A DNA stretch of 64,000 bases from Lama guanicoe (taxonomy: Eukaryota). The position numbers and the translations under genes were made by a program. Under the pieces are notes generated by a model. The model made no database searches. It was not told the DNA's origin and saw only the letters and a list, made by a program, of their open reading frames with translations. Numbering within the stretch: position 1 is the first letter of the stretch; each line of letters starts with the position of its first letter. The stretch covers positions 560,276 through 624,275 of the forward strand of contig MU057344.1 in the NCBI GenBank assembly GCA_013239625.1, written 5' to 3'. This document shows positions 1 to 64,000 of this stretch, one piece after another.

Positions 1-428
1 AGCTCTTTTCAGTGGGTTTCTACATCACGTTATAAACCACGTTAACCAACTGCATTTAACTGTGAGATTTACCTCAGGCCCCAGGTCCAGTTTTCCCAAC
101 ACACCCACGGAGCTCTTTATCCTGGTCTGAGATCAAACTCATTATGTGGACTTTACCAAGCACCTGTTTCTTAAAACAACTTAGCACTGAAGAGTGTGTT
201 TTCACTTGTTGAATTAAGACAATTTTCTATGTAGACAAACTACCCCAAAACGATGTAATGAGGGGAAAACACACCAGAAGGAAAATGAAATGCCTACTCA
301 GAATGACCTACAATAAATTCATGCTTTCAGCTAAAATTTCATTCTCTTCTCTTTCAACTGTGCCAGATAATGAAAATAGAAACAGACCACATTTCAATGT
401 AACAGGAAAGAAAACAAATGCTCTGTAC

Positions 429-556
429 CCCCTTCTGCTGAATGACTACGATGCCTCCGTTTCTCTTTTCTCTTTTCGTCTTTCCTGTGGTGAGCTTTCT
501 CCTTTCGAGACATTTGCTGGGGTGGTTTGATAGCCAAAGAATCATCCTCCTCTCCT
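429..556 (-). CDS. CDK11B: CDK11 coding exon 4 (gene continues beyond window start)
   Basis: tttcag|A GGA GAG... encodes GEEDDSLAIKPPQQMSRKEKAHHRKDEKRKEKRRHRSHSAEG; donor gtacag; matches CDK11p110 N-terminus. Confidence 0.95.
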
Positions 557-799
557 CTGAAACAAGACACCACAGCATCACATCATGCTTGAGAAAGTCA
601 GGCTGGGAGCATCTGGCTATGGTGAAGCTTCTCGAACCCGCAGAAACAAAGGCTCAGATGTGAATAAAGTTGAGTCTCAACCGTCATTTAAAAGAATTTG
701 TTAATTATGAAACATAAGCCCAAACTGTATGTTAGACACAGATTCAGAGGAAAAGTGCACATGGGGAATCAGTGTGATAAACGGAACTGAAATCTCTGA

Positions 800-935
800 T
801 GAACCGTAGGCTGTGATGGGCAGGTTCATCATCATGATGGTGGTGACAGTTTTATAGGTAATTATACAAAACCGGGTCAAACAACACACTTAAATATGTG
901 CAGTTTGTTACTTATACCTCAATAAGGTTGTTAAA
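800..935 (+). mobile_element. Old L1 (L1M-type) 3' end fragment
   Basis: ggtggtgacag...cacacttaaatatgtgcagtttg...atacctcaataagg resembles old L1 3' termini; boundaries approximate. Confidence 0.5.
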
Positions 936-1508
936 GAAGGTCCCACCATTTTAATCAAACTTAATGATCTCAAAAGGTCATTCAACAGCAATCTTCCAAC
1001 ACTACATAACCAAAACTTTGGGAGAAGTCACACCCTGATGCCTTTTTGCCTTAATTTCTGGTTAGGCTGCTTTTAATTTCTTGACAGTGGACACAGGAGG
1101 AAACAAGTGAGGAGACACCATGGCCCAGAACACATGGACCTCAGCAGGGACATTTCTGTCCCAAGGCCTTGCTCAGGTATCCTTCACAAGTACTTTGGTT
1201 ATCTACACAAAATGTCAGGCAGTCATCATTTTACAACCACCACAGACATTTGGCAAAACCATTCTGAAGTACCACGTACATGGTGCAGACGGGACTGAAG
1301 AACAAGCACAAAGGAAGGAACACACGCAGTCCTTTCACGATGGGTGGGCGACAACCGGCCCTGCACAGGACCTCACTCCGACTGCGAGGTAAACCACAGA
1401 TCACGACCACAAACCTCTGAAGTAACACTGAGAGGGACCAGCCAGTACCACAGCCCTGCAGTGGGGCCCCGGCCACCTCTCGGAGGAGCCCAGCATGCCT
1501 CTCCTCAC

Positions 1509-1624
1509 CTGTCCTCCATGGAGTCCTCTCTTCTGTAGGGGGAGTTCCTTATTGTTATCTCCATGCGGTGGTCCCTCAGCTCCCCTTCCTCAAGGGAATC
1601 CCGCTTGGAATCCCGGTCATCAGA
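1509..1624 (-). CDS. CDK11B: CDK11 coding exon 3
   Basis: tcttag|TCT GAT GAC; SDDRDSKRDSLEEGELRDHRMEITIRNSPYRREDSMEDR; donor gtgagg; 116 nt. Confidence 0.96.
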
Positions 1625-2202
1625 CTAAGAAGCAAGGAGAAAGTAATCTTCCTCACAGATAAGCATATTTGTAATGATACTCGAACCTTGCAAACATCCA
1701 AAAACAAACTTTCATATACACTTTGAATGGACCGATGTTATAAAACACAGAAACCTTTCATTCAAATTCCATTACATCAGAATTATAACTCTGTTACCCA
1801 GAACTTGAGAAATTTAAAACCATTATACATGGCAGAGGATGTTAGATTCTGTGCCAAGTATGTTAGTTCTTCATATGAGCCAAAACTGAGCCGAAAAGCA
1901 TACCTTACACACCAAATACTTTGCACTGTCTCACAAGGTACTTATAAAAGACGTAAAATGCTAACATTAGCCTCAAGGCAACGTCCTACTATACTAAAAA
2001 TACTTGGAAATGGCATCATGAACAGGATGAAGAAATGAGAAAAATCAGTCCAACTGTGCTAATGATTTTAGACCCAAAGCACTTGATTCTGCATACAGAC
2101 ACGATCATCTGCATGCAACTTTAGTATGTTATCCGTCCGTCTTCAACGTAAACTGAGTATCCCAAGGTTTTTGTTAATTTTTGAAACAGATTTTGGGCTC
2201 AC

Positions 2203-2249
2203 CTGAAACATTTGGAAGTACAAAAGAACTTCACCGAAGAAGCGCTGTT
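2203..2249 (-). other. CDK11B: CDK11 47-nt alternative cassette exon (frameshifting; internal ATG)
   Basis: acceptor tttttccattag, donor CAG|gtgagc; ends ATG TTT CAG in frame with exon 3. Confidence 0.7.
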
Positions 2250-2321
2250 CTAATGGAAAAACGAGGGTAAAAAAATTAAATCTCCTTATAAAAACCCACT
2301 TACTTAAAAAACAGGGCTTAC

Positions 2322-2432
2322 GTTTTTTAAGCGTTTTATCTCTGCTTTCTCCTCTTGTTCCTTCCGTCGTTTCTTCTCCTGGAGAATTTCATCTAAAGTT
2401 TTCACTTTCCAAGAGTCCTTTTCATCACCCAT
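2322..2432 (-). CDS. CDK11B: CDK11 first coding exon (exon 2; exon starts at 2445)
   Basis: ATG 2432; MGDEKDSWKVKTLDEILQEKKRRKEQEEKAEIKRLKN; acceptor tgcag, donor gtaagc. Confidence 0.97.
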
Positions 2433-2799
2433 TTGAGTTAAAACACTGCAAAAACAAAAAGAATTCAAACTGCGTCAGGGCACAGCGCCACAGTCTGATG
2501 CTATGTTGTCTCCAAACACTTCGGCCGCGTCACTTCTGAGCGCTTCAGTACAAAGCGTCGTTACGAGCGATGGGCTCTGGAAAATGACCGCTTGGACTCA
2601 AGTCTCTTTCCTGTCATTCCCGTCCGTCCGACCTAGGCCAAGGCACTTCGGCTCAGGTACCACTCCGTAACCGCCAAGACCACCACCTGATGGCAGCATC
2701 GTCTGGGGATAAAGTGAGACCATGAGGGTAGAGCTCGGAGCTCAGCACCTGGCACTCCCCTAGTACTGTTTCTGCCATCAGCGGGATTCACTGTAAGTA

Positions 2800-3720
2800 C
2801 CACCTGGGCTGCGTGAGCCCCTCGCCCGCCTGACGGCCGCGGCCGCATCGCAGGACACGAGGGCCGGCGGTGGGGGGGCGCTCTGTGGGCGCGCTCGCAG
2901 AGCGGGCCGCGCTTTCCCGGTCTCTGGGTTCAGTCGCGCTAACCGGGGTTCGGCCCCGCAAGGGGACTGGGGGAGCGTCTGGGCTCGCCGCCTCCTCAAC
3001 TCAACCCCGAGGTCCGCGCGGGGCGAGATGGGACGCGGAAGCGGGGAGTGTCGCCCGGCCCGCGCGCGAGGCCCGCCGGGATCCGAGAGCTCGGGTGAGC
3101 CGGCCGCACCCCCCGGCCGCCCACCCCGCCGCCGCCGCTCACCCCCGTGCCCCCGCCGCCGCCGCCGCCGCCGGTCTCGGAGCCTGAGGAGAAACAGCGC
3201 CCGGCGCGCTCCAGGAGCGTCGTCACTTCCTGCGTCGGCGCGGGCTGATGACAAAACAGGGCAGCCCGCGGCCGCCGCCTGTTCCGGACTGGAGCGGAGC
3301 GCTTGGCGCGCGCCTTGCTTCCCCACCTGGATCGACGCTTACGGGTGACGACATCCGGCGCGCCGGGTTGGGGCGAATCCTGGTGGGGAGCCCCGCCCCC
3401 TGGGGCCCCGCCCCCGCCCCCGCCCTCGTTGCTCGGAGCCGGCGGACGTCGGGGACCCCCGGGGCCGACCCTGCGCCGCTGCCCTCCAGTCCCCGCCTCG
3501 GGCTTCTCCCCGGTTGCTGGCATGTGGCCCAGGGGAGTCCTGCGCCGAGGAAGGACCCCAGTGATGCTGCGGTTGACCCAGTTTTCCGAAAAGGGAAAGA
3601 AAGTCTTGTCCCCGCAGCCACGCATCTGGCTCAAGCTTCTGCAAAGCCGGGCAGGGCGCGTTCACAGGCGGTTCCTCACGCTTGGCGCTTCCTCACATTT
3701 GCCTGCAAAGGTTTTAAAGA
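2800..3720. promoter_or_regulatory. CDK11B: CDK11 CpG-island promoter
   Basis: Very GC/CpG-rich; ETS motif GGAAGTGAC (minus, about 3222-3230); GC boxes about 3390-3425. Confidence 0.85.
3143..3230 (-). other. CDK11B: CDK11 non-coding exon 1 with short (CGG)n tract
   Basis: Donor GGG|gtgagc at 3142; resembles recalled human CDK11 5'UTR; TSS approximate. Confidence 0.75.
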
Positions 3721-3819
3721 CCCGCGCTCCCAAGGTTCCGCCTCAAACATGCTGAGGGTCGTGGAATGAGGAAGGCCTCTTCCCTAGCTCAGGTTTTCTG
3801 GGACCTTTGTGGTTTTAAG

Positions 3820-4368
3820 TGATAACGGAAAATTGGTAATCCAACAATCTGAATCTCTGAAAAGAGAATGGAAGATAAACGTTCACTCACATCTGCTGGA
3901 CCTGAAATGGGAAATGTGTGGGCCCAACGGTCGTCCTTCAAAATCCACCGAGCCCTACCTACCCTCCGTTCCTGGACTCTCAGATGTCCGTCCCGTAACA
4001 GATAAAGGGATACACACTTTACTGGGTGTGTTTGCACTAACAAAGTCCTAGGTCATGCCCCATCTAACAGCTCAGGCTGGCTTGTTTCAGCCCACTTTGT
4101 CAGTCAGAAACAGACCCACCGCCCTTCTCGGACCCTAAACTTACCTCACAACCACTCAGAACCTTGTGCACAAGCTGATCAGGGACCTTGTGACCCAGCC
4201 TTATAAAACACCCCAATAGCTGGCCCCCAGCGTTCACACAGGTACCTTTCGCCTATGTGGCCTGCTGTTTTCTGTGGCAGTGTAACCCAATAAACACTGT
4301 TCTCATTCTTTGTCTTTGCTAAATTCTTTTACCACCTAAGCGCCTCTAGCCCACCTTGTCTCGTAACA
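3820..4368 (+). mobile_element. Solo ERV1-like LTR
   Basis: TATA-like ttataaaa 4201, AATAAA 4289-4294, U5-like taaattcttttacc, ends ...cgtaaca; 5' boundary uncertain. Confidence 0.6.
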
Positions 4369-4562
4369 AAATGTAGAATGTGACAATAATCAGGGCACAA
4401 AAAGGGTGCATGGAATTGGAATTTTTTTTCTCCCCCTGGAAGGAAACGTTTATCCAAGCTCTTGTTTTACTTCCTGAGTTCTTGGTAACAGGAAAAAAAC
4501 TTTAATTTTTTTTTTAAACTCCATGCTGAAAATGGGTGAAGGCAGTAAGAAACCACCTTGTA

Positions 4563-4691
4563 GGGGAGAGGGTATGGCTTAAGTAATACAGCATGTGCTT
4601 AGCATGCATGAGGTCCTGGGTTCAATCCCGAGTACCTCCTCTAAGAATAAATAAGTAAACCTAATTGTCTCCTTTGACCAAAAAAAAAAAA
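4563..4691 (+). mobile_element. tRNA-Ala-derived SINE (camelid Vic-1-like)
   Basis: ggggagagggtatggctt...gcttagcatgcatgaggtcctgggttcaatccc...; A-rich tail. Confidence 0.85.
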
Positions 4692-4774
4692 CCAAAACCC
4701 ACATTGGTTCATTTTAGTAACGCAGATACTTAAGAATTAAACAAGAAAGAAAACAAAGAAGTACACATTTAACA

Positions 4775-4780
4775 TTTATT
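4775..4780 (-). terminator. SLC35E2B: Candidate SLC35E2B polyadenylation signal (implies about 3.4 kb 3'UTR)
   Basis: AATAAA on minus strand followed by a U-rich tract. Confidence 0.55.
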
Positions 4781-7700
4781 TTACTTTTGTGGAACAAGAG
4801 TCTTAGATAGTTGCTACTATGGTGGCCTATTAGACAAAAATAACGAGGAGGCGTTCACAGGATTAACTGCACAGCATCAGTGTATCACCACAGAAGTGAC
4901 AGTGCCTCGCTAACAACCACCTTCTAGAAAGCATTGGCTTAGTCACATAAATACTGAAATAGGTGAAACGCAGAACACTACACTTAGTACAATGTGATTT
5001 TTAGTTCTCCACAGGCTCATGTGGTATGAAGCAAATATAATCCAGTTATGCAGACAATTACTGACGTAATTTTCAAGTCTTTCAGTGTGGGAAGGACACC
5101 CTGACTGTGGCCCTCCTCAACGCAGTGCCCCCCACCCCGGCAGGTTCAGACTCTGCTCACACACCTGCGGTCGAGAAAGGGCGCATCAGCTGAACGTGTT
5201 TCCCTGCAATGAAACCTGAAAAACGACGACGAAGATGACGACAACAACTCTGCCAATTAGAACAGCTTCCAGCTCAGTCTGGATATCCAGGCATGGATCC
5301 AACAGCCAGCCAACTCAGAATCAGAGCTCTCAGGAAAACCGGGAGAAATACTTCAGGGACAGCCACCGTGAAGGTTTTATACTCTGAGCTGCAGGGTGAG
5401 GAGCCACCAACGGTCAGCACAGCCTCACAACTCTGCTCTCGGCTCCTCAGCCGGGACAGAGAAACAGGCAGCTGCATCGGGGGAGCTGGGACGTCAGTTA
5501 TAAACTCAGAAAACAAAGTGGCCCCAACCAGGACACACATGTATTTTGGAAAAGAGCAGAGCCCTCAGTACAAACGGCTCGAAGGCAGCGAGGAGAGGGT
5601 TTCTATCTGCAATGACATCCTTGTTTAATCTTTCAACCCAGGGAAAAGGGAAAACACGTTCATGCCTCAGGAAGCACCTCACTGGGACAGACAGAAGACG
5701 TGGTGCATGGTTGTGACCCCCCCACTGGCCCGGCTGTAAGTGCCCACCCACAGGACAGGACCACAACAGGAAGCAAGCCCACTGGTTTGGGGAAAACTAC
5801 TTCAAGTGCAGGCCGCAAGCATGGCTTCGCCTGGCCCATCTTCTCTGTGCGCTCCTTCACTGTTTGAATCACCGTGCGGCTCCCCCCCAAATTAAAGACA
5901 CATTTTGGATTGCACAAGTCTTCCCAGCTTTCCAAGGCAGATTATTCTAATGTTGATACACAGGAAGTTATGACTATGGGGATTTAAAAAAATAAAGCTT
6001 TCTATGCCACTCAGTAGTGGAAATTCCCCTGAAAGTCGGAGATTTCAACATCTTAAGTATTGATGTAAGTGAGCAGATACCAGACAGGAAGGCTGGTTCA
6101 AGTGTTTGTTCAGAGGCACCGACAGTGACCACGGACACAGGAGGAACTGACCTGACATAACACACACCTAGTTGGCTGCTAGGGACAGTTCAAAGAAAAG
6201 GACACACAAAACTGGGACGAAGTTACTTAAAAACCATGTCATGTCTGTACAGTCTTTACACGAGTGGCCAGGCCGGGCTGCGGGTTCTGACTCGGAGCAG
6301 GGCGTCCTGGAAATGCCCACCACGTGGACTGAGGGGTGGAGACAGTGGACGGAATGTGGCTGCAGCCCTGCTCTGTCGCCCTCCCACCCAGGATGAGAAA
6401 AGTGTCAAAAGCAGTTGCATGAGAAATTGCCTCATTTGCTAATAATTTGGAGAAATCTTTGTTTCTGGTCTAAAAATTTAGAAAATCAAAACAGACTGAA
6501 AGCCACTTGTGAAAGCAGGTCCACAGGAGGTGCAGAGCTGGGCCCTCAACGTGCTCAGACAGGTGGCCGCACCTCTGAGCCCACCTGGATGAGCGTGCGG
6601 CGGGCGACTGCATACCTCTCCCCCTGCTCCCAGCATACAGGCTGCAGCTAGCGTGGCAGACACATTCTGAGGGCGCAGGCAGGCAGGAGCCCCGTGGAAG
6701 TGGTGCTTTTACCCTGGTCCTCATGGTCAGTGCCCCAGCCCACCAGCCCAGGCACCTTTGAAGGATCCTCTTCAGTTTTGCTTTTTGAAGCAGGAAGAGA
6801 GGAAAGGGAACAGACTGGGAAAGTCACATGAGACACACCTGCATGGCGAGGCTGAGCTCATCCCGCAGGTGGTCACACACCCGCCGGCCCTCTGGCCCAG
6901 GTCAGCGTCATAAAAAGGTGGTGTGTAGTTTAAAAGGCTTCATTTAAATTCATCATCAGGACAGACTTCTTACAGAAGGCAGGACTTACTGAGACGTAAT
7001 TATTGCTCTTTGTTTCTAAGAGATTAATCTCCAGGAGGGGCTGTTTTATATTTTCCAGTTGAGAAGCCAACTGGAAAACCAGAGACCCGCTGACGGGAGC
7101 CAGGGCCTGGGCAGCAGGGAGTCGGTGGGACTAGGGAACAACTGGTGCCTTACGCTCCTTGTCTCCCCAAACCTGCCCCTGTCCCCAAGGCAGGTCCGAG
7201 ACAGCAGGCAGCAGCCCGACCCCCGAGCCAGGCTGCATCGGGCCAGCCCTGGGGCTCCGGCTCCGAAGCAAGCAAAGACACGAGGAGCCTCAGCCCGACA
7301 CGGGGCTCGCCTGGCGGGGCCGGGGGTTCGGAGCGTGGCCACCCACTCACGGGACGCACCTGGGTGCTCCCTGTGCCTGCGTCTCCTTCGTCAGAAACCA
7401 TGCCGCCACTTGAGAGGCGGCCTAACGAGCCCTGTGAGCGCCCCGGCGTGTCCCGCTCCCCTCTCACGGGAAAAACCGCACACCCTCGGTGAAGGGACGC
7501 AGGCGAGGCTCCTGGCAGCTGAGTGGAGAAAGGTGCTCCCCAGAACCCTCCGAACACCTGCTGCACAGTCCAGACCAACAAAGGGGATGCCAGCATCTCC
7601 CCACCCCCAGCTAAACACCGCAGGCCGGAAGTCTCACGGGGGTCTCTGGCCTGCACCCCAGCCACAGGTGCGGGGAGGAACCTCAGGAGGCGGGGCTTCA

Positions 7701-8172
7701 GTGCAGCACAGACCCCGAAAGGGGCAGGGCACCCTCCCCTTCCCTGAGCGACCTTCCCCAAGTGGTCCTGCTGTGGGCAGCTCAGCCTTGGGAGGGAGGG
7801 TGGGGAGGCAAGGGCCCAATCCCCATGCGCAGGAGCAGGACCCCGGTTTCCACACCCCATCTGCCCCTCCACTGCCTGGCTGCTATGGCCTCTGTGGCCA
7901 GGTAGTGGGTGTCTCAGCCTTCAGTCCTGGCACAGTGGACCTCCAAGGCTGGTGGGAGAAAGTTTCATATAGCGTGGCAATGGCTCAGTGGCAGTGGTGG
8001 TCTCGGCCCTAGAAGGCTGGCATCTGGACCCCAAGGCCAGTTCTGACCAAAAACCCAAGACAAGGACAGGGAAGGCTGCACACCCCTGCCCCCCGCCCAG
8101 GACCTGTGGAGCCTGGGGTCCCCACAGCAGCCTCCTGAGAGGAGGGGCGCCGTGGCACGTGGGGCCTGGAGC

Positions 8173-8523
<351 letters not shown>

Positions 8524-9750
8524 TCAGGGGCTTATTTCGCCTTACTTGGCTTCATCATTATTTTGACTGAAACAGTTTTCCCTATATTACAGACATTATG
8601 ACCTTTTACCCCTAAAAGCTCCAGCCTGGTCTCTACAGAAAGAGGAAGTTCCCCTCACTGCCCTGGAGGAAAGCAGACCCCGCAGGGGACCGTGTTGAGT
8701 GGAAACAGGCTGTCCAGTCCCTGAGGGGACTGTGAGAAGATGAAGGGAGACCCAGAGCCCCCGGCTCTTCCTGGGATCACGATAAACGGGTTTTCTCATC
8801 TCCTGCCTCTTCCCAACTTCCTACAGTGAGTAGGTACTGCTCTTACAATATGGATAAAACCCCAAAAAAGCTATTTTCTTTAAAAAGAATTGGTTTTCTG
8901 TACTTTTTTGCACTGTCACTAACAATCACTGAGGAACAAAGTTTCAGGCGCATGTGGAATTAATTCTGGGCCTCACACTGACATGCGGAGCCCGGCAGTG
9001 CCCACTGTGGGCTTCCAGTGCCCTTGGCAATCAGGCTGCTCGGGCGCCAGACACGGGATGGCGGGGGCCAGGCGGGTGGCACTGGCTCTGTGGAGGGAGG
9101 GGCGCCGGCTGCCTGGGGACTGAGGCCGGCTTGATGCCTCCTCCCTGCTGCCTTCAGCTTGGGATGGTTCTGAAGCTGAAGGACAAAGGCCCGCTGACCC
9201 ACGGCGGGGCCTGCTGGCCACGTCCCCTCGCTCCTCCCTATTTGTCACCAAAAGCGCCCCAGTCGTGCAATCATGCTTCGTTAAATCCGTCCCGCTGCAG
9301 AAGGGGGAAGGTGCTAAGGAGGCCTTCGGCTCACCTCTCCATTTCAGAGCCGGGCTGTCCAATGGGGAGCCGACGGCCACATGCGGCTGCTCCAGTCTGG
9401 GCCGATGACAGTCATACAGGAGTAAGTCAGGCACCTCATCTCAGGTGCTCAGCAGCCACATGTGTCCTGCCTGGACACCTGTCACGCTGGGTGACTCCAC
9501 TGACAGTGTTATTCTGCACGGAAATACACTGGAACCACCCCCAACAGCCCACCGTGTACAGAGCCTACACTCCACTGTACTTCAAGTGGCACCGACACAG
9601 GACGCCCTGGTAATTACGATGCGTGACCACAGCAGTCAGTACGTCTGTGATTCTGCAACCACAAATACCTTCCATGCAAATGTCTAGATTTCAAGGCACC
9701 CCCTGTGAACAACCTGGACACAGCTGAGCCCCGGAGAGCTGCCGTCCTCA

Positions 9751-10056
<306 letters not shown>

Positions 10057-10169
10057 TCAGGGAGACGCCAGCAAAGCTACACTGAGGTTCCACCCACACC
10101 CATGGGAGGTGCTCCTGCCAAGAAAAAACAGTGACCTAGGAAGTGAGCAGCAGGGCGAGGAGGTGGAGA

Positions 10170-11105
10170 AGGCAGGACCTCGTGCACTGCTGGTGCGGTG
10201 AACGCCACAGCCGCAGTCGCTCCTCAAAGAATTGCACAATTGCCGTGAGCTCCAGCAGCCCCACTTGAGGGTAAAGGGGGAAGAAATGAAAACAGGGCCT
10301 TGAAGAAATACTTGTACAGCAGCCCTGGGGGGAGCAACCCAGCTGTCCATCCACAGGTGGCAGATGAACAAAATGCGCTCCATTCACACAGTGGAGCATT
10401 ATTCAGCCCTAAAAAGAAAGGAGATTCTGAACGGCTACCACGTGGATGAACCTTGAGGACACTGCGCTCAGTGAAATAAGCCGTCACAACAGGCCACTGT
10501 GTGGCCCCACTTCTGTGAGGTCCCCAGAGGAGTCAAAATCCTACAAACAGCAAGTAGGGGGTGGGGGCCCGGGGCTGGCGGGGTGAGGAACTCGGAACAC
10601 ACCTCCCCCAAACATGCCACTTTGCCGTAAGGACTATTTTGAGCTAAAGGCACTTAGAAAACAGCAGGAGCAGGAAGAGGCCCTTCTCCTTCCCAGGAGC
10701 AGGTCCCCCACAGAGATGCCCTCCCTGAACCAGGTGGAGGCGGGACTCAGGTGACCTTGCTACCATCCTCCGTCACCCTTCAGCCACCGTGTCACAGTCA
10801 CTTGCCCACTAACGCCTTGGTTCTGCCACTCACTTGAACTCCACTTCCTCCCGTGTCACGTAAAGCTTGTATGAAATAACTCCATGTGCTTATCACCTGT
10901 TAGGTCAGTTTAATTCTGAGGCCCAGCCAGAGAGCCTAGGAGTGGAGAGGTAAGTCTGGAGGAGCTGGTGTTTCTTGGGGACAGAGTTTGGGTTTGAGAT
11001 GATGACAATGTTGTGGTGATGGCTACACAACGTGAACATATTTGATGTGCATTTAAAAAAAGTTAGAGTGGACAATATTGTATACTTTCTAAAACAATAA
11101 AAAGG
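10170..11105 (+). mobile_element. L1M(A/B)-type 3' end interrupted by an LTR
   Basis: ttattcagccctaaaaagaaaggagattctg...ggatgaaccttgaggac...agtgaaataagcc; terminal aataaaaa about 11096. Confidence 0.75.
10585..10956 (+). mobile_element. MER34/MER39-like ERV1 solo LTR nested in L1
   Basis: cccccaaacatgccactttgccgtaaggactattttgagctaaaggc resembles the MER34-family 5' end. Confidence 0.6.
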
Positions 11106-11690
11106 ATTTCGGATGTATGTATTCTTTCAAACAACCATTCCAGGAATGTAACCCAGAGAAACACCCTCTCCTGCTAAAGACATGACAGTGACATGACTGT
11201 GGACGGGCAGGGATGGATCAGGACGGAGCCTCACGTGGGCAGGGCCGTAGGACAGGACAACCCAGGTCTGCACAGACACGGGCCTGTGCTTTCATAAGAC
11301 GGTGGACTCACACGACACTTGTGAGGGCGTGCGTGTGTCTGTGGCCCCCAGGCTCGTTGGGAAGCAGCCGCTGGGAGGGGCCGGGGACAGGCTTCCACGG
11401 TTCCACATACTTCTGCCCTGTTAACTGCTCTGCAGTGGGCACATGATATTTTTAAATAATACTAGTAACCAAATATAAGCAAGCCTAAAAGTCCCCACAC
11501 ACAAACTCCAGGGCACCCTGTGCCTAGCTCAGCCCCCGTGGGCGCCCCACTGCACTCTGTGTGGCCTCCTGCTCCCAGAGGCCTCGCTACCTCTGTGCAG
11601 AGCTCAGCAAAGCCCGACCACAATGGGGACTGGCGCCCCAGGGCCTGGGCCATCTGCTCCAGAAGCACTGAGGACGCACCGCAGACTCAC

Positions 11691-11763
11691 CATGAAGAAG
11701 ACCCAGGCAGGGACCAGCATGGCCACGGCCGCCGCACTGGTGTAGAACTGCAGCTCCGCGGCC
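11691..11763 (-). CDS. SLC35E2B: SLC35E2B coding exon 6
   Basis: AAELQFYTSAAAVAMLVPAWVFFM; 73 nt; cacag / gtgagt. Confidence 0.95.
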
Positions 11764-11966
11764 CTGTGGGGAGTCAGGGTGGGGGGACAGCGCCTGAGCC
11801 TCTCTGCGGGGGGGCCGGCCCAACCCACCCCCAGCAAGGGGTCCCCATGGGCAAGTGGGGCAGGCAGGGTTTTCCTCCAGGCACCCAAGCCACATGGGAG
11901 GGGTTCGGGGGCCCGGGACACCCTAGCGTCCATCGGGCAGAGTCCGCACTTGGTGGCGATACTTAC

Positions 11967-12020
11967 GAGAACCTGTATTTGTCCCCGCTGAGGAGCTTTT
12001 TGGAAAAAACATTTTGCAAA
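11967..12020 (-). CDS. SLC35E2B: SLC35E2B coding exon 5
   Basis: LQNVFSKKLLSGDKYRFS; 54 nt; ttctag / gtaagt. Confidence 0.95.
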
Positions 12021-13350
12021 CTAGAATAAAGAAAAGAAGAAGTTATGAGAAGTTCATATGGCACCTCACAGGGATGGGGTGCTGTGTCCTTCCTCGGCAG
12101 CCACACAGCAGCACCCGGGGCCAGGCTGGGTGTCTCCGAGCATCACCTGAGGGGCACCACACCCACCACCAGGGGCTGAGGACGTGCCCGGGGTCATCCT
12201 GCTCTGCACAGACGCCCTCTTGGAGCCAAGGGCTCCCTCGAACCCCCCAGTGGCCACAGGACCCGATGTGTGGGCCCAGGAAGAAACAGGGATAGAACTC
12301 CTGGCGAGAAGGCCGCAGCGGCCAGTGAGAAAACAGGTGGCACCCAGCCCACCAGGGGCCAGAGGGCGGCACTTGGACTAATGACACCGCAAGAGCCTGG
12401 GTGCAGGAGGCTGTTTTGTGTTCATGCAAAAGCTCAGTCAAGTACAAGGTCTGACGGAAGCTCTTGCAGACTGAAACCAGGGCAACGAGCCTGCCAGGGC
12501 ACCGCAGGCCCGCCCTTCTTCTTCTAGGAATTATGCCGCAGCGGTCAGAGGCTCAGAGGGGGACTGCGTGCAGACGTTCCCTGAGGACTTAAGTGAAGAG
12601 ACCACAGACTCTGAGCATCTGCAAGGGGGACGGGGAGGCCTCCCCTCCCGGCTGGCAGGGGTGGTGAGTAGAGGCTGGCACGGGGCTAACGGGCGAGATG
12701 TCAACTATGATGTGAGCCGTGTTTCCAGGAGCTACAAACACGGAGAGGAAGGCTGGAGGAAACACAGCAAAGTGTTAGAGGCAGTTACAAAGCACCTGTA
12801 ACTCCCATTTTGCAGTGGCATTCAGAGCCTCCAGGAGGGGCTGTGCTGCTCGGGGAGCAGCAGGGGTAAAGTCTCGGACAAACTCCCAGAAGCCATGGTG
12901 CTGCTGCTTCCTCGATTTTCGGGAGTTGGGGCTGGACAGGGCGGTGGTTCAGGAGGAGCAGGCTGTGCTGAGGTGTCAACTTGGGCGTCCCTCAATAGCT
13001 CAGCCCCATCCCAGACCCAGCAAAGCCGCCTTCGGAGCGTGGTGTCCGTCCTTCTCCTGGCAGACGGGCCACCGGGCCAGCAGAGGGGGCCGCAGAACCC
13101 CGGCCTGCCCCCTGCGCCCGCCACTTGTGCACACAGGCAGGGCTGCGGTCACCCCCCTCCGGCATCTCAGCATCCTAGCTCACGTACCCCTAGAGCCTGC
13201 ATGTCCTCACACTGCCTCGTTCCCCGAGGAGAGTGATCTCACTGCTCTGCTGCCAAGAAGGAGGCATTCAGTCCCGTTCCTCCCAACCGCAGGAGCATGC
13301 TGAGCGGGTTCACACCAACACCCACAGGGGGCTTGGGCTCCCAGGACTCA

Positions 13351-13566
<216 letters not shown>

Positions 13567-14952
13567 TCAAGATCAAACACCCAACGGATTCTTCTCGTTG
13601 GAGGGAAAACACAGCAAGACAAAGTCCACGTCTGCAAATATCTCCTGTCACCCTCCCCAAAGACAGGCGCCCACGAGGCTTTGTCCTGCTCCTACACAGC
13701 ACCTTGGCCAGATCCGCACTTGCAAAACAAGGAGATGAAGGGTGGTGTCGGGGCAACGCCACTGAGAAGGGAGGGTGGGGACCCCACACCTTCAGTGCAC
13801 CCACCCCTCCTGCCTTCATTCTGAAATCTGACCAACAGCCATGACAGGAATGGTGGAAAGTCCGTTCAATGCAGCAGAAAATCACATTCACTTTGGAAAT
13901 AGGGCATGAGCCTCCTCTGGCACCTCGACCTCGATTTCAGGCACCGTAATTCCTCTATCTTGAAATCAGAGTGGACGAGGGCAGGAGCCTCCATGTTTAG
14001 CAGAAAGGAGCAGGAGCACAGCCCTCAGACGATCGCGGAGCTCACGAGGCTGCGCTTGCCCCCCCCACAGGACAGGGCTGTCCACACAACAGACACAGGC
14101 CCATGCAGTCCCGAGGCCGAGCCCTCAACCAAGGCAGGTGCCCTTCCAAGGTCTCCTGGGGGGGTCTCTGCTGGACGGCAGCCCGGCCACGGGAGCCAGA
14201 GTACAGCTCCACCCTGCAGGAAGGGCCTGCTGTCCCCGCCAGGAGCCTGTCTGGGGGTGGCACTGGCAGATTCAGGGTCTTGGGTGAAGCCCAGGCCCGG
14301 CAAGGCCGCTCTGCCCAGACTCTGGCCGCTGCTCCAGGAGAGAAACACTGCTGTGTGGCGGGGGAGCGTGGGGCCTCCTCTGGGAGCCCAGCTTTGAAAC
14401 CTTGGCCTCTGGGGTCCTGGCACCTCAGTCACTCCCCAATGCCTCCCCAACAGGTTTCTCTTTGCTAAATTCTATCAAGGTTTTTCTAATTGTTCTCAGC
14501 AAGAGAGCTGGTTTCCTGCAAGCTGGAACCCAAGCCACGAGGTTTTTAAGTCACTGGAGGTAAGTCCTTCTCGTGTGGTTAAGCTTGACCTGCAGTCAGG
14601 CTCGCCAGTTTGTGGCGTGCACGATCTTCAGGAGTTCGTTTTATGCTTCAATTTGTCTTCGTTTTACCACCACCTGAGCTTTTGTGCGGCTCCAAAGTCA
14701 TGTCTGCGAGAAGCCCAGCTGTGCCCCGTCCCCTCTGTTTTCTGCTCCCCGAGGTGGGGGCTGCCCTGTTCTAACATCTGGTCATTTCTTAGTTGAAGCA
14801 AACAGGCCAAGCCAGCAGGCTGCGTGCCCGATCCTGCACTGCACCCGTTTACAGCACAATGCAGGGTGGGCCGCTTTGTACGAGGCTGGCAGGAAGGACA
14901 GGGACGTGGGCTTCGCTGGAAAGGCCCGCTGCCCCAGGCTGGAGATTTCTCA

Positions 14953-15393
<441 letters not shown>

Positions 15394-15557
15394 TCAGTGT
15401 GTTTGCAGCTACAGGACAGACTCTCCAGGAGTCAGCCTGGTGGGTGGGCACGTCCAACCCCTGCCCTCCTCCTGCCAGCTCAGGGGACACATGCCCGGGG
15501 TCACCTATCACGTCCGCTGGCCGGCTGCCCACTCAGTGATGGGAAAGACACTTCTTA

Positions 15558-16238
<681 letters not shown>

Positions 16239-18499
16239 CTAGCAGCATCTTAATGTCCTCAAAGCTTTAATCACCCACTTAATGAAACTATGAATCACAA
16301 ATACGGAATTTTGGCCTCATCCTCAGGCCCGTGGGTCAGTCTGCTGCCCTAAAGGAGCAGGTAGGCTGGCTTCTCTGACTTCTCTGCCACCAAGTTCCTA
16401 AGACCCAAGCCCCCTCTGCCTCTTTCCCTCCCACACACCTGAGCCTCTTGCAGATCCCACCAACTATTTCTAAAGTATCCGAGGGCCCTCTCCTCCCACA
16501 GCTGCTCAGCTCAGCCAAGGCCTGGGGTCTGTGCCCCCGATCCCCAAAGCTGTCACAGGTGCTGTGTACCATCCCGTCCACCTGGGACCAGCCAGAGTCC
16601 CTCCCCACATGGGTTCGTAGTGACACTTCACATGCTCAGCTCTCCCACCCCTCATCCGACCTCTTAATCTCTCATTCAGCATTTTGCGTTGTCCTCCACA
16701 GGAGGACTGACCTGCCCCATCAGAGACTCGGGCTTTCCGTCCTTCATCAGGTCTTGAATTCCGATCACTGTGTCTTTCCTGCTCTATCTGGTACCACTGC
16801 AAACTGGCCTGTTTCTCTCCAATCCCTTCCTTCCATCTTCTGTCTCAGTCTCTGACAGTTCATTCCCCTAGGACCCAACACTGCAGTCCTGCAGTCCTGG
16901 TCCTCCTGGAGGGCTAGCTGACTCTGCTCCCGCACAGACCCTGAGCCGAGGGTCCTTCCTGGAGTGGAGGCATGGGGCTGCTTCTGCCAGGTTCCCCGGG
17001 GTGTCATCGGCTCAGCAACAACTTTCCAGACAAACCCACACCTGCCTGGCGATCAGGCCTGTGGCTATGACTTCTCAAGTGAGACCCCCACCCAAGATCA
17101 CAAGCTCCGTCAGACTCCATCTCTCCCTTGTGCAGCTGGCACAACAAGTTCTCTTTGAGCAGCAAGTCTGACAACACCCGGAGATGCTGGACAGACTTAG
17201 ACCTGGAGGAACTCAGACACTGCTGGTGGGGCACAGACCGGGACAGCATTCGGGAAATCATCTGGTTCCATCTTGGCACGGAAACCTCTGCACACCCCAC
17301 AGACCAGCAGCTCCGACCTCGAGCTCCCCCCAGAAGTCCTGCACGAGACGTGCACACAGACATCGAGACAGGCCTGCTCGTCATGACAGCTGGGAAACAC
17401 CCCCAGCGACCGCAAGAGAAGGAACAGAAATCCTGGGCTTTTCACAGGATGCGAAGTGGGCCAGCAGCGAGAACGAGGTGCAGGGCAGCACACAGCTGAG
17501 TGACGGCCGGGTCCTCTCCACACGATGACAGGCGACCCCATGACACAACACTTACCACTGGGCAAGAGCTGGGGTTGAAATCCTGAGCTGAAGGCCGCCC
17601 CCGGGAGTGGTGAAGACCCTCAGAGGTGGTGTGGGGCGTCACATGTGAAGGCCGGGAGGGGCTGGGGGTCAGGCAGTCCCAGCCGGGCAGGTCCTCTGCA
17701 CCCAGTCCCGCCGGGGTCACAGCTGCCCCCTGACTCCAGCTCCTGTGTTTCCACCGCCTGGTCCCCTTCGCCCCTGTAATTCAGGTTGCTCTCTGGAGAG
17801 GCGGTTCCTGTCCTGTAGAAGACCAAAGGTCAGCGGGCCTGGTCTGACAACAAAAAACCGACCTGAAGAGCCAGCAGCCAACCTCCCCCAAGTCTGCATG
17901 GAAACGGGGTGGGATGAACCTGGGGGAGCCCCGTGACCCCCAGGTCACTGGTGACAAAGGCTTGAATGGCCTCCCTCACCGATTACAGCACAAACAGCAA
18001 GAACTGCTAAGCAGCCTTTCCTGCCCAGCAGGGAGCAGGTGGCTCAGGAGGCCAGGGTTGGCCCCCAACTTTTCTCCTGCCCAGAGCTGTCCTCAGAAGA
18101 GGGTGCACGTGTAGGACTGAAGGGAAACCAGGTCAGAGACACGTTACAAGAGACACACCTCTGACGTCTTTATCACGTGCAGGTGCCGCACCATGTGCCA
18201 CGGCCTGACCCAGCCCAGCCGCCACCAGCCCCACAGCAAGGGCTTGGGACCAGCTGGGAGCGGGCCTGGTTCTGAAATGAGGGCTGCCGGGACCACCGTG
18301 GCCTATTTGCCACTGAAGTAAAGTTTGGGGCCAAGTCAGTGAAAATAAAGATGCCAACTTCTCCCCATCCAGCCACGCAGACTCCTGAATTCCAGGGCCC
18401 ATCAGCCTGAGGCTGAGAGTCCCTGCTCTAAAACTCGCAACCCACGATGTTCTCAAATGCCTGGTGAGGTGCAGACAGTCGGTACTTTCAGGTAAAATG

Positions 18500-18950
18500 C
18501 ACTGGAACTCTACAGGTTCCACACGCTGCAATTCAGAAGTGCCCCCTCTGGGATTTATCCTAAAGAAACGACTTGACAAAGGCCCACACTTGTACATACA
18601 AGGATGTTCAAAAGCTCAGTTTTTAAGACTGAGAAACTGACACTAGCCAAGTGTCCAAAAGGCATTTGTGATAAACTCTGTCACATAATGGGACAGTGGG
18701 TCACAATTAAGAGAATACACAGTGGCCCTACAAGTCTTGATAGAAAATACATTTGCCGTAGACTAAGTGAGAGCAGGATGACAAGGCCTCCGCACGACGT
18801 GTTCTGGTTTAAAAAGTACAAGCAGTTCGGAACACAGGCCAAGTTACGGACATGTTCAGCTCGGGGACGCAGAGACTTGGGCCATTCTAATTTGGTGTCT
18901 CTCCATTTTTTAATTTGTCTGTATTGAAAATGGATTTCTTTAATGTAAAA
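18500..18950 (+). mobile_element. Old L1ME-like 3' fragment
   Basis: cctctgggatttatcctaaagaaa...tacatacaaggatgttca...ccaagtgtcca; boundaries approximate. Confidence 0.55.
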
Positions 18951-19062
18951 ACTGTCCTATTTTCTCTCCTAATGTCTCTTTTCATGGTGTCTAATACTGT
19001 TTCATTCTGCTTTAAAACGTTACTTGCAAGTTTAAAGATTTGTGATTAAAGTACATTGCACT

Positions 19063-19064
<2 letters not shown>

Positions 19065-19106
<42 letters not shown>
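19065..19106 (+). repeat. (AC)21 microsatellite
   Basis: Direct reading. Confidence 0.98.
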
Positions 19107-19108
<2 letters not shown>

Positions 19109-19439
19109 AACCACTTTAAGCCAATGAACAAAGAATCAGCCTCTAAATAGAGGCTACTTCTTTCTTTGACAGCAGCGGGGGGTGAGCAAGGTTTTCAAAG
19201 GCTTTAGAGCCTGAGCCCATAAGAGGAAACTGCCTGGACGGTCACAGGCCCCATAAAATCCGTCAAAGAAAAGTCACCCGAGGACAAGCATGAAGTGGTA
19301 GCTCTGGGCCTGCCTGGGAGTTTCCCAACCCAATTTACAAAATAGCAATCCGCTAGAACCAGCGGCTGGCAGGATGTCAGCCATTACATAATTTCCAGTT
19401 TTATAAAATTCTGGGCAGAAAAACACCAACTGCAATGAA

Positions 19440-20900
19440 TCTGCAGGCGACCGGAGCACACGGAGCATCTTTACCTGGTTCTTTCCGGGACAGCTGCACC
19501 TGCCGAACCGGAGCCGTGCCCACCTCGGGGGCACAACCCCCGAGGCCGTGTCCCTCGCCCCGCGACCCCGCGAGGCCTCTGATCCTGCACCGCAGCTCAG
19601 GCGCCGCGGCCCCGCCCATCCCAGGTACCCCAGCCTCCGCCCCCGCCCCACCTGTGTCCCGCCCGCCCCGCCGCAGGAGCCGGGCGGACCCAGGGCGGGA
19701 GCGCAGCGCCAACCCGAGGCCTGGGGTCCGAGCGGAAGAGCGCCCCGCGACCGCGCCGTCGGGCCTGCGAGGCGGGGCCCGGGGACGCCATGTGGTGGAC
19801 ACATCACAGGAAAGGGCCGGGGCGTGACAGGCAGCAAGGGACCGTCCTACCCGGAGGCCGCGGGGCCTCCGGAAGAACGGCCTCGGACGACAGGGCCGAG
19901 CGCGAGCCGAGGCCCTGCGGTGGCCGGCCGGCAGAGGGGTCCGCGAGCCGGGGATGGGTGGGAGGAGGCTGGGGGCCGACGGGCTTCGGCCCGGACGCGA
20001 AAAGCGACCCCCGGAGACAGCCCGCCCCGCTGGCTCTATTCAGCGCTCCCGGCGCGAACCGGCCACCCACCGAGGAGCCCCGGGCCAGACGCCGCGCGGC
20101 CGGGCAGCCTGAGGGACGCGGACCCGGCCCCGGCCCGGCCCTGGAGGCCGGTCACCCGGGGCCCGCCTCCACACGGCGACCCGCCCACGTCCCGGCGATA
20201 GCGGCTCCGGGAACCAGCGGGGTGCGGGCAGGCCCGGGGTGGGCGGGCCGGAAGCAGAGGCGGGGCTAGAGGGCGGAAGTGCCGCCACGCTCAGAAGTCA
20301 TGGGCCGGAAGTGACGCGACAAACGGCGGCGACTCCTCGCTGTCCCGCGGGGGACGTCTCTCACTCTGGGCTTCTTGGTCGCCGCTCGTTCGCCCCCTTG
20401 GCACCCTCCGAGCCGTACCACCGCGGCCCAGTTGGAGGGGGGTGCTGCTGGGCGATTTCCCCCGCTGTCGTTCCCTGAGGGCCGTACCACCGTGGCCAGT
20501 CGGGGGTGGCGCCGCTGGGTGACTCCCCCCACGGTCGTCCCCTTGGCACCCTCCGGGCGGGGCGGTCAGTCCGTAGAGGCGCCGACCCGTAAGCCCGCGT
20601 GGGGCTGTCCTCGAGTTTTGGTTTCTAGGGGCATAAGTTCCAGCCCCGCCACCCCTACTTTAGACGAGGTCCAAGGGAGTGTACTGGTGAGGTAACTAGC
20701 ATCGGAGGAGCTCCAGGCGCCGCAGGATGCCGAGGCCACGCCCCCGACGGAGGCGCCGATTGGTCGAGCCGTGGAAAGCTCGGCCCGTGGGCGTGGCCTA
20801 GGTCCACATGGGCGCCGGGCTGCCGGCGCGTGGTCGCACCCGTGTCCACCGAGCATCTGCCCGGCTGGGCTCTACGCTCCGCTTACTCTTTAACGTAATT
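19440..20900. promoter_or_regulatory. SLC35E2B: SLC35E2B CpG-island promoter / non-coding first exon region
   Basis: CpG-rich; clustered ETS CGGAAG motifs at about 20249, 20274, 20306; CCAAT (minus) about 20759; candidate donor CAG|gtaaag at 19474. Confidence 0.8.
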
Positions 20901-21625
20901 TTCAGGAGCGAGGATATGGCTAATGGAGTCTTCTTGAAGGTTACTTTTCTTGTCATTCTTTAACAATTTTTTTCACATTGTTTTAAAATTAATGAAGTTT
21001 GTCCTTCAGATCTTGGCCAGAGTCGTTAATGATATGCCCACCTCTGGGCGACCGTGGCGGGGCTGCGAGCTGCAGGCAGAAGGCTTTCCCTGGGATCCTC
21101 CAGAGGGCGTGGCGGGAGGAAGAACAGGGAAGACTCCAGGAGCGGGTCAGGGGCCTGGGTCTGAAATGAAAGCAGCAAAAGTGAAATTCATGTTTACTTA
21201 TGTACTTACCTCAGGACGTAATATGATGGCGTCTTCATCATCCGTAAATTGAGTGTTCAGGATGCCTTCATAAACCTGAGGAGACTTTACAGCGTAGATT
21301 TTCCTACTTTGCACAAAACCCTGAGATGCTTGATGACTGCCCAGCGGTCCTGGTTGTTGGTGGTCAGTGACGTACTTATAGTCAAACAATCTCAACAGCA
21401 AATTCATAAAAACGATCAAAAATTTTATAGCGGAGTCTTTCTTACATTTAATCTGGGAGGGTGCGTAACAATTTTGAAATGATGTCAGGAGATCCTGGGT
21501 ACCTTCCCCTCCTGGACAAGGAGGACAGGGTCCTCTGCACCCAGGGCTTCCAGCCCCTGCCTGAGGAACCCTTTGCTCCATGGTGATCTTTCTAGAGTTT
21601 GTATCCTTCCCCTTTGTCTGTGTCC

Positions 21626-22077
21626 TGTTAGCAAATGTTCACTTAAAACAACAAAATAGCCAGTTACTTTACCAGCAAAATGGGTTTATTTGACAGTAGC
21701 AAAGAATTGCAGTTCAGAACATGCAACTGTGGCAACCACATGAAAGTCTAATAAAGCAGAGGAGGGGAAACTCTTTTGTAGAGGAGACGTTGTTAAAAAC
21801 AAAAGGCCATTGCAGGAAATGGGGAATTCTGAGCACAGTGGCTTTTCATTGGCTGAATTGTGATGATCCCGCGTTGTCTGAGCTGTTGCCAGGCAGGGAG
21901 AAAATCTTCCTTCCTCCTGCTGGTGGTCCTAAAGCAGTGTGCCTCTTGCCACAGATGCAAGGCACTCTCCTCCTGTTGGGATCTCTACTGAGGTCAAGGG
22001 GTACATGCGTGAGAGCTTCCACTTCTGCCTTCCTGACTCCATTTTAGCTGAGGTTTCCTTTTATTAACTTCCACACA
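21626..22077 (-). mobile_element. Solo ERV1-like LTR
   Basis: Minus strand starts TGTG...ttaataaaaggaaacctcagctaaaatggagtcagg, has AATAAA near its 3' end, ends ...taaca; imperfect 4-bp TSD gtcc/gttc. Confidence 0.7.
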
Positions 22078-25000
22078 GTTCTTGTCCCTGATATTCACAG
22101 GAGACTTTGCTTTGCTGCCTATGAAGGTAGCATGTTCAGGAGGGGAAGGTGCCCAGGCTCTCCTGACATCGTTTCAAAATTGTTATGCACTCTCCCAGAA
22201 TTCCACCATCAGGCCACACCTGACCTTTGATCTCAGGGATACCACAAGTGGATCTGTGTGATTTTACCTACATTTGCTGGAATTCTGACTTCTTCCTGTG
22301 ACTGGATTCCAAGAAGCAGAATGTTGGGGTCAGCTTCAAATGTGGTCATTTGCCAATGTGTACACCCAAGATTCAGGTTTAGACACAAATCCAGTAGGAA
22401 GCAGTTCTTGTGAAGGCACCCCTCCCAACCAGCTCCCTAAAACCTCCAGCACGGCCTCCACCCAGCCCAGCCCAGCTCCCTCCATGACATGCTGGGCTCT
22501 GCTGACCTCCAGGCCTGATCAATGCTGGGTCCCCTTCCCAACAACTCTCTCCTTCAGTGTTTGGATGATGTTTAAACGGCAATTTTCCTTAGGGCAGAAA
22601 GGAAAGCATCAATGCAGGTTCTGCTTTGCTGCCTTCAGGGGTCCCTCCCAGAGCCCTAGGCCCTGTCTGTCCCCCTCCCCATGGCCGCCTCTCCCTGCTC
22701 TCCTCTCACAGGTTCAGTCTAAGACTGGGCCTTGGTCTGACAGTGATGGTTCCAGTGGGGTGGGATGGTGAGGCCTGCAAGCCCAGAGGATCCCAAGTTC
22801 CCAGGGGAAGGCGAGGACAGCAGAGAGGTGTGGACGTGGGCCTGGGAGCCCACAAAGCCCAGTGGACAAGATCTGGGTCATGATCTTGCGGGTGGGAAGA
22901 AGGGTGGAGGGGACCTGCCTTGTACCTCCAGACCCACTGCCAGTATCATCAGAAAGCACTGACCAGCACTATGTCGCTCCCTGGGTGCTTGGTCCCTGAC
23001 TCCTGACCACAGTCCCTCGGTACACCAGGGAGAACCCCTGCCAAACCCACGTTCAACTTCCTGCACGTTAAGGCTCGGGGGTCTTTATCTTTTAAACAAT
23101 CACCATCTTTTAAAGCTCACCATCTTGGGGTGCTCTTTAGCACCTCTGCTTGCCCTCCCAATTAGGATGAACAGACTTCTGCAAGGAAGACAGAGGTGTG
23201 GTCAATGAGGGGCCGGTGGACTGTCAGGGCAGGGGGAGGGGGAGGCTTCAGGCCTGGGGCCTACGTAGGCCACTGGGCGCCCAAGTCATTGGGAGCTGCG
23301 CCTGCTCCAGGCTTCTGTGTGCATGTCATCGCAGACCCGAGTGTGTGGGCCTTCAGACCCAGTCAGTGCCCGGAGGAGGGGAGCCACACCATTAGGTGGG
23401 GCCGGGTGGGGTTTGCTGGACAGGTCCAGCTGGCCTCAGCTTCCTTCCACCAGGTACCTCGGCCATCCCTGGGCCCCTGGCCACACTGAGAGCCAAGGCC
23501 TCCTGTTTCCAGAACAACACAGGGTCTTCCTTAGTGTCCTTCCCAGGCTCTAGGTCCGGCCAGGACACCCAAGTGGCAGCTGGGCCCCTGGCCCTGTGGG
23601 TGATACCTCTTCCACTGAGAACATCCCAGGTCTCCCGGCCATCACCTCTGCCAGCTGTCCCCAAGGTGCCAGTGCCTGCCCAGTGTGGGGGCCACACCTG
23701 CAGTTCCCTCATCCAGTCCCATTTAGAGGTGGGGGCAGCGACAGCCGCTGGAGCTTCTGTGATGTGTCCTGACCAGCAGGTGGGGAAAAAGGCCACGGGA
23801 GTGTGCAGCCAAAGTCGCTCAGGCCGTGTCACCTTGGCCTGAGCTCAGCCTTTGGACCCCATCCCCAGACCAGGAGCAGGCCCCCTCCCTGGCATAACCC
23901 CTGTCCTGGGCTGACTCTGCCCACCCCAACCTTGGCAGGACCCTGGTAGGGGCACCTGCAATCTCTGTCGGTGGGGCTCAGCTTCTGAACTCCATGGGGT
24001 GGTGACAATGCCAGGGAGGGCACCTGAAAGCTCCTCCCCCAGGGGCTGGGGCCAAAGGTCACGGAAGCAAAAGTGCAGGGTTAGGGAGCAGCCCCTTTGC
24101 CACTTCAGGCCAGTGTCTGAGGAGAGTCCTGGGGATGGGGACAGAGGGGCTGCGCTGGTCTCACTGTGCTCGCAGGAGGCCAGGGCTGAGGTCTGGCCGT
24201 GCCTGTCCCCCGTGCTCCTGCACCCCGCTTGAGGCCTGGATGGACCAGCAGGGCAGGAGGGCCTGTGGGAGGGGCACTGGCCCGCAGGGCTACTTGTCCG
24301 CAGGGTGCAGGGTCCCGCCCTCCGCCCTCCCTGCCCCCACCTCACCTCTTCCCTCACTGAATCCTCGGAGTTTCCAGGCTTAGCTGGAGCTCTGGCCTGA
24401 ATCTCTCTGGGTGAAAGGGGACTCGTTCCTGCCTCCTCCCATGTCGTCGTCACCCTCACCTATTTTCTCTTGGCTCCTCCAACAGACCCTCCCCTGTCCC
24501 TCCCCATCCCCCTCACCCCTTCCCTGCTCCAGCTTCGCACCTGCTCTCCCCAACCTGGCAGTCTTCCCGGTCCCTGGGGCCCAGAGACTCCCAGGGGTGG
24601 GACCCTCGGGGCAAGACACAGAAGTGGGCCTGAGAGAGAAGGGAGGCCAGCCGGGCGGGGCACCCAGCACTGAGGCCTGGGGAGTGGTTTGGCCTCCATG
24701 CTCCTGGGACGCAGGCAAGGAAAAGCCAGGTTTCCGAGGCCACTGCCCTGAAGACTGGAAGCTTCGAGGGGCCTGAGGCCTGAGCCCACAGAAATGTCCT
24801 AGTGTCCTGGTCGGGAGGTGTCTTGGGGTCCCTGTCCTGTGGCCTCTGTGTCCCCTGCTCCCCATCCCCTTTGATGTGCTCCACATAGCCCAGGTCAGGG
24901 TTCAGAGATCAACAGCCTTTGCCAAACAGTTGGGACCCCGTGGGCAGTGACTAAGCCTAGCAGTGAGCTCACCCCGCGGGCTCAGGGCTCCTGGCCGGCC

Positions 25001-25929
25001 GGGCTGGGCGGGCTCCCCTTCAGGGAGGCCTCTGCTCCCAGCACAGGGCCCAGACTGGGTCCACGCGCAGCTCAGGCCGAGCCTCAGCTGCAGGAGAGCA
25101 CTCCAGCACCTGCCCCACCCTGCTGCCTGTGCACACCGACTGTGCACACACGCGCTTCCCGGCAGAACTGTGGGCCACCAGGCCCCGCGGCAGAGGGAGC
25201 AGCAGCCACCGAGACACCTGGGCAGGAAGGGGCGGCACCCCCACGTGTGCCTCGAGTGGAGACTCACCCAGAGAACCAACCATGTACGCCTGCTTCTAAC
25301 AGGCAGGGCAGGGACAGCTCCACCACCCGGCCCTGGCCCCAGGTGTCCACTCACGTCTAACCTGTGGGGGGCTGGGCATGTCTAGTTCCTCTCAGCACCC
25401 AGGGACCCTGGTCGGGGTCAGGGCTGCCTGCAGCAGGTGCCCAGGGTGGTTGTTCAGGCCTTGGTCCACGGGGCTGTGTCGGGGTCGTCTGCAACACCTG
25501 CTCTGGCTGCTGGCAAAGCCTTGCCCCAAACCCACCCAGACTAGAGGGAGGCCCAGGAGCGGAGAGGGAGCAGGGGAGGAGGGAGGCGGGAGCTCCACAG
25601 CCCTCCGACCACCAGGATCCAGCTGCTCCCACAGGGCAGCCTGGGCCCAGGCCTCTGACTCCTCCCTGCTGGACTGGCCCCGAAGCCCCAGCCAGGCCCC
25701 CTCGGAGACGACACCTGTCCAACCCCAGGGCTGGCAGCGCAGACAGCGAGGCTGGACAGGATGAGACTGGGGGCTGCGGGAGCAGGACCCCCGCCCACCA
25801 CGGCCAAGGGTGGGGTCAGTGCGTCTGGGTTCCCGAGGCCCTAGCCCACGCCCTTCAGCGTCTTGGTGTTAATTACAGAGACCCAAATAAAGTTGTCACT
25901 CAATTAACTCAGCTTTTTAAACAAGTCTG

Positions 25930-25935
25930 TTTATT
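25930..25935 (-). terminator. NADK: NADK distal polyadenylation signal (proximal candidate 27135-27140)
   Basis: AATAAA on minus strand in an AT-rich block about 1.6 kb after the stop. Confidence 0.7.
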
Positions 25936-27524
25936 GAAAGGATCTGAAAATAGTAATAAGTCTTTCAACATTTAACAAATTTTCAAGATACTAACAATAT
26001 GAAACGCTAAGAATTTACTTCAAAAAATCCAGTTTCCTAGATGGTTCCACATCATGCTTTAGGCCTTGGTTAACACCTGCTTTACTATCTGAACGAGGGG
26101 CCCGAGGCCTCCCGTCCGGACCTAAATCCGGGAATGTCGGCCCCTCTGCCGGTGGGAGGGCAGCCGAGCCTGGGGCGGACAGCACTGGACAGACACCCAC
26201 ACGGACGTCGGACTCATCCGGATGCATGGCCCCGGACGCCCTTCTCTCAGCAAGTGGCCTCCAACAGGGCGACGCGCAGACCCCGCCTGTCACTCCAGAA
26301 GTGAGTCCAAGAGAGGACAGGCGTCCGCCCTGCTGCTCTCACCAATTTAACAGGTGAAAATGCAACTCAGAGACAAGTCAAGTTACTCCAAAACAGAGGC
26401 CGTATTTGAGGCCCGTCAGGACAGTAACCAGGGGCCAAGGCCACGTGCACCCTGAGCCGGGTCCCCCCAGACTCCACACGGCCCCAGGGGTGCACATGCC
26501 CCACGCCAGCCGAGGGAGGCGCGAGGGCTGGAATGGCGGGGACTCCCCTGCAACCAAGACCCGTGGGGGAAGCAAGAGCAGGTCAACGTGAAACATCACC
26601 ATCAGCACCTTCCTAACCTTGTCCCCATGTCTCCGCAGTCACCCGGCTCTCACGGACAGCCAGCCACGCGGGCGGGACAGGATGGTCCCAACACACAGGA
26701 CACAGGGCAGACAGTGGAATGCAGCTCCACTTCACGACAGTGCAAACCCCTTTCCTCTGAAATCTCAGTGTGTACAACAAAATCTGTATGTGAGCACTTT
26801 CACAAAGTGTAAGAGAATCTCTAAAAAGCAGACACGGGATGGAAGACGCCTTCCCGGGCGCGGACGTGCCCTGCTTCACGAGGAATGTGTGCCGCCTGAC
26901 CCTCCCCCAGAGACTGCCAGGCCCAGCCAGCACCTGTCACACACGTGGGGGGGGGCAGACAAGGCCTTGGGACCAAGGTAGGAGGATCTGGGCAGGCTCA
27001 GTGCAGACCCTGAGGGGGTGGAGGGGACCCATCCGCCCCACCAACCACCCACCAACTGCTCTTCACAGAAGTGACCCACTGGTGGCTTAAGGGGAAAGTC
27101 GTGGTGGGTAAAGGAAGATTTTGGCTATGAGACATTTATTTTCAATAGCAAAGGACAGGCCATCCATTCTGATCCCCTCTGAATTTCAATGGACTGATTT
27201 ATGGAAGTTTCCTGACAAGTAATTACAAAGAGCCCACCCGGCTCGGCCGTCCCTGCCCAGAGACGGGCTCTGACCGAACCAGGGTTGGTGCACACAGGCT
27301 GACCTCAGAGCCCCAGCCGCTGCTCGCTTGCTTGCTTAGAAATGCAGAAAAGAAGTCATATTTAAAACATTAAAAACGGCTGATCTGGTCGACAGAAGGC
27401 AGGTTCTAGGCCCTTCCTCTGGCCACAGGCAGGGCGACGTGGCACCTGCTTGGGTGCTGGGCAGGGGCCTGCTCGCGGAGCGCACGTTCAGGCTGGCCCG
27501 TCCCGGGCGGGACAGAGCACAGGC

Positions 27525-27699
27525 CTAGCTTCCTGCCCCCTGCTCTCCGTCCTCCTCCCCGTCTTCGTCTTCTGTGAAATGGGCCTGTTTCTTCCGCACG
27601 TTCCAGTGCAGACACTGCGCCAGGCTCTCAAACCAGTCGCTCACAGGGTCCCGGACGCAGATGGAGGGGAGCGGGTAGCAAGAGGTAGTGATGCTGATG
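27525..27699 (-). CDS. NADK: NADK last coding exon (12)
   Basis: ISITTSCYPLPSICVRDPVSDWFESLAQCLHWNVRKKQAHF...GAGS*; TAG 27527-27525. Confidence 0.96.
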
Positions 27700-28084
27700 C
27701 TGAGGGAGGGGACAGGACGACACGGCCCCTCCAGCGCCCGCCGCCACCTTGCTCTGCCCGCCCACTGGCTGCGAAGCCTGGCCCTGGGTCCTCTAGTGTG
27801 TGTGGGGGGGTGTCGGGGTGGGCGCCTTGCCACTTTCCAGTCTGGCCCTGAGGACAACCAGAGGCTGGCGGCTCAGTGGTAACCCCCAGGACAGAACCAC
27901 AGACCCCCTCAGCCCACCCAGGTCCATGCAGGGACCCTAAGGGGTGGGGCTGCTGGAGAACAAGGGCACAGGTCTGCGATGTGCTCATACGAGACTGGGA
28001 CGGGCCCTCCAGGCTCTCGGTGACAGTGCTCTGCCTACAGGCCCCCGCCCCTCATGCCCTGCCCTAGCCCCATGGCCCACACAC

Positions 28085-28167
28085 CTGTCTCCATGGCGGA
28101 TCTCTTGTCTCTTGCGTCCATCGAAGGACACCCACGCGGTGTTCCTTGCTTCTGGTGACAGCATGAT
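28085..28167 (-). CDS. NADK: NADK exon 11
   Basis: IMLSPEARNTAWVSFDGRKRQEIRHGD; 83 nt. Confidence 0.96.
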
Positions 28168-28778
28168 CTGAAGGGTCAAGCGGGACAGGTATGGGCTCAC
28201 CTGCGTGCAGCTGAATGTCTCAGAACCAACCCTGGGGTGGCACTGTCCAGGAGGAGCCCACCAGGTGCCCAGGTCAGCTCCAGGCTATGAGAGCACTAAC
28301 TCCCGTCGGGCTGACACCAGCCCTGGGTGTGGAGGAAGGATGTCCGTCCAGGCCCAGGGTTCCCAACTATCTACCCTCTGCTGGGGACACGGGGCTGGCA
28401 TCTGGCCCTAGGCCTCCGAGCTCTCCGTGTCCCGCCAGGGCTCGCACCAGGGGCCCGCGGGTCTGCGGCGCCTGGCGTGGGGAACACCAGGTAGAGGAGA
28501 CAGAGATGTGGCCAAGCAGTGGCAGCCAGTCAGCTGCCAGGACGGGGCCCTGGGGGGGACATGCCGGGCAGGGTCACTCCTCACCCCGCCCCCACCCAAG
28601 ACAGATGGCCCCACCCACTCAGGTCAGAAGCCCTGCTGGAGGGGCCAGCCCAGCTTTCAGTGCCCCACTGCCCCCCACTCCACTGTCTCAGCAGCAAGTG
28701 CCAGGTGCACAGAGACCAGGACAGCACCGAGGGTCCCAGCCAAGGCCCCAGCCCACAGGGTGGAGGGTGTGCTGTGAC

Positions 28779-28936
28779 CTTGAGCTCGACGCCTGCAGGG
28801 ACCACGATGGGCCGGAAAGACAGCGAGTGCGGGCAGATGGGGGTGATCATGATAGCTGGGACGTTGGGGTGGATCATGGAGGCGCCAGCCGCAGCCGCAT
28901 ACGCCGTGCTGCCCGTCGGGGTGGAGACGATCACGC
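28779..28936 (-). CDS. NADK: NADK exon 10
   Basis: [12 protein letters not shown]...PAGVELK (NAD kinase motif); 158 nt. Confidence 0.97.
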
Positions 28937-29031
28937 CTGAAGGACAGGCTGCGGGGTCACTCTTGTGGTCACTCTCGCAGTCACTCTGATGCAGCGCCCC
29001 CATCCCCAGGGCAGGCCTGATGCCCACCTAC

Positions 29032-29131
29032 CATCGCCCTGCACTGTAGTGATGAGGTGCCCGTCCAGGTAGACGTCCACGTTGGACAGGTAGGAGGAGG
29101 GGCCTCTGTCGATCACGACCTCGTTCAGGAC
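29032..29131 (-). CDS. NADK: NADK exon 9
   Basis: [33 protein letters not shown] (NE motif); 100 nt. Confidence 0.97.
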
Positions 29132-29229
29132 CTGGGGTGAGGCCACTGCAGACTAAGGGGCCAGGCGGCACCTCCCCAGTGGGCCTGCCCCCGACCTCAG
29201 CACCCATGCTGGTCCTGGGCTCTCTGTAA

Positions 29230-29535
29230 ACCCTGAAAGGGGGGCAGGGAGCCGGGGGCGGGGCCCGGAGTCCAGGGGGACGCGCCCTCTGACCTGGTAC
29301 TGCATGACCTGCTTCCCGATCTCCGCGTCCAGGGCCGCGGCCAGCACCCCATTCTTGCTGATCCCGTTGGGGATGGCCACCTACCCTGAAAGGGGGGCCG
29401 GGGGCCGGGGGCGGGGCCCGGAGTCCAGGGGGACGCGCCCTCTGACCTGGTACTGCATGACCTGCTTCCCGATCTCCGCGTCCAGGGCCGCGGCCAGCAC
29501 CCCATTCTTGCTGATCCCGTTGGGGATGGCCACCT
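29230..29535. repeat. NADK: Tandem duplication, 2 x 153 bp, spanning the NADK exon 8 3' end and donor
   Basis: 29230-29382 and 29383-29535 differ only at 29246/29399 and 29250/29403. Confidence 0.95.
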
Positions 29536-29601
29536 TCTTCCCCCTCAGCTCCTTCACGACCCTGACCTTCAGCCGGCTCCGAAGAACGACAGCTGCGTTC
29601 C
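29447..29601 (-). CDS. NADK: NADK exon 8
   Basis: NAAVVLRSRLKVRVVKELRGKKVAIPNG...KQVMQYQ; 155 nt. Confidence 0.93.
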
Positions 29602-29920
29602 CTGGGGGCCGGCAGAGGCCACGCCAGGGAGGTCAGCAGGGCTGGGCAGTGGTGCCACAGGAAGAGAGCCCCCCTTTCTTCTCCCACATCGAGAGCAACA
29701 CTGTGCCTTCTGCAAAGATCAACCCGCGCACAGTACTGAACGTGAACGGCAGCCTGGCCTGTGGCAGCTCGGGCTTCTCACGGTCAGCAGAAATGTCTGA
29801 ACCACTCAGAATCTAGAAATCTCTGAGTCCGGAGACATTTCAGCACTGCTCTCTCTGCATCATCAAACCCCCAGCCAAGAAGGAAGGCAGCCCCGTGCAC
29901 TCCAGCACACTGCGACTCAC

Positions 29921-30023
29921 CCTGGATCACCTGGGAGACCTGGGACTGGAAGCTCTCGAAGCCGAAGGGGGTCAGGAAGCCCAGGGAGCCCAGGTGGAAC
30001 GCCATGACCGGGGGCACGCTGCC
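29921..30023 (-). CDS. NADK: NADK exon 7
   Basis: GSVPPVMAFHLGSLGFLTPF...; 103 nt. Confidence 0.96.
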
Positions 30024-31005
30024 CTGCGGGCCGGCGCGGCAGGTCACTCAGCGGGCCAGCTCCGCCAACGGCCACCCGCGCTACCCCAGCACTGAGGCAC
30101 CTGCGCCCCGACAGTCCTGGGCAGGGGGTAGGGCTGACTCGGGAGGTCCGTGGGACGGCGGGGCCGGGCAGGAGGAACAGCGGGGTGAGAGCTGACAGGG
30201 CTAACAGGGCCCCTGGCCCCGAGGGCAGGAAGGAGCTGGCGAGGGCGGGATGAGCAGAGCTGCTCTGACACACGGAGACCACGCCCAGGGGTTCTGGAAA
30301 GGTGGCAGGCCAGACAGAGACAGCAGGGAGGAGTGAGGACAGCAGGCAGGTGAGGACCTGCAGGCAGCGGAGGGCGGTGGCTGCGAGGAGGTGGGACGCC
30401 CCCGAGGCCCTCTCACTCCTGTTCTTTCCCAAGGGCTAACTCTGCAGCATTCCCGCCTTGCCGGGTTCACACCACACCTGGTGCCGAGGCCCCAGTCCAC
30501 ACTGCCCGCCGGGCCTGAGCCCCGTGCCCCGGACCCCTAGACGGCACGTCCACTTCTAGGCCGCTCTCTGGGGCCACTGTGCCTGAGCGACTTGCACACC
30601 TCGGCTAGGTCTCCCCAGGGCTCCTGCCTTGCTGAGAGTGGGGGTGGGTTCCGAATGATCCCACCGCTTCCTGTGCTGACCCTCACTGTCCGTGGCCTCC
30701 ACAGGGCTCCCCCCACCACGCCCTGGACAGTCAGCCTGTAGCTAAACCCATGCCCACCCCCGGAACACCCCCAGGACAGTCTCCCCACCACTGCCGTCTT
30801 CCCAGCCCAGCCCAGCCCAGGCCTGGCCACCGTTCTCTGGACGAGGCGGATGTGCCTGGCCTGTCACAGCTCCCAGGTGCTCAGATAGGAGGCGCAGCCC
30901 TTGCTATCACTTGTAAACTTGCTCTACTGCCAAGTGAAGAAATGCAGAGCAGGGACCTCCTCCCTGCTCCTCACGCGGCGCCAGGACCACCACCTGGAGA
31001 CCCAC

Positions 31006-31091
31006 CTGGAAGAGCGAGGAGGCGTAAAGCAGGGTCCCATCTCCTCCCAGGCAGATGATGAAGTCGATCTGATTAGAAATGTCATCATAAT
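31006..31091 (-). CDS. NADK: NADK exon 6
   Basis: YDDISNQIDFIICLGGDGTLLYASSLFQ (GGDG motif); 86 nt. Confidence 0.97.
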
Positions 31092-31206
31092 CTAGAAAAC
31101 AGAACAGCAGACACCAGAAAAGCCATCAAGCAGCCCCAACTTGCAAAGCCACCCACGCTGGGTGGGAGGCTCCCGCCAGGCTGGGAGCTCCCGGGGGACG
31201 ACTTGC

Positions 31207-31315
31207 CTTCCCTGAAGGTGCAGAACCTCCTCTTCACTGGCCCGAAGCGGTCATCGTTCACGATGGCTGGGTCCTCCAGCACCTTCTTCTCCACGTACAC
31301 GACCATGTTGTTCTC
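31207..31315 (-). CDS. NADK: NADK exon 5 (GC donor)
   Basis: ENNMVVYVEKKVLEDPAIV...FCTFRE; donor AAG|gcaagt. Confidence 0.93.
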
Positions 31316-31604
31316 CTGGGAGGGACAGGCCAGTGACACCAGGTCAGAGGGTGCTGGTCCCCTGCGAAGCCGCCTCTTGGCATTTTACGACAAGAGGGGA
31401 GCGAGCCCTCTGTTGTAGCCGGCAAACTGCCGTCTGCCTGCTCACGCCGTGTTTCTAGGGTCCCAGAGGCTCTGTGGCGCTCGGCTACAGACGCTGCGCT
31501 CCTGGAGGGAGTCTCCTGCCTCTACAGCGCTGGAGTCAGAGCCTCGGAGCTGGGCTAGGAGCCGGCTGCGTCCCGCGACCCCCCAGGTGGGCCCCGCCAC
31601 CCAC

Positions 31605-31734
31605 CTCCATCAGGTGCACACAGAGCTCCTTGAACGGCTGGAGCAGGCTGGCATCCCGGATCTTCTTGATGACCAGGACGCTCTTCGGGGGCTTGTTCCA
31701 CGTCAGCCGCTGGCTGGCAGGGTCCTGGATGTGC
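31605..31734 (-). CDS. NADK: NADK exon 4
   Basis: HIQDPASQRLTWNKPPKSVLVIKK...HLME; 130 nt. Confidence 0.96.
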
Positions 31735-33168
31735 CTTGGAGGGGAGAGGAGCGTGCACCGTCTCAGCCCCGTGCGAGCGCTGCGCCGTGGTGTGAGCGAC
31801 TCAGCCGCCCCCGAACTTCCGTGGCAAGCAAGCTCCCATTCACAAGTCAGCAGCAGGGCCCGGGGCAGCGAGACCCCGCGTGGCCACCACGGCGGGAGCG
31901 ACACCTCGTGCCTGTCCCAAGCACAGGAAGCACAGCGCCGAGCGACCCTGGTGTGAAATAGGGTCTCTGGGCGGCCACACTGTGTCCCTGCAGGTTCCTC
32001 TGTCACAAACGCACCCTCTGGGGCATCCAACGTGGGGGAGCCTGGGAGGGGGGCAGTATACAGGAAATTTCTGCACCTTCCCCTCCCAACACAAAACTGC
32101 TCAATAATTTTTATTTAAAAAAAAAGGGCCTCCCTGAAAACAAAAGCCCACATCCCGTGGCACTCTGTGGCTGACGTGGTCTGTGGGCAGCAGGTCGTCC
32201 CTGATGGGCAGGGGTGTCCCCTCCCCCAAGGCCAGGCCCCCCAGGATGACTCTGACAGCTGTGAGCATCCTGGGAGACGCCCCGCCGGCCGCGGATGAGC
32301 TGGCACATGTGTGGGGAAGCGGATGGAGGGGCCGGCTCCGCGGTCAGCACGCACCTCGGCCTGTTGGGAAACAGTCCTGCAAAGGGCAGTGCGGCCGGCG
32401 GAGACTCCCTTCTGGACTCAAGTTCCCCAATCGGCCTAGGGCCAGCGCCTCCCTGAACGCCCACCGGCCCGCAAGCAACTTCCAAAACCACCACTCAAAC
32501 CATGAAGGAGCGGCGGGCGTCCAGCCCAGCACTCACCCCTTCCAGGCGATTCTGCGAGGGGGGCGGCGCTCAGGCCCCTTCAGGTCACACTCGTGCTCAG
32601 GGGGCTGGGGCTGCCCACTCAGCATTGCAGGTCCGCTCAGCCAAGGCGGGGAGAGCAGCGCAAAGCAGCCCCCAGACCCACCCGCGCCGGCACCACAAAC
32701 TCGCTTCTAATCCTCAAAACTGAAAACAAAACCTGGAGTAAAGTGACTTGTTCCAGGTTCCACAAAAGGACGGGGCCGACAGTGCCTCCTCAAATCAAGT
32801 CCCACAAACCACGCTGGAGTCGACCTTCTTATCGTTTACACTGTCCTCCAGTCTGACCGCCACTCAAATCAGAGTCCTCAGGGTCCCCTGGAGCAGCAAA
32901 GAGCTTGGACTCGGCCACCCCGCTCCCTGGAGGCTGGCCACAAGCTCTGCCCAGAGCTGCCGGGAGGTCAGGACACGCCCCAGGCAGCCTCAGGCGGGCA
33001 CTGGGCCGCGGAACCGGCTTGGCCCTGGGGGAGGAGCTCACAGGACGGGCGGGCCCTCAGACTTTGCCCCTCTGCCTGGCTCGTGGCCCCTCCGGCCCTG
33101 AGACTCTTCTGCACCCAGCCAGAGCCACCCAGGTGCCATCGGCTTGGTCTTGGGCACCAACTGGTCAC

Positions 33169-33341
33169 TTGATTTCCTGTTGGGTTACTGCAAGCACGGA
33201 TGCGGACCCCTCCTTGGCACAGAGGCTCTGGGTGGCAGACAGAAGGGCAGGGGCGCCTGACTGCTCAGCAGGGGACTCATCTGAGTCGCCACCGCATCGG
33301 CCAAAGGCGTCAGATACTGGCAATTCCACACGTTTCAACAT
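33169..33341 (-). CDS. NADK: Candidate alternative first coding exon of NADK (short isoform)
   Basis: ATG 33341, 173 nt open, phase-2 donor CAA|gtgacc compatible with exon 4. Confidence 0.45.
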
Positions 33342-34185
33342 AAGAGAAAATACGTGTTCACGGTAAATTGTAAACAATAAAGTAGGAAGTCAGTCTCTTG
33401 TGATCAACTCCTCTGCAACGTTTACTTTCGAACTTCGGGGGAGAAGGCGGGTTGAGCACACGGGAACCCTGTCCCGTCAGCCAGTGTTGGGAAGTGGCGA
33501 GGACGAGGCAGGGACACAGAGTCCCAGCCTCTCAGGGACGACAGCCCTGCAGACAGTGCCGGCAGAGACAGCTGCTCACCCCTCAGCCCCAGAGGCACCT
33601 CTGAGGGAACTGCCCCTCTGCTGGGAGCACCCCACCCAACCCAATTCAGATGTGGCCGAGACCCCAGCCAAGGCTCATGGGGCCCCAACACCCCCGTCCG
33701 CCCCAGTGACTGTGGGCCGAGCTGGGAGCAGATGACGCTGATCGAGGCTGGACGGTGAGGGGCCACCCAGGGCGGCGCTTAAGCTGACAGGAGCGGCAAG
33801 GAAGGGGCAGCACCGCCGAGAGCAGCAGCTGCAGGGAGGGGTGAGGCTGGGCGTGGACCCGGTTACCAGTGTGGTCGCTGTGCAGAGCGCAGAGCACGGG
33901 CGCCAGGGGGCCGCCGTGGACAGGCAGGGGTCTGCGGACAGAGGGGACCCACTCGCATAGGCAGCAGTAACTACACCATGGCCAGCACCCAGAACGGGCA
34001 GAGGCACTAGGACCAGTTACTCAGGTGCCTGGGCCGCACTTGGGGTCGCTGGGATTCACACACCACAGCACCAGGGGGCCTGGGGGGTGCGGGCAGCACT
34101 GCCGTCCCCTGCGCTGCCCGCCGACTGGCAGACGGCCAAGAGAGCAAGGACCCCGAAAGGTTAGTCCCAGAAGCACACCTGAGCC

Positions 34186-34323
34186 GGGGGAGGGAGTAGA
34201 GCTCAGTGGTAGAGTGTGTGCCTAGCATGCATGAGGTCCTGGGTTTAGCGCCCGGTGCCTCCATTAAAAATAAATAAATGAATAAAATCTAATTACCTCC
34301 TCCCTGAAATTAAAAAAGTTAAA
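34186..34323 (+). mobile_element. tRNA-Ala-derived SINE (Vic-1-like) with 15-bp TSD
   Basis: A/B boxes; TSD aag(c/t)acacctgagcc at 34171-34185 and 34324-34338. Confidence 0.9.
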
Positions 34324-35050
34324 AAGTACACCTGAGCCCTGGGCCCTGACCCGTTCAGAATGTGAAGGAGGGGCCACCTCCAGGATCCACCCAGGCCTGG
34401 GGCTTGAGGCAAGACCGCCTCAGCTGGGTCCCATGGCGCCGGCTCAGCCAGGTTAGCGTCCTCTCCCACAAGGCAGAACCAGCGGAGCAGTGCAGAGAGT
34501 CTGCAGCTCTCTGGGACCAACAAACACCAGGTGGCAGAAGCCACACTGAGGGAGAAGGGTGAGTGTTAAAGCGTCCAGTGAAATAACCCCACCTTCTTAG
34601 TTTTCATGTAGTGCCTCACCTGGCCCCAGGTGGCCAGGGCCCCATGTCTCGGAAACGCAGAGCTTACAAGCACTGCACCTGCGAGGCGGGTTACCTCACA
34701 AACAACTCAGATGTTCAAAAACCCTAATTAACACCTCTGCTTTTTAATAATTAAGAGAAACACTTGAGCCTTCAAATGTGTTACTATGAAATACGTCATC
34801 TTCCCCTAGAATTTTTACTGTGAAAAGCGGAAGTAACTCCAAATATCTTACCCAAAGCCCTGCCGTGCCCACGGAGCAGACCCCCATTCACTTTCTCAAA
34901 GGTGCTGGAGGCCCTGAGCTCAGCGGGAGTCAGTGAAGTTGCCCCGTGACCTCTGGTGGACTCAGAAGCCAAGTGACACACGACTTCCCATTCCAAGTGT
35001 CAGAACCTCCCACAGCACAGCGATCCCAGGACAAGCCCCAGAAGACTTAC

Positions 35051-35134
35051 ATGATGGTCTGGGGGTTCTGCAGCACGCAGGCCTTTGGTCCAAAAGTGGT
35101 CACTGGGCATGGCCCGTGCAGAGAGCGGGTCCTC
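35051..35134 (-). CDS. NADK: NADK exon 3
   Basis: RTRSLHGPCPVTTFGPKACVLQNPQTIM; 84 nt. Confidence 0.96.
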
Positions 35135-36695
35135 CTGTGGGGAGAGGGCACGCAGTGCGAGCTGTCAGACGGGGGCACAGACTGTTGGACTGGCACCAGT
35201 AACGCCGCCATCTGCCCACCATCCAAGTGCAGGTCCTGGTGACTCCATCCTGACCCGCAGAGCGGCCCAGGAGTGCCACATGCCGTCCACGCAGCGGCAG
35301 AAGGAGCGCAGCCCGGGCACATCCAGAAACACTCCTTAGAACAAGGACCCTAAGCCAGAGCAGGTGCCCAGGGCCTGGCCCAGAAACAGGGAGCAGACCC
35401 CCGGGAACGGCCTGGGAATCGGAATTCTTGTCTTGGCAAGTCAGTCTGCGGGCAAGTCCCTGGGTCAATACTTGAGAATTAAGACCTTAGCAATCATCCC
35501 TAAGTATCTAAATTAAAATTCTAACAGAAATGCTCACTCTTAGTTGCACGTATGGCCCAACATTTCCAATAATTAAGAGTGACTCAGCCACAATCAAATC
35601 ACACCACAAAGGGTGCTGTGGCCAGCGCGTGTCAGGGGGCCCCACTCGGCGGCCCCATCCTCTCCTTGAGGACCTAGCACCGCCCTGGCAGGGGCCACGG
35701 GAACGATGTGGACACTATCCGTCCCCCAGTGGCAGGGTGGTGGTTTGTCACCCCCACACAAAATGTCAGTTCCAATGGCTTTTTTCTGCACCAAAAACAC
35801 CACCACAAAGAGGGCCAAACGGAGCCAGCAAACTTGCTTTTGTCTCTACCTGCCTATCTCACGGTTCAACAAAATCTTCAAATCCCAATGCAGACAAAAC
35901 AGGTTTTCTGCTGTCCTGTGAAGGGCAGTCAGCCCCGGGAGAGTCACGGGGTCAGGTCAAGGCCCCTCTTGTGGGCTCTTGAGAATCTGCAGGAACTGGG
36001 GCCTTTGGGAACTGAAAGATCTTTGGAAATGCCATTCAGAGCAAATTACTCCAAGTCGGCATTTACATACAACCCTCGAGACCAGCTTCAGCTGGGCCCA
36101 CCCATCCCACCCTCACAGACGCAAGGCCACCTCTGACCTGCTGCCACCACGCCGGGTTCAACATGCCCTGAAAGGGGCATAAGCGCCAAATCCTGCAGAG
36201 GCCACCCTGGGCCGACTGCCGGGACCCCGCACCAGCACGCCTCACCTACACCCACCCGGGGAGCAAGGGGCGCGGCCTCCACGCACCAAGCCCCCCGTGG
36301 CCCCTACAGACAGACCCTCGGGCCCACACGCGAGGCGGCGTGGTTCCAACAACTCAGATGTTCAAGGCCCCAGAGGCGGGCACCCGGCTCCCACAGGGTG
36401 AGTGAGCGCTGCTCCTGCTGGAGCCTTAGTGATGCCAACACCAGGCGGCCATACTCGGCCCAATGCCAGTCCTTCACCAGGTGGACCAGACGGCGGCACC
36501 TGCGGGCACCACCCACACAGCTCACCCGTCCCAAGTGAGATGGGAGGAGTGTCTTCTGCAGGGGTGCCCTCTGGGGGGAAGGTAACCTCCGGGGGGGTGT
36601 CCTTTGAGGGGAGGTGCTCTCTGGCGGGGTGTCGCAGTGAGCGCACCCCTCCCCCACAAGTGTGAGCGCCAACACAGGCACCAGAGGCCTCGTAC

Positions 36696-36868
36696 CTGAA
36701 CTCCCTGGTGCTCGCCAGGGCGGGCGAGGCCGACAGGCTGCGGGACTTGGCCCGCCCCCGGATGGGGTGGCCGGGCCCCCAGTCCTCGTCCCCATGGCAC
36801 GCGGAGCAGCAGTAGGAGGCCGCGTCTGCACTCAGCTCCTTACTCTCGTTGACTTTTTCTTGTTCCAT
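36696..36868 (-). CDS. NADK: NADK first coding exon (exon 2; probable exon start 36914)
   Basis: MEQEKVNESKELSADAASYCCSACHGDE...RGRAKSRSLSASP (Akt sites); total CDS 1356 nt = 451 aa + stop. Confidence 0.94.
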
Positions 36869-37035
36869 TTCTGTGGCTGAAGAATGAGGACTTCGGCCTG
36901 AGAAGTCCGGGTGCCTTAATGTAATAAAGTGAACAAGGTAAATATGTACACACAAAACAGTGGACACACGCATGCGCCTGCTGTCAGGAAAGACGGCTGA
37001 AGGCAACTCGCTAAAAGGACTTTGAAAATGGTCTG

Positions 37036-37150
37036 TGCCAACGAACAAATGTACGTTCACGTGTAACTGAAAAATTGTGCTCCACCCTGGAATCTGACAC
37101 AACATTGTAAAATGACTACGACTCAATAAAAAAGTGTTTGAAAAAAAAAG
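37036..37150 (+). mobile_element. 5'-truncated young L1 3' end with poly(A) and TSD
   Basis: ...cacaacattgtaaaatgactacgactcaataaaaa...; TSD aaatggtctg at 37026-37035 and 37154-37163. Confidence 0.75.
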
Positions 37151-37969
37151 AGGAAATGGTCTGCTCCCCCCCCCAGACACTTAAGGACTCAGGAATCCAC
37201 CTGTGGTTTTTAGCGACAAGTAGAGCTGAAAGTCCAAGCGTAAGAGAAGACGGTCACAGCTTACCAGGGAGGGAGGAGTCACAGCCGTGCGGTCTCAGAT
37301 GCCTCTCGGGCAGAAACTGCGCGTGAGTGTGACTGGTGAGACCACGCGCCACCTCCCAGCCTCAACGTGAAGCAGGAAGAGACAGAAGCACAAGCAAAGC
37401 AACCCTTCCACCACCTGGGATGGTCTGAACTCGTCCCGACCAGCTTGGGGCCAAGAAGGGCATCCAACCCAACACGACAGTCCCCGGCAAGGTCAGAACA
37501 ATGTGAGCGTGAGACCTGAGTCTGGCCCCCCGCCCCCGCCCACTGAGCAGTGCTGACATCGCTGAGGTATGAGAGTAACAAGCTAAGGTTTAAGTCGCAC
37601 GTGAAAAGAGGAGCAGCGTTTGGAGAAAAACGACAGTCGCTGAACTAGCTCAGACTGAGGGTTAAAGAACTACACTCACTGAAAAACTCGGACCAAAAGG
37701 TCACTTCCCAGGAAAACGGACGACTAAGAGAGGGATGGCAGTGCAGCTCCCCCCTCGGGAGGCGAGCAGAGAGTGGGTCTCCCTGTGAGGAGACCCAGCA
37801 GGGCGACCTCACCACCTCGACAGGGAAGGGAACAGGGCCGTCCCGGCAGAGCCTGCAGCACACGCAGGACGCAGACCCAGCACTAGAAGGGCCACGGGGG
37901 AGGCAGGGGGAGGCCTGAAGGAACGTGTGGGAACCACAGACAAGCTGCGGCCTCAAGACCAGGTCACAG

Positions 37970-38128
37970 TGATGGCATCCCTGAACCCCGCCCCCCGGCC
38001 GCACTTTACAATCACCTAAGGAGCTTTGGAAAAGACTGATTCCTGAGCTTGACCCAGACCAAAAGCACCAGCGGTTTTCAAAGCCCACGAGGCAATTGCG
38101 GGTTCAGCCAGGGATGACGGGGCTGCCC
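37970..38128. mobile_element. MER5-like hAT DNA transposon relic
   Basis: aatcacctaaggagctttggaaaagactgattcctgag resembles the MER5A core. Confidence 0.4.
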
Positions 38129-38329
38129 CAGTGGGTCAACACCCTCCTAGCACGGGAAACACTGACGTTTTCGTCCGAACAAATGAAAAGTTAAATGAAC
38201 ACCGGAACCTACAAAGGCTTGTCTGATACAACCAGTCCTACCTGACGCTGTGCCTGAGGCCACAGCCGGTGCAGCAAGAAGCTGCAACAGCACACAGACG
38301 AGTAGGAGCAGGGAGGACCCACTCACGGT

Positions 38330-41300
38330 GACAGGGCTGCCTGTGCAGAAAATCACACAGAGAGACAAGAGCGACTGTCACAAGTGAGTTTATCGGGAAG
38401 GTTGCAGGAGACTAAGTGAACATACAAAAATCAGTTGTGTTTCCACACTAGCAACGACAGTAAGAAACTGACATTTAAAACCCCATTGACAGCAGCATGA
38501 AGTCCAGCACATGCAAGGGTGCAGCTGCAATGCAGTGCCTCCTCCCAGCCGCGAGGTGGGCAAGTCTGGCGTGCGACGGGCCCCGCGACGGCCTCAGAGG
38601 ACAGAACCGACGTGTGTATCTGAAAGGTGCTGACAGGGCGGACGGTGAAGTTTCTCACAGGAAAACAAACTTCTCACTACATGCAGGGACAGACGCCAAC
38701 CAGGCTTACTCTGCTAATCATTCCACAACGTTTGAAAAACAGAATCCCAGCGTTTCATGTAAATAATACGTAACTAACATTGCGTGTCAACTGTACCTCA
38801 ATAAGAAGTATAAGCCCTGTACACTGAGATGGCCAAACACTGCTGGCAGAGCTTAGAGGAAACAAGTAAATGGAGACACGTCCACGTTTGCAGACGGGAG
38901 GACACACTGTTGCTAAGGTCTCAGTGCTCCCCAAAGTGACCGGCAGATTCTACCCAAACCCAGCAAACAAAATCCTGCCCTTTCGATAGGAAATGACAAG
39001 CTGATTCTAAAATGAACGTAGAAATTTAAAGGACCTAGAATAGCTAAAAAAAAAAAAAAAGACTGAAAAAACAATGTTGGAGGACTAACACTACCTGATT
39101 TCGTGACTTGTGGGGAAGCTACAGTAACCAGATGAGGTGGCGCCCATGTGAAGGTCGACACAAGGTCGAGGGAACTCGCACACGTTCAGTCGGTGGGTTT
39201 TCAACAGAGGGGTCTCACCGGGGAGGGCAACCTTTCCAAACAGCTCCAGGAAGACTCGACAGCCGCGTCTGAAAGAATGAAGCTAAACTCTTTTCTCACA
39301 TGAGATGCAAAGAGCAACTCAAAATGGATTACAGACCTAAGTGTAAGGCTCAAAACCATAAAACTTTTAGAAGAAAGCACTGGAGAAAATCTCAGCGGCC
39401 TTGGGTTTGGTGAATCTTAAAAGGAACACACAGAACACAGACTTCAGAACTCGACAAACTGAACTTCAGTACAATTAAAATCTTTCACTCTTCATAAGAC
39501 ACTTAAGAAAGTGAAATTACAAGCTGTAGACCAACAAAATACATTTACTAAATGTATGTGTGACAAAGGAGTTGCTTCTAGAAAATATGAAGATTTCTTA
39601 AAACCTGGTAAGAAAACAACCCAGCTAAAACATGGGCAAAGACCCCATGTTCGGCAAACAGGCAGGCGGAGAGGCGCCCAGCAGCGTGCCACGAGGGGAC
39701 GCCAGCTCACAGCACGGCGGGCCCCCACCCGACCAGGGCGGCCCCCCACCCCACCAGGGCGGCCGGCGCCAGTTCCCCCAGAGCCAGTCTGCAAGTTTAA
39801 CGCGGTTTCTATAAAGACCCCAGCCAGCTTTCTTGTAAGTAGGGACAAGCTTACTCTAAAACGTGTATGGGAGGGAAAGGAGAGCGAAGATGGTGTGTGA
39901 GAAGCCGGATGAGGGGTGAGTCCCCTCTGAGACGCGCTCTAGGACTGCAGGATCAAGGCGGCGGGGCGGGGGCCAGAAGCAGAGCCATGCAGACACAGCC
40001 CGCTGCCTCTGACAGGCGGGCGATGGCAAGTCAAGGAAGGCAGGAGCATCCTTCCAAGGGCGGTGCTGGATCCGCTTCGCCCCCTAGGCAAGAAGCGAAC
40101 TCGGCCTCACCTTCACACCTGAGGCAAAAATTAACTCAAAATGGGTCGAAATGGCTTAAGTTAAACATAAGACAAACTATAACTTTTTTTAATCCTTTTG
40201 TTTTTTGTTCAGGAGGGGGCATAATGAGGTTATTTATCTATTTATTTATAAATAACGGAGGCACTGGGGACTGAACCCAGGACCTTGTGCATGCTAAGCA
40301 CACGCTCTACCACCAAGCTACACCCTCCCCCTCCAAACATATACTATAAAACTTTTATTAGAAAACAGGAGAAAGTTTTGGGTACCTATGACTAAAGAGA
40401 ATGTTTTGTACACGATATAAAAAGCACAGTTTGTAAGAGATTTTAAAAAATCGATAAACTAGGCTTCGTTGAAATTAGAGACGTGCTCTGTGGAAGACCC
40501 TGTTAAGAGGATAAACAGCAAGCTACAGACTGGGAGAAAATGTTTTCAAACTAGTTATCCAACAGAGGATTTGTATCTGTAACAGAAAGAACTCTCAAAA
40601 TGCAACAGTGGAAAGCCAAACCGTCTGACTGTTAGAAGAGGAGCTGACCGCAGAGGATGTGCGGAGACTGCGGGAGGAGGCTCCACGCCACCCCCACCCC
40701 AGGAGGGGATTAAAATCCCAACGTGGCGTCCCTGCACACACCAGAACGGCTCAAACAATTAAACGCTAGAGAGGCTGCCGGGAAGCGCCCTCTCCCACAC
40801 TCCTGAAAGGTCCTACAGTTTCTTATGCACAGCCCAGCCACTGCATTTATCCCAGAGAAATAACTGCTGTTCACAGAAAAACCTGCACATGAACGCTCAC
40901 AGCTTTGCAACAGCCCAAAACTGCAGAGGGCGCAAACGTCTCCCAGCTGGTGAACGGGGCAGCGAACTGCAACTGGTCCTACAACAAAGTGGCGCCCGGC
41001 AGGCGGGGCGCTCTCAGGGCCTCCGCGTGAACCAGGCCAGTCCCAGGCGGTAACGTAACGAACGCTCCCACGTATACAACCTTCTCCCAATGACAAAATT
41101 AGGGAGAGGCGGAGAACGGTGGTTGCCAGCAGTGTGAGGAGACCTGGGGTGGGGGCTCCTTGGCACAAGGGGACAGCTGCGAGCCTGCACTGCGGTGGGG
41201 GTCATACAGATGCGCACAGGGTGACACTGGAGAGGAGCACACACACGTCGAAACTGCTTTAGTCTGAGAAAGGGGTGCATACGGTGGCGGGACTCTTCCA

Positions 41301-41430
41301 ATGCTGGCTTCCGGGGTTCTGTATTACCGCACTCTCGCCCCGGAGGTAACACTCGGGGTTCGGGGCACAGGGGTTTCTCTATCACTTTAACAACTTTCTG
41401 TGAGTCCATAATTATTTCAAAGCAAACAAT
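38330..41430 (+). mobile_element. Degenerate L1M ORF2 and 3' fragments in NADK intron 1
   Basis: acatacaaaaatcagttgtgtttc; gacaagctgattctaaaat...ggacctagaatagc...ggaggactaacactacctgatttc; aactcaaaatggattacagacctaa. Confidence 0.85.
40184..40331 (-). mobile_element. tRNA-Ala-derived SINE (Vic-1-like) inserted in L1
   Basis: Reverse complement of the same SINE; flanking actataa(aa)cttt TSD-like repeat. Confidence 0.88.
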
Positions 41431-42649
41431 TAATTTTTTAAAAAAGAATAAACCAATCAAAACCACAAAAAGCAAATGTATTTAAAAATTGTCTATTACA
41501 AATTATCCAGGAGCTGTCAATCTTCAGTTACAAAGACTAATTTAATGACTAAGTAGTAAAGTAACTTACAAAAACATCACATTAAATATTAAAAACCAGC
41601 TTTTAAAATTTATCTCCACAGCATATTTTTTGACTATGGCAAATCAGGACGCACATTTAATTGAAGTTTATTTGCTATGTCAACTGCTTTAAAAGGATGA
41701 AATTCTAACTCCATCCAAGTTCATTAAAGTTCCCGACAGCACTAGTCTAGTTGTGAAAACCTTCTGCATTGGGGGTTTTATGAGTACAAAAGCGCTGAAG
41801 CGTTCTAATGAAGCATTCAGAGATAAACACCTGCCCAAAGGGGCAGGGAGACACGGTGACGCCAGGAAGTAAAATATAAACATAACACATATGACGTCCA
41901 GTGCGAGCTCTCAACAGGTATTTGGGGAAAAACTGAAAGAAAAAGGAAAGTTCATTTGGTGACGCATATGGGAACTGTTCAACCTGACTCCTTAACACTG
42001 AGTTGAAACAAAGTACCTTGTAAATCTCCCTTCTCCTCTCCCATCAATAAATGATGCGAAATGCCAGCAAGGATGTGATAAAACCAGGCGCACACACTGG
42101 CAGCCTCTGAACCGAGGGAGACCTTTTGGAAAGTTCTACGGCAAGTGCACCAAAAGCCAGACTGGGGGCCATATAAAGGAACAGAGCTAGAGACCAAAGC
42201 GGGCTGTGGCTGCCGCCCCTTTCCTTGGGCAGACAGGAAAACAGGGTCTGCGCGGTTCTGAACGAAGCCAGGTAACACCCTGTCTGGCTGCACACCGCAC
42301 ACCTCCAGGCCACCTTCACCAACTTCCCCTGAATGCTTTCCACCAACTGTCTAAACAGCTGTTTGCCTGTTCCCACCCGCTAAACTCAGGAGCAGGCAGT
42401 CCACTGTGAGTCAGGAAATACTGCAAATGGTCAGCGAGCAGCACAGACCACAGCGGGGGAATCCGGCAGTTACAGGCTGGCCTAGTGCCTGTCAACAGGT
42501 GTGAAGCCCGGGAGACACGGAGTGCGCCACGGCCTCCGACGGCTGTAACTCCCAGCCCATAGGGAAGCCCTGATTCCAGGTAAAGATGTGCGGACACCAA
42601 CCCCCACAAAGAACCACCTGCCCCTTCCTTCTGCAGGGTAAACGTTCCT

Positions 42650-44120
42650 TTGCTCAGGCGCTGATCAGGCGGCCGGCGGTTTCCGGATTTGCTTACGGGG
42701 CCCCTCCCCTCCCGGCCACCTCCCCAGGGAGGCCCTCGATCACCGCTTCGTGCCGGTAGCGAAGCTCACCTGCAAGTTCAGGGAGGACAACCAGGAGCAC
42801 CGAAGGCCCCTCCAGGGAGCCTGTGTCCGCGCCGCCCGGAGCCCGTCCCTGTCCGCAGTCCCCGCGGGAGCAAAGGTCACGGCCGGAGGACTCCGGGCGA
42901 GGCCGGAGCGGAGGACCGGGAGCGGGTCCGCGCAGGGCGCCGTCCAGGACGTGAAAACGACGGGGCTCCGGCCCGGGGCGCACCCTCGACGGGCCGGTCC
43001 CCCGACGCGGACCCGAGTGCGCCAGACAAGGGGGCAAAGGGACCAGGGACTCGGACCGGACCCCTGCGAGGCCCCGCCACCGGCCTCGGGGGCGTCGGGA
43101 ATGCGCTTCCGGAGGATCAACAACGAGACGTGGACCCCTAACTGACCGCCCCGCGTGAGGGCCGAACCCTCCAAGCTGCCCCACAGCGCGGACTCGGGCC
43201 GCCCGGACACTTGCAGGGAGGCCCGCGTCGGGGGTCGGCCGGCTGGCCGGCGCCTCCCGGCGTCCATGCGCGCGCGGTGGGCAGGGCAGCCCTCGGTCCC
43301 CCGCCCCCGGCCCTCCAACCCCAGCCAGCCCGCTGGGCCGAGGGGCCGAGCACTCACCGTTCGCGGCCGCGGGCGCCTGCGGGGCCGTTCCCACGCTGGG
43401 CCGAGCCCGCGGGCGCCGCCGCCCCGCCGCCACTCGCCGCCGCTAGCCGGCTCCCGGCGCCGCAGCCGCCCCCTGGCCCATGGCCGCCCCCAGACCACGG
43501 CCGCCCGCCCCGCGGCGCCGGCCCGCAGAGCAGCAATGCCGCCACGCCGCCAGTGCGCACGCGCGCCCGGCCCACCCCGCGCACGCGCCCCACCCGCACT
43601 AACACCGCGCATGCCCTCGGCGGCCTGCGCATGCGCCCCGCACACGTGGTGGGGGAACCCGCCCCGCCGGGGCTGGGGGCGGGGCGGGGGCGGAGGCGGA
43701 GGCCTGGGGGGCGGGGCTGGGACGGCCCTGGGGGAAGGGCGAGCGAGCGAGCTCGGGGCCTCGGCCGCCCCCACCCCGGCGGCGGCCCAGAGAGGACGGC
43801 GGCTGGTCGCCACTCACCCCGCAGCCTCGGAGGCACGGTCGCCGGCCTGGCCTCCCCGCCTGGCGCCCTTCCCGCCCTCCCCCTCTCCCACGCGGGCCAG
43901 GTGGGCTGACTGCGGCCCCTGCGAGCGGTGACACCGCCCGCCGAGGGCTCCGTAACTGCCAGTGTGTGGCTCTGCTTACAAGGAGTATGTTTTGGGAACC
44001 AAAACTCGGTGGGAGCTGCGACAGAACCCCGCCCGTCGGCTGCCGGCCCCGCTGGAGGGAGAGGCCTGACCCGGCCATCGTGGGCCTCGCCCGTCCCATG
44101 CAGCCTGGCCGGTCCTAGCA
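42650..44120. promoter_or_regulatory. NADK: NADK CpG-island promoter with NRF1 sites and GC boxes
   Basis: TGCGCATGCGC 43626-43636, TGCGCACGCGC about 43554; GGGCGG cluster 43670-43720. Confidence 0.85.
43358..43560 (-). other. NADK: NADK non-coding exon 1 (alternative first-exon donors at 43817 and 42769)
   Basis: Donor ACG|gtgagt at 43357; TSS approximate. Confidence 0.7.
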
Positions 44121-47100
44121 CACACCGCCTGTCCCCGAGGGGCTCTGGGCCTGGGTCTCAGTGGGGCCCGCCGAGGGTGGGCTGCCAACTGTTCACCCCC
44201 GCTCCAGCCCCGCACTGGAGGACCTGGGGAGGAGGGAGGAAGGCGGCCAAGGTGGATCTGCGCCCCCCGCCCCAGCCCAGACACCTTGCATCCTCCCTAG
44301 GCGTGCTGAATTGACGGGTTACCCACCACCAGTGCACAGAGTCGTGTCCCAGTCGTGTGCCCCGCTCCTGGGACGCGTCTGTGAATAAGCTAACGCAGGG
44401 TCACTGTAGATGAGCCACGGCAATGTGGGGCGGGAGCTCTGTAACCTGCCTGGCTCTCCAAGTGCGAGCCGTGTTCTTTTCCACACCCGGGTCTCCTGGA
44501 CGTACAGCGGAACCCAGCCCCTCTGTGGACTGGGGTCCTCTGCAGCATTCTGGCCTCCAGGTCTCCCCAGCCCCATACCTGCTGTTGACAGGCTTCTTCT
44601 CCGGCCGGGACTCCTGGCCCTGTGTTCAGCGACCTGGAACACAGCTGGGCCCAGAACAGGGCACGTCTCACTGCTGTCCTGGGATCACAGGGCAATGGGG
44701 TCACCAGTGGAAAGGGGGCAAAGATGGTGGGAACTTGGGGGGATTTCTCAAGCTCTGTAACTTCCCCATCTGGTTATTTTGTAAACCCAACCGCTTCCCC
44801 AAAGTAACCCCCAGACACACCCACAGAAAAGAGAAGCCTTTGAGCTGCTTTTTTTGTATCTGATCTGTTTTTGGATTTGGTCATTAACATAATAATGTTA
44901 ATGCTTGATCCACCACTTGGCTACGAGCCAGGCACTGGGCCAGGCCCCAAGAGCCTTCTAGAGCAGGGACGGTCTTTGCAGAGAAGGCACCAAGGCAGGA
45001 GCTCCTACCTTGTAACTAGCCAAGGTCACACAGCAGGCACCCTTCCTGTGTACCCCTCTCTAAAGTGAATTTGTGCAGGTGTGTGTCTGTAACCCTGGAA
45101 ATCTGTCCTCTGTGGACCCAGACAGACTTCCAGCAGGAGCGTGTCCCCATTGCAGGAATGAGAAAACAGGCTATGGCTTCCTTCAGCTGAGCCTGATTGT
45201 GCAATTCCTCCCAGCAGGCCCTGGGTCCCACCCTGGGGCTCACACCCAGTCCCTGAAGAGCTGACCAGCAAATCACAGAAAGTCCGATGCTGGGAGGAGC
45301 ACCTTAGGGCATCCGGAAGTTTCCTAGAGATTTTGCTTGGGCTGAGTCCAAAGGCTGAGCTGGGATGAGCCAGGCTATCATAGGGAGAGGGGAGGGCCAG
45401 CAGTGGGGACAAAGCCTGGCTGAGGGTGGGGGATGGATGCCAGTCCAGCCAGTGTGGGCTGGGCAAAGGATGGGGGGTCTGCCTGGGGAGGGGCTCAGGG
45501 TTCAGGAAAGGTCTCATTCTGGCCAGGCCATGGGCATGAACTCTCCCAGTGCCAGGGCTGCAGAACTCTGTTAATTTGAAATTTGTTTCTTTGTATCCTT
45601 TTCCTGAAACATGACTCTATTGTTTAAGCTTTAGACTCCCCCAAACCTGGACCCACATTCTTCTGAGGGTTGAAAGATGGGGGACCCTGCTGGGGGGTGG
45701 CGGTGGGGAAATGCAGGAAGCAGAGCCATGAAGGGTGGAGTGACAGGGCTGCCAGCCCAGAGAGTGATTCAGGCAGGGGGTGCCCCTGGATTTGGGTGGA
45801 GGCGGGTCCTGATCCCACTCCTGGGGAAGGAGGACTCAGCTGTGCCTGGCTGAGGGGAACCGAGTGAACCAAGGCTGCCCAGCACCCAAAAGGGGAGGTG
45901 GCTAGGACTCGACGAGCCTCCCTGTGGAGGAGCTGAGTGTCTCAGGCTATCCAGAGGTCGTCTCGTCCACCCCCCCAGCTCTGGCCTCCAGCCAGCATGC
46001 CTTGGACAAGCCAGCCCTTCCTGTCCTGCCTTACGTGGCCCTCCCCAGGGGCCAGTGTCCGGAATTGCGCACTTGGGAGTCTCTGGGATGCCCCCGCCCC
46101 CATACTTCTCAGCAGGGTGCTGGGGGAAGGGCACGCCCCCGGGAGGGTGGGGATCCCTGATGGCGAAGCCCAGTAAGCAGCCCCTGCCCCAGCACCTCGC
46201 GCGCATGTGGGACTCTGGATCCTCACAAGGTCTCTAGGAGCAGGCGATTTTCTTCTTGAGATTTCCACACAGCGAATCTAGAGAAGACAAGTAACTTGCC
46301 AAAGATCACACAGCTAGGATGAGAAGGGGAAGCATTTGGCTTTGGCTCTGGCAAGGACTCCGGCAGGACTCCAGGAGTGGGGACCCTCGCGGGGGAGACA
46401 GAGCTGGGTGGGGGATAAGGTGAAGAGGTCTGGTGGGCCAGATAGAGTGGTGGGAGAGGAGTCGGGGGAGACAGGTGGGGGTGGGGCAACCCCCCACACA
46501 TTAGGAGGAGGACCACAGGGGCGGGCAGGAGGCTATGTAGAGGGTCAGGCTTTGGGGATTGTGGGGACAGAGGGAAACCCGTGCCTGGGGAGGCTGGACA
46601 CAGCGAGGGGACCTGCGCACCGTGTGCTGCAGGAAGAAGAGACTGGACCTCGGAGCGCAGGTACCAAGTGCCAGTGGTCCTAGAGGTCACTGCAGTTCAT
46701 GTCCAGCTGCTGAGGGCTCCGTGCTGAGCGTGGACGCCACACCTGTGACAGGTGTGCCCACCAGAGCTGGCTGGTACCTTGGACACGAGCGGGGGAGGCT
46801 GCAGGGGAGGCTGGAGGAAGGAAGGGACAAGGGCTGGTACCTGGAGGGGAGGTGGGGCGAGAGGCAAGATGTCTCCTCCCAGGGGCATCCAGGCTTGTGC
46901 CTGGTTTGAAGTCCGAGGTTCACACAGGGCAGCATGGTGCGGGAGACCTTTCGCTCAACACCTCTGCTGGCTGTTCCCAGTGCTCCTGCGGACGCCTACA
47001 TTCAGTGATCATTTTGCTGAGAAAGTTGACAGTAGTCTTGAGGCCAGCAGACGGCTTTGTGAGCTCCCCTGGCCCTGGGTGGGGGAGCAGGAGACAGACT

Positions 47101-48099
47101 GGGTGCCAGGCCTGGGCACTGAAGGGAGCCTGGCTGAGACCTGTGCCCACCCCCAGGGTGAGCCAACGGCAGGTGTGCCCCCCCGCCCCCCAGGACTCGG
47201 GCTGCCAGCCCAGGGAGCACCTTCAACTCCCTCTAGCATTTAGCACGACTGCTGGCAAGGTTAAAATCTGCAAAAAACAGATTTACTTCAGAGAGAAGTG
47301 GGGGAGGTGGAAGCCAGGAAAATGCACTGTTCAGGCTGTCAGTCACCAGGAGATGCGCTGAGCCCTGGCAGAAACACCCGGGCGCCCCCGCTGAGGTGCT
47401 CGTCCTGCTCACCCAACTGGCGAGCAGAGCCCGGGGGCCCCCGTGGCTTTTCCTGGTGACTGGAGACGAGGGTCAACAGAGTGCTTCCCTTGCTTATGGA
47501 GAAGTGCCAGCGTCTGTCTCACCCATGAAAATCACCAAGTGATCTTTCATAACCTTACAGGACGTCTAAGACTAAAGAAAATTGCGTCCTTCGGCGAGAA
47601 GGCAGGGCTGGGGGCCGGGGAGGAGGCTGAATGAGTCCCGGACAGGCACTCAAGTCTGTCTCGTGTGTGGCCGATGCTCATTTTTTCTGACGATATGTTC
47701 TTTTCATTCAGACTCCGGTGAAACACATTTGATCAGAAGGAAAGGTGTCTCTGGAGTAACGTTCTCAGTATCTTGGGGAGGGAGGAGGAAGGGCAGGCCA
47801 GCTGTGGGGACACAGGCTCAGAGGAGGGGACGGAGGGAGAACAGCCCCTCGGGAGCCCACGGGCAGAGATGAGAAGACATCACCCTGGTGGTGACAGGTG
47901 GCCAGGGCTGCCAGGACCCTGCTGCTCTGCAGGTCCATGTGAGGACCTGCCGCCCCGTCCTTGGATTCTCCATGGTGGGGACAGGCGGGTGGGCAGCTGG
48001 GGTGGGCGAGGGCACTGCGCACACGACCAGGTCACTGGACCTGCCCGGCAGGGCGGCTGCTTCGTACACCGAACGGCCCCACAAACGAGCAGCCACACC

Positions 48100-49740
48100 A
48101 GAGCCCTCATGTCAAACTGCTTTATTACACCTTAAATAACAGCACAGTTGAGCACAGGGTCTATCTTGCGTCCAGCTTCCTTGCAGTACACTGGCTTGAG
48201 AATTAAATACAAAAGATGGAGAGACAGGGTGCAGAGAGCTCTACAGAGGCGCCGACGGGGAGGGGCTTGCCTCGCTCCGCAGGCCCAGGCCGAGCGCGGC
48301 CTCGGCACCAGGTGCCACACACACAGGCTGGGGGAGCCGCCGCTGCTGCTAAGGAGCGCGGGCGCAGGAGGAGGCGGCTGCTGGGCCAATGCTGCCGCTC
48401 ACGCCGGGCCGCGTGCCCGGGGCCTGCTGTTAGAGATGCCGGGCTCGGGGCGGAAGGCCGGTCCCGGGGGAGGGCCGGCATGCGGCGGTCACGGGGAGGG
48501 AGGCCAGGGTCTCCAGTCCCTGCCCATCCGCCCCCACCCGACAGCGGCCATTTGGAATGGGACTTGTTTTTGAAGAATTAAAACAGTGACTCGTCCTGCG
48601 ACTCGAGCATGTGGAGCCGCGACTGCACGGCTTCCGAGGCGCTGTGCGGGAGCAGCAGCAGTGGACGGACCTCGACGGCTACGACTTTAAAGAGGTTATT
48701 TCTTAAAAGAAAAAGAACATCTAAGGACTGAGTCCTGTGTGCACTTTTGAGCATTTCTACAGCATGCGATTCTAAGAGTAAACCCACCCAATATGGCAAA
48801 CGATCAAATTTTTTAAAATTTAACTTAGAAAGTTTGAGATTATTTGCAAAACATTGATTTGTACGCTGTTTCATACACAAATAACTGACTGACTATCCAA
48901 GCACAGGACGGGCTCTCTGGGAAATGGAGGCTCCTGATGGGGAGCGGGGGGCACGGGATAGTGTTGCGCTGTTGTTACAAATTTCCCTCCGACTTCACAA
49001 GGAGACCCAAAGTGAGATTAAAAACTGGACTGAGAAGGTAGACAGGGCAGATCGGGGAAGAAACAGGGCCTGACTGGTGTTCACTGTCCACCACGCGTTC
49101 GAGACCTTCCACAGCGTCATCCTTCTGGGCCAGGTGTGTGCGCAACAATTATGTGACACCAGACGAAAAATTAAAAAACTGGGGACTAGATTTACATTGT
49201 TAACAATGTCAGAGAGGCTGCATGAGACGCTCTGTCTCCGGTTAACTACTGAACATAAAGGAATATACTTTAAGAAGGAAATATGAATGTTTGCAAAATC
49301 CTGTTACAAACACAATCTGAACTTGAGACTCAGTTACAAGATGACACCCGCAGCTGGTTTTGCACGAACGGCACAAACCAGGATCGCAGATCTAGACTTC
49401 AGTCCACTAGGAAGAGGGGCGTCTGTCTCACAATTACACTCACGTTACCTTCTGATTAACATTTTTATTATAGTATTTCCTTTTAAATTCATTCAAGACA
49501 AAAAAGAAAAGGAAACAGAGACAGTGGTCCCGGCGGGAATGCACGACTTGTTTAGTTTACAGCACAGACTCTTCTCTTAATGGGAATTGTGCTCTTGGTT
49601 TCAGCAATAAGTGAAGGGGAGAGATCTTGCCCTTTTGAAGTTCTGGGGGCGGTGCAGGGCGTCCACGTTAGTAGGGGTTGAAATGCCATCACGGACGCTC
49701 CAGGTTGGAATGCTCTTCCAGTCACCACGGCGTCCTCCTG
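48100..49740 (-). other. GNB1: GNB1 terminal 3'UTR exon (12)
   Basis: Pyrimidine tract + aagcag acceptor; resembles recalled human GNB1 3'UTR; ends after AATAAA 48126-48121. Confidence 0.85.
48121..48126 (-). terminator. GNB1: GNB1 distal polyadenylation signal (proximal candidate 49464-49469)
   Basis: AATAAA on minus strand. Confidence 0.8.
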
Positions 49741-49953
49741 CTGCTTTAAACAGAAAGACAAGAGAGGCTAGTCAGCGTCACTGCTCCTCCCGAGCTCCTT
49801 CCATCCGCAGTGGGGCCGCACTCAGGGCGATGGGAACGCTGACCTTCCCACCGCTCCACATGACGACTCGTCAATCAGTCGAGAGACCCTGCGCCCCAGT
49901 TTCCTGCATGTCACGAGGGCTGCACACAGGGCGGTTGTTACCTGGCAGGGGCG

Positions 49954-50082
<129 letters not shown>

Positions 50083-50929
50083 TCACCTGGCTGAGCGACC
50101 GACCACCCAGTGGCCAGGAAAGGTCACCGGGAAGGAGAGGAGGTCTGCTCAGGGGGACGTCAAAGGGAAGCGCACCGCGGCCACGGCTGAGGGAGCACGG
50201 GCCGGAGTGGAAGAGGGCCTGCCGAGGACCTGGTCCGGGGCCTGTCATCGAGACAGCCTGATGACAAGGAGCAGGCGCAGCGGGAAGGCACGCTCGCGCA
50301 CCCGCCTGGAGCCTCCGGCACCCACTCCCAAGCACTCCTGGTGGGAGAAAGCTTAACTAAAAGCTGCGACAGAGACCACAACAGAGACACCCCAGCCGGC
50401 CCCGATCCAGGTCAGCGCAACGTGGGAGTAAGTCTGCTCCTCACTTGTCTGAGGGGCCCACGCACAGAGGGCTGCTGACGGACACCGCCTTCGGGGTGTC
50501 ACACGGCGACCCCACCCTGGGACGGGGCCTCCTGCTGACACTCAGTGGTCAGGAAAGCTCAGCCAGAACTTTCCACGTCTTCTCAGAGCAACACGCGGGC
50601 TGGTTTCAGGGAAGCCTAGGGAAGCTCGTCCACCTCCCACACTCATTAGCGTCACAGCTGAGGACCGGGACCAGCCTCGGCTGGATGGAACGGCGTCCTC
50701 TGCTCCTGGCCTCGCCGACCCCATGGCCCTGAGCTGCGGCATGAGCCTGGCCTGTCGGGGCAGAGGCAGCGGAAGCTGGGGGTGTGATGGGCTGGGAGAG
50801 GGCAAGATGGGCTCAGCCCAGAGCAGAGGGAGGCCAGCCTAGAGGCATCGATTGCGCACATGTGTCAGTGCTGGACGGCCTCACCTCCCGCATGACTGTG
50901 TTCTAATGCCCTTGGGACCATGCACCTCA

Positions 50930-51352
<423 letters not shown>

Positions 51353-51953
51353 TCAGCGCAGGCGGAGAGGGATCAGAGACCAGAGGTGAGCGCCCTGTGC
51401 CAGGGCTAGCGCCGGAGGGCCTGTCATCCCTCCATCCCAGTCCTCTTCCCAAAGGACAGTGTGGTCATCACCGTGGGGCTGTGCTTCCCCGCAGGACACT
51501 CACAAGGCCAAGCCCCTTGAGTCAGGGTGACACAGAGAAGGGAAGGCTCCTTCAACCAGCTGTGCCCCAACCGCGAAGGGTGGGGGACACAGGCCTGGCT
51601 CAAGGGTCAGCGCCCTCCGCAGAGGCTGTGCTGGGTGAGTTACTGCTCTGTCCGCCCCCAGCCCAAGGGAGGGACCCGAGGGAAGGACAAGACACCCATC
51701 ACTGGCGCGACCTGCGCCAGCACAGCAGAGGCACCACAGTGTTGGTGAGCTGCAGTCAGCACGGAAACGGCTGGCTTCTCAAGGACACAGCACCTCACAC
51801 CTGTTGCCTGAAGAGAGTTTCTGTAAATTACAGGGTATTTGCATAGAGAAGAGAGGACATCTCATTCTGAAGAACATCCTGCGGCTCACAGATGTCACCT
51901 AACTTGCTGACAGGGTGAAGGGCCCCCAGCCCCAGGCCAAGACCCCAACTCAC

Positions 51954-52155
51954 ACAGATGGCGTTGATGTCGGACTCGTGGCCGGTGAAGGTCTGCCGGC
52001 ACATCCCTTCTCGCACGTCCCAGAGTTTGGCTGAAGCGTCGCAAGCACCAGAGACAAAGAGTCTGCTGTCCGGAGCGAGAGAAAGGCTCATAACGTCCCC
52101 AGTGTGTCCAGTAAACGTGGTCGTCTGCTGGCCGGTCTCGATGTCCCACAGAGCG
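51954..52155 (-). CDS. GNB1: GNB1 exon 9
   Basis: [29 protein letters not shown]...DINAIC; 202 nt. Confidence 0.97.
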
Positions 52156-53598
52156 CTGGAGCAGGAGCAACCAGAGTCGTCACAGGACAGACCGCCCTCA
52201 AACCACCCGGCCCTGTAAACCTCTGCCCTGCACTCAGGACCAGTCTACGCTCTGTGACGCGGCTCTGTGCACAGAGCTGGGCAGAGCAAAGTACAGGTGA
52301 GGACATGCCCACAGGCCTCACTGTTAACTCTGTCTCCGTCCACTCCAACGCCAGCAAGAGGGGAGCCCGGGTCCCTTTCAAGCAGGGACACTGGGGGGCT
52401 GTGCCTCTGTGACCTGTGCGGGTCATGGAGGGCAGCAGGAGGCCCCTGGCTCACGCCCCAGATGGGACAGAAGATGCATTCTGTCTGCTGCGGCCAGCTC
52501 TGTGACACAGGGGACGACAGGGACAGTGCCAGCGACAGTGACTGTGTCCCACGGCCCCTCCTCGGACAGGCAGACAGGAGGGCAGCTAGCGCTTGAGGAG
52601 GAGAGCTGAGCCCAGTGCCCCATGGCCGTCAGCCTCTGTGGTTACTTGGGGGAGTTGAAGGTGGGACGCCTGAGCCCTGAGCACAGCGGGCGCTGTGTCT
52701 GTGAAACTGCTGGCTGCATTTCAGCCTGGCAACCCAAATCCCAGCAAGCAGGGCCTCATTAGGGCCTGCGGACTACAAAAAGCCAGACAGTTCCAGACTC
52801 TGAAAAACATCATTCATAAATGAAAACACTTTAAAAAATATGTTCTATCAAAGAAACTCTTCCCAAATTGACAGTCTAGATAGACTAAGTCTTTTGTGAA
52901 TCTATGCACATGTACAAAAAGGACCACTCATAAAACAGGGCAACTTGGATAAAGGAGACAGGACCTGGCCCAAGGCAGCCCCGCCCCGCCCCTCCCCCAA
53001 TGTGATGGGGCATCTGAGCCACCACATCATGCCTTAGAAGACCAGAAAACCCACAGGGACAGTTTAAGTCTAAAATGACTCAACCACCTGACATTTAAAT
53101 GACATGCTTTGGTGCCATAAGTGAAAACTCAAGAGTTTCAGTGATCTTCTCTCTATAAGGAAAGTGAAACTCTAAAAATTAAGTAGTTTGATATAATTCA
53201 TGTGAAATTGTGACACCTGCTATTTCTAAGCTGTCACAGCGTCCGCAGTGAGACATGCTCTCCTAAGAGGGGGACCAGGGCACACCCACTCCCCCAAAGG
53301 GCTATTAAACACCACCTGAACAGGTGGGATGTGCAGGGAAAAAGAAAAGCCGGCACATCATGCACAGCGGTAGTCTCAGTGTCTGTAAACCAGTTCTACC
53401 TTGTTCAGAATTGAACTCTGAGCTTTAAAATCGCTCAGAGCATAATGAAGTCACCCATCACCCACTGCCACCCATGTTTCAAGTCTAGTGGCCATTTTCA
53501 GTTAAAACGGCCTGATTAAGGTGGAGAGTCTGATTTCCAGATGTCATGCACTCTGGGGCGAGGCGAGCAGCGTGAGAGAGGGTGGCACCTGGCACTCA

Positions 53599-53793
<195 letters not shown>

Positions 53794-55465
53794 TCAACCG
53801 CATCACGGGGCGAGAACCGGGGCCCGGACTCCATACGCAGAGGCCCTCGCAGCACAGCGCCCGCGGCACAGGGAGGGCAGCAAGTTCGGGGAGCGCACAC
53901 CCTCCTCTACCCGGCCCCCCAGCACGCCGGGCAGCAGCACTCTGGACCCGGACACATCCGTAAGCAAAGGGGGTGAGCACAGAGAGCAGGCACGTACTGT
54001 CCGGGAGGAGGAGGGCAGGGCGGCCCACGGAGGTCTCCCGAGCCTCCCAGGGGCTTGGCCAGAATGGAGGGCGGTCCACGGGCGGTTGCAATGGCAAAAA
54101 CATCAGTGTGGAAGCAGTTGTGTGGCCACAGCGCATGGGAGGGGAGCCCAGCCCCGACCGGCCTTTGGAATGGGGCGGGGGAAGGCCAACAGCTCCATAG
54201 CACCTGCTCGGGAGCTCCACTTAGCCAGCCCTGCTCACCATGACCCCTGCTGCCCCTGGGTCAGTGACCCTGGGAGTGGCAGGTGCAGGGCAAGCACAGC
54301 TGGCCCCGGAAGGCCTGGGGCTTCCCGGAACGGTGGGGAGTGGCCCTGACCTGGGCTGGCCAGGCTCCTGCTACGCGTGCCCATTTCCCGAAGCCTCTCT
54401 TCCCAGCCCACGCCAGAGCCACGTGTGACGCTGTGCAAACAAACAGGAAACCCACTGAAGGGTGTATGGGGAAAGGGTAAGCATACAGAGAAAGTAAAAC
54501 ATTTATCTAACGAGTATTACTATACTGCCTCCCATAAAAAACACACCTAGAAATGACAACCTTCAGAATATCAACGTGTGCCCAGAAGAGGGCATGAGGT
54601 CGAGTGCTTCCTGGAGGCCATGCCCCGGCCACGGGACCCTGGGCACCATGTGGCCAATGCCCAGCGGGAGAGGAGTGGCCGGGGCCGCAAGGTCGTGGAC
54701 GACAAGCCCCCACTCCGCGTGTGCGCACCCCAAGGGGCTCCCCCCCAGGGTCCTGAGCTCCCTGCCTGCTGAGTCCCAGCCCGAGGGCCTGACCAACCAC
54801 AGCACTCACTCCCTGGCACTCTGCTCATGTCAGTTTCACCATCCCCTCCAGGAACCAGCCCTGGGCACCCGACCCCATCTGGTGGGTGCCCATCAGACAG
54901 GCCCAGGGACTCTCATACTCGCCATCCTAGCGCCAGCCCGTCTGACCCGGGAGCACAGCAAAGACAGGAAGGAGGCTCCCGGAGACCCCAGCCCACAGGC
55001 TCCTCACAGGACCAATTAGGGCACTCCAGGGTCGACTGCACAAAGAAACATGGCCTCAACGACGCCCTCTGTGCAGGTGGTGGTCCAGCCACGTGGGCCC
55101 CAGGAACCAGAGAGCCAGCACCCGGTGGTGCTGGTGGTGCTGGAGGCTCTTTCGGCCCCGGGTGACCAGCGCACGTCAGCCGACCCCCTGGAAGCGGGGA
55201 GGCTACAGGAGACGACTGCGTTTACAAAGCCACAAATGGTCCTGGAATCATAACGCTGTTAGGACCCACTGATCCACGCCCATGAAGAGGAGGAGTGGGG
55301 CAGAGGCGTCGCAGGGTTCCTGGGGGACTGGATGGCACAGGCGGTTTGGCTTCTAATTCCTGACTCTTCCATGACTCTGAGCTCTGAAACACACACAGCC
55401 GGCCTGAGCAGTGCAGGGGGGTTAAGAGCGCTGGCCTCCGAGAGGTTGAAAAGCCCCGAGTGACT

Positions 55466-55606
55466 CAGCTGGCCCTCGGTAACCTCAGCACCTCCGCGTC
55501 CTCGGGTTCAGCCAACCATGGATCGAGCAGTGCTGTGTTTAGGGAGAAATGTCCACGTGGAAGTGCACCGATGCAGTTCAGACCCGTGCTGCTCAAGGGT
55601 CAGCTT
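55466..55606. mobile_element. Tigger2/MER8-like MITE
   Basis: Terminal inverted repeats cagctggccct / agggtcagct; internal gcagttcagacccgtgctgctcaagggtca. Confidence 0.6.
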
Positions 55607-58600
55607 TACATAAGTATTACTTTCAATTAAAGAGCCAGGGCTGCTAGCGCATAATCTTATAACTCATTTTTTGGGTCCTTTTGCATTTTGTAAGTTGAGG
55701 GTAAAAGACAATAACCAGTTAGAGATTATAATTTTTACGAAAACTTTTTTCCTCCCAGAAAGAAAATGTGGAAACCAACTTTCACGTTAGGTTAACAGCC
55801 AAGTACTGGGCGTCAGTGCTGCGCAGCCTGAGACGGGAGCCCTCAGACACGAACGCCGAGCTGTCCAGCCCGGTGGGCACGGCCGCCAGGCCCGCGTGCT
55901 ACATGTCCCGGGAGGCCGGCAGCGCTCCGTGCGCACGGATGCCAGCAAGGGGTGCCCAGCCTCCAGGGCCGTTCTGCCTGGGAGGCAGGAGACGGCTTCA
56001 GAATGGGCCCTGAAGTCAGAACCACCTGGGCTCTGTGCTCAACCAGACACTAACCAGCAGTGAGAGTTCCTGCAGGCTCTCCCCTGAGACCCAGTCTCCC
56101 CAGATTAACTGGCGATGGTTCTGGAGAAGGGGCAGAGCTGCCTGTGCATCCACGCTCCCAGTACAGGGCGGTGGGCCACTGCCTCTGTCATCATGGAAGA
56201 ATGAGCAACTTCCCTGAAGGGACTCTGCGCGCGTGTGACCTCGGCTGAAGACCACCGCCTCCCAGGGGCAGGGCTCTGTGCTACAGGGTGGCCGGCCTGG
56301 CGGGCTGCTGCCTTTCAAGTGTCCAGAGGGGCAGGAAAGAGACCGTGACAGAAGTGGGCACCAAGTGTGGAGGTGCCAGGCCTCACAGAGACCACAAGTA
56401 GCAGTGGCAAGGTGGGCTGGGGACAGCCTGGCACAGGGACGACGCTACAATGTCCAGAGGAAGGAGGAGGCCTGAGGGGAGGCAGGGCGCAGGCTCTCAG
56501 GGCAAGGACCCCAGTCGGGGCGGGGGGCACTATCAGGAGGTGTCTTGTCCTGAGGATGGAGCGAGGCATCAGGGTGGGAGCCTGGTTCCTAGAGGCAGGC
56601 ACACTTACCTCCTGACTGGGAGCAGCTGTTGACCCAAGAGGGCTGAAATCAAACAGCTCCACTAAAGCAACTCACCCCCAGATAGTGGTGAGGGCCTGGG
56701 AGCTCGCTCACCTACAAGAACACTACTTACTGCCTCAGTGTTTGTACTAACGACCAACTGGGAACGGCCTAAATGGCCAACTACAGAGACAAGTCAGCAC
56801 GCCATACAACGGAAGCCTCCTCAGCTCTCGGAATGACCTTGTAGCTCCAGGTGGGATCAGAGGTTAAAGACACAGAAGAAGATAACTGAGAGTTATTTCC
56901 CCAAATTCCTACAGGGAAAGGCACTGGTATTTCAGCCCAGGCACCGTGGAGGGCAGTGGGGCGCCGGGCTGTCCACGAGGCTGCGGTGGCCGCCACTCCC
57001 GGGGAGCAAAGTCTGTCCTGCTCTGGGAAGGAAGGAGTTTTCGGCCTACAACTGGAGGAAGAGCTGCCCGCCCCACGCAGAGGTGCACACAGGGGCAGCA
57101 GGACACGTTCTCTGAGAAGTTAGGTGAAAAGAGAACGCGGTACCCCGAGGGTCTCAAAGTGAGGAAAATAAGCAACAGCTTTATCAGGAGAAAGGAGCCT
57201 TGCAACACCCCAGAGACAAACTTATAAAATGCTGATGGCAAAAGATGAAATCAGATGCAAACAGAAGAGGGCCAGGAGTTTAGTCCATTCACAAGGCTGC
57301 GTGGCCTCATCCTCTCGGCCTCGGAGGTCGGCAGAGCTCACCGCCACCTCAGGATGGTCTGAGGTCTGGACCCAGGCTGGGGTGGATGTGGGACCCACAG
57401 TCGTTCAAAGGGAGGCCAGCGAGGATGCACGGCAACCCTGGAAAAGGGTTCTCTCTGTTCCAGGGCTGCTTTGCCTGCGAGGTGGAGAGGACGCTCGGGA
57501 GCCGGCGGAAGGGAAGCCGAGGGGCGGGCAGGCGGGCACTCTGTGCGGAGGGCGGCAGGCCCCCAGCCCCGGGCAGTCCGGGAGATCAGTGAGCAGTGGG
57601 ATCTGAAGTTCCCAGACTGTGACCACAAAACACCTAAAACGGATGTCATGTTAGACTAACTGCCAAAGAACAGGGCACCAGAGAGTGGCCCAGCTGTACT
57701 TCCGGGGGCAGATGGAAGGGACCACTCTCCTCCTGTGCTCGAGTCCGCTGGTGCCTGTCGGAGGAGAGCAGCTCGCAGGCAGTGGGTCCGACCCACGGGG
57801 CTCTCATAGGGCTTTCACGTTCAGCCCAGCAGCAGGAACACCTGTCCTAGGAAACACGGCTCCAGCCCCCACAGCAGGTTCCTGAGCAGCGAGGCCATGC
57901 GGCCCCTGGGAGGCCCCCAGCTCAACCCTCGGCCACGGCGGCCTCAGAAGGGGAAGCGTGTCTGCACTGCGATGGGAGGGCTGGGAAAGGAGACCTCTAA
58001 GAGCAAGTGTCCAGCTTTTGCTCTGGGAACAGTCTGCGAGACCGGGCCTGACACTCTCGTCAGAAACGAACACTAGGAAATTACTAATTCCTCAAATGTA
58101 TACTCTAGTGCCTTAGTGACCAGTGCTTTCACCAAACCAGCACCCGGACAGCCCCGTTCTCTAAGTAGAACAGTCGCAACAACAACAAAGGCCCCGCGCG
58201 GTCTCCGTGGACTCACCCGACTCGCCGTCCGGGGCGTCCTTCACTCTGTGAGACACATGTAAAGGCAAGACACCAACAAGACAGAAGGCCGTCTCGTGTC
58301 TTCTCTCCCAAGTATTTCCACAGCCTGGGGGCCGACTCTAGAGAAAGAAGCTTCTGTTTGTTCCACACGGGCCCTTACACTTGAACAGAAAGCGGACCGC
58401 CGGGATCTCAGGCCTGAGGCTGACCGCAGAGACCGGTCCCCTCCCACCGACAGACACGGCTGCGCTCAGCTCGCGGAGCCTGCCGAGGAGAGCCAAGACG
58501 GGTCCTGTGCAACTCAGTTTCCAAGATTCTGCAGGAAAAAATCCCAACCATGACTTGACAAAGAGTTCTTGCCTCAAGGCTCAGGCCCAAGGAAGACACC

Positions 58601-59399
58601 TGAGGGATGACACTGCAGTGGTCAGACAGACGCTTGGAAGGTCTGAGACAAGGCAAAGGCGGCACGCCGCCCGCCACGTGGACCCCGCCTGGGCCGAGCT
58701 GCCGTAAGCTCGTCGGATGTTAACCTGTGCTGACTCGAAGCTGAAAATTAAGTATCACGTCTGAAGAAAGTTACAAAGAGACCAAATGTTTAAAAAAAAA
58801 CGACACTCAACTCCCAAGAAGAAAAATCTCACACTATATAAAGAAAACAAAATTCCTAGAACATTTCCTCTGACACTAGTTTTATTATTATTTTTGTTTC
58901 AGCAAACAAACAGTGTTAAAATTAACTGAAAAGATTTTAATTGAAGACGAAGTCCACACCCTGAAGCTGGTGGCAGACAAGACTGACACCCAGCGAGAAC
59001 ACGCGTCAGGCGTGCGCTCGCAGTGCTCCGGGCACGGCGGCGCGTAGAGCGTGCCGTGCCCATCAGACAGGGCGCGGGTTCGCCAGGCAGCGGCCCACAG
59101 GAAGCAGCCGGGAGCGCCGGACAAACTGAAAAGCAAACACCTAAAAGCCCTGCAACAGGCACAAGCTGGGGAGCCCGCGCCTGGAAGAAGGGGAGGCCCC
59201 GGGGGCTGCTCTCAGGGCATGCCACCCGGCGGGGGGCCCCCCGCTGTGATCGCCAGCATGTGGCTGCCCTGAGCCGTCAGCGCTGGGGCCCCACCTCCCT
59301 GAACAGCCAGAGCTGGGGGTGAAGGAAGAAAGCCTGGAAAGGAGGCCTCACGGGCCCTGACAGCACGCCCCAAAGTGCCAGCATCGGTCTGAGCCACAC

Positions 59400-61650
59400 G
59401 ACCTGGCTGCTGCCTGACAGAACCAAGCACCGGCGCTGCCAGAGAACCCCGAGTTTCCGTGACGCAACATTCACCAAGTCCAGGACGCAATTCAGAACTC
59501 TAGCCATCCTGAGAAATAGGAAAACGCCACCCGTATTCAAGAGAGAAGAGCTGTCAAGACCAATCTCAAGGGATTCGCCCCTGAAACCGGCAGCCAGGAA
59601 ACTTACAGGCAGCTCCTAGAGCGCCGTTCCAGGGTGTCAAATGCGCTCAAGACAAACAGAAAGCCAGGAAACCTCAGCAGAAACATGACGACTTTCTTTT
59701 TCGAAGCAAACATTCTAGGACTGCAGACCAGAACACGTGACACAGACGGTTTGCTGGGAGTCCTGACAGTGCCCTGGCGGTGACAAAGTCACACGTGCTG
59801 GAGGACAGATCTGAAACGAGCAAATGTGAAGGGGCGGGAGACCAAAGAAGAGCGAGCAGAGCCACAGGGACCTCAGCACTGACGTGCACGCCACTGGAGC
59901 ACGGAGGACGCAGAATGGGGCGCAGGTGTCCAGAATCCCCGAACTTCAGTGAGAGACAAAACCTCACAGATGCAAGGTGGTAAAGCACAGTAAGGAGAAT
60001 TGCTCCGAAGCCTATCCGTCGTGCTACCAGAAGCAAAGAAAAATTGCTAAAGTGCTAAAAGGTGAAAAAAAAAAAAGAGCGCCCACTCAGAATTCAGTGT
60101 GTCCAGCAAAACACTCCTCAAGAATGAAAAAGGGGAGGGTGTAGCTCACTGGCGGAGAGCGTGCTTAGCATGCACGAGGTCCTGGGTTTCATCCCCAGCA
60201 CCTCCATTAAAATTAAAAAATAAAAATAAATCCAATTACCTCCCCTGCACCAAAAAAAAAAAAAAAAAGGATTCTGAAGGACAACGGACGTGTCACATAA
60301 ATGAGAAGGCAGAGAACGCACAGCGGGCAGGTCTGCACCGACTGTAAGAAACACCGAAGCAGCTCACTGGCTTGCAGGGCCCCAGGAGAAGGCTCACGGC
60401 TCCCGTGACAGACAAGCACTAGAAATGGTAAAAATCCGAGTACATGCAAAAACACTACTCAGATTTCTTCAAGCAGCTAGGAATGTTTAAAGGAAACAAA
60501 ACAACGTATTGTGGGGGCTTCTAACACATGTAGATGTAACAGCAATGAAACTTCATAAAGAGCGAGGAAGGGCAGAAAATGGGCCTTTAAGGCCCGAGGT
60601 TCTTGCATTTTACACAAACGCTGCAATATTAACTCTGAGTGGACCATGAGAAACTGCAGGCGTAGGTGGTCATCCCCACATAGAGCACTGAAAGACAAGG
60701 CAAAGAGGGACGCAAACGCCCTCAGACAGAACTAACACAAAATGCTAACAACTCAAGTAGCCAGGAAGAAGGCAGGAAAGGCGCGCATGGGGCCGCCTGT
60801 GGGGAGGAGGCAGCAGCGGCCTCCACGCCGGCTGAAGGCAGAGGCACCGCAAACGGACGAAGAGCCGACTGCGTGCTGCCTGTGCGCTGCCTGCGAGGAG
60901 CTGTTTAGAAACGCTAAGCTGAGCGAAGTGAGGGGCAAACACAGCAGGCAGGCGGGCGCAAGCACGGGAGGCTGGAGTGGCTGTGCTGCGCTTTTCCACA
61001 GTGCTCTGAGGGACAAAGGGGCACTTCAGTGCGGCAGGAGGGCCAAGTCGTCCGGAAGCCGTGACTGTCAGAGGTGCACCCGCTTCACTGCCGGAGCTCA
61101 ACACGCACGAAGCAGAAACTCCCCATAACCAGAGATGCCAGCATCCCCACCTCAGTACCTTATAGAAGTAACAGCAAAGTACAGAAGATCGGAGCAGTGT
61201 CACAAGTCCTGTGCTGCGGGACACACCGAGAAGCCACCTGGCCAGCACACGACAGACTGGCCCGCGAGCAGCACGGCGGTAACCGCCGCCCCGCTGAAGG
61301 CAGGTCTCTGTACACGTGGAAAAGCTGGAACGGCACAGGGCGTGTTCTCTGAACATAACCTACTACTGATTTTTAATCAAATGCTGCTGTATCAGAAAAC
61401 TTCAGATACTTGAATATTAAGCAACCTGCTTCTAAGTAACCCAAGAATCAAGTCGTCAAAGGGGTATCCAAAATATTCCACGCTGAATGATACTACAGCT
61501 GAAGCATGCTTGGTGGGCAATTTATAGCTTTCAGTGCTTATATCTGAAAAAGAAGGAAGAAACTCCGGAGCAAGCCAAAGGCAGGAAATGACACAGGACA
61601 GCAATCAATGAACAAGGGAGTCTATCCCTGAAAGGACAGAGGATACACTC
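59400..61650 (+). mobile_element. Highly degenerate L1M fragments in GNB1 intron 7
   Basis: cccactcagaattcagtgtgtccagcaaaa (ORF1-like); aagcaacctgcttctaagtaacccaagaatcaa, gggcaatttatagctttcagtgcttatat (ORF2-like). Confidence 0.6.
60132..60268 (+). mobile_element. tRNA-Ala-derived SINE (Vic-1-like)
   Basis: ggggagggtgtagctcactggcggagagcgtgcttagcatgcacgaggtcctgggtt...; poly(A) tail. Confidence 0.88.
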
Positions 61651-61855
61651 CTAACGGGCCAGAAGTGAGGCAGCAGCCCGCCTGGCTGGAGTGAAAAGCA
61701 CTCCCTCGGTCACGGCAGTCTCTGCTGCACGCGAAGAATGCGAGCCCAGTGGAGGGAACCCTGACCCGGACAGACAGCTAGAGAAGTGAACCACCAGGGC
61801 GAGCCCCACTGTTTCAGAAACAGGCCTTTTTGTAACAGCCAGTAACAACTATCAC

Positions 61856-61882
61856 AGTTCACAGGTCACAGGTCACAGGTCA
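61856..61882 (+). promoter_or_regulatory. Tandem DR1 nuclear-receptor half-site array
   Basis: AGTTCA c AGGTCA c AGGTCA c AGGTCA. Confidence 0.5.
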
Positions 61883-62343
61883 GCTGAACACAGCAGAGCG
61901 CCACCACCGGGCGCCCGCAAGCTGGCTACTTCAGAACTGAGCCTGTGGAGCACAGGCCGTGTCCTCTGCAACAGGGAGCTAAGGGCACCAAGTATGCTGA
62001 GGGACAGTGAGGGGGTACGCGGATGAGCACCCGTGTGTGCACATGGGCACACGTGTGCTTAGATCGGGAAGCCCTGTGGAAAGGCGCTCAGGACTGTCGA
62101 CAGAACGGAAGACAGGAGTGACCCACGTGCTCAAGAGCCTTGAGAACGGGACGCTACGTGACTCAGACCCAAAGGCTGCTGAATGGTAAGCGCGGTCTCT
62201 GGTTTCATTTTCAAAGTACTCCTGGCCACGACTGTTGCCAGGCTCGGTAAACAGTCCCAGAGGAGGAAGAGGCGAGCACTGGAGCAGACGACCGTGCCGG
62301 GCACGCAGCGCGCAGCACCGTGCGTCACCAGGAGAGCGAGTAC

Positions 62344-62506
62344 CTGTGTGTCCAGCCAGCTCACGACTCACACGCACGTTCCCTTCGCGGGTCTTCAGAT
62401 TGTAAATGGAGCAGATGTTGTCCAGGCCACCGCAGGCCACGTAGTTCCCGGAAGGTGCATACGCACATGTCATGACCCATGAGGAGCGCAGAGGGATGGC
62501 GTGGAC
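62344..62506 (-). CDS. GNB1: GNB1 exon 7
   Basis: [54 protein letters not shown]; 163 nt. Confidence 0.97.
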
Positions 62507-63082
62507 CTGAGTGACAGAACATGCGTGAGCAGCTAGCTCAAGTCCAAACATCAGCTGCTGACGCTGTGGTTCTAGTTCTGCCTGCAACTTCCACTGCAAG
62601 GGAGGGGACAAGACGACGGCCAAAACTATCCCGACAGTCATGCACACATATGGCCAGTGAGGCAAAGGAGCGGTCCAATCAGAAACCCGGGCCCTCAGCA
62701 ACCTCGCCTGGAGGTTTGCCGAAGTCACCACTCAGCCAGGCGGGCTCGCGGGCGATGGCAGAGGGCCACCTCGTCCCGGCTGTGTGCTCTTAAGCTGGCA
62801 GGGCAGCTACGGAGGCATTTACAAGATGAACCTTCTTTACCAAAGTAACCACACCGGACGTTTCTCTAACTACCCTGCCACACCCCTCCCCACCGCGTCT
62901 CAGACCCATCTGTGTCAGCGCCGCAGTCTTCTGCCAACCTTTGGCCTCATCTGGCGAAACACAGCCGTGCTTCCCCTGTCGTGCCCGCTTAGGCCGACGC
63001 CAGTTCCTTCCATTCACTGTGATACAACTTCCGATTACCCTTTTAAAGGCTTAAGCGATACTTCAAAGTACACTGCCTTTCA

Positions 63083-63526
<444 letters not shown>

Positions 63527-64000
63527 TTACTGACCACCTGCATGTCAACATCACATTTGCTTGAGAAAAAGCACACTTACCTAGAAGCCAGGGAAAAAAA
63601 AACCTGTTAGACCAACTCTGAAAGCATGACAAGAAAATACTCCCACAGGTTAACAGTTCAGATTCAAGACGGCTTATCTTCAAGTGCAGACTGGGCCAGT
63701 CACCCCCTTGGTCAGGCAGGACAAGCCGACTTCTTAGAACCCTCCTGTTTGGGTCGTCATACATCAGATTTGAGAGCTACAGATCTTTCAAGAGCCAAAG
63801 ATGGTAGAAAACATTTAGTATATAATTTTCTGTTCCATTTGGACACTCAGAAAGCCTAGATATAAAGGACAAGTAAGTTTTTAGATCTTCAAAATTTAGG
63901 GGCCGTTTCTCACCAAAAATATGCCAAGAAAATTTCCCAGGCTGAACTAAAACTGGAATCCACGTCTCCTGGAAACATAAAGGAGGCTCTCACTTCCCAC

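Follow-up and report, generated by a model that had tools for sequence, protein, structure and literature searches.

The question raised by this locus is whether a 153-bp tandem copy at exon 8 of NADK is giving rise to a new 87-nt exon and a 66-nt mini-intron, as an earlier sequence-only reading of this Lama guanicoe DNA proposed, or has some other origin. In the window (the whole stretch of 64,000 nucleotides that was analyzed), the two head-to-tail copies are confirmed as part of the assembled sequence (TRF: period 153, 2.0 copies, 98% matches; Table 1). The proposed exon and mini-intron are poorly supported, and the chance that the repeat itself exists in the animal is put at somewhat below even. 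The favored reading, which appears reasonably probable, is a false tandem duplication in which two assembled stretches with a 153-base overlap were placed one after the other and left unmerged; the caveat of an assembly artefact that accompanied the original proposal was well placed. The weights given to the readings here (a mis-join reasonably probable, a real damaging allele unlikely, a real silent duplication more so and a productive new intron very improbable) are judgements, not computed values.

NADK is read from the minus strand and, in that direction, the unit starts with the final 89 nt of exon 8 (29535-29447) and continues into 64 nt of the intron. This composition, with the exon 8 donor included, agrees with the earlier description, as do the two mismatches between the copies (29403/29250 and 29399/29246 in the base comparison), both of them intronic, and the lengths of 66, 87, 92, 162 and 315 nt that had been given. 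The join is blunt, the period extending on neither side, and shows no microhomology. There is no other exact run of at least 25 nt at periods of 20-500 in the 64 kb, so the repeat is not a chance occurrence; N letters are absent from the window. The claim that the breakpoint falls at an AG|GT proto-splice site stands as far as the content of the unit is concerned, since the unit begins with this 4-mer, but the join itself precedes the AG|GT point by 2 nt and the 4-mer occurs three times in the 155-nt exon, so that a break near one of them is unremarkable. The junction region shows no special RNA structure (folding z of +0.81), and Rfam gave no match at positions 27000-32000. In an alignment with the solved human NADK, the repeated segment is located just before the NE motif.

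Table 1. Features at and around the NADK exon 8 repeat (positions in the window)
Feature	Position	Strand	Description
Copy 1 (upstream in NADK)	29383..29535	-	last 89 nt of exon 8, first donor, 64 nt of intron; two differing bases near 3' end
Copy 2 (downstream)	29230..29382	-	unit as in copy 1, running on into the remainder of the 162-nt intron
Blunt junction	29382..29383	.	no microhomology, no N
NADK exon 8, 155 nt	29447..29601	-	acceptor 6.8 bits, donor 8.2 bits
Duplicated 87-nt exon part, 29 codons	29294..29380	-	ends at second identical donor, 8.2 bits
NADK exon 9	29032..29131	-	begins just before NE motif
Candidate Rogers-type 153-nt GT-AG intron	29381..29533	-	between two proto-splice sites; donor 5.8 bits, acceptor -1.6 bits
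Proposed 66-nt mini-intron	29381..29446	-	sole candidate branch A 23 nt from donor (-44 from TAG)
Junction TAG	29381..29383	-	in-frame stop on read-through and weak acceptor, -1.6 bits
CAG acceptor 5 nt upstream of junction TAG	29386..29388	-	12.2 bits; use would give frameshift or stop
New donor-like site made by junction	29379..29387	-	7.5 bits; exon end would be 29385; use would give premature stop
Codons K260 (starts 29509) and I272 (starts 29473)	29471..29509	-	E and V in named alpaca and wild camel NADK
Canonical G-quadruplex motif, copy 1	29392..29416	+	G4Hunter 2.84, top-ranking in window, 9 nt from junction, holds both mismatches
Twin G-quadruplex motif, copy 2	29239..29263	+	G4Hunter 2.56

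The proximity of the junction to the top G4Hunter window and the location of both mismatches inside the motif count in favor of a mis-join. The score of 2.84 is reached by fewer than 0.005% of the 25-nt windows in the 64 kb, where canonical G-quadruplex motifs number 43 and 3.2% of the positions are at most 10 nt from one (9.7% in the NADK exon 4-12 region). One mismatch is 17 nt and the other 21 nt away from the junction (chance 0.04-0.05); a re-copy of the preceding 7-mer would account for both at once. None of the 11 CpGs in the unit differs between the copies; together with the clustering of the mismatches, this indicates that the difference did not accumulate by clock-like ageing, and an old age of the repeat calculated from its 1.3% divergence was rejected on these grounds. 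The two clustered mismatches are also compatible with error-prone replication and possibly represent two alleles of one animal. At G-quadruplex motifs, Illumina mismatch errors are reported to be 2.39-fold higher and depth 0.81-fold, and mismatch error is raised in Illumina, HiFi and ONT data (PMC10519405).

A false duplication could have been produced as follows. Sequencing would stall and err at the G-quadruplex motif in intron 8, so that one assembled stretch would stop 9 nt past the motif, with two wrong bases inside it, and the other would reach about one short-read length past it; the mismatched ends would fail to merge, and a later step would connect them gaplessly. In that case, exon 8 would be single in the animal and intron 8 would have its normal 162 nt. 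This scheme links the observed geometry, motif, mismatch placement and absence from named proteins (see below) to inferred reads and assembly steps, and its equation of the unit length of ~150 with a read length is drawn from common read lengths. False duplications are described as common and as originating from allelic differences and read errors; most are separated by gaps, and some are joined by incorrect gap filling (PMC9516828), and short-read scaffolders and assemblers can leave overlapping contigs unmerged (PMC5368935). The NADK repeat resembles the false duplications, homotype or heterotype, of Ko et al. (PMC9516828) in its near-identical adjacent copies, its few clustered differences, its error-prone tract and its absence from the gene models of relatives. 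It differs from them in the lack of a gap between the copies, which argues against an artefact, and in that the class is defined by read depth, k-mer multiplicity and pair discordance, whereas the NADK repeat is judged from the assembly. Also against an artefact, the GC-rich first exon of NADK can be aligned frameshift-free over 92 codons and the window has no further repeat of this kind, which suggests that the assembly is of good local quality, perhaps made from long reads. If the duplication is false, it warns that convincing exon duplications may arise in assemblies where a short, GC-rich intron contains a G-quadruplex site.

The protein comparisons count, weakly, for a mis-join. A search with the exon 8 peptide yielded 123 protein matches, with camelid and whale NAD kinases on top. 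Among the best 120 of these, 101 are named mammalian NADK proteins (the 19 unnamed ones were left out of the repeat count), and in none of the 101, alpaca and wild camel included, is a 7-mer around the exon 8 peptide repeated; this count is weak evidence, because the protein set consists of cluster representatives only, and proteins cannot reveal a precise intron. A search with the intron read-through frame for camelid genomic proteins produced two candidates, neither of them significant. Two unnamed read-through matches (P0002 and P0011) have unrelated intron tails, are not camelid and are uninformative on the ancestral bases. In the named gene models of red deer and pangolin (P0032 and P0053), 45-50 residues are inserted where exons 8 and 9 meet; these resemble intron read-through rather than a repeat. 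Among the matches listed in a shallow check of the literature on NADK in camelids, NADK was not mentioned; passages of PMC6594971 and PMC12507031 concern NADK2 and NAMPT.

A point against the favored mis-join is a pair of amino acid changes common to both copies, which a mis-join does not predict. The spliced model of the window is identical to the named Vicugna pacos protein at 453 of 455 residues for NADK (P0006) and at all 405 for SLC35E2B (P0122), and its SLC35E2B shows 4-8 differences from three Camelus SLC35E2B proteins, which places the window in a South American camelid. K260 and I272 are the only differences from the named alpaca proteins in 860 residues, and the same codons recur in copy 2 (29356 and 29320). 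The probability that both fall in the repeated segment is ~0.03 within NADK and lower if SLC35E2B is counted. The segment is variable in mammals: it makes up 6% of the length and contains 18% of the NADK differences (from the 61 of 98 named proteins with a coverage of at least 93% and less than 20% difference). Lysine is present at position 260 in four of the 98 named proteins and isoleucine at position 272 in one, so both residues are tolerated. The shared changes could stem from one error-prone event on an exposed strand or from lineage differences and chance. The named Camelus dromedarius NAD kinase P0097 (385 aa) is a diverged second NADK-like copy with a changed NE motif and the 4-residue insertion of the upstream exon 10 acceptor (see below), probably a decayed paralogue. 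It was rejected as the source of the repeat because it shares the lysine at 260 but not the isoleucine at 272 and has many other differences.

A real repeat would be expected to cause a loss of NADK mRNA. The four genes in the window supplied 26 donors and 28 acceptors, located manually in the sequence and, in the case of NADK and SLC35E2B, also with the help of the named proteins. Small weight matrices built from these sites (leave-one-out for mapped sites) were used for scoring and are a crude stand-in for trained models. On this scale, the two donors of the repeat are equal (8.2 versus 8.2 bits). In model substrates with two identical donors at least 45 nt apart, the intron-proximal one is reportedly used ~100% of the time (PMC3413131). 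The predicted loss follows because the downstream identical donor would be favored and its path includes a stop, 431 nt before the last junction. Translation of 12 splice paths gave three full-length products (the normal path and removal of 66 or 153 nt). In seven paths, an NMD-type stop falls 337-593 nt upstream of the last junction: use of the second donor or of the new junction donor, removal of 61 nt, retention, and splicing to the CAG from the proto-site or from exon 7, or from the first donor to the copy 2 CAG. The other two shift the frame and end in the last exon, so that nine of the 12 truncate the protein. The identity of the gene as NADK and the frame consequences that the sequence-only reading had assigned to its four outcomes are corroborated, including an in-frame stop at 29383-29381, where the exon 8 frame ends.

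An unlikely alternative to a mis-join is a real, recent and probably heterozygous duplication that originated at a fork stalled at the G-quadruplex. Error-prone copying through the motif would have been followed by re-copying or end-joining 153 nt back, and most transcripts, by way of the downstream donor, the junction donor or the CAG, would reach a premature stop and be degraded, making this a splice-disrupting, partial loss-of-function allele. The proximal-donor rule, the preponderance of NMD-type stops and frameshifts among the paths and the gap-free 64 kb are consistent with such an allele. So are the two shared codon changes, both of which read as C-to-T on the strand bearing the G-quadruplex, as expected of an exposed single strand, provided that each arose from the closest E or V codon. 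G-quadruplex motifs are reported to stall forks and to raise real rates of substitution and rearrangement (PMC12887540), which also weighs against the mis-join. However, the join shows no microhomology, and the proximal-donor rule comes from strong model sites rather than from NADK exon 8. Moreover, the mouse knockout of cytosolic NADK is said to be embryonic or preweaning lethal (PMC11233901, a review citing another review), so that a real allele would be expected to be harmful, which favors the artefact, and purifying selection should hold such alleles rare. Intragenic duplications crossing an exon-intron boundary and acting as splice-disrupting alleles are similar in the duplicated donor and partial exon, the exon extension and the premature stop; in the NADK case, these effects are predicted from sequence. 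If the repeat is real, it most likely marks a rare, damaging variant of cytosolic NAD kinase among livestock, and its veterinary interest would be modest.

Less probable still is a real duplication that is silent, in which exon definition would retain the 155-nt exon and its first donor, and intron 8 would merely be lengthened to 315 nt. Internal exons of 308 nt, the size that the extended exon would have, are near the upper range, which speaks for retention of the short form. So does the strong CAG before 29232, the twin of the one upstream of the junction, which scores 14.4 bits, is already present in the unduplicated intron and is spliced past in the named camelid models. Against silence stand the equal scores of the two donors combined with the bias toward the proximal site, and the short neighboring introns (95-319 nt), a size at which intron definition probably operates. 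The acceptor-like site of 14.4 bits in the unduplicated intron 8 (29232-29253, minus strand), 61 nt after the donor and unused in the named models, may be silenced by its nearness to that donor.

The remaining reading, and a very improbable one, is that a real duplication is starting a new intron, either a precise one of 153 nt that leaves the protein unchanged or one of 66 nt accompanied by an exon repeating 29 residues. Both paths require the junction TAG as acceptor. At -1.6 bits, this site is below all 28 mapped acceptors (0.4-14.9 bits on the small window-built matrix), and 39% of the 1034 AG dinucleotides in NADK score at least as high. Purines precede it, and another AG is found at -7, whereas the closest upstream AG in the mapped acceptors is at -14 or beyond. 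The sequence-only reading had taken this TAG as the acceptor of the mini-intron, a proposal that is not supported by the score, by the competing AG or by the 66-nt interval itself, which lacks any A from -8 to -43. By comparison, an A is present at -15 to -40 in 24 of the 24 mapped introns examined, the shortest of which is 91 nt. Branch points are reported to be mostly 18-35 nt upstream of the AG, the choice of which can go by scanning (PMC5378181). A donor-to-branch distance of ~50 nt is described as necessary, with 35 nt abolishing assembly on one substrate (PMC6692369). Since the sole candidate branch A is 23 nt from the donor, removal of either 66 or 61 nt is unlikely unless a non-A branch point is used, and the mini-intron is probably not spliceable. 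The interval resembles the very short U2 introns (PMC6692369; those below 73 nt make up 0.25% of human introns) in its length, its GT-AG ends and its GC-richness, but differs in its donor-to-branch distance and in that another AG precedes the TAG downstream of the pyrimidine tract. The 66-nt path would also add 29 residues to the protein: the loop at the repeated segment is 40-46 residues long in 87 of the 91 measurable named proteins, and its doubling by 29 residues is unprecedented among them, although the variability of the segment in mammals speaks for this reading. AlphaFold, run on alpaca NADK with 26 mammalian rows, gave a mean pLDDT of 46, with low confidence for the loop and the catalytic parts alike, which is uninformative on tolerance of a 29-residue repeat, and passages of the human NADK cryo-EM paper (PMC11759006) do not mention the loop.

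The 153-nt alternative, which the original proposal did not include, is the less unlikely of the two. In the tandem-duplication model of intron gain, the new intron runs from the GT of one AG|GT copy to the AG of the next, so that its removal does not alter the protein (PMC3265369). Thus, in the claim that a duplication across a proto-splice site had occurred, the AG|GT site in the unit is correct, but the mechanism predicts a 153-nt intron and an unaltered mRNA rather than the 66-nt product. By geometry, removal of 29533-29381 yields an mRNA identical to the normal NADK mRNA. The interval is of the GT-AG type, its candidate branch A at +110 from the donor is clear of the steric limit, and its donor exceeds 5 of the 26 mapped donors. 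An engineered duplication was spliced at 16% and 6% in two human cell lines (PMC3265369), and a review also admits 'imprecise' gains (PMC3443670). The NADK unit is similar to the Rogers model, exemplified by ATP2A1 intron 8 (Hellsten et al., PMC3265369; PMC3443670), in the AG|GT site, in copies more than 60 nt apart and in the unchanged protein upon removal of the 153 nt between the sites. However, the model duplicates exon-only sequence, whereas 64 of the 153 nt of the NADK unit are intronic and include the existing donor. Copying of this working donor leaves two stronger donors, of 8.2 bits each, which the 153-nt path must outcompete, and the new acceptor is very weak. The repeat is therefore, by its geometry, a candidate for rather than an established case of a Rogers-type gain. 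According to PMC3265369 (2011), precise intron gains had not been recorded in human, mouse, rat or dog after their common ancestor, and a shallow check of the literature on mammalian intron gain by tandem duplication at proto-splice sites found nothing on NADK among the matches listed. Ordinary RNA-seq would not reveal a 153-nt intron, as the resulting mRNA does not differ from the normal NADK mRNA; if spliced, it would be a mammalian intron caught at birth and, if also segregating, it would allow the Rogers model to be put to the test in nature, within a population. The RNA-seq test suggested earlier needs repair, because the junctions 29447>29131 and 29294>29131 share 89 identical upstream bases. 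Besides the 153-nt intron, the junction-made donor (which copy 2 lacks), the G-quadruplex at the breakpoint and the two amino acid changes common to both copies were absent from that reading.

A combination of these possibilities, namely a real segregating allele produced by one error-prone G-quadruplex event, the transcripts of which are partly rescued by a new 153-nt intron ending at the junction TAG, is similarly very improbable, and a 66-nt intron adding the 29-residue repeat is less likely than such a rescue. Mutually exclusive (tandemly duplicated) exons can be dismissed because only the last 89 of the 155 nt are copied, not a whole exon with its own acceptor, and swapping in the copy would result in a stop or frameshift and be non-productive.

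Several other features of the window deserve mention. Its genes, all on the minus strand, are in the order GNB1 (3' part, 63446 to ~48100), NADK, SLC35E2B and CDK11 (5' part, from ~3230), where the names GNB1 and CDK11 are presumed from the translated exons. NADK exon 10 (minus strand) has two acceptors 12 nt apart, at 28948 and 28936, of which the upstream one scores -4.4 bits against 6.1; its use adds four residues to the catalytic domain that are present in 10 of the 86 measurable named proteins (camelids, whales, sheep and a bat) and absent from the solved human NADK chains. The exon 5 donor at 31207 (minus strand) is a GC, resulting in a 115-nt GC-AG intron. Copies of a short interspersed repeat, which we take to be probably a camelid SINE, are located at 4566-4677, 34189-34300 and 60132-60243 (63-76% identity to one copy) and, by eye, at ~40230-40335. 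Finally, TRF detects an old 67-bp tandem pair with 80% matches upstream of SLC35E2B (20412-20543) and an (AC)21 microsatellite at 19065-19106.
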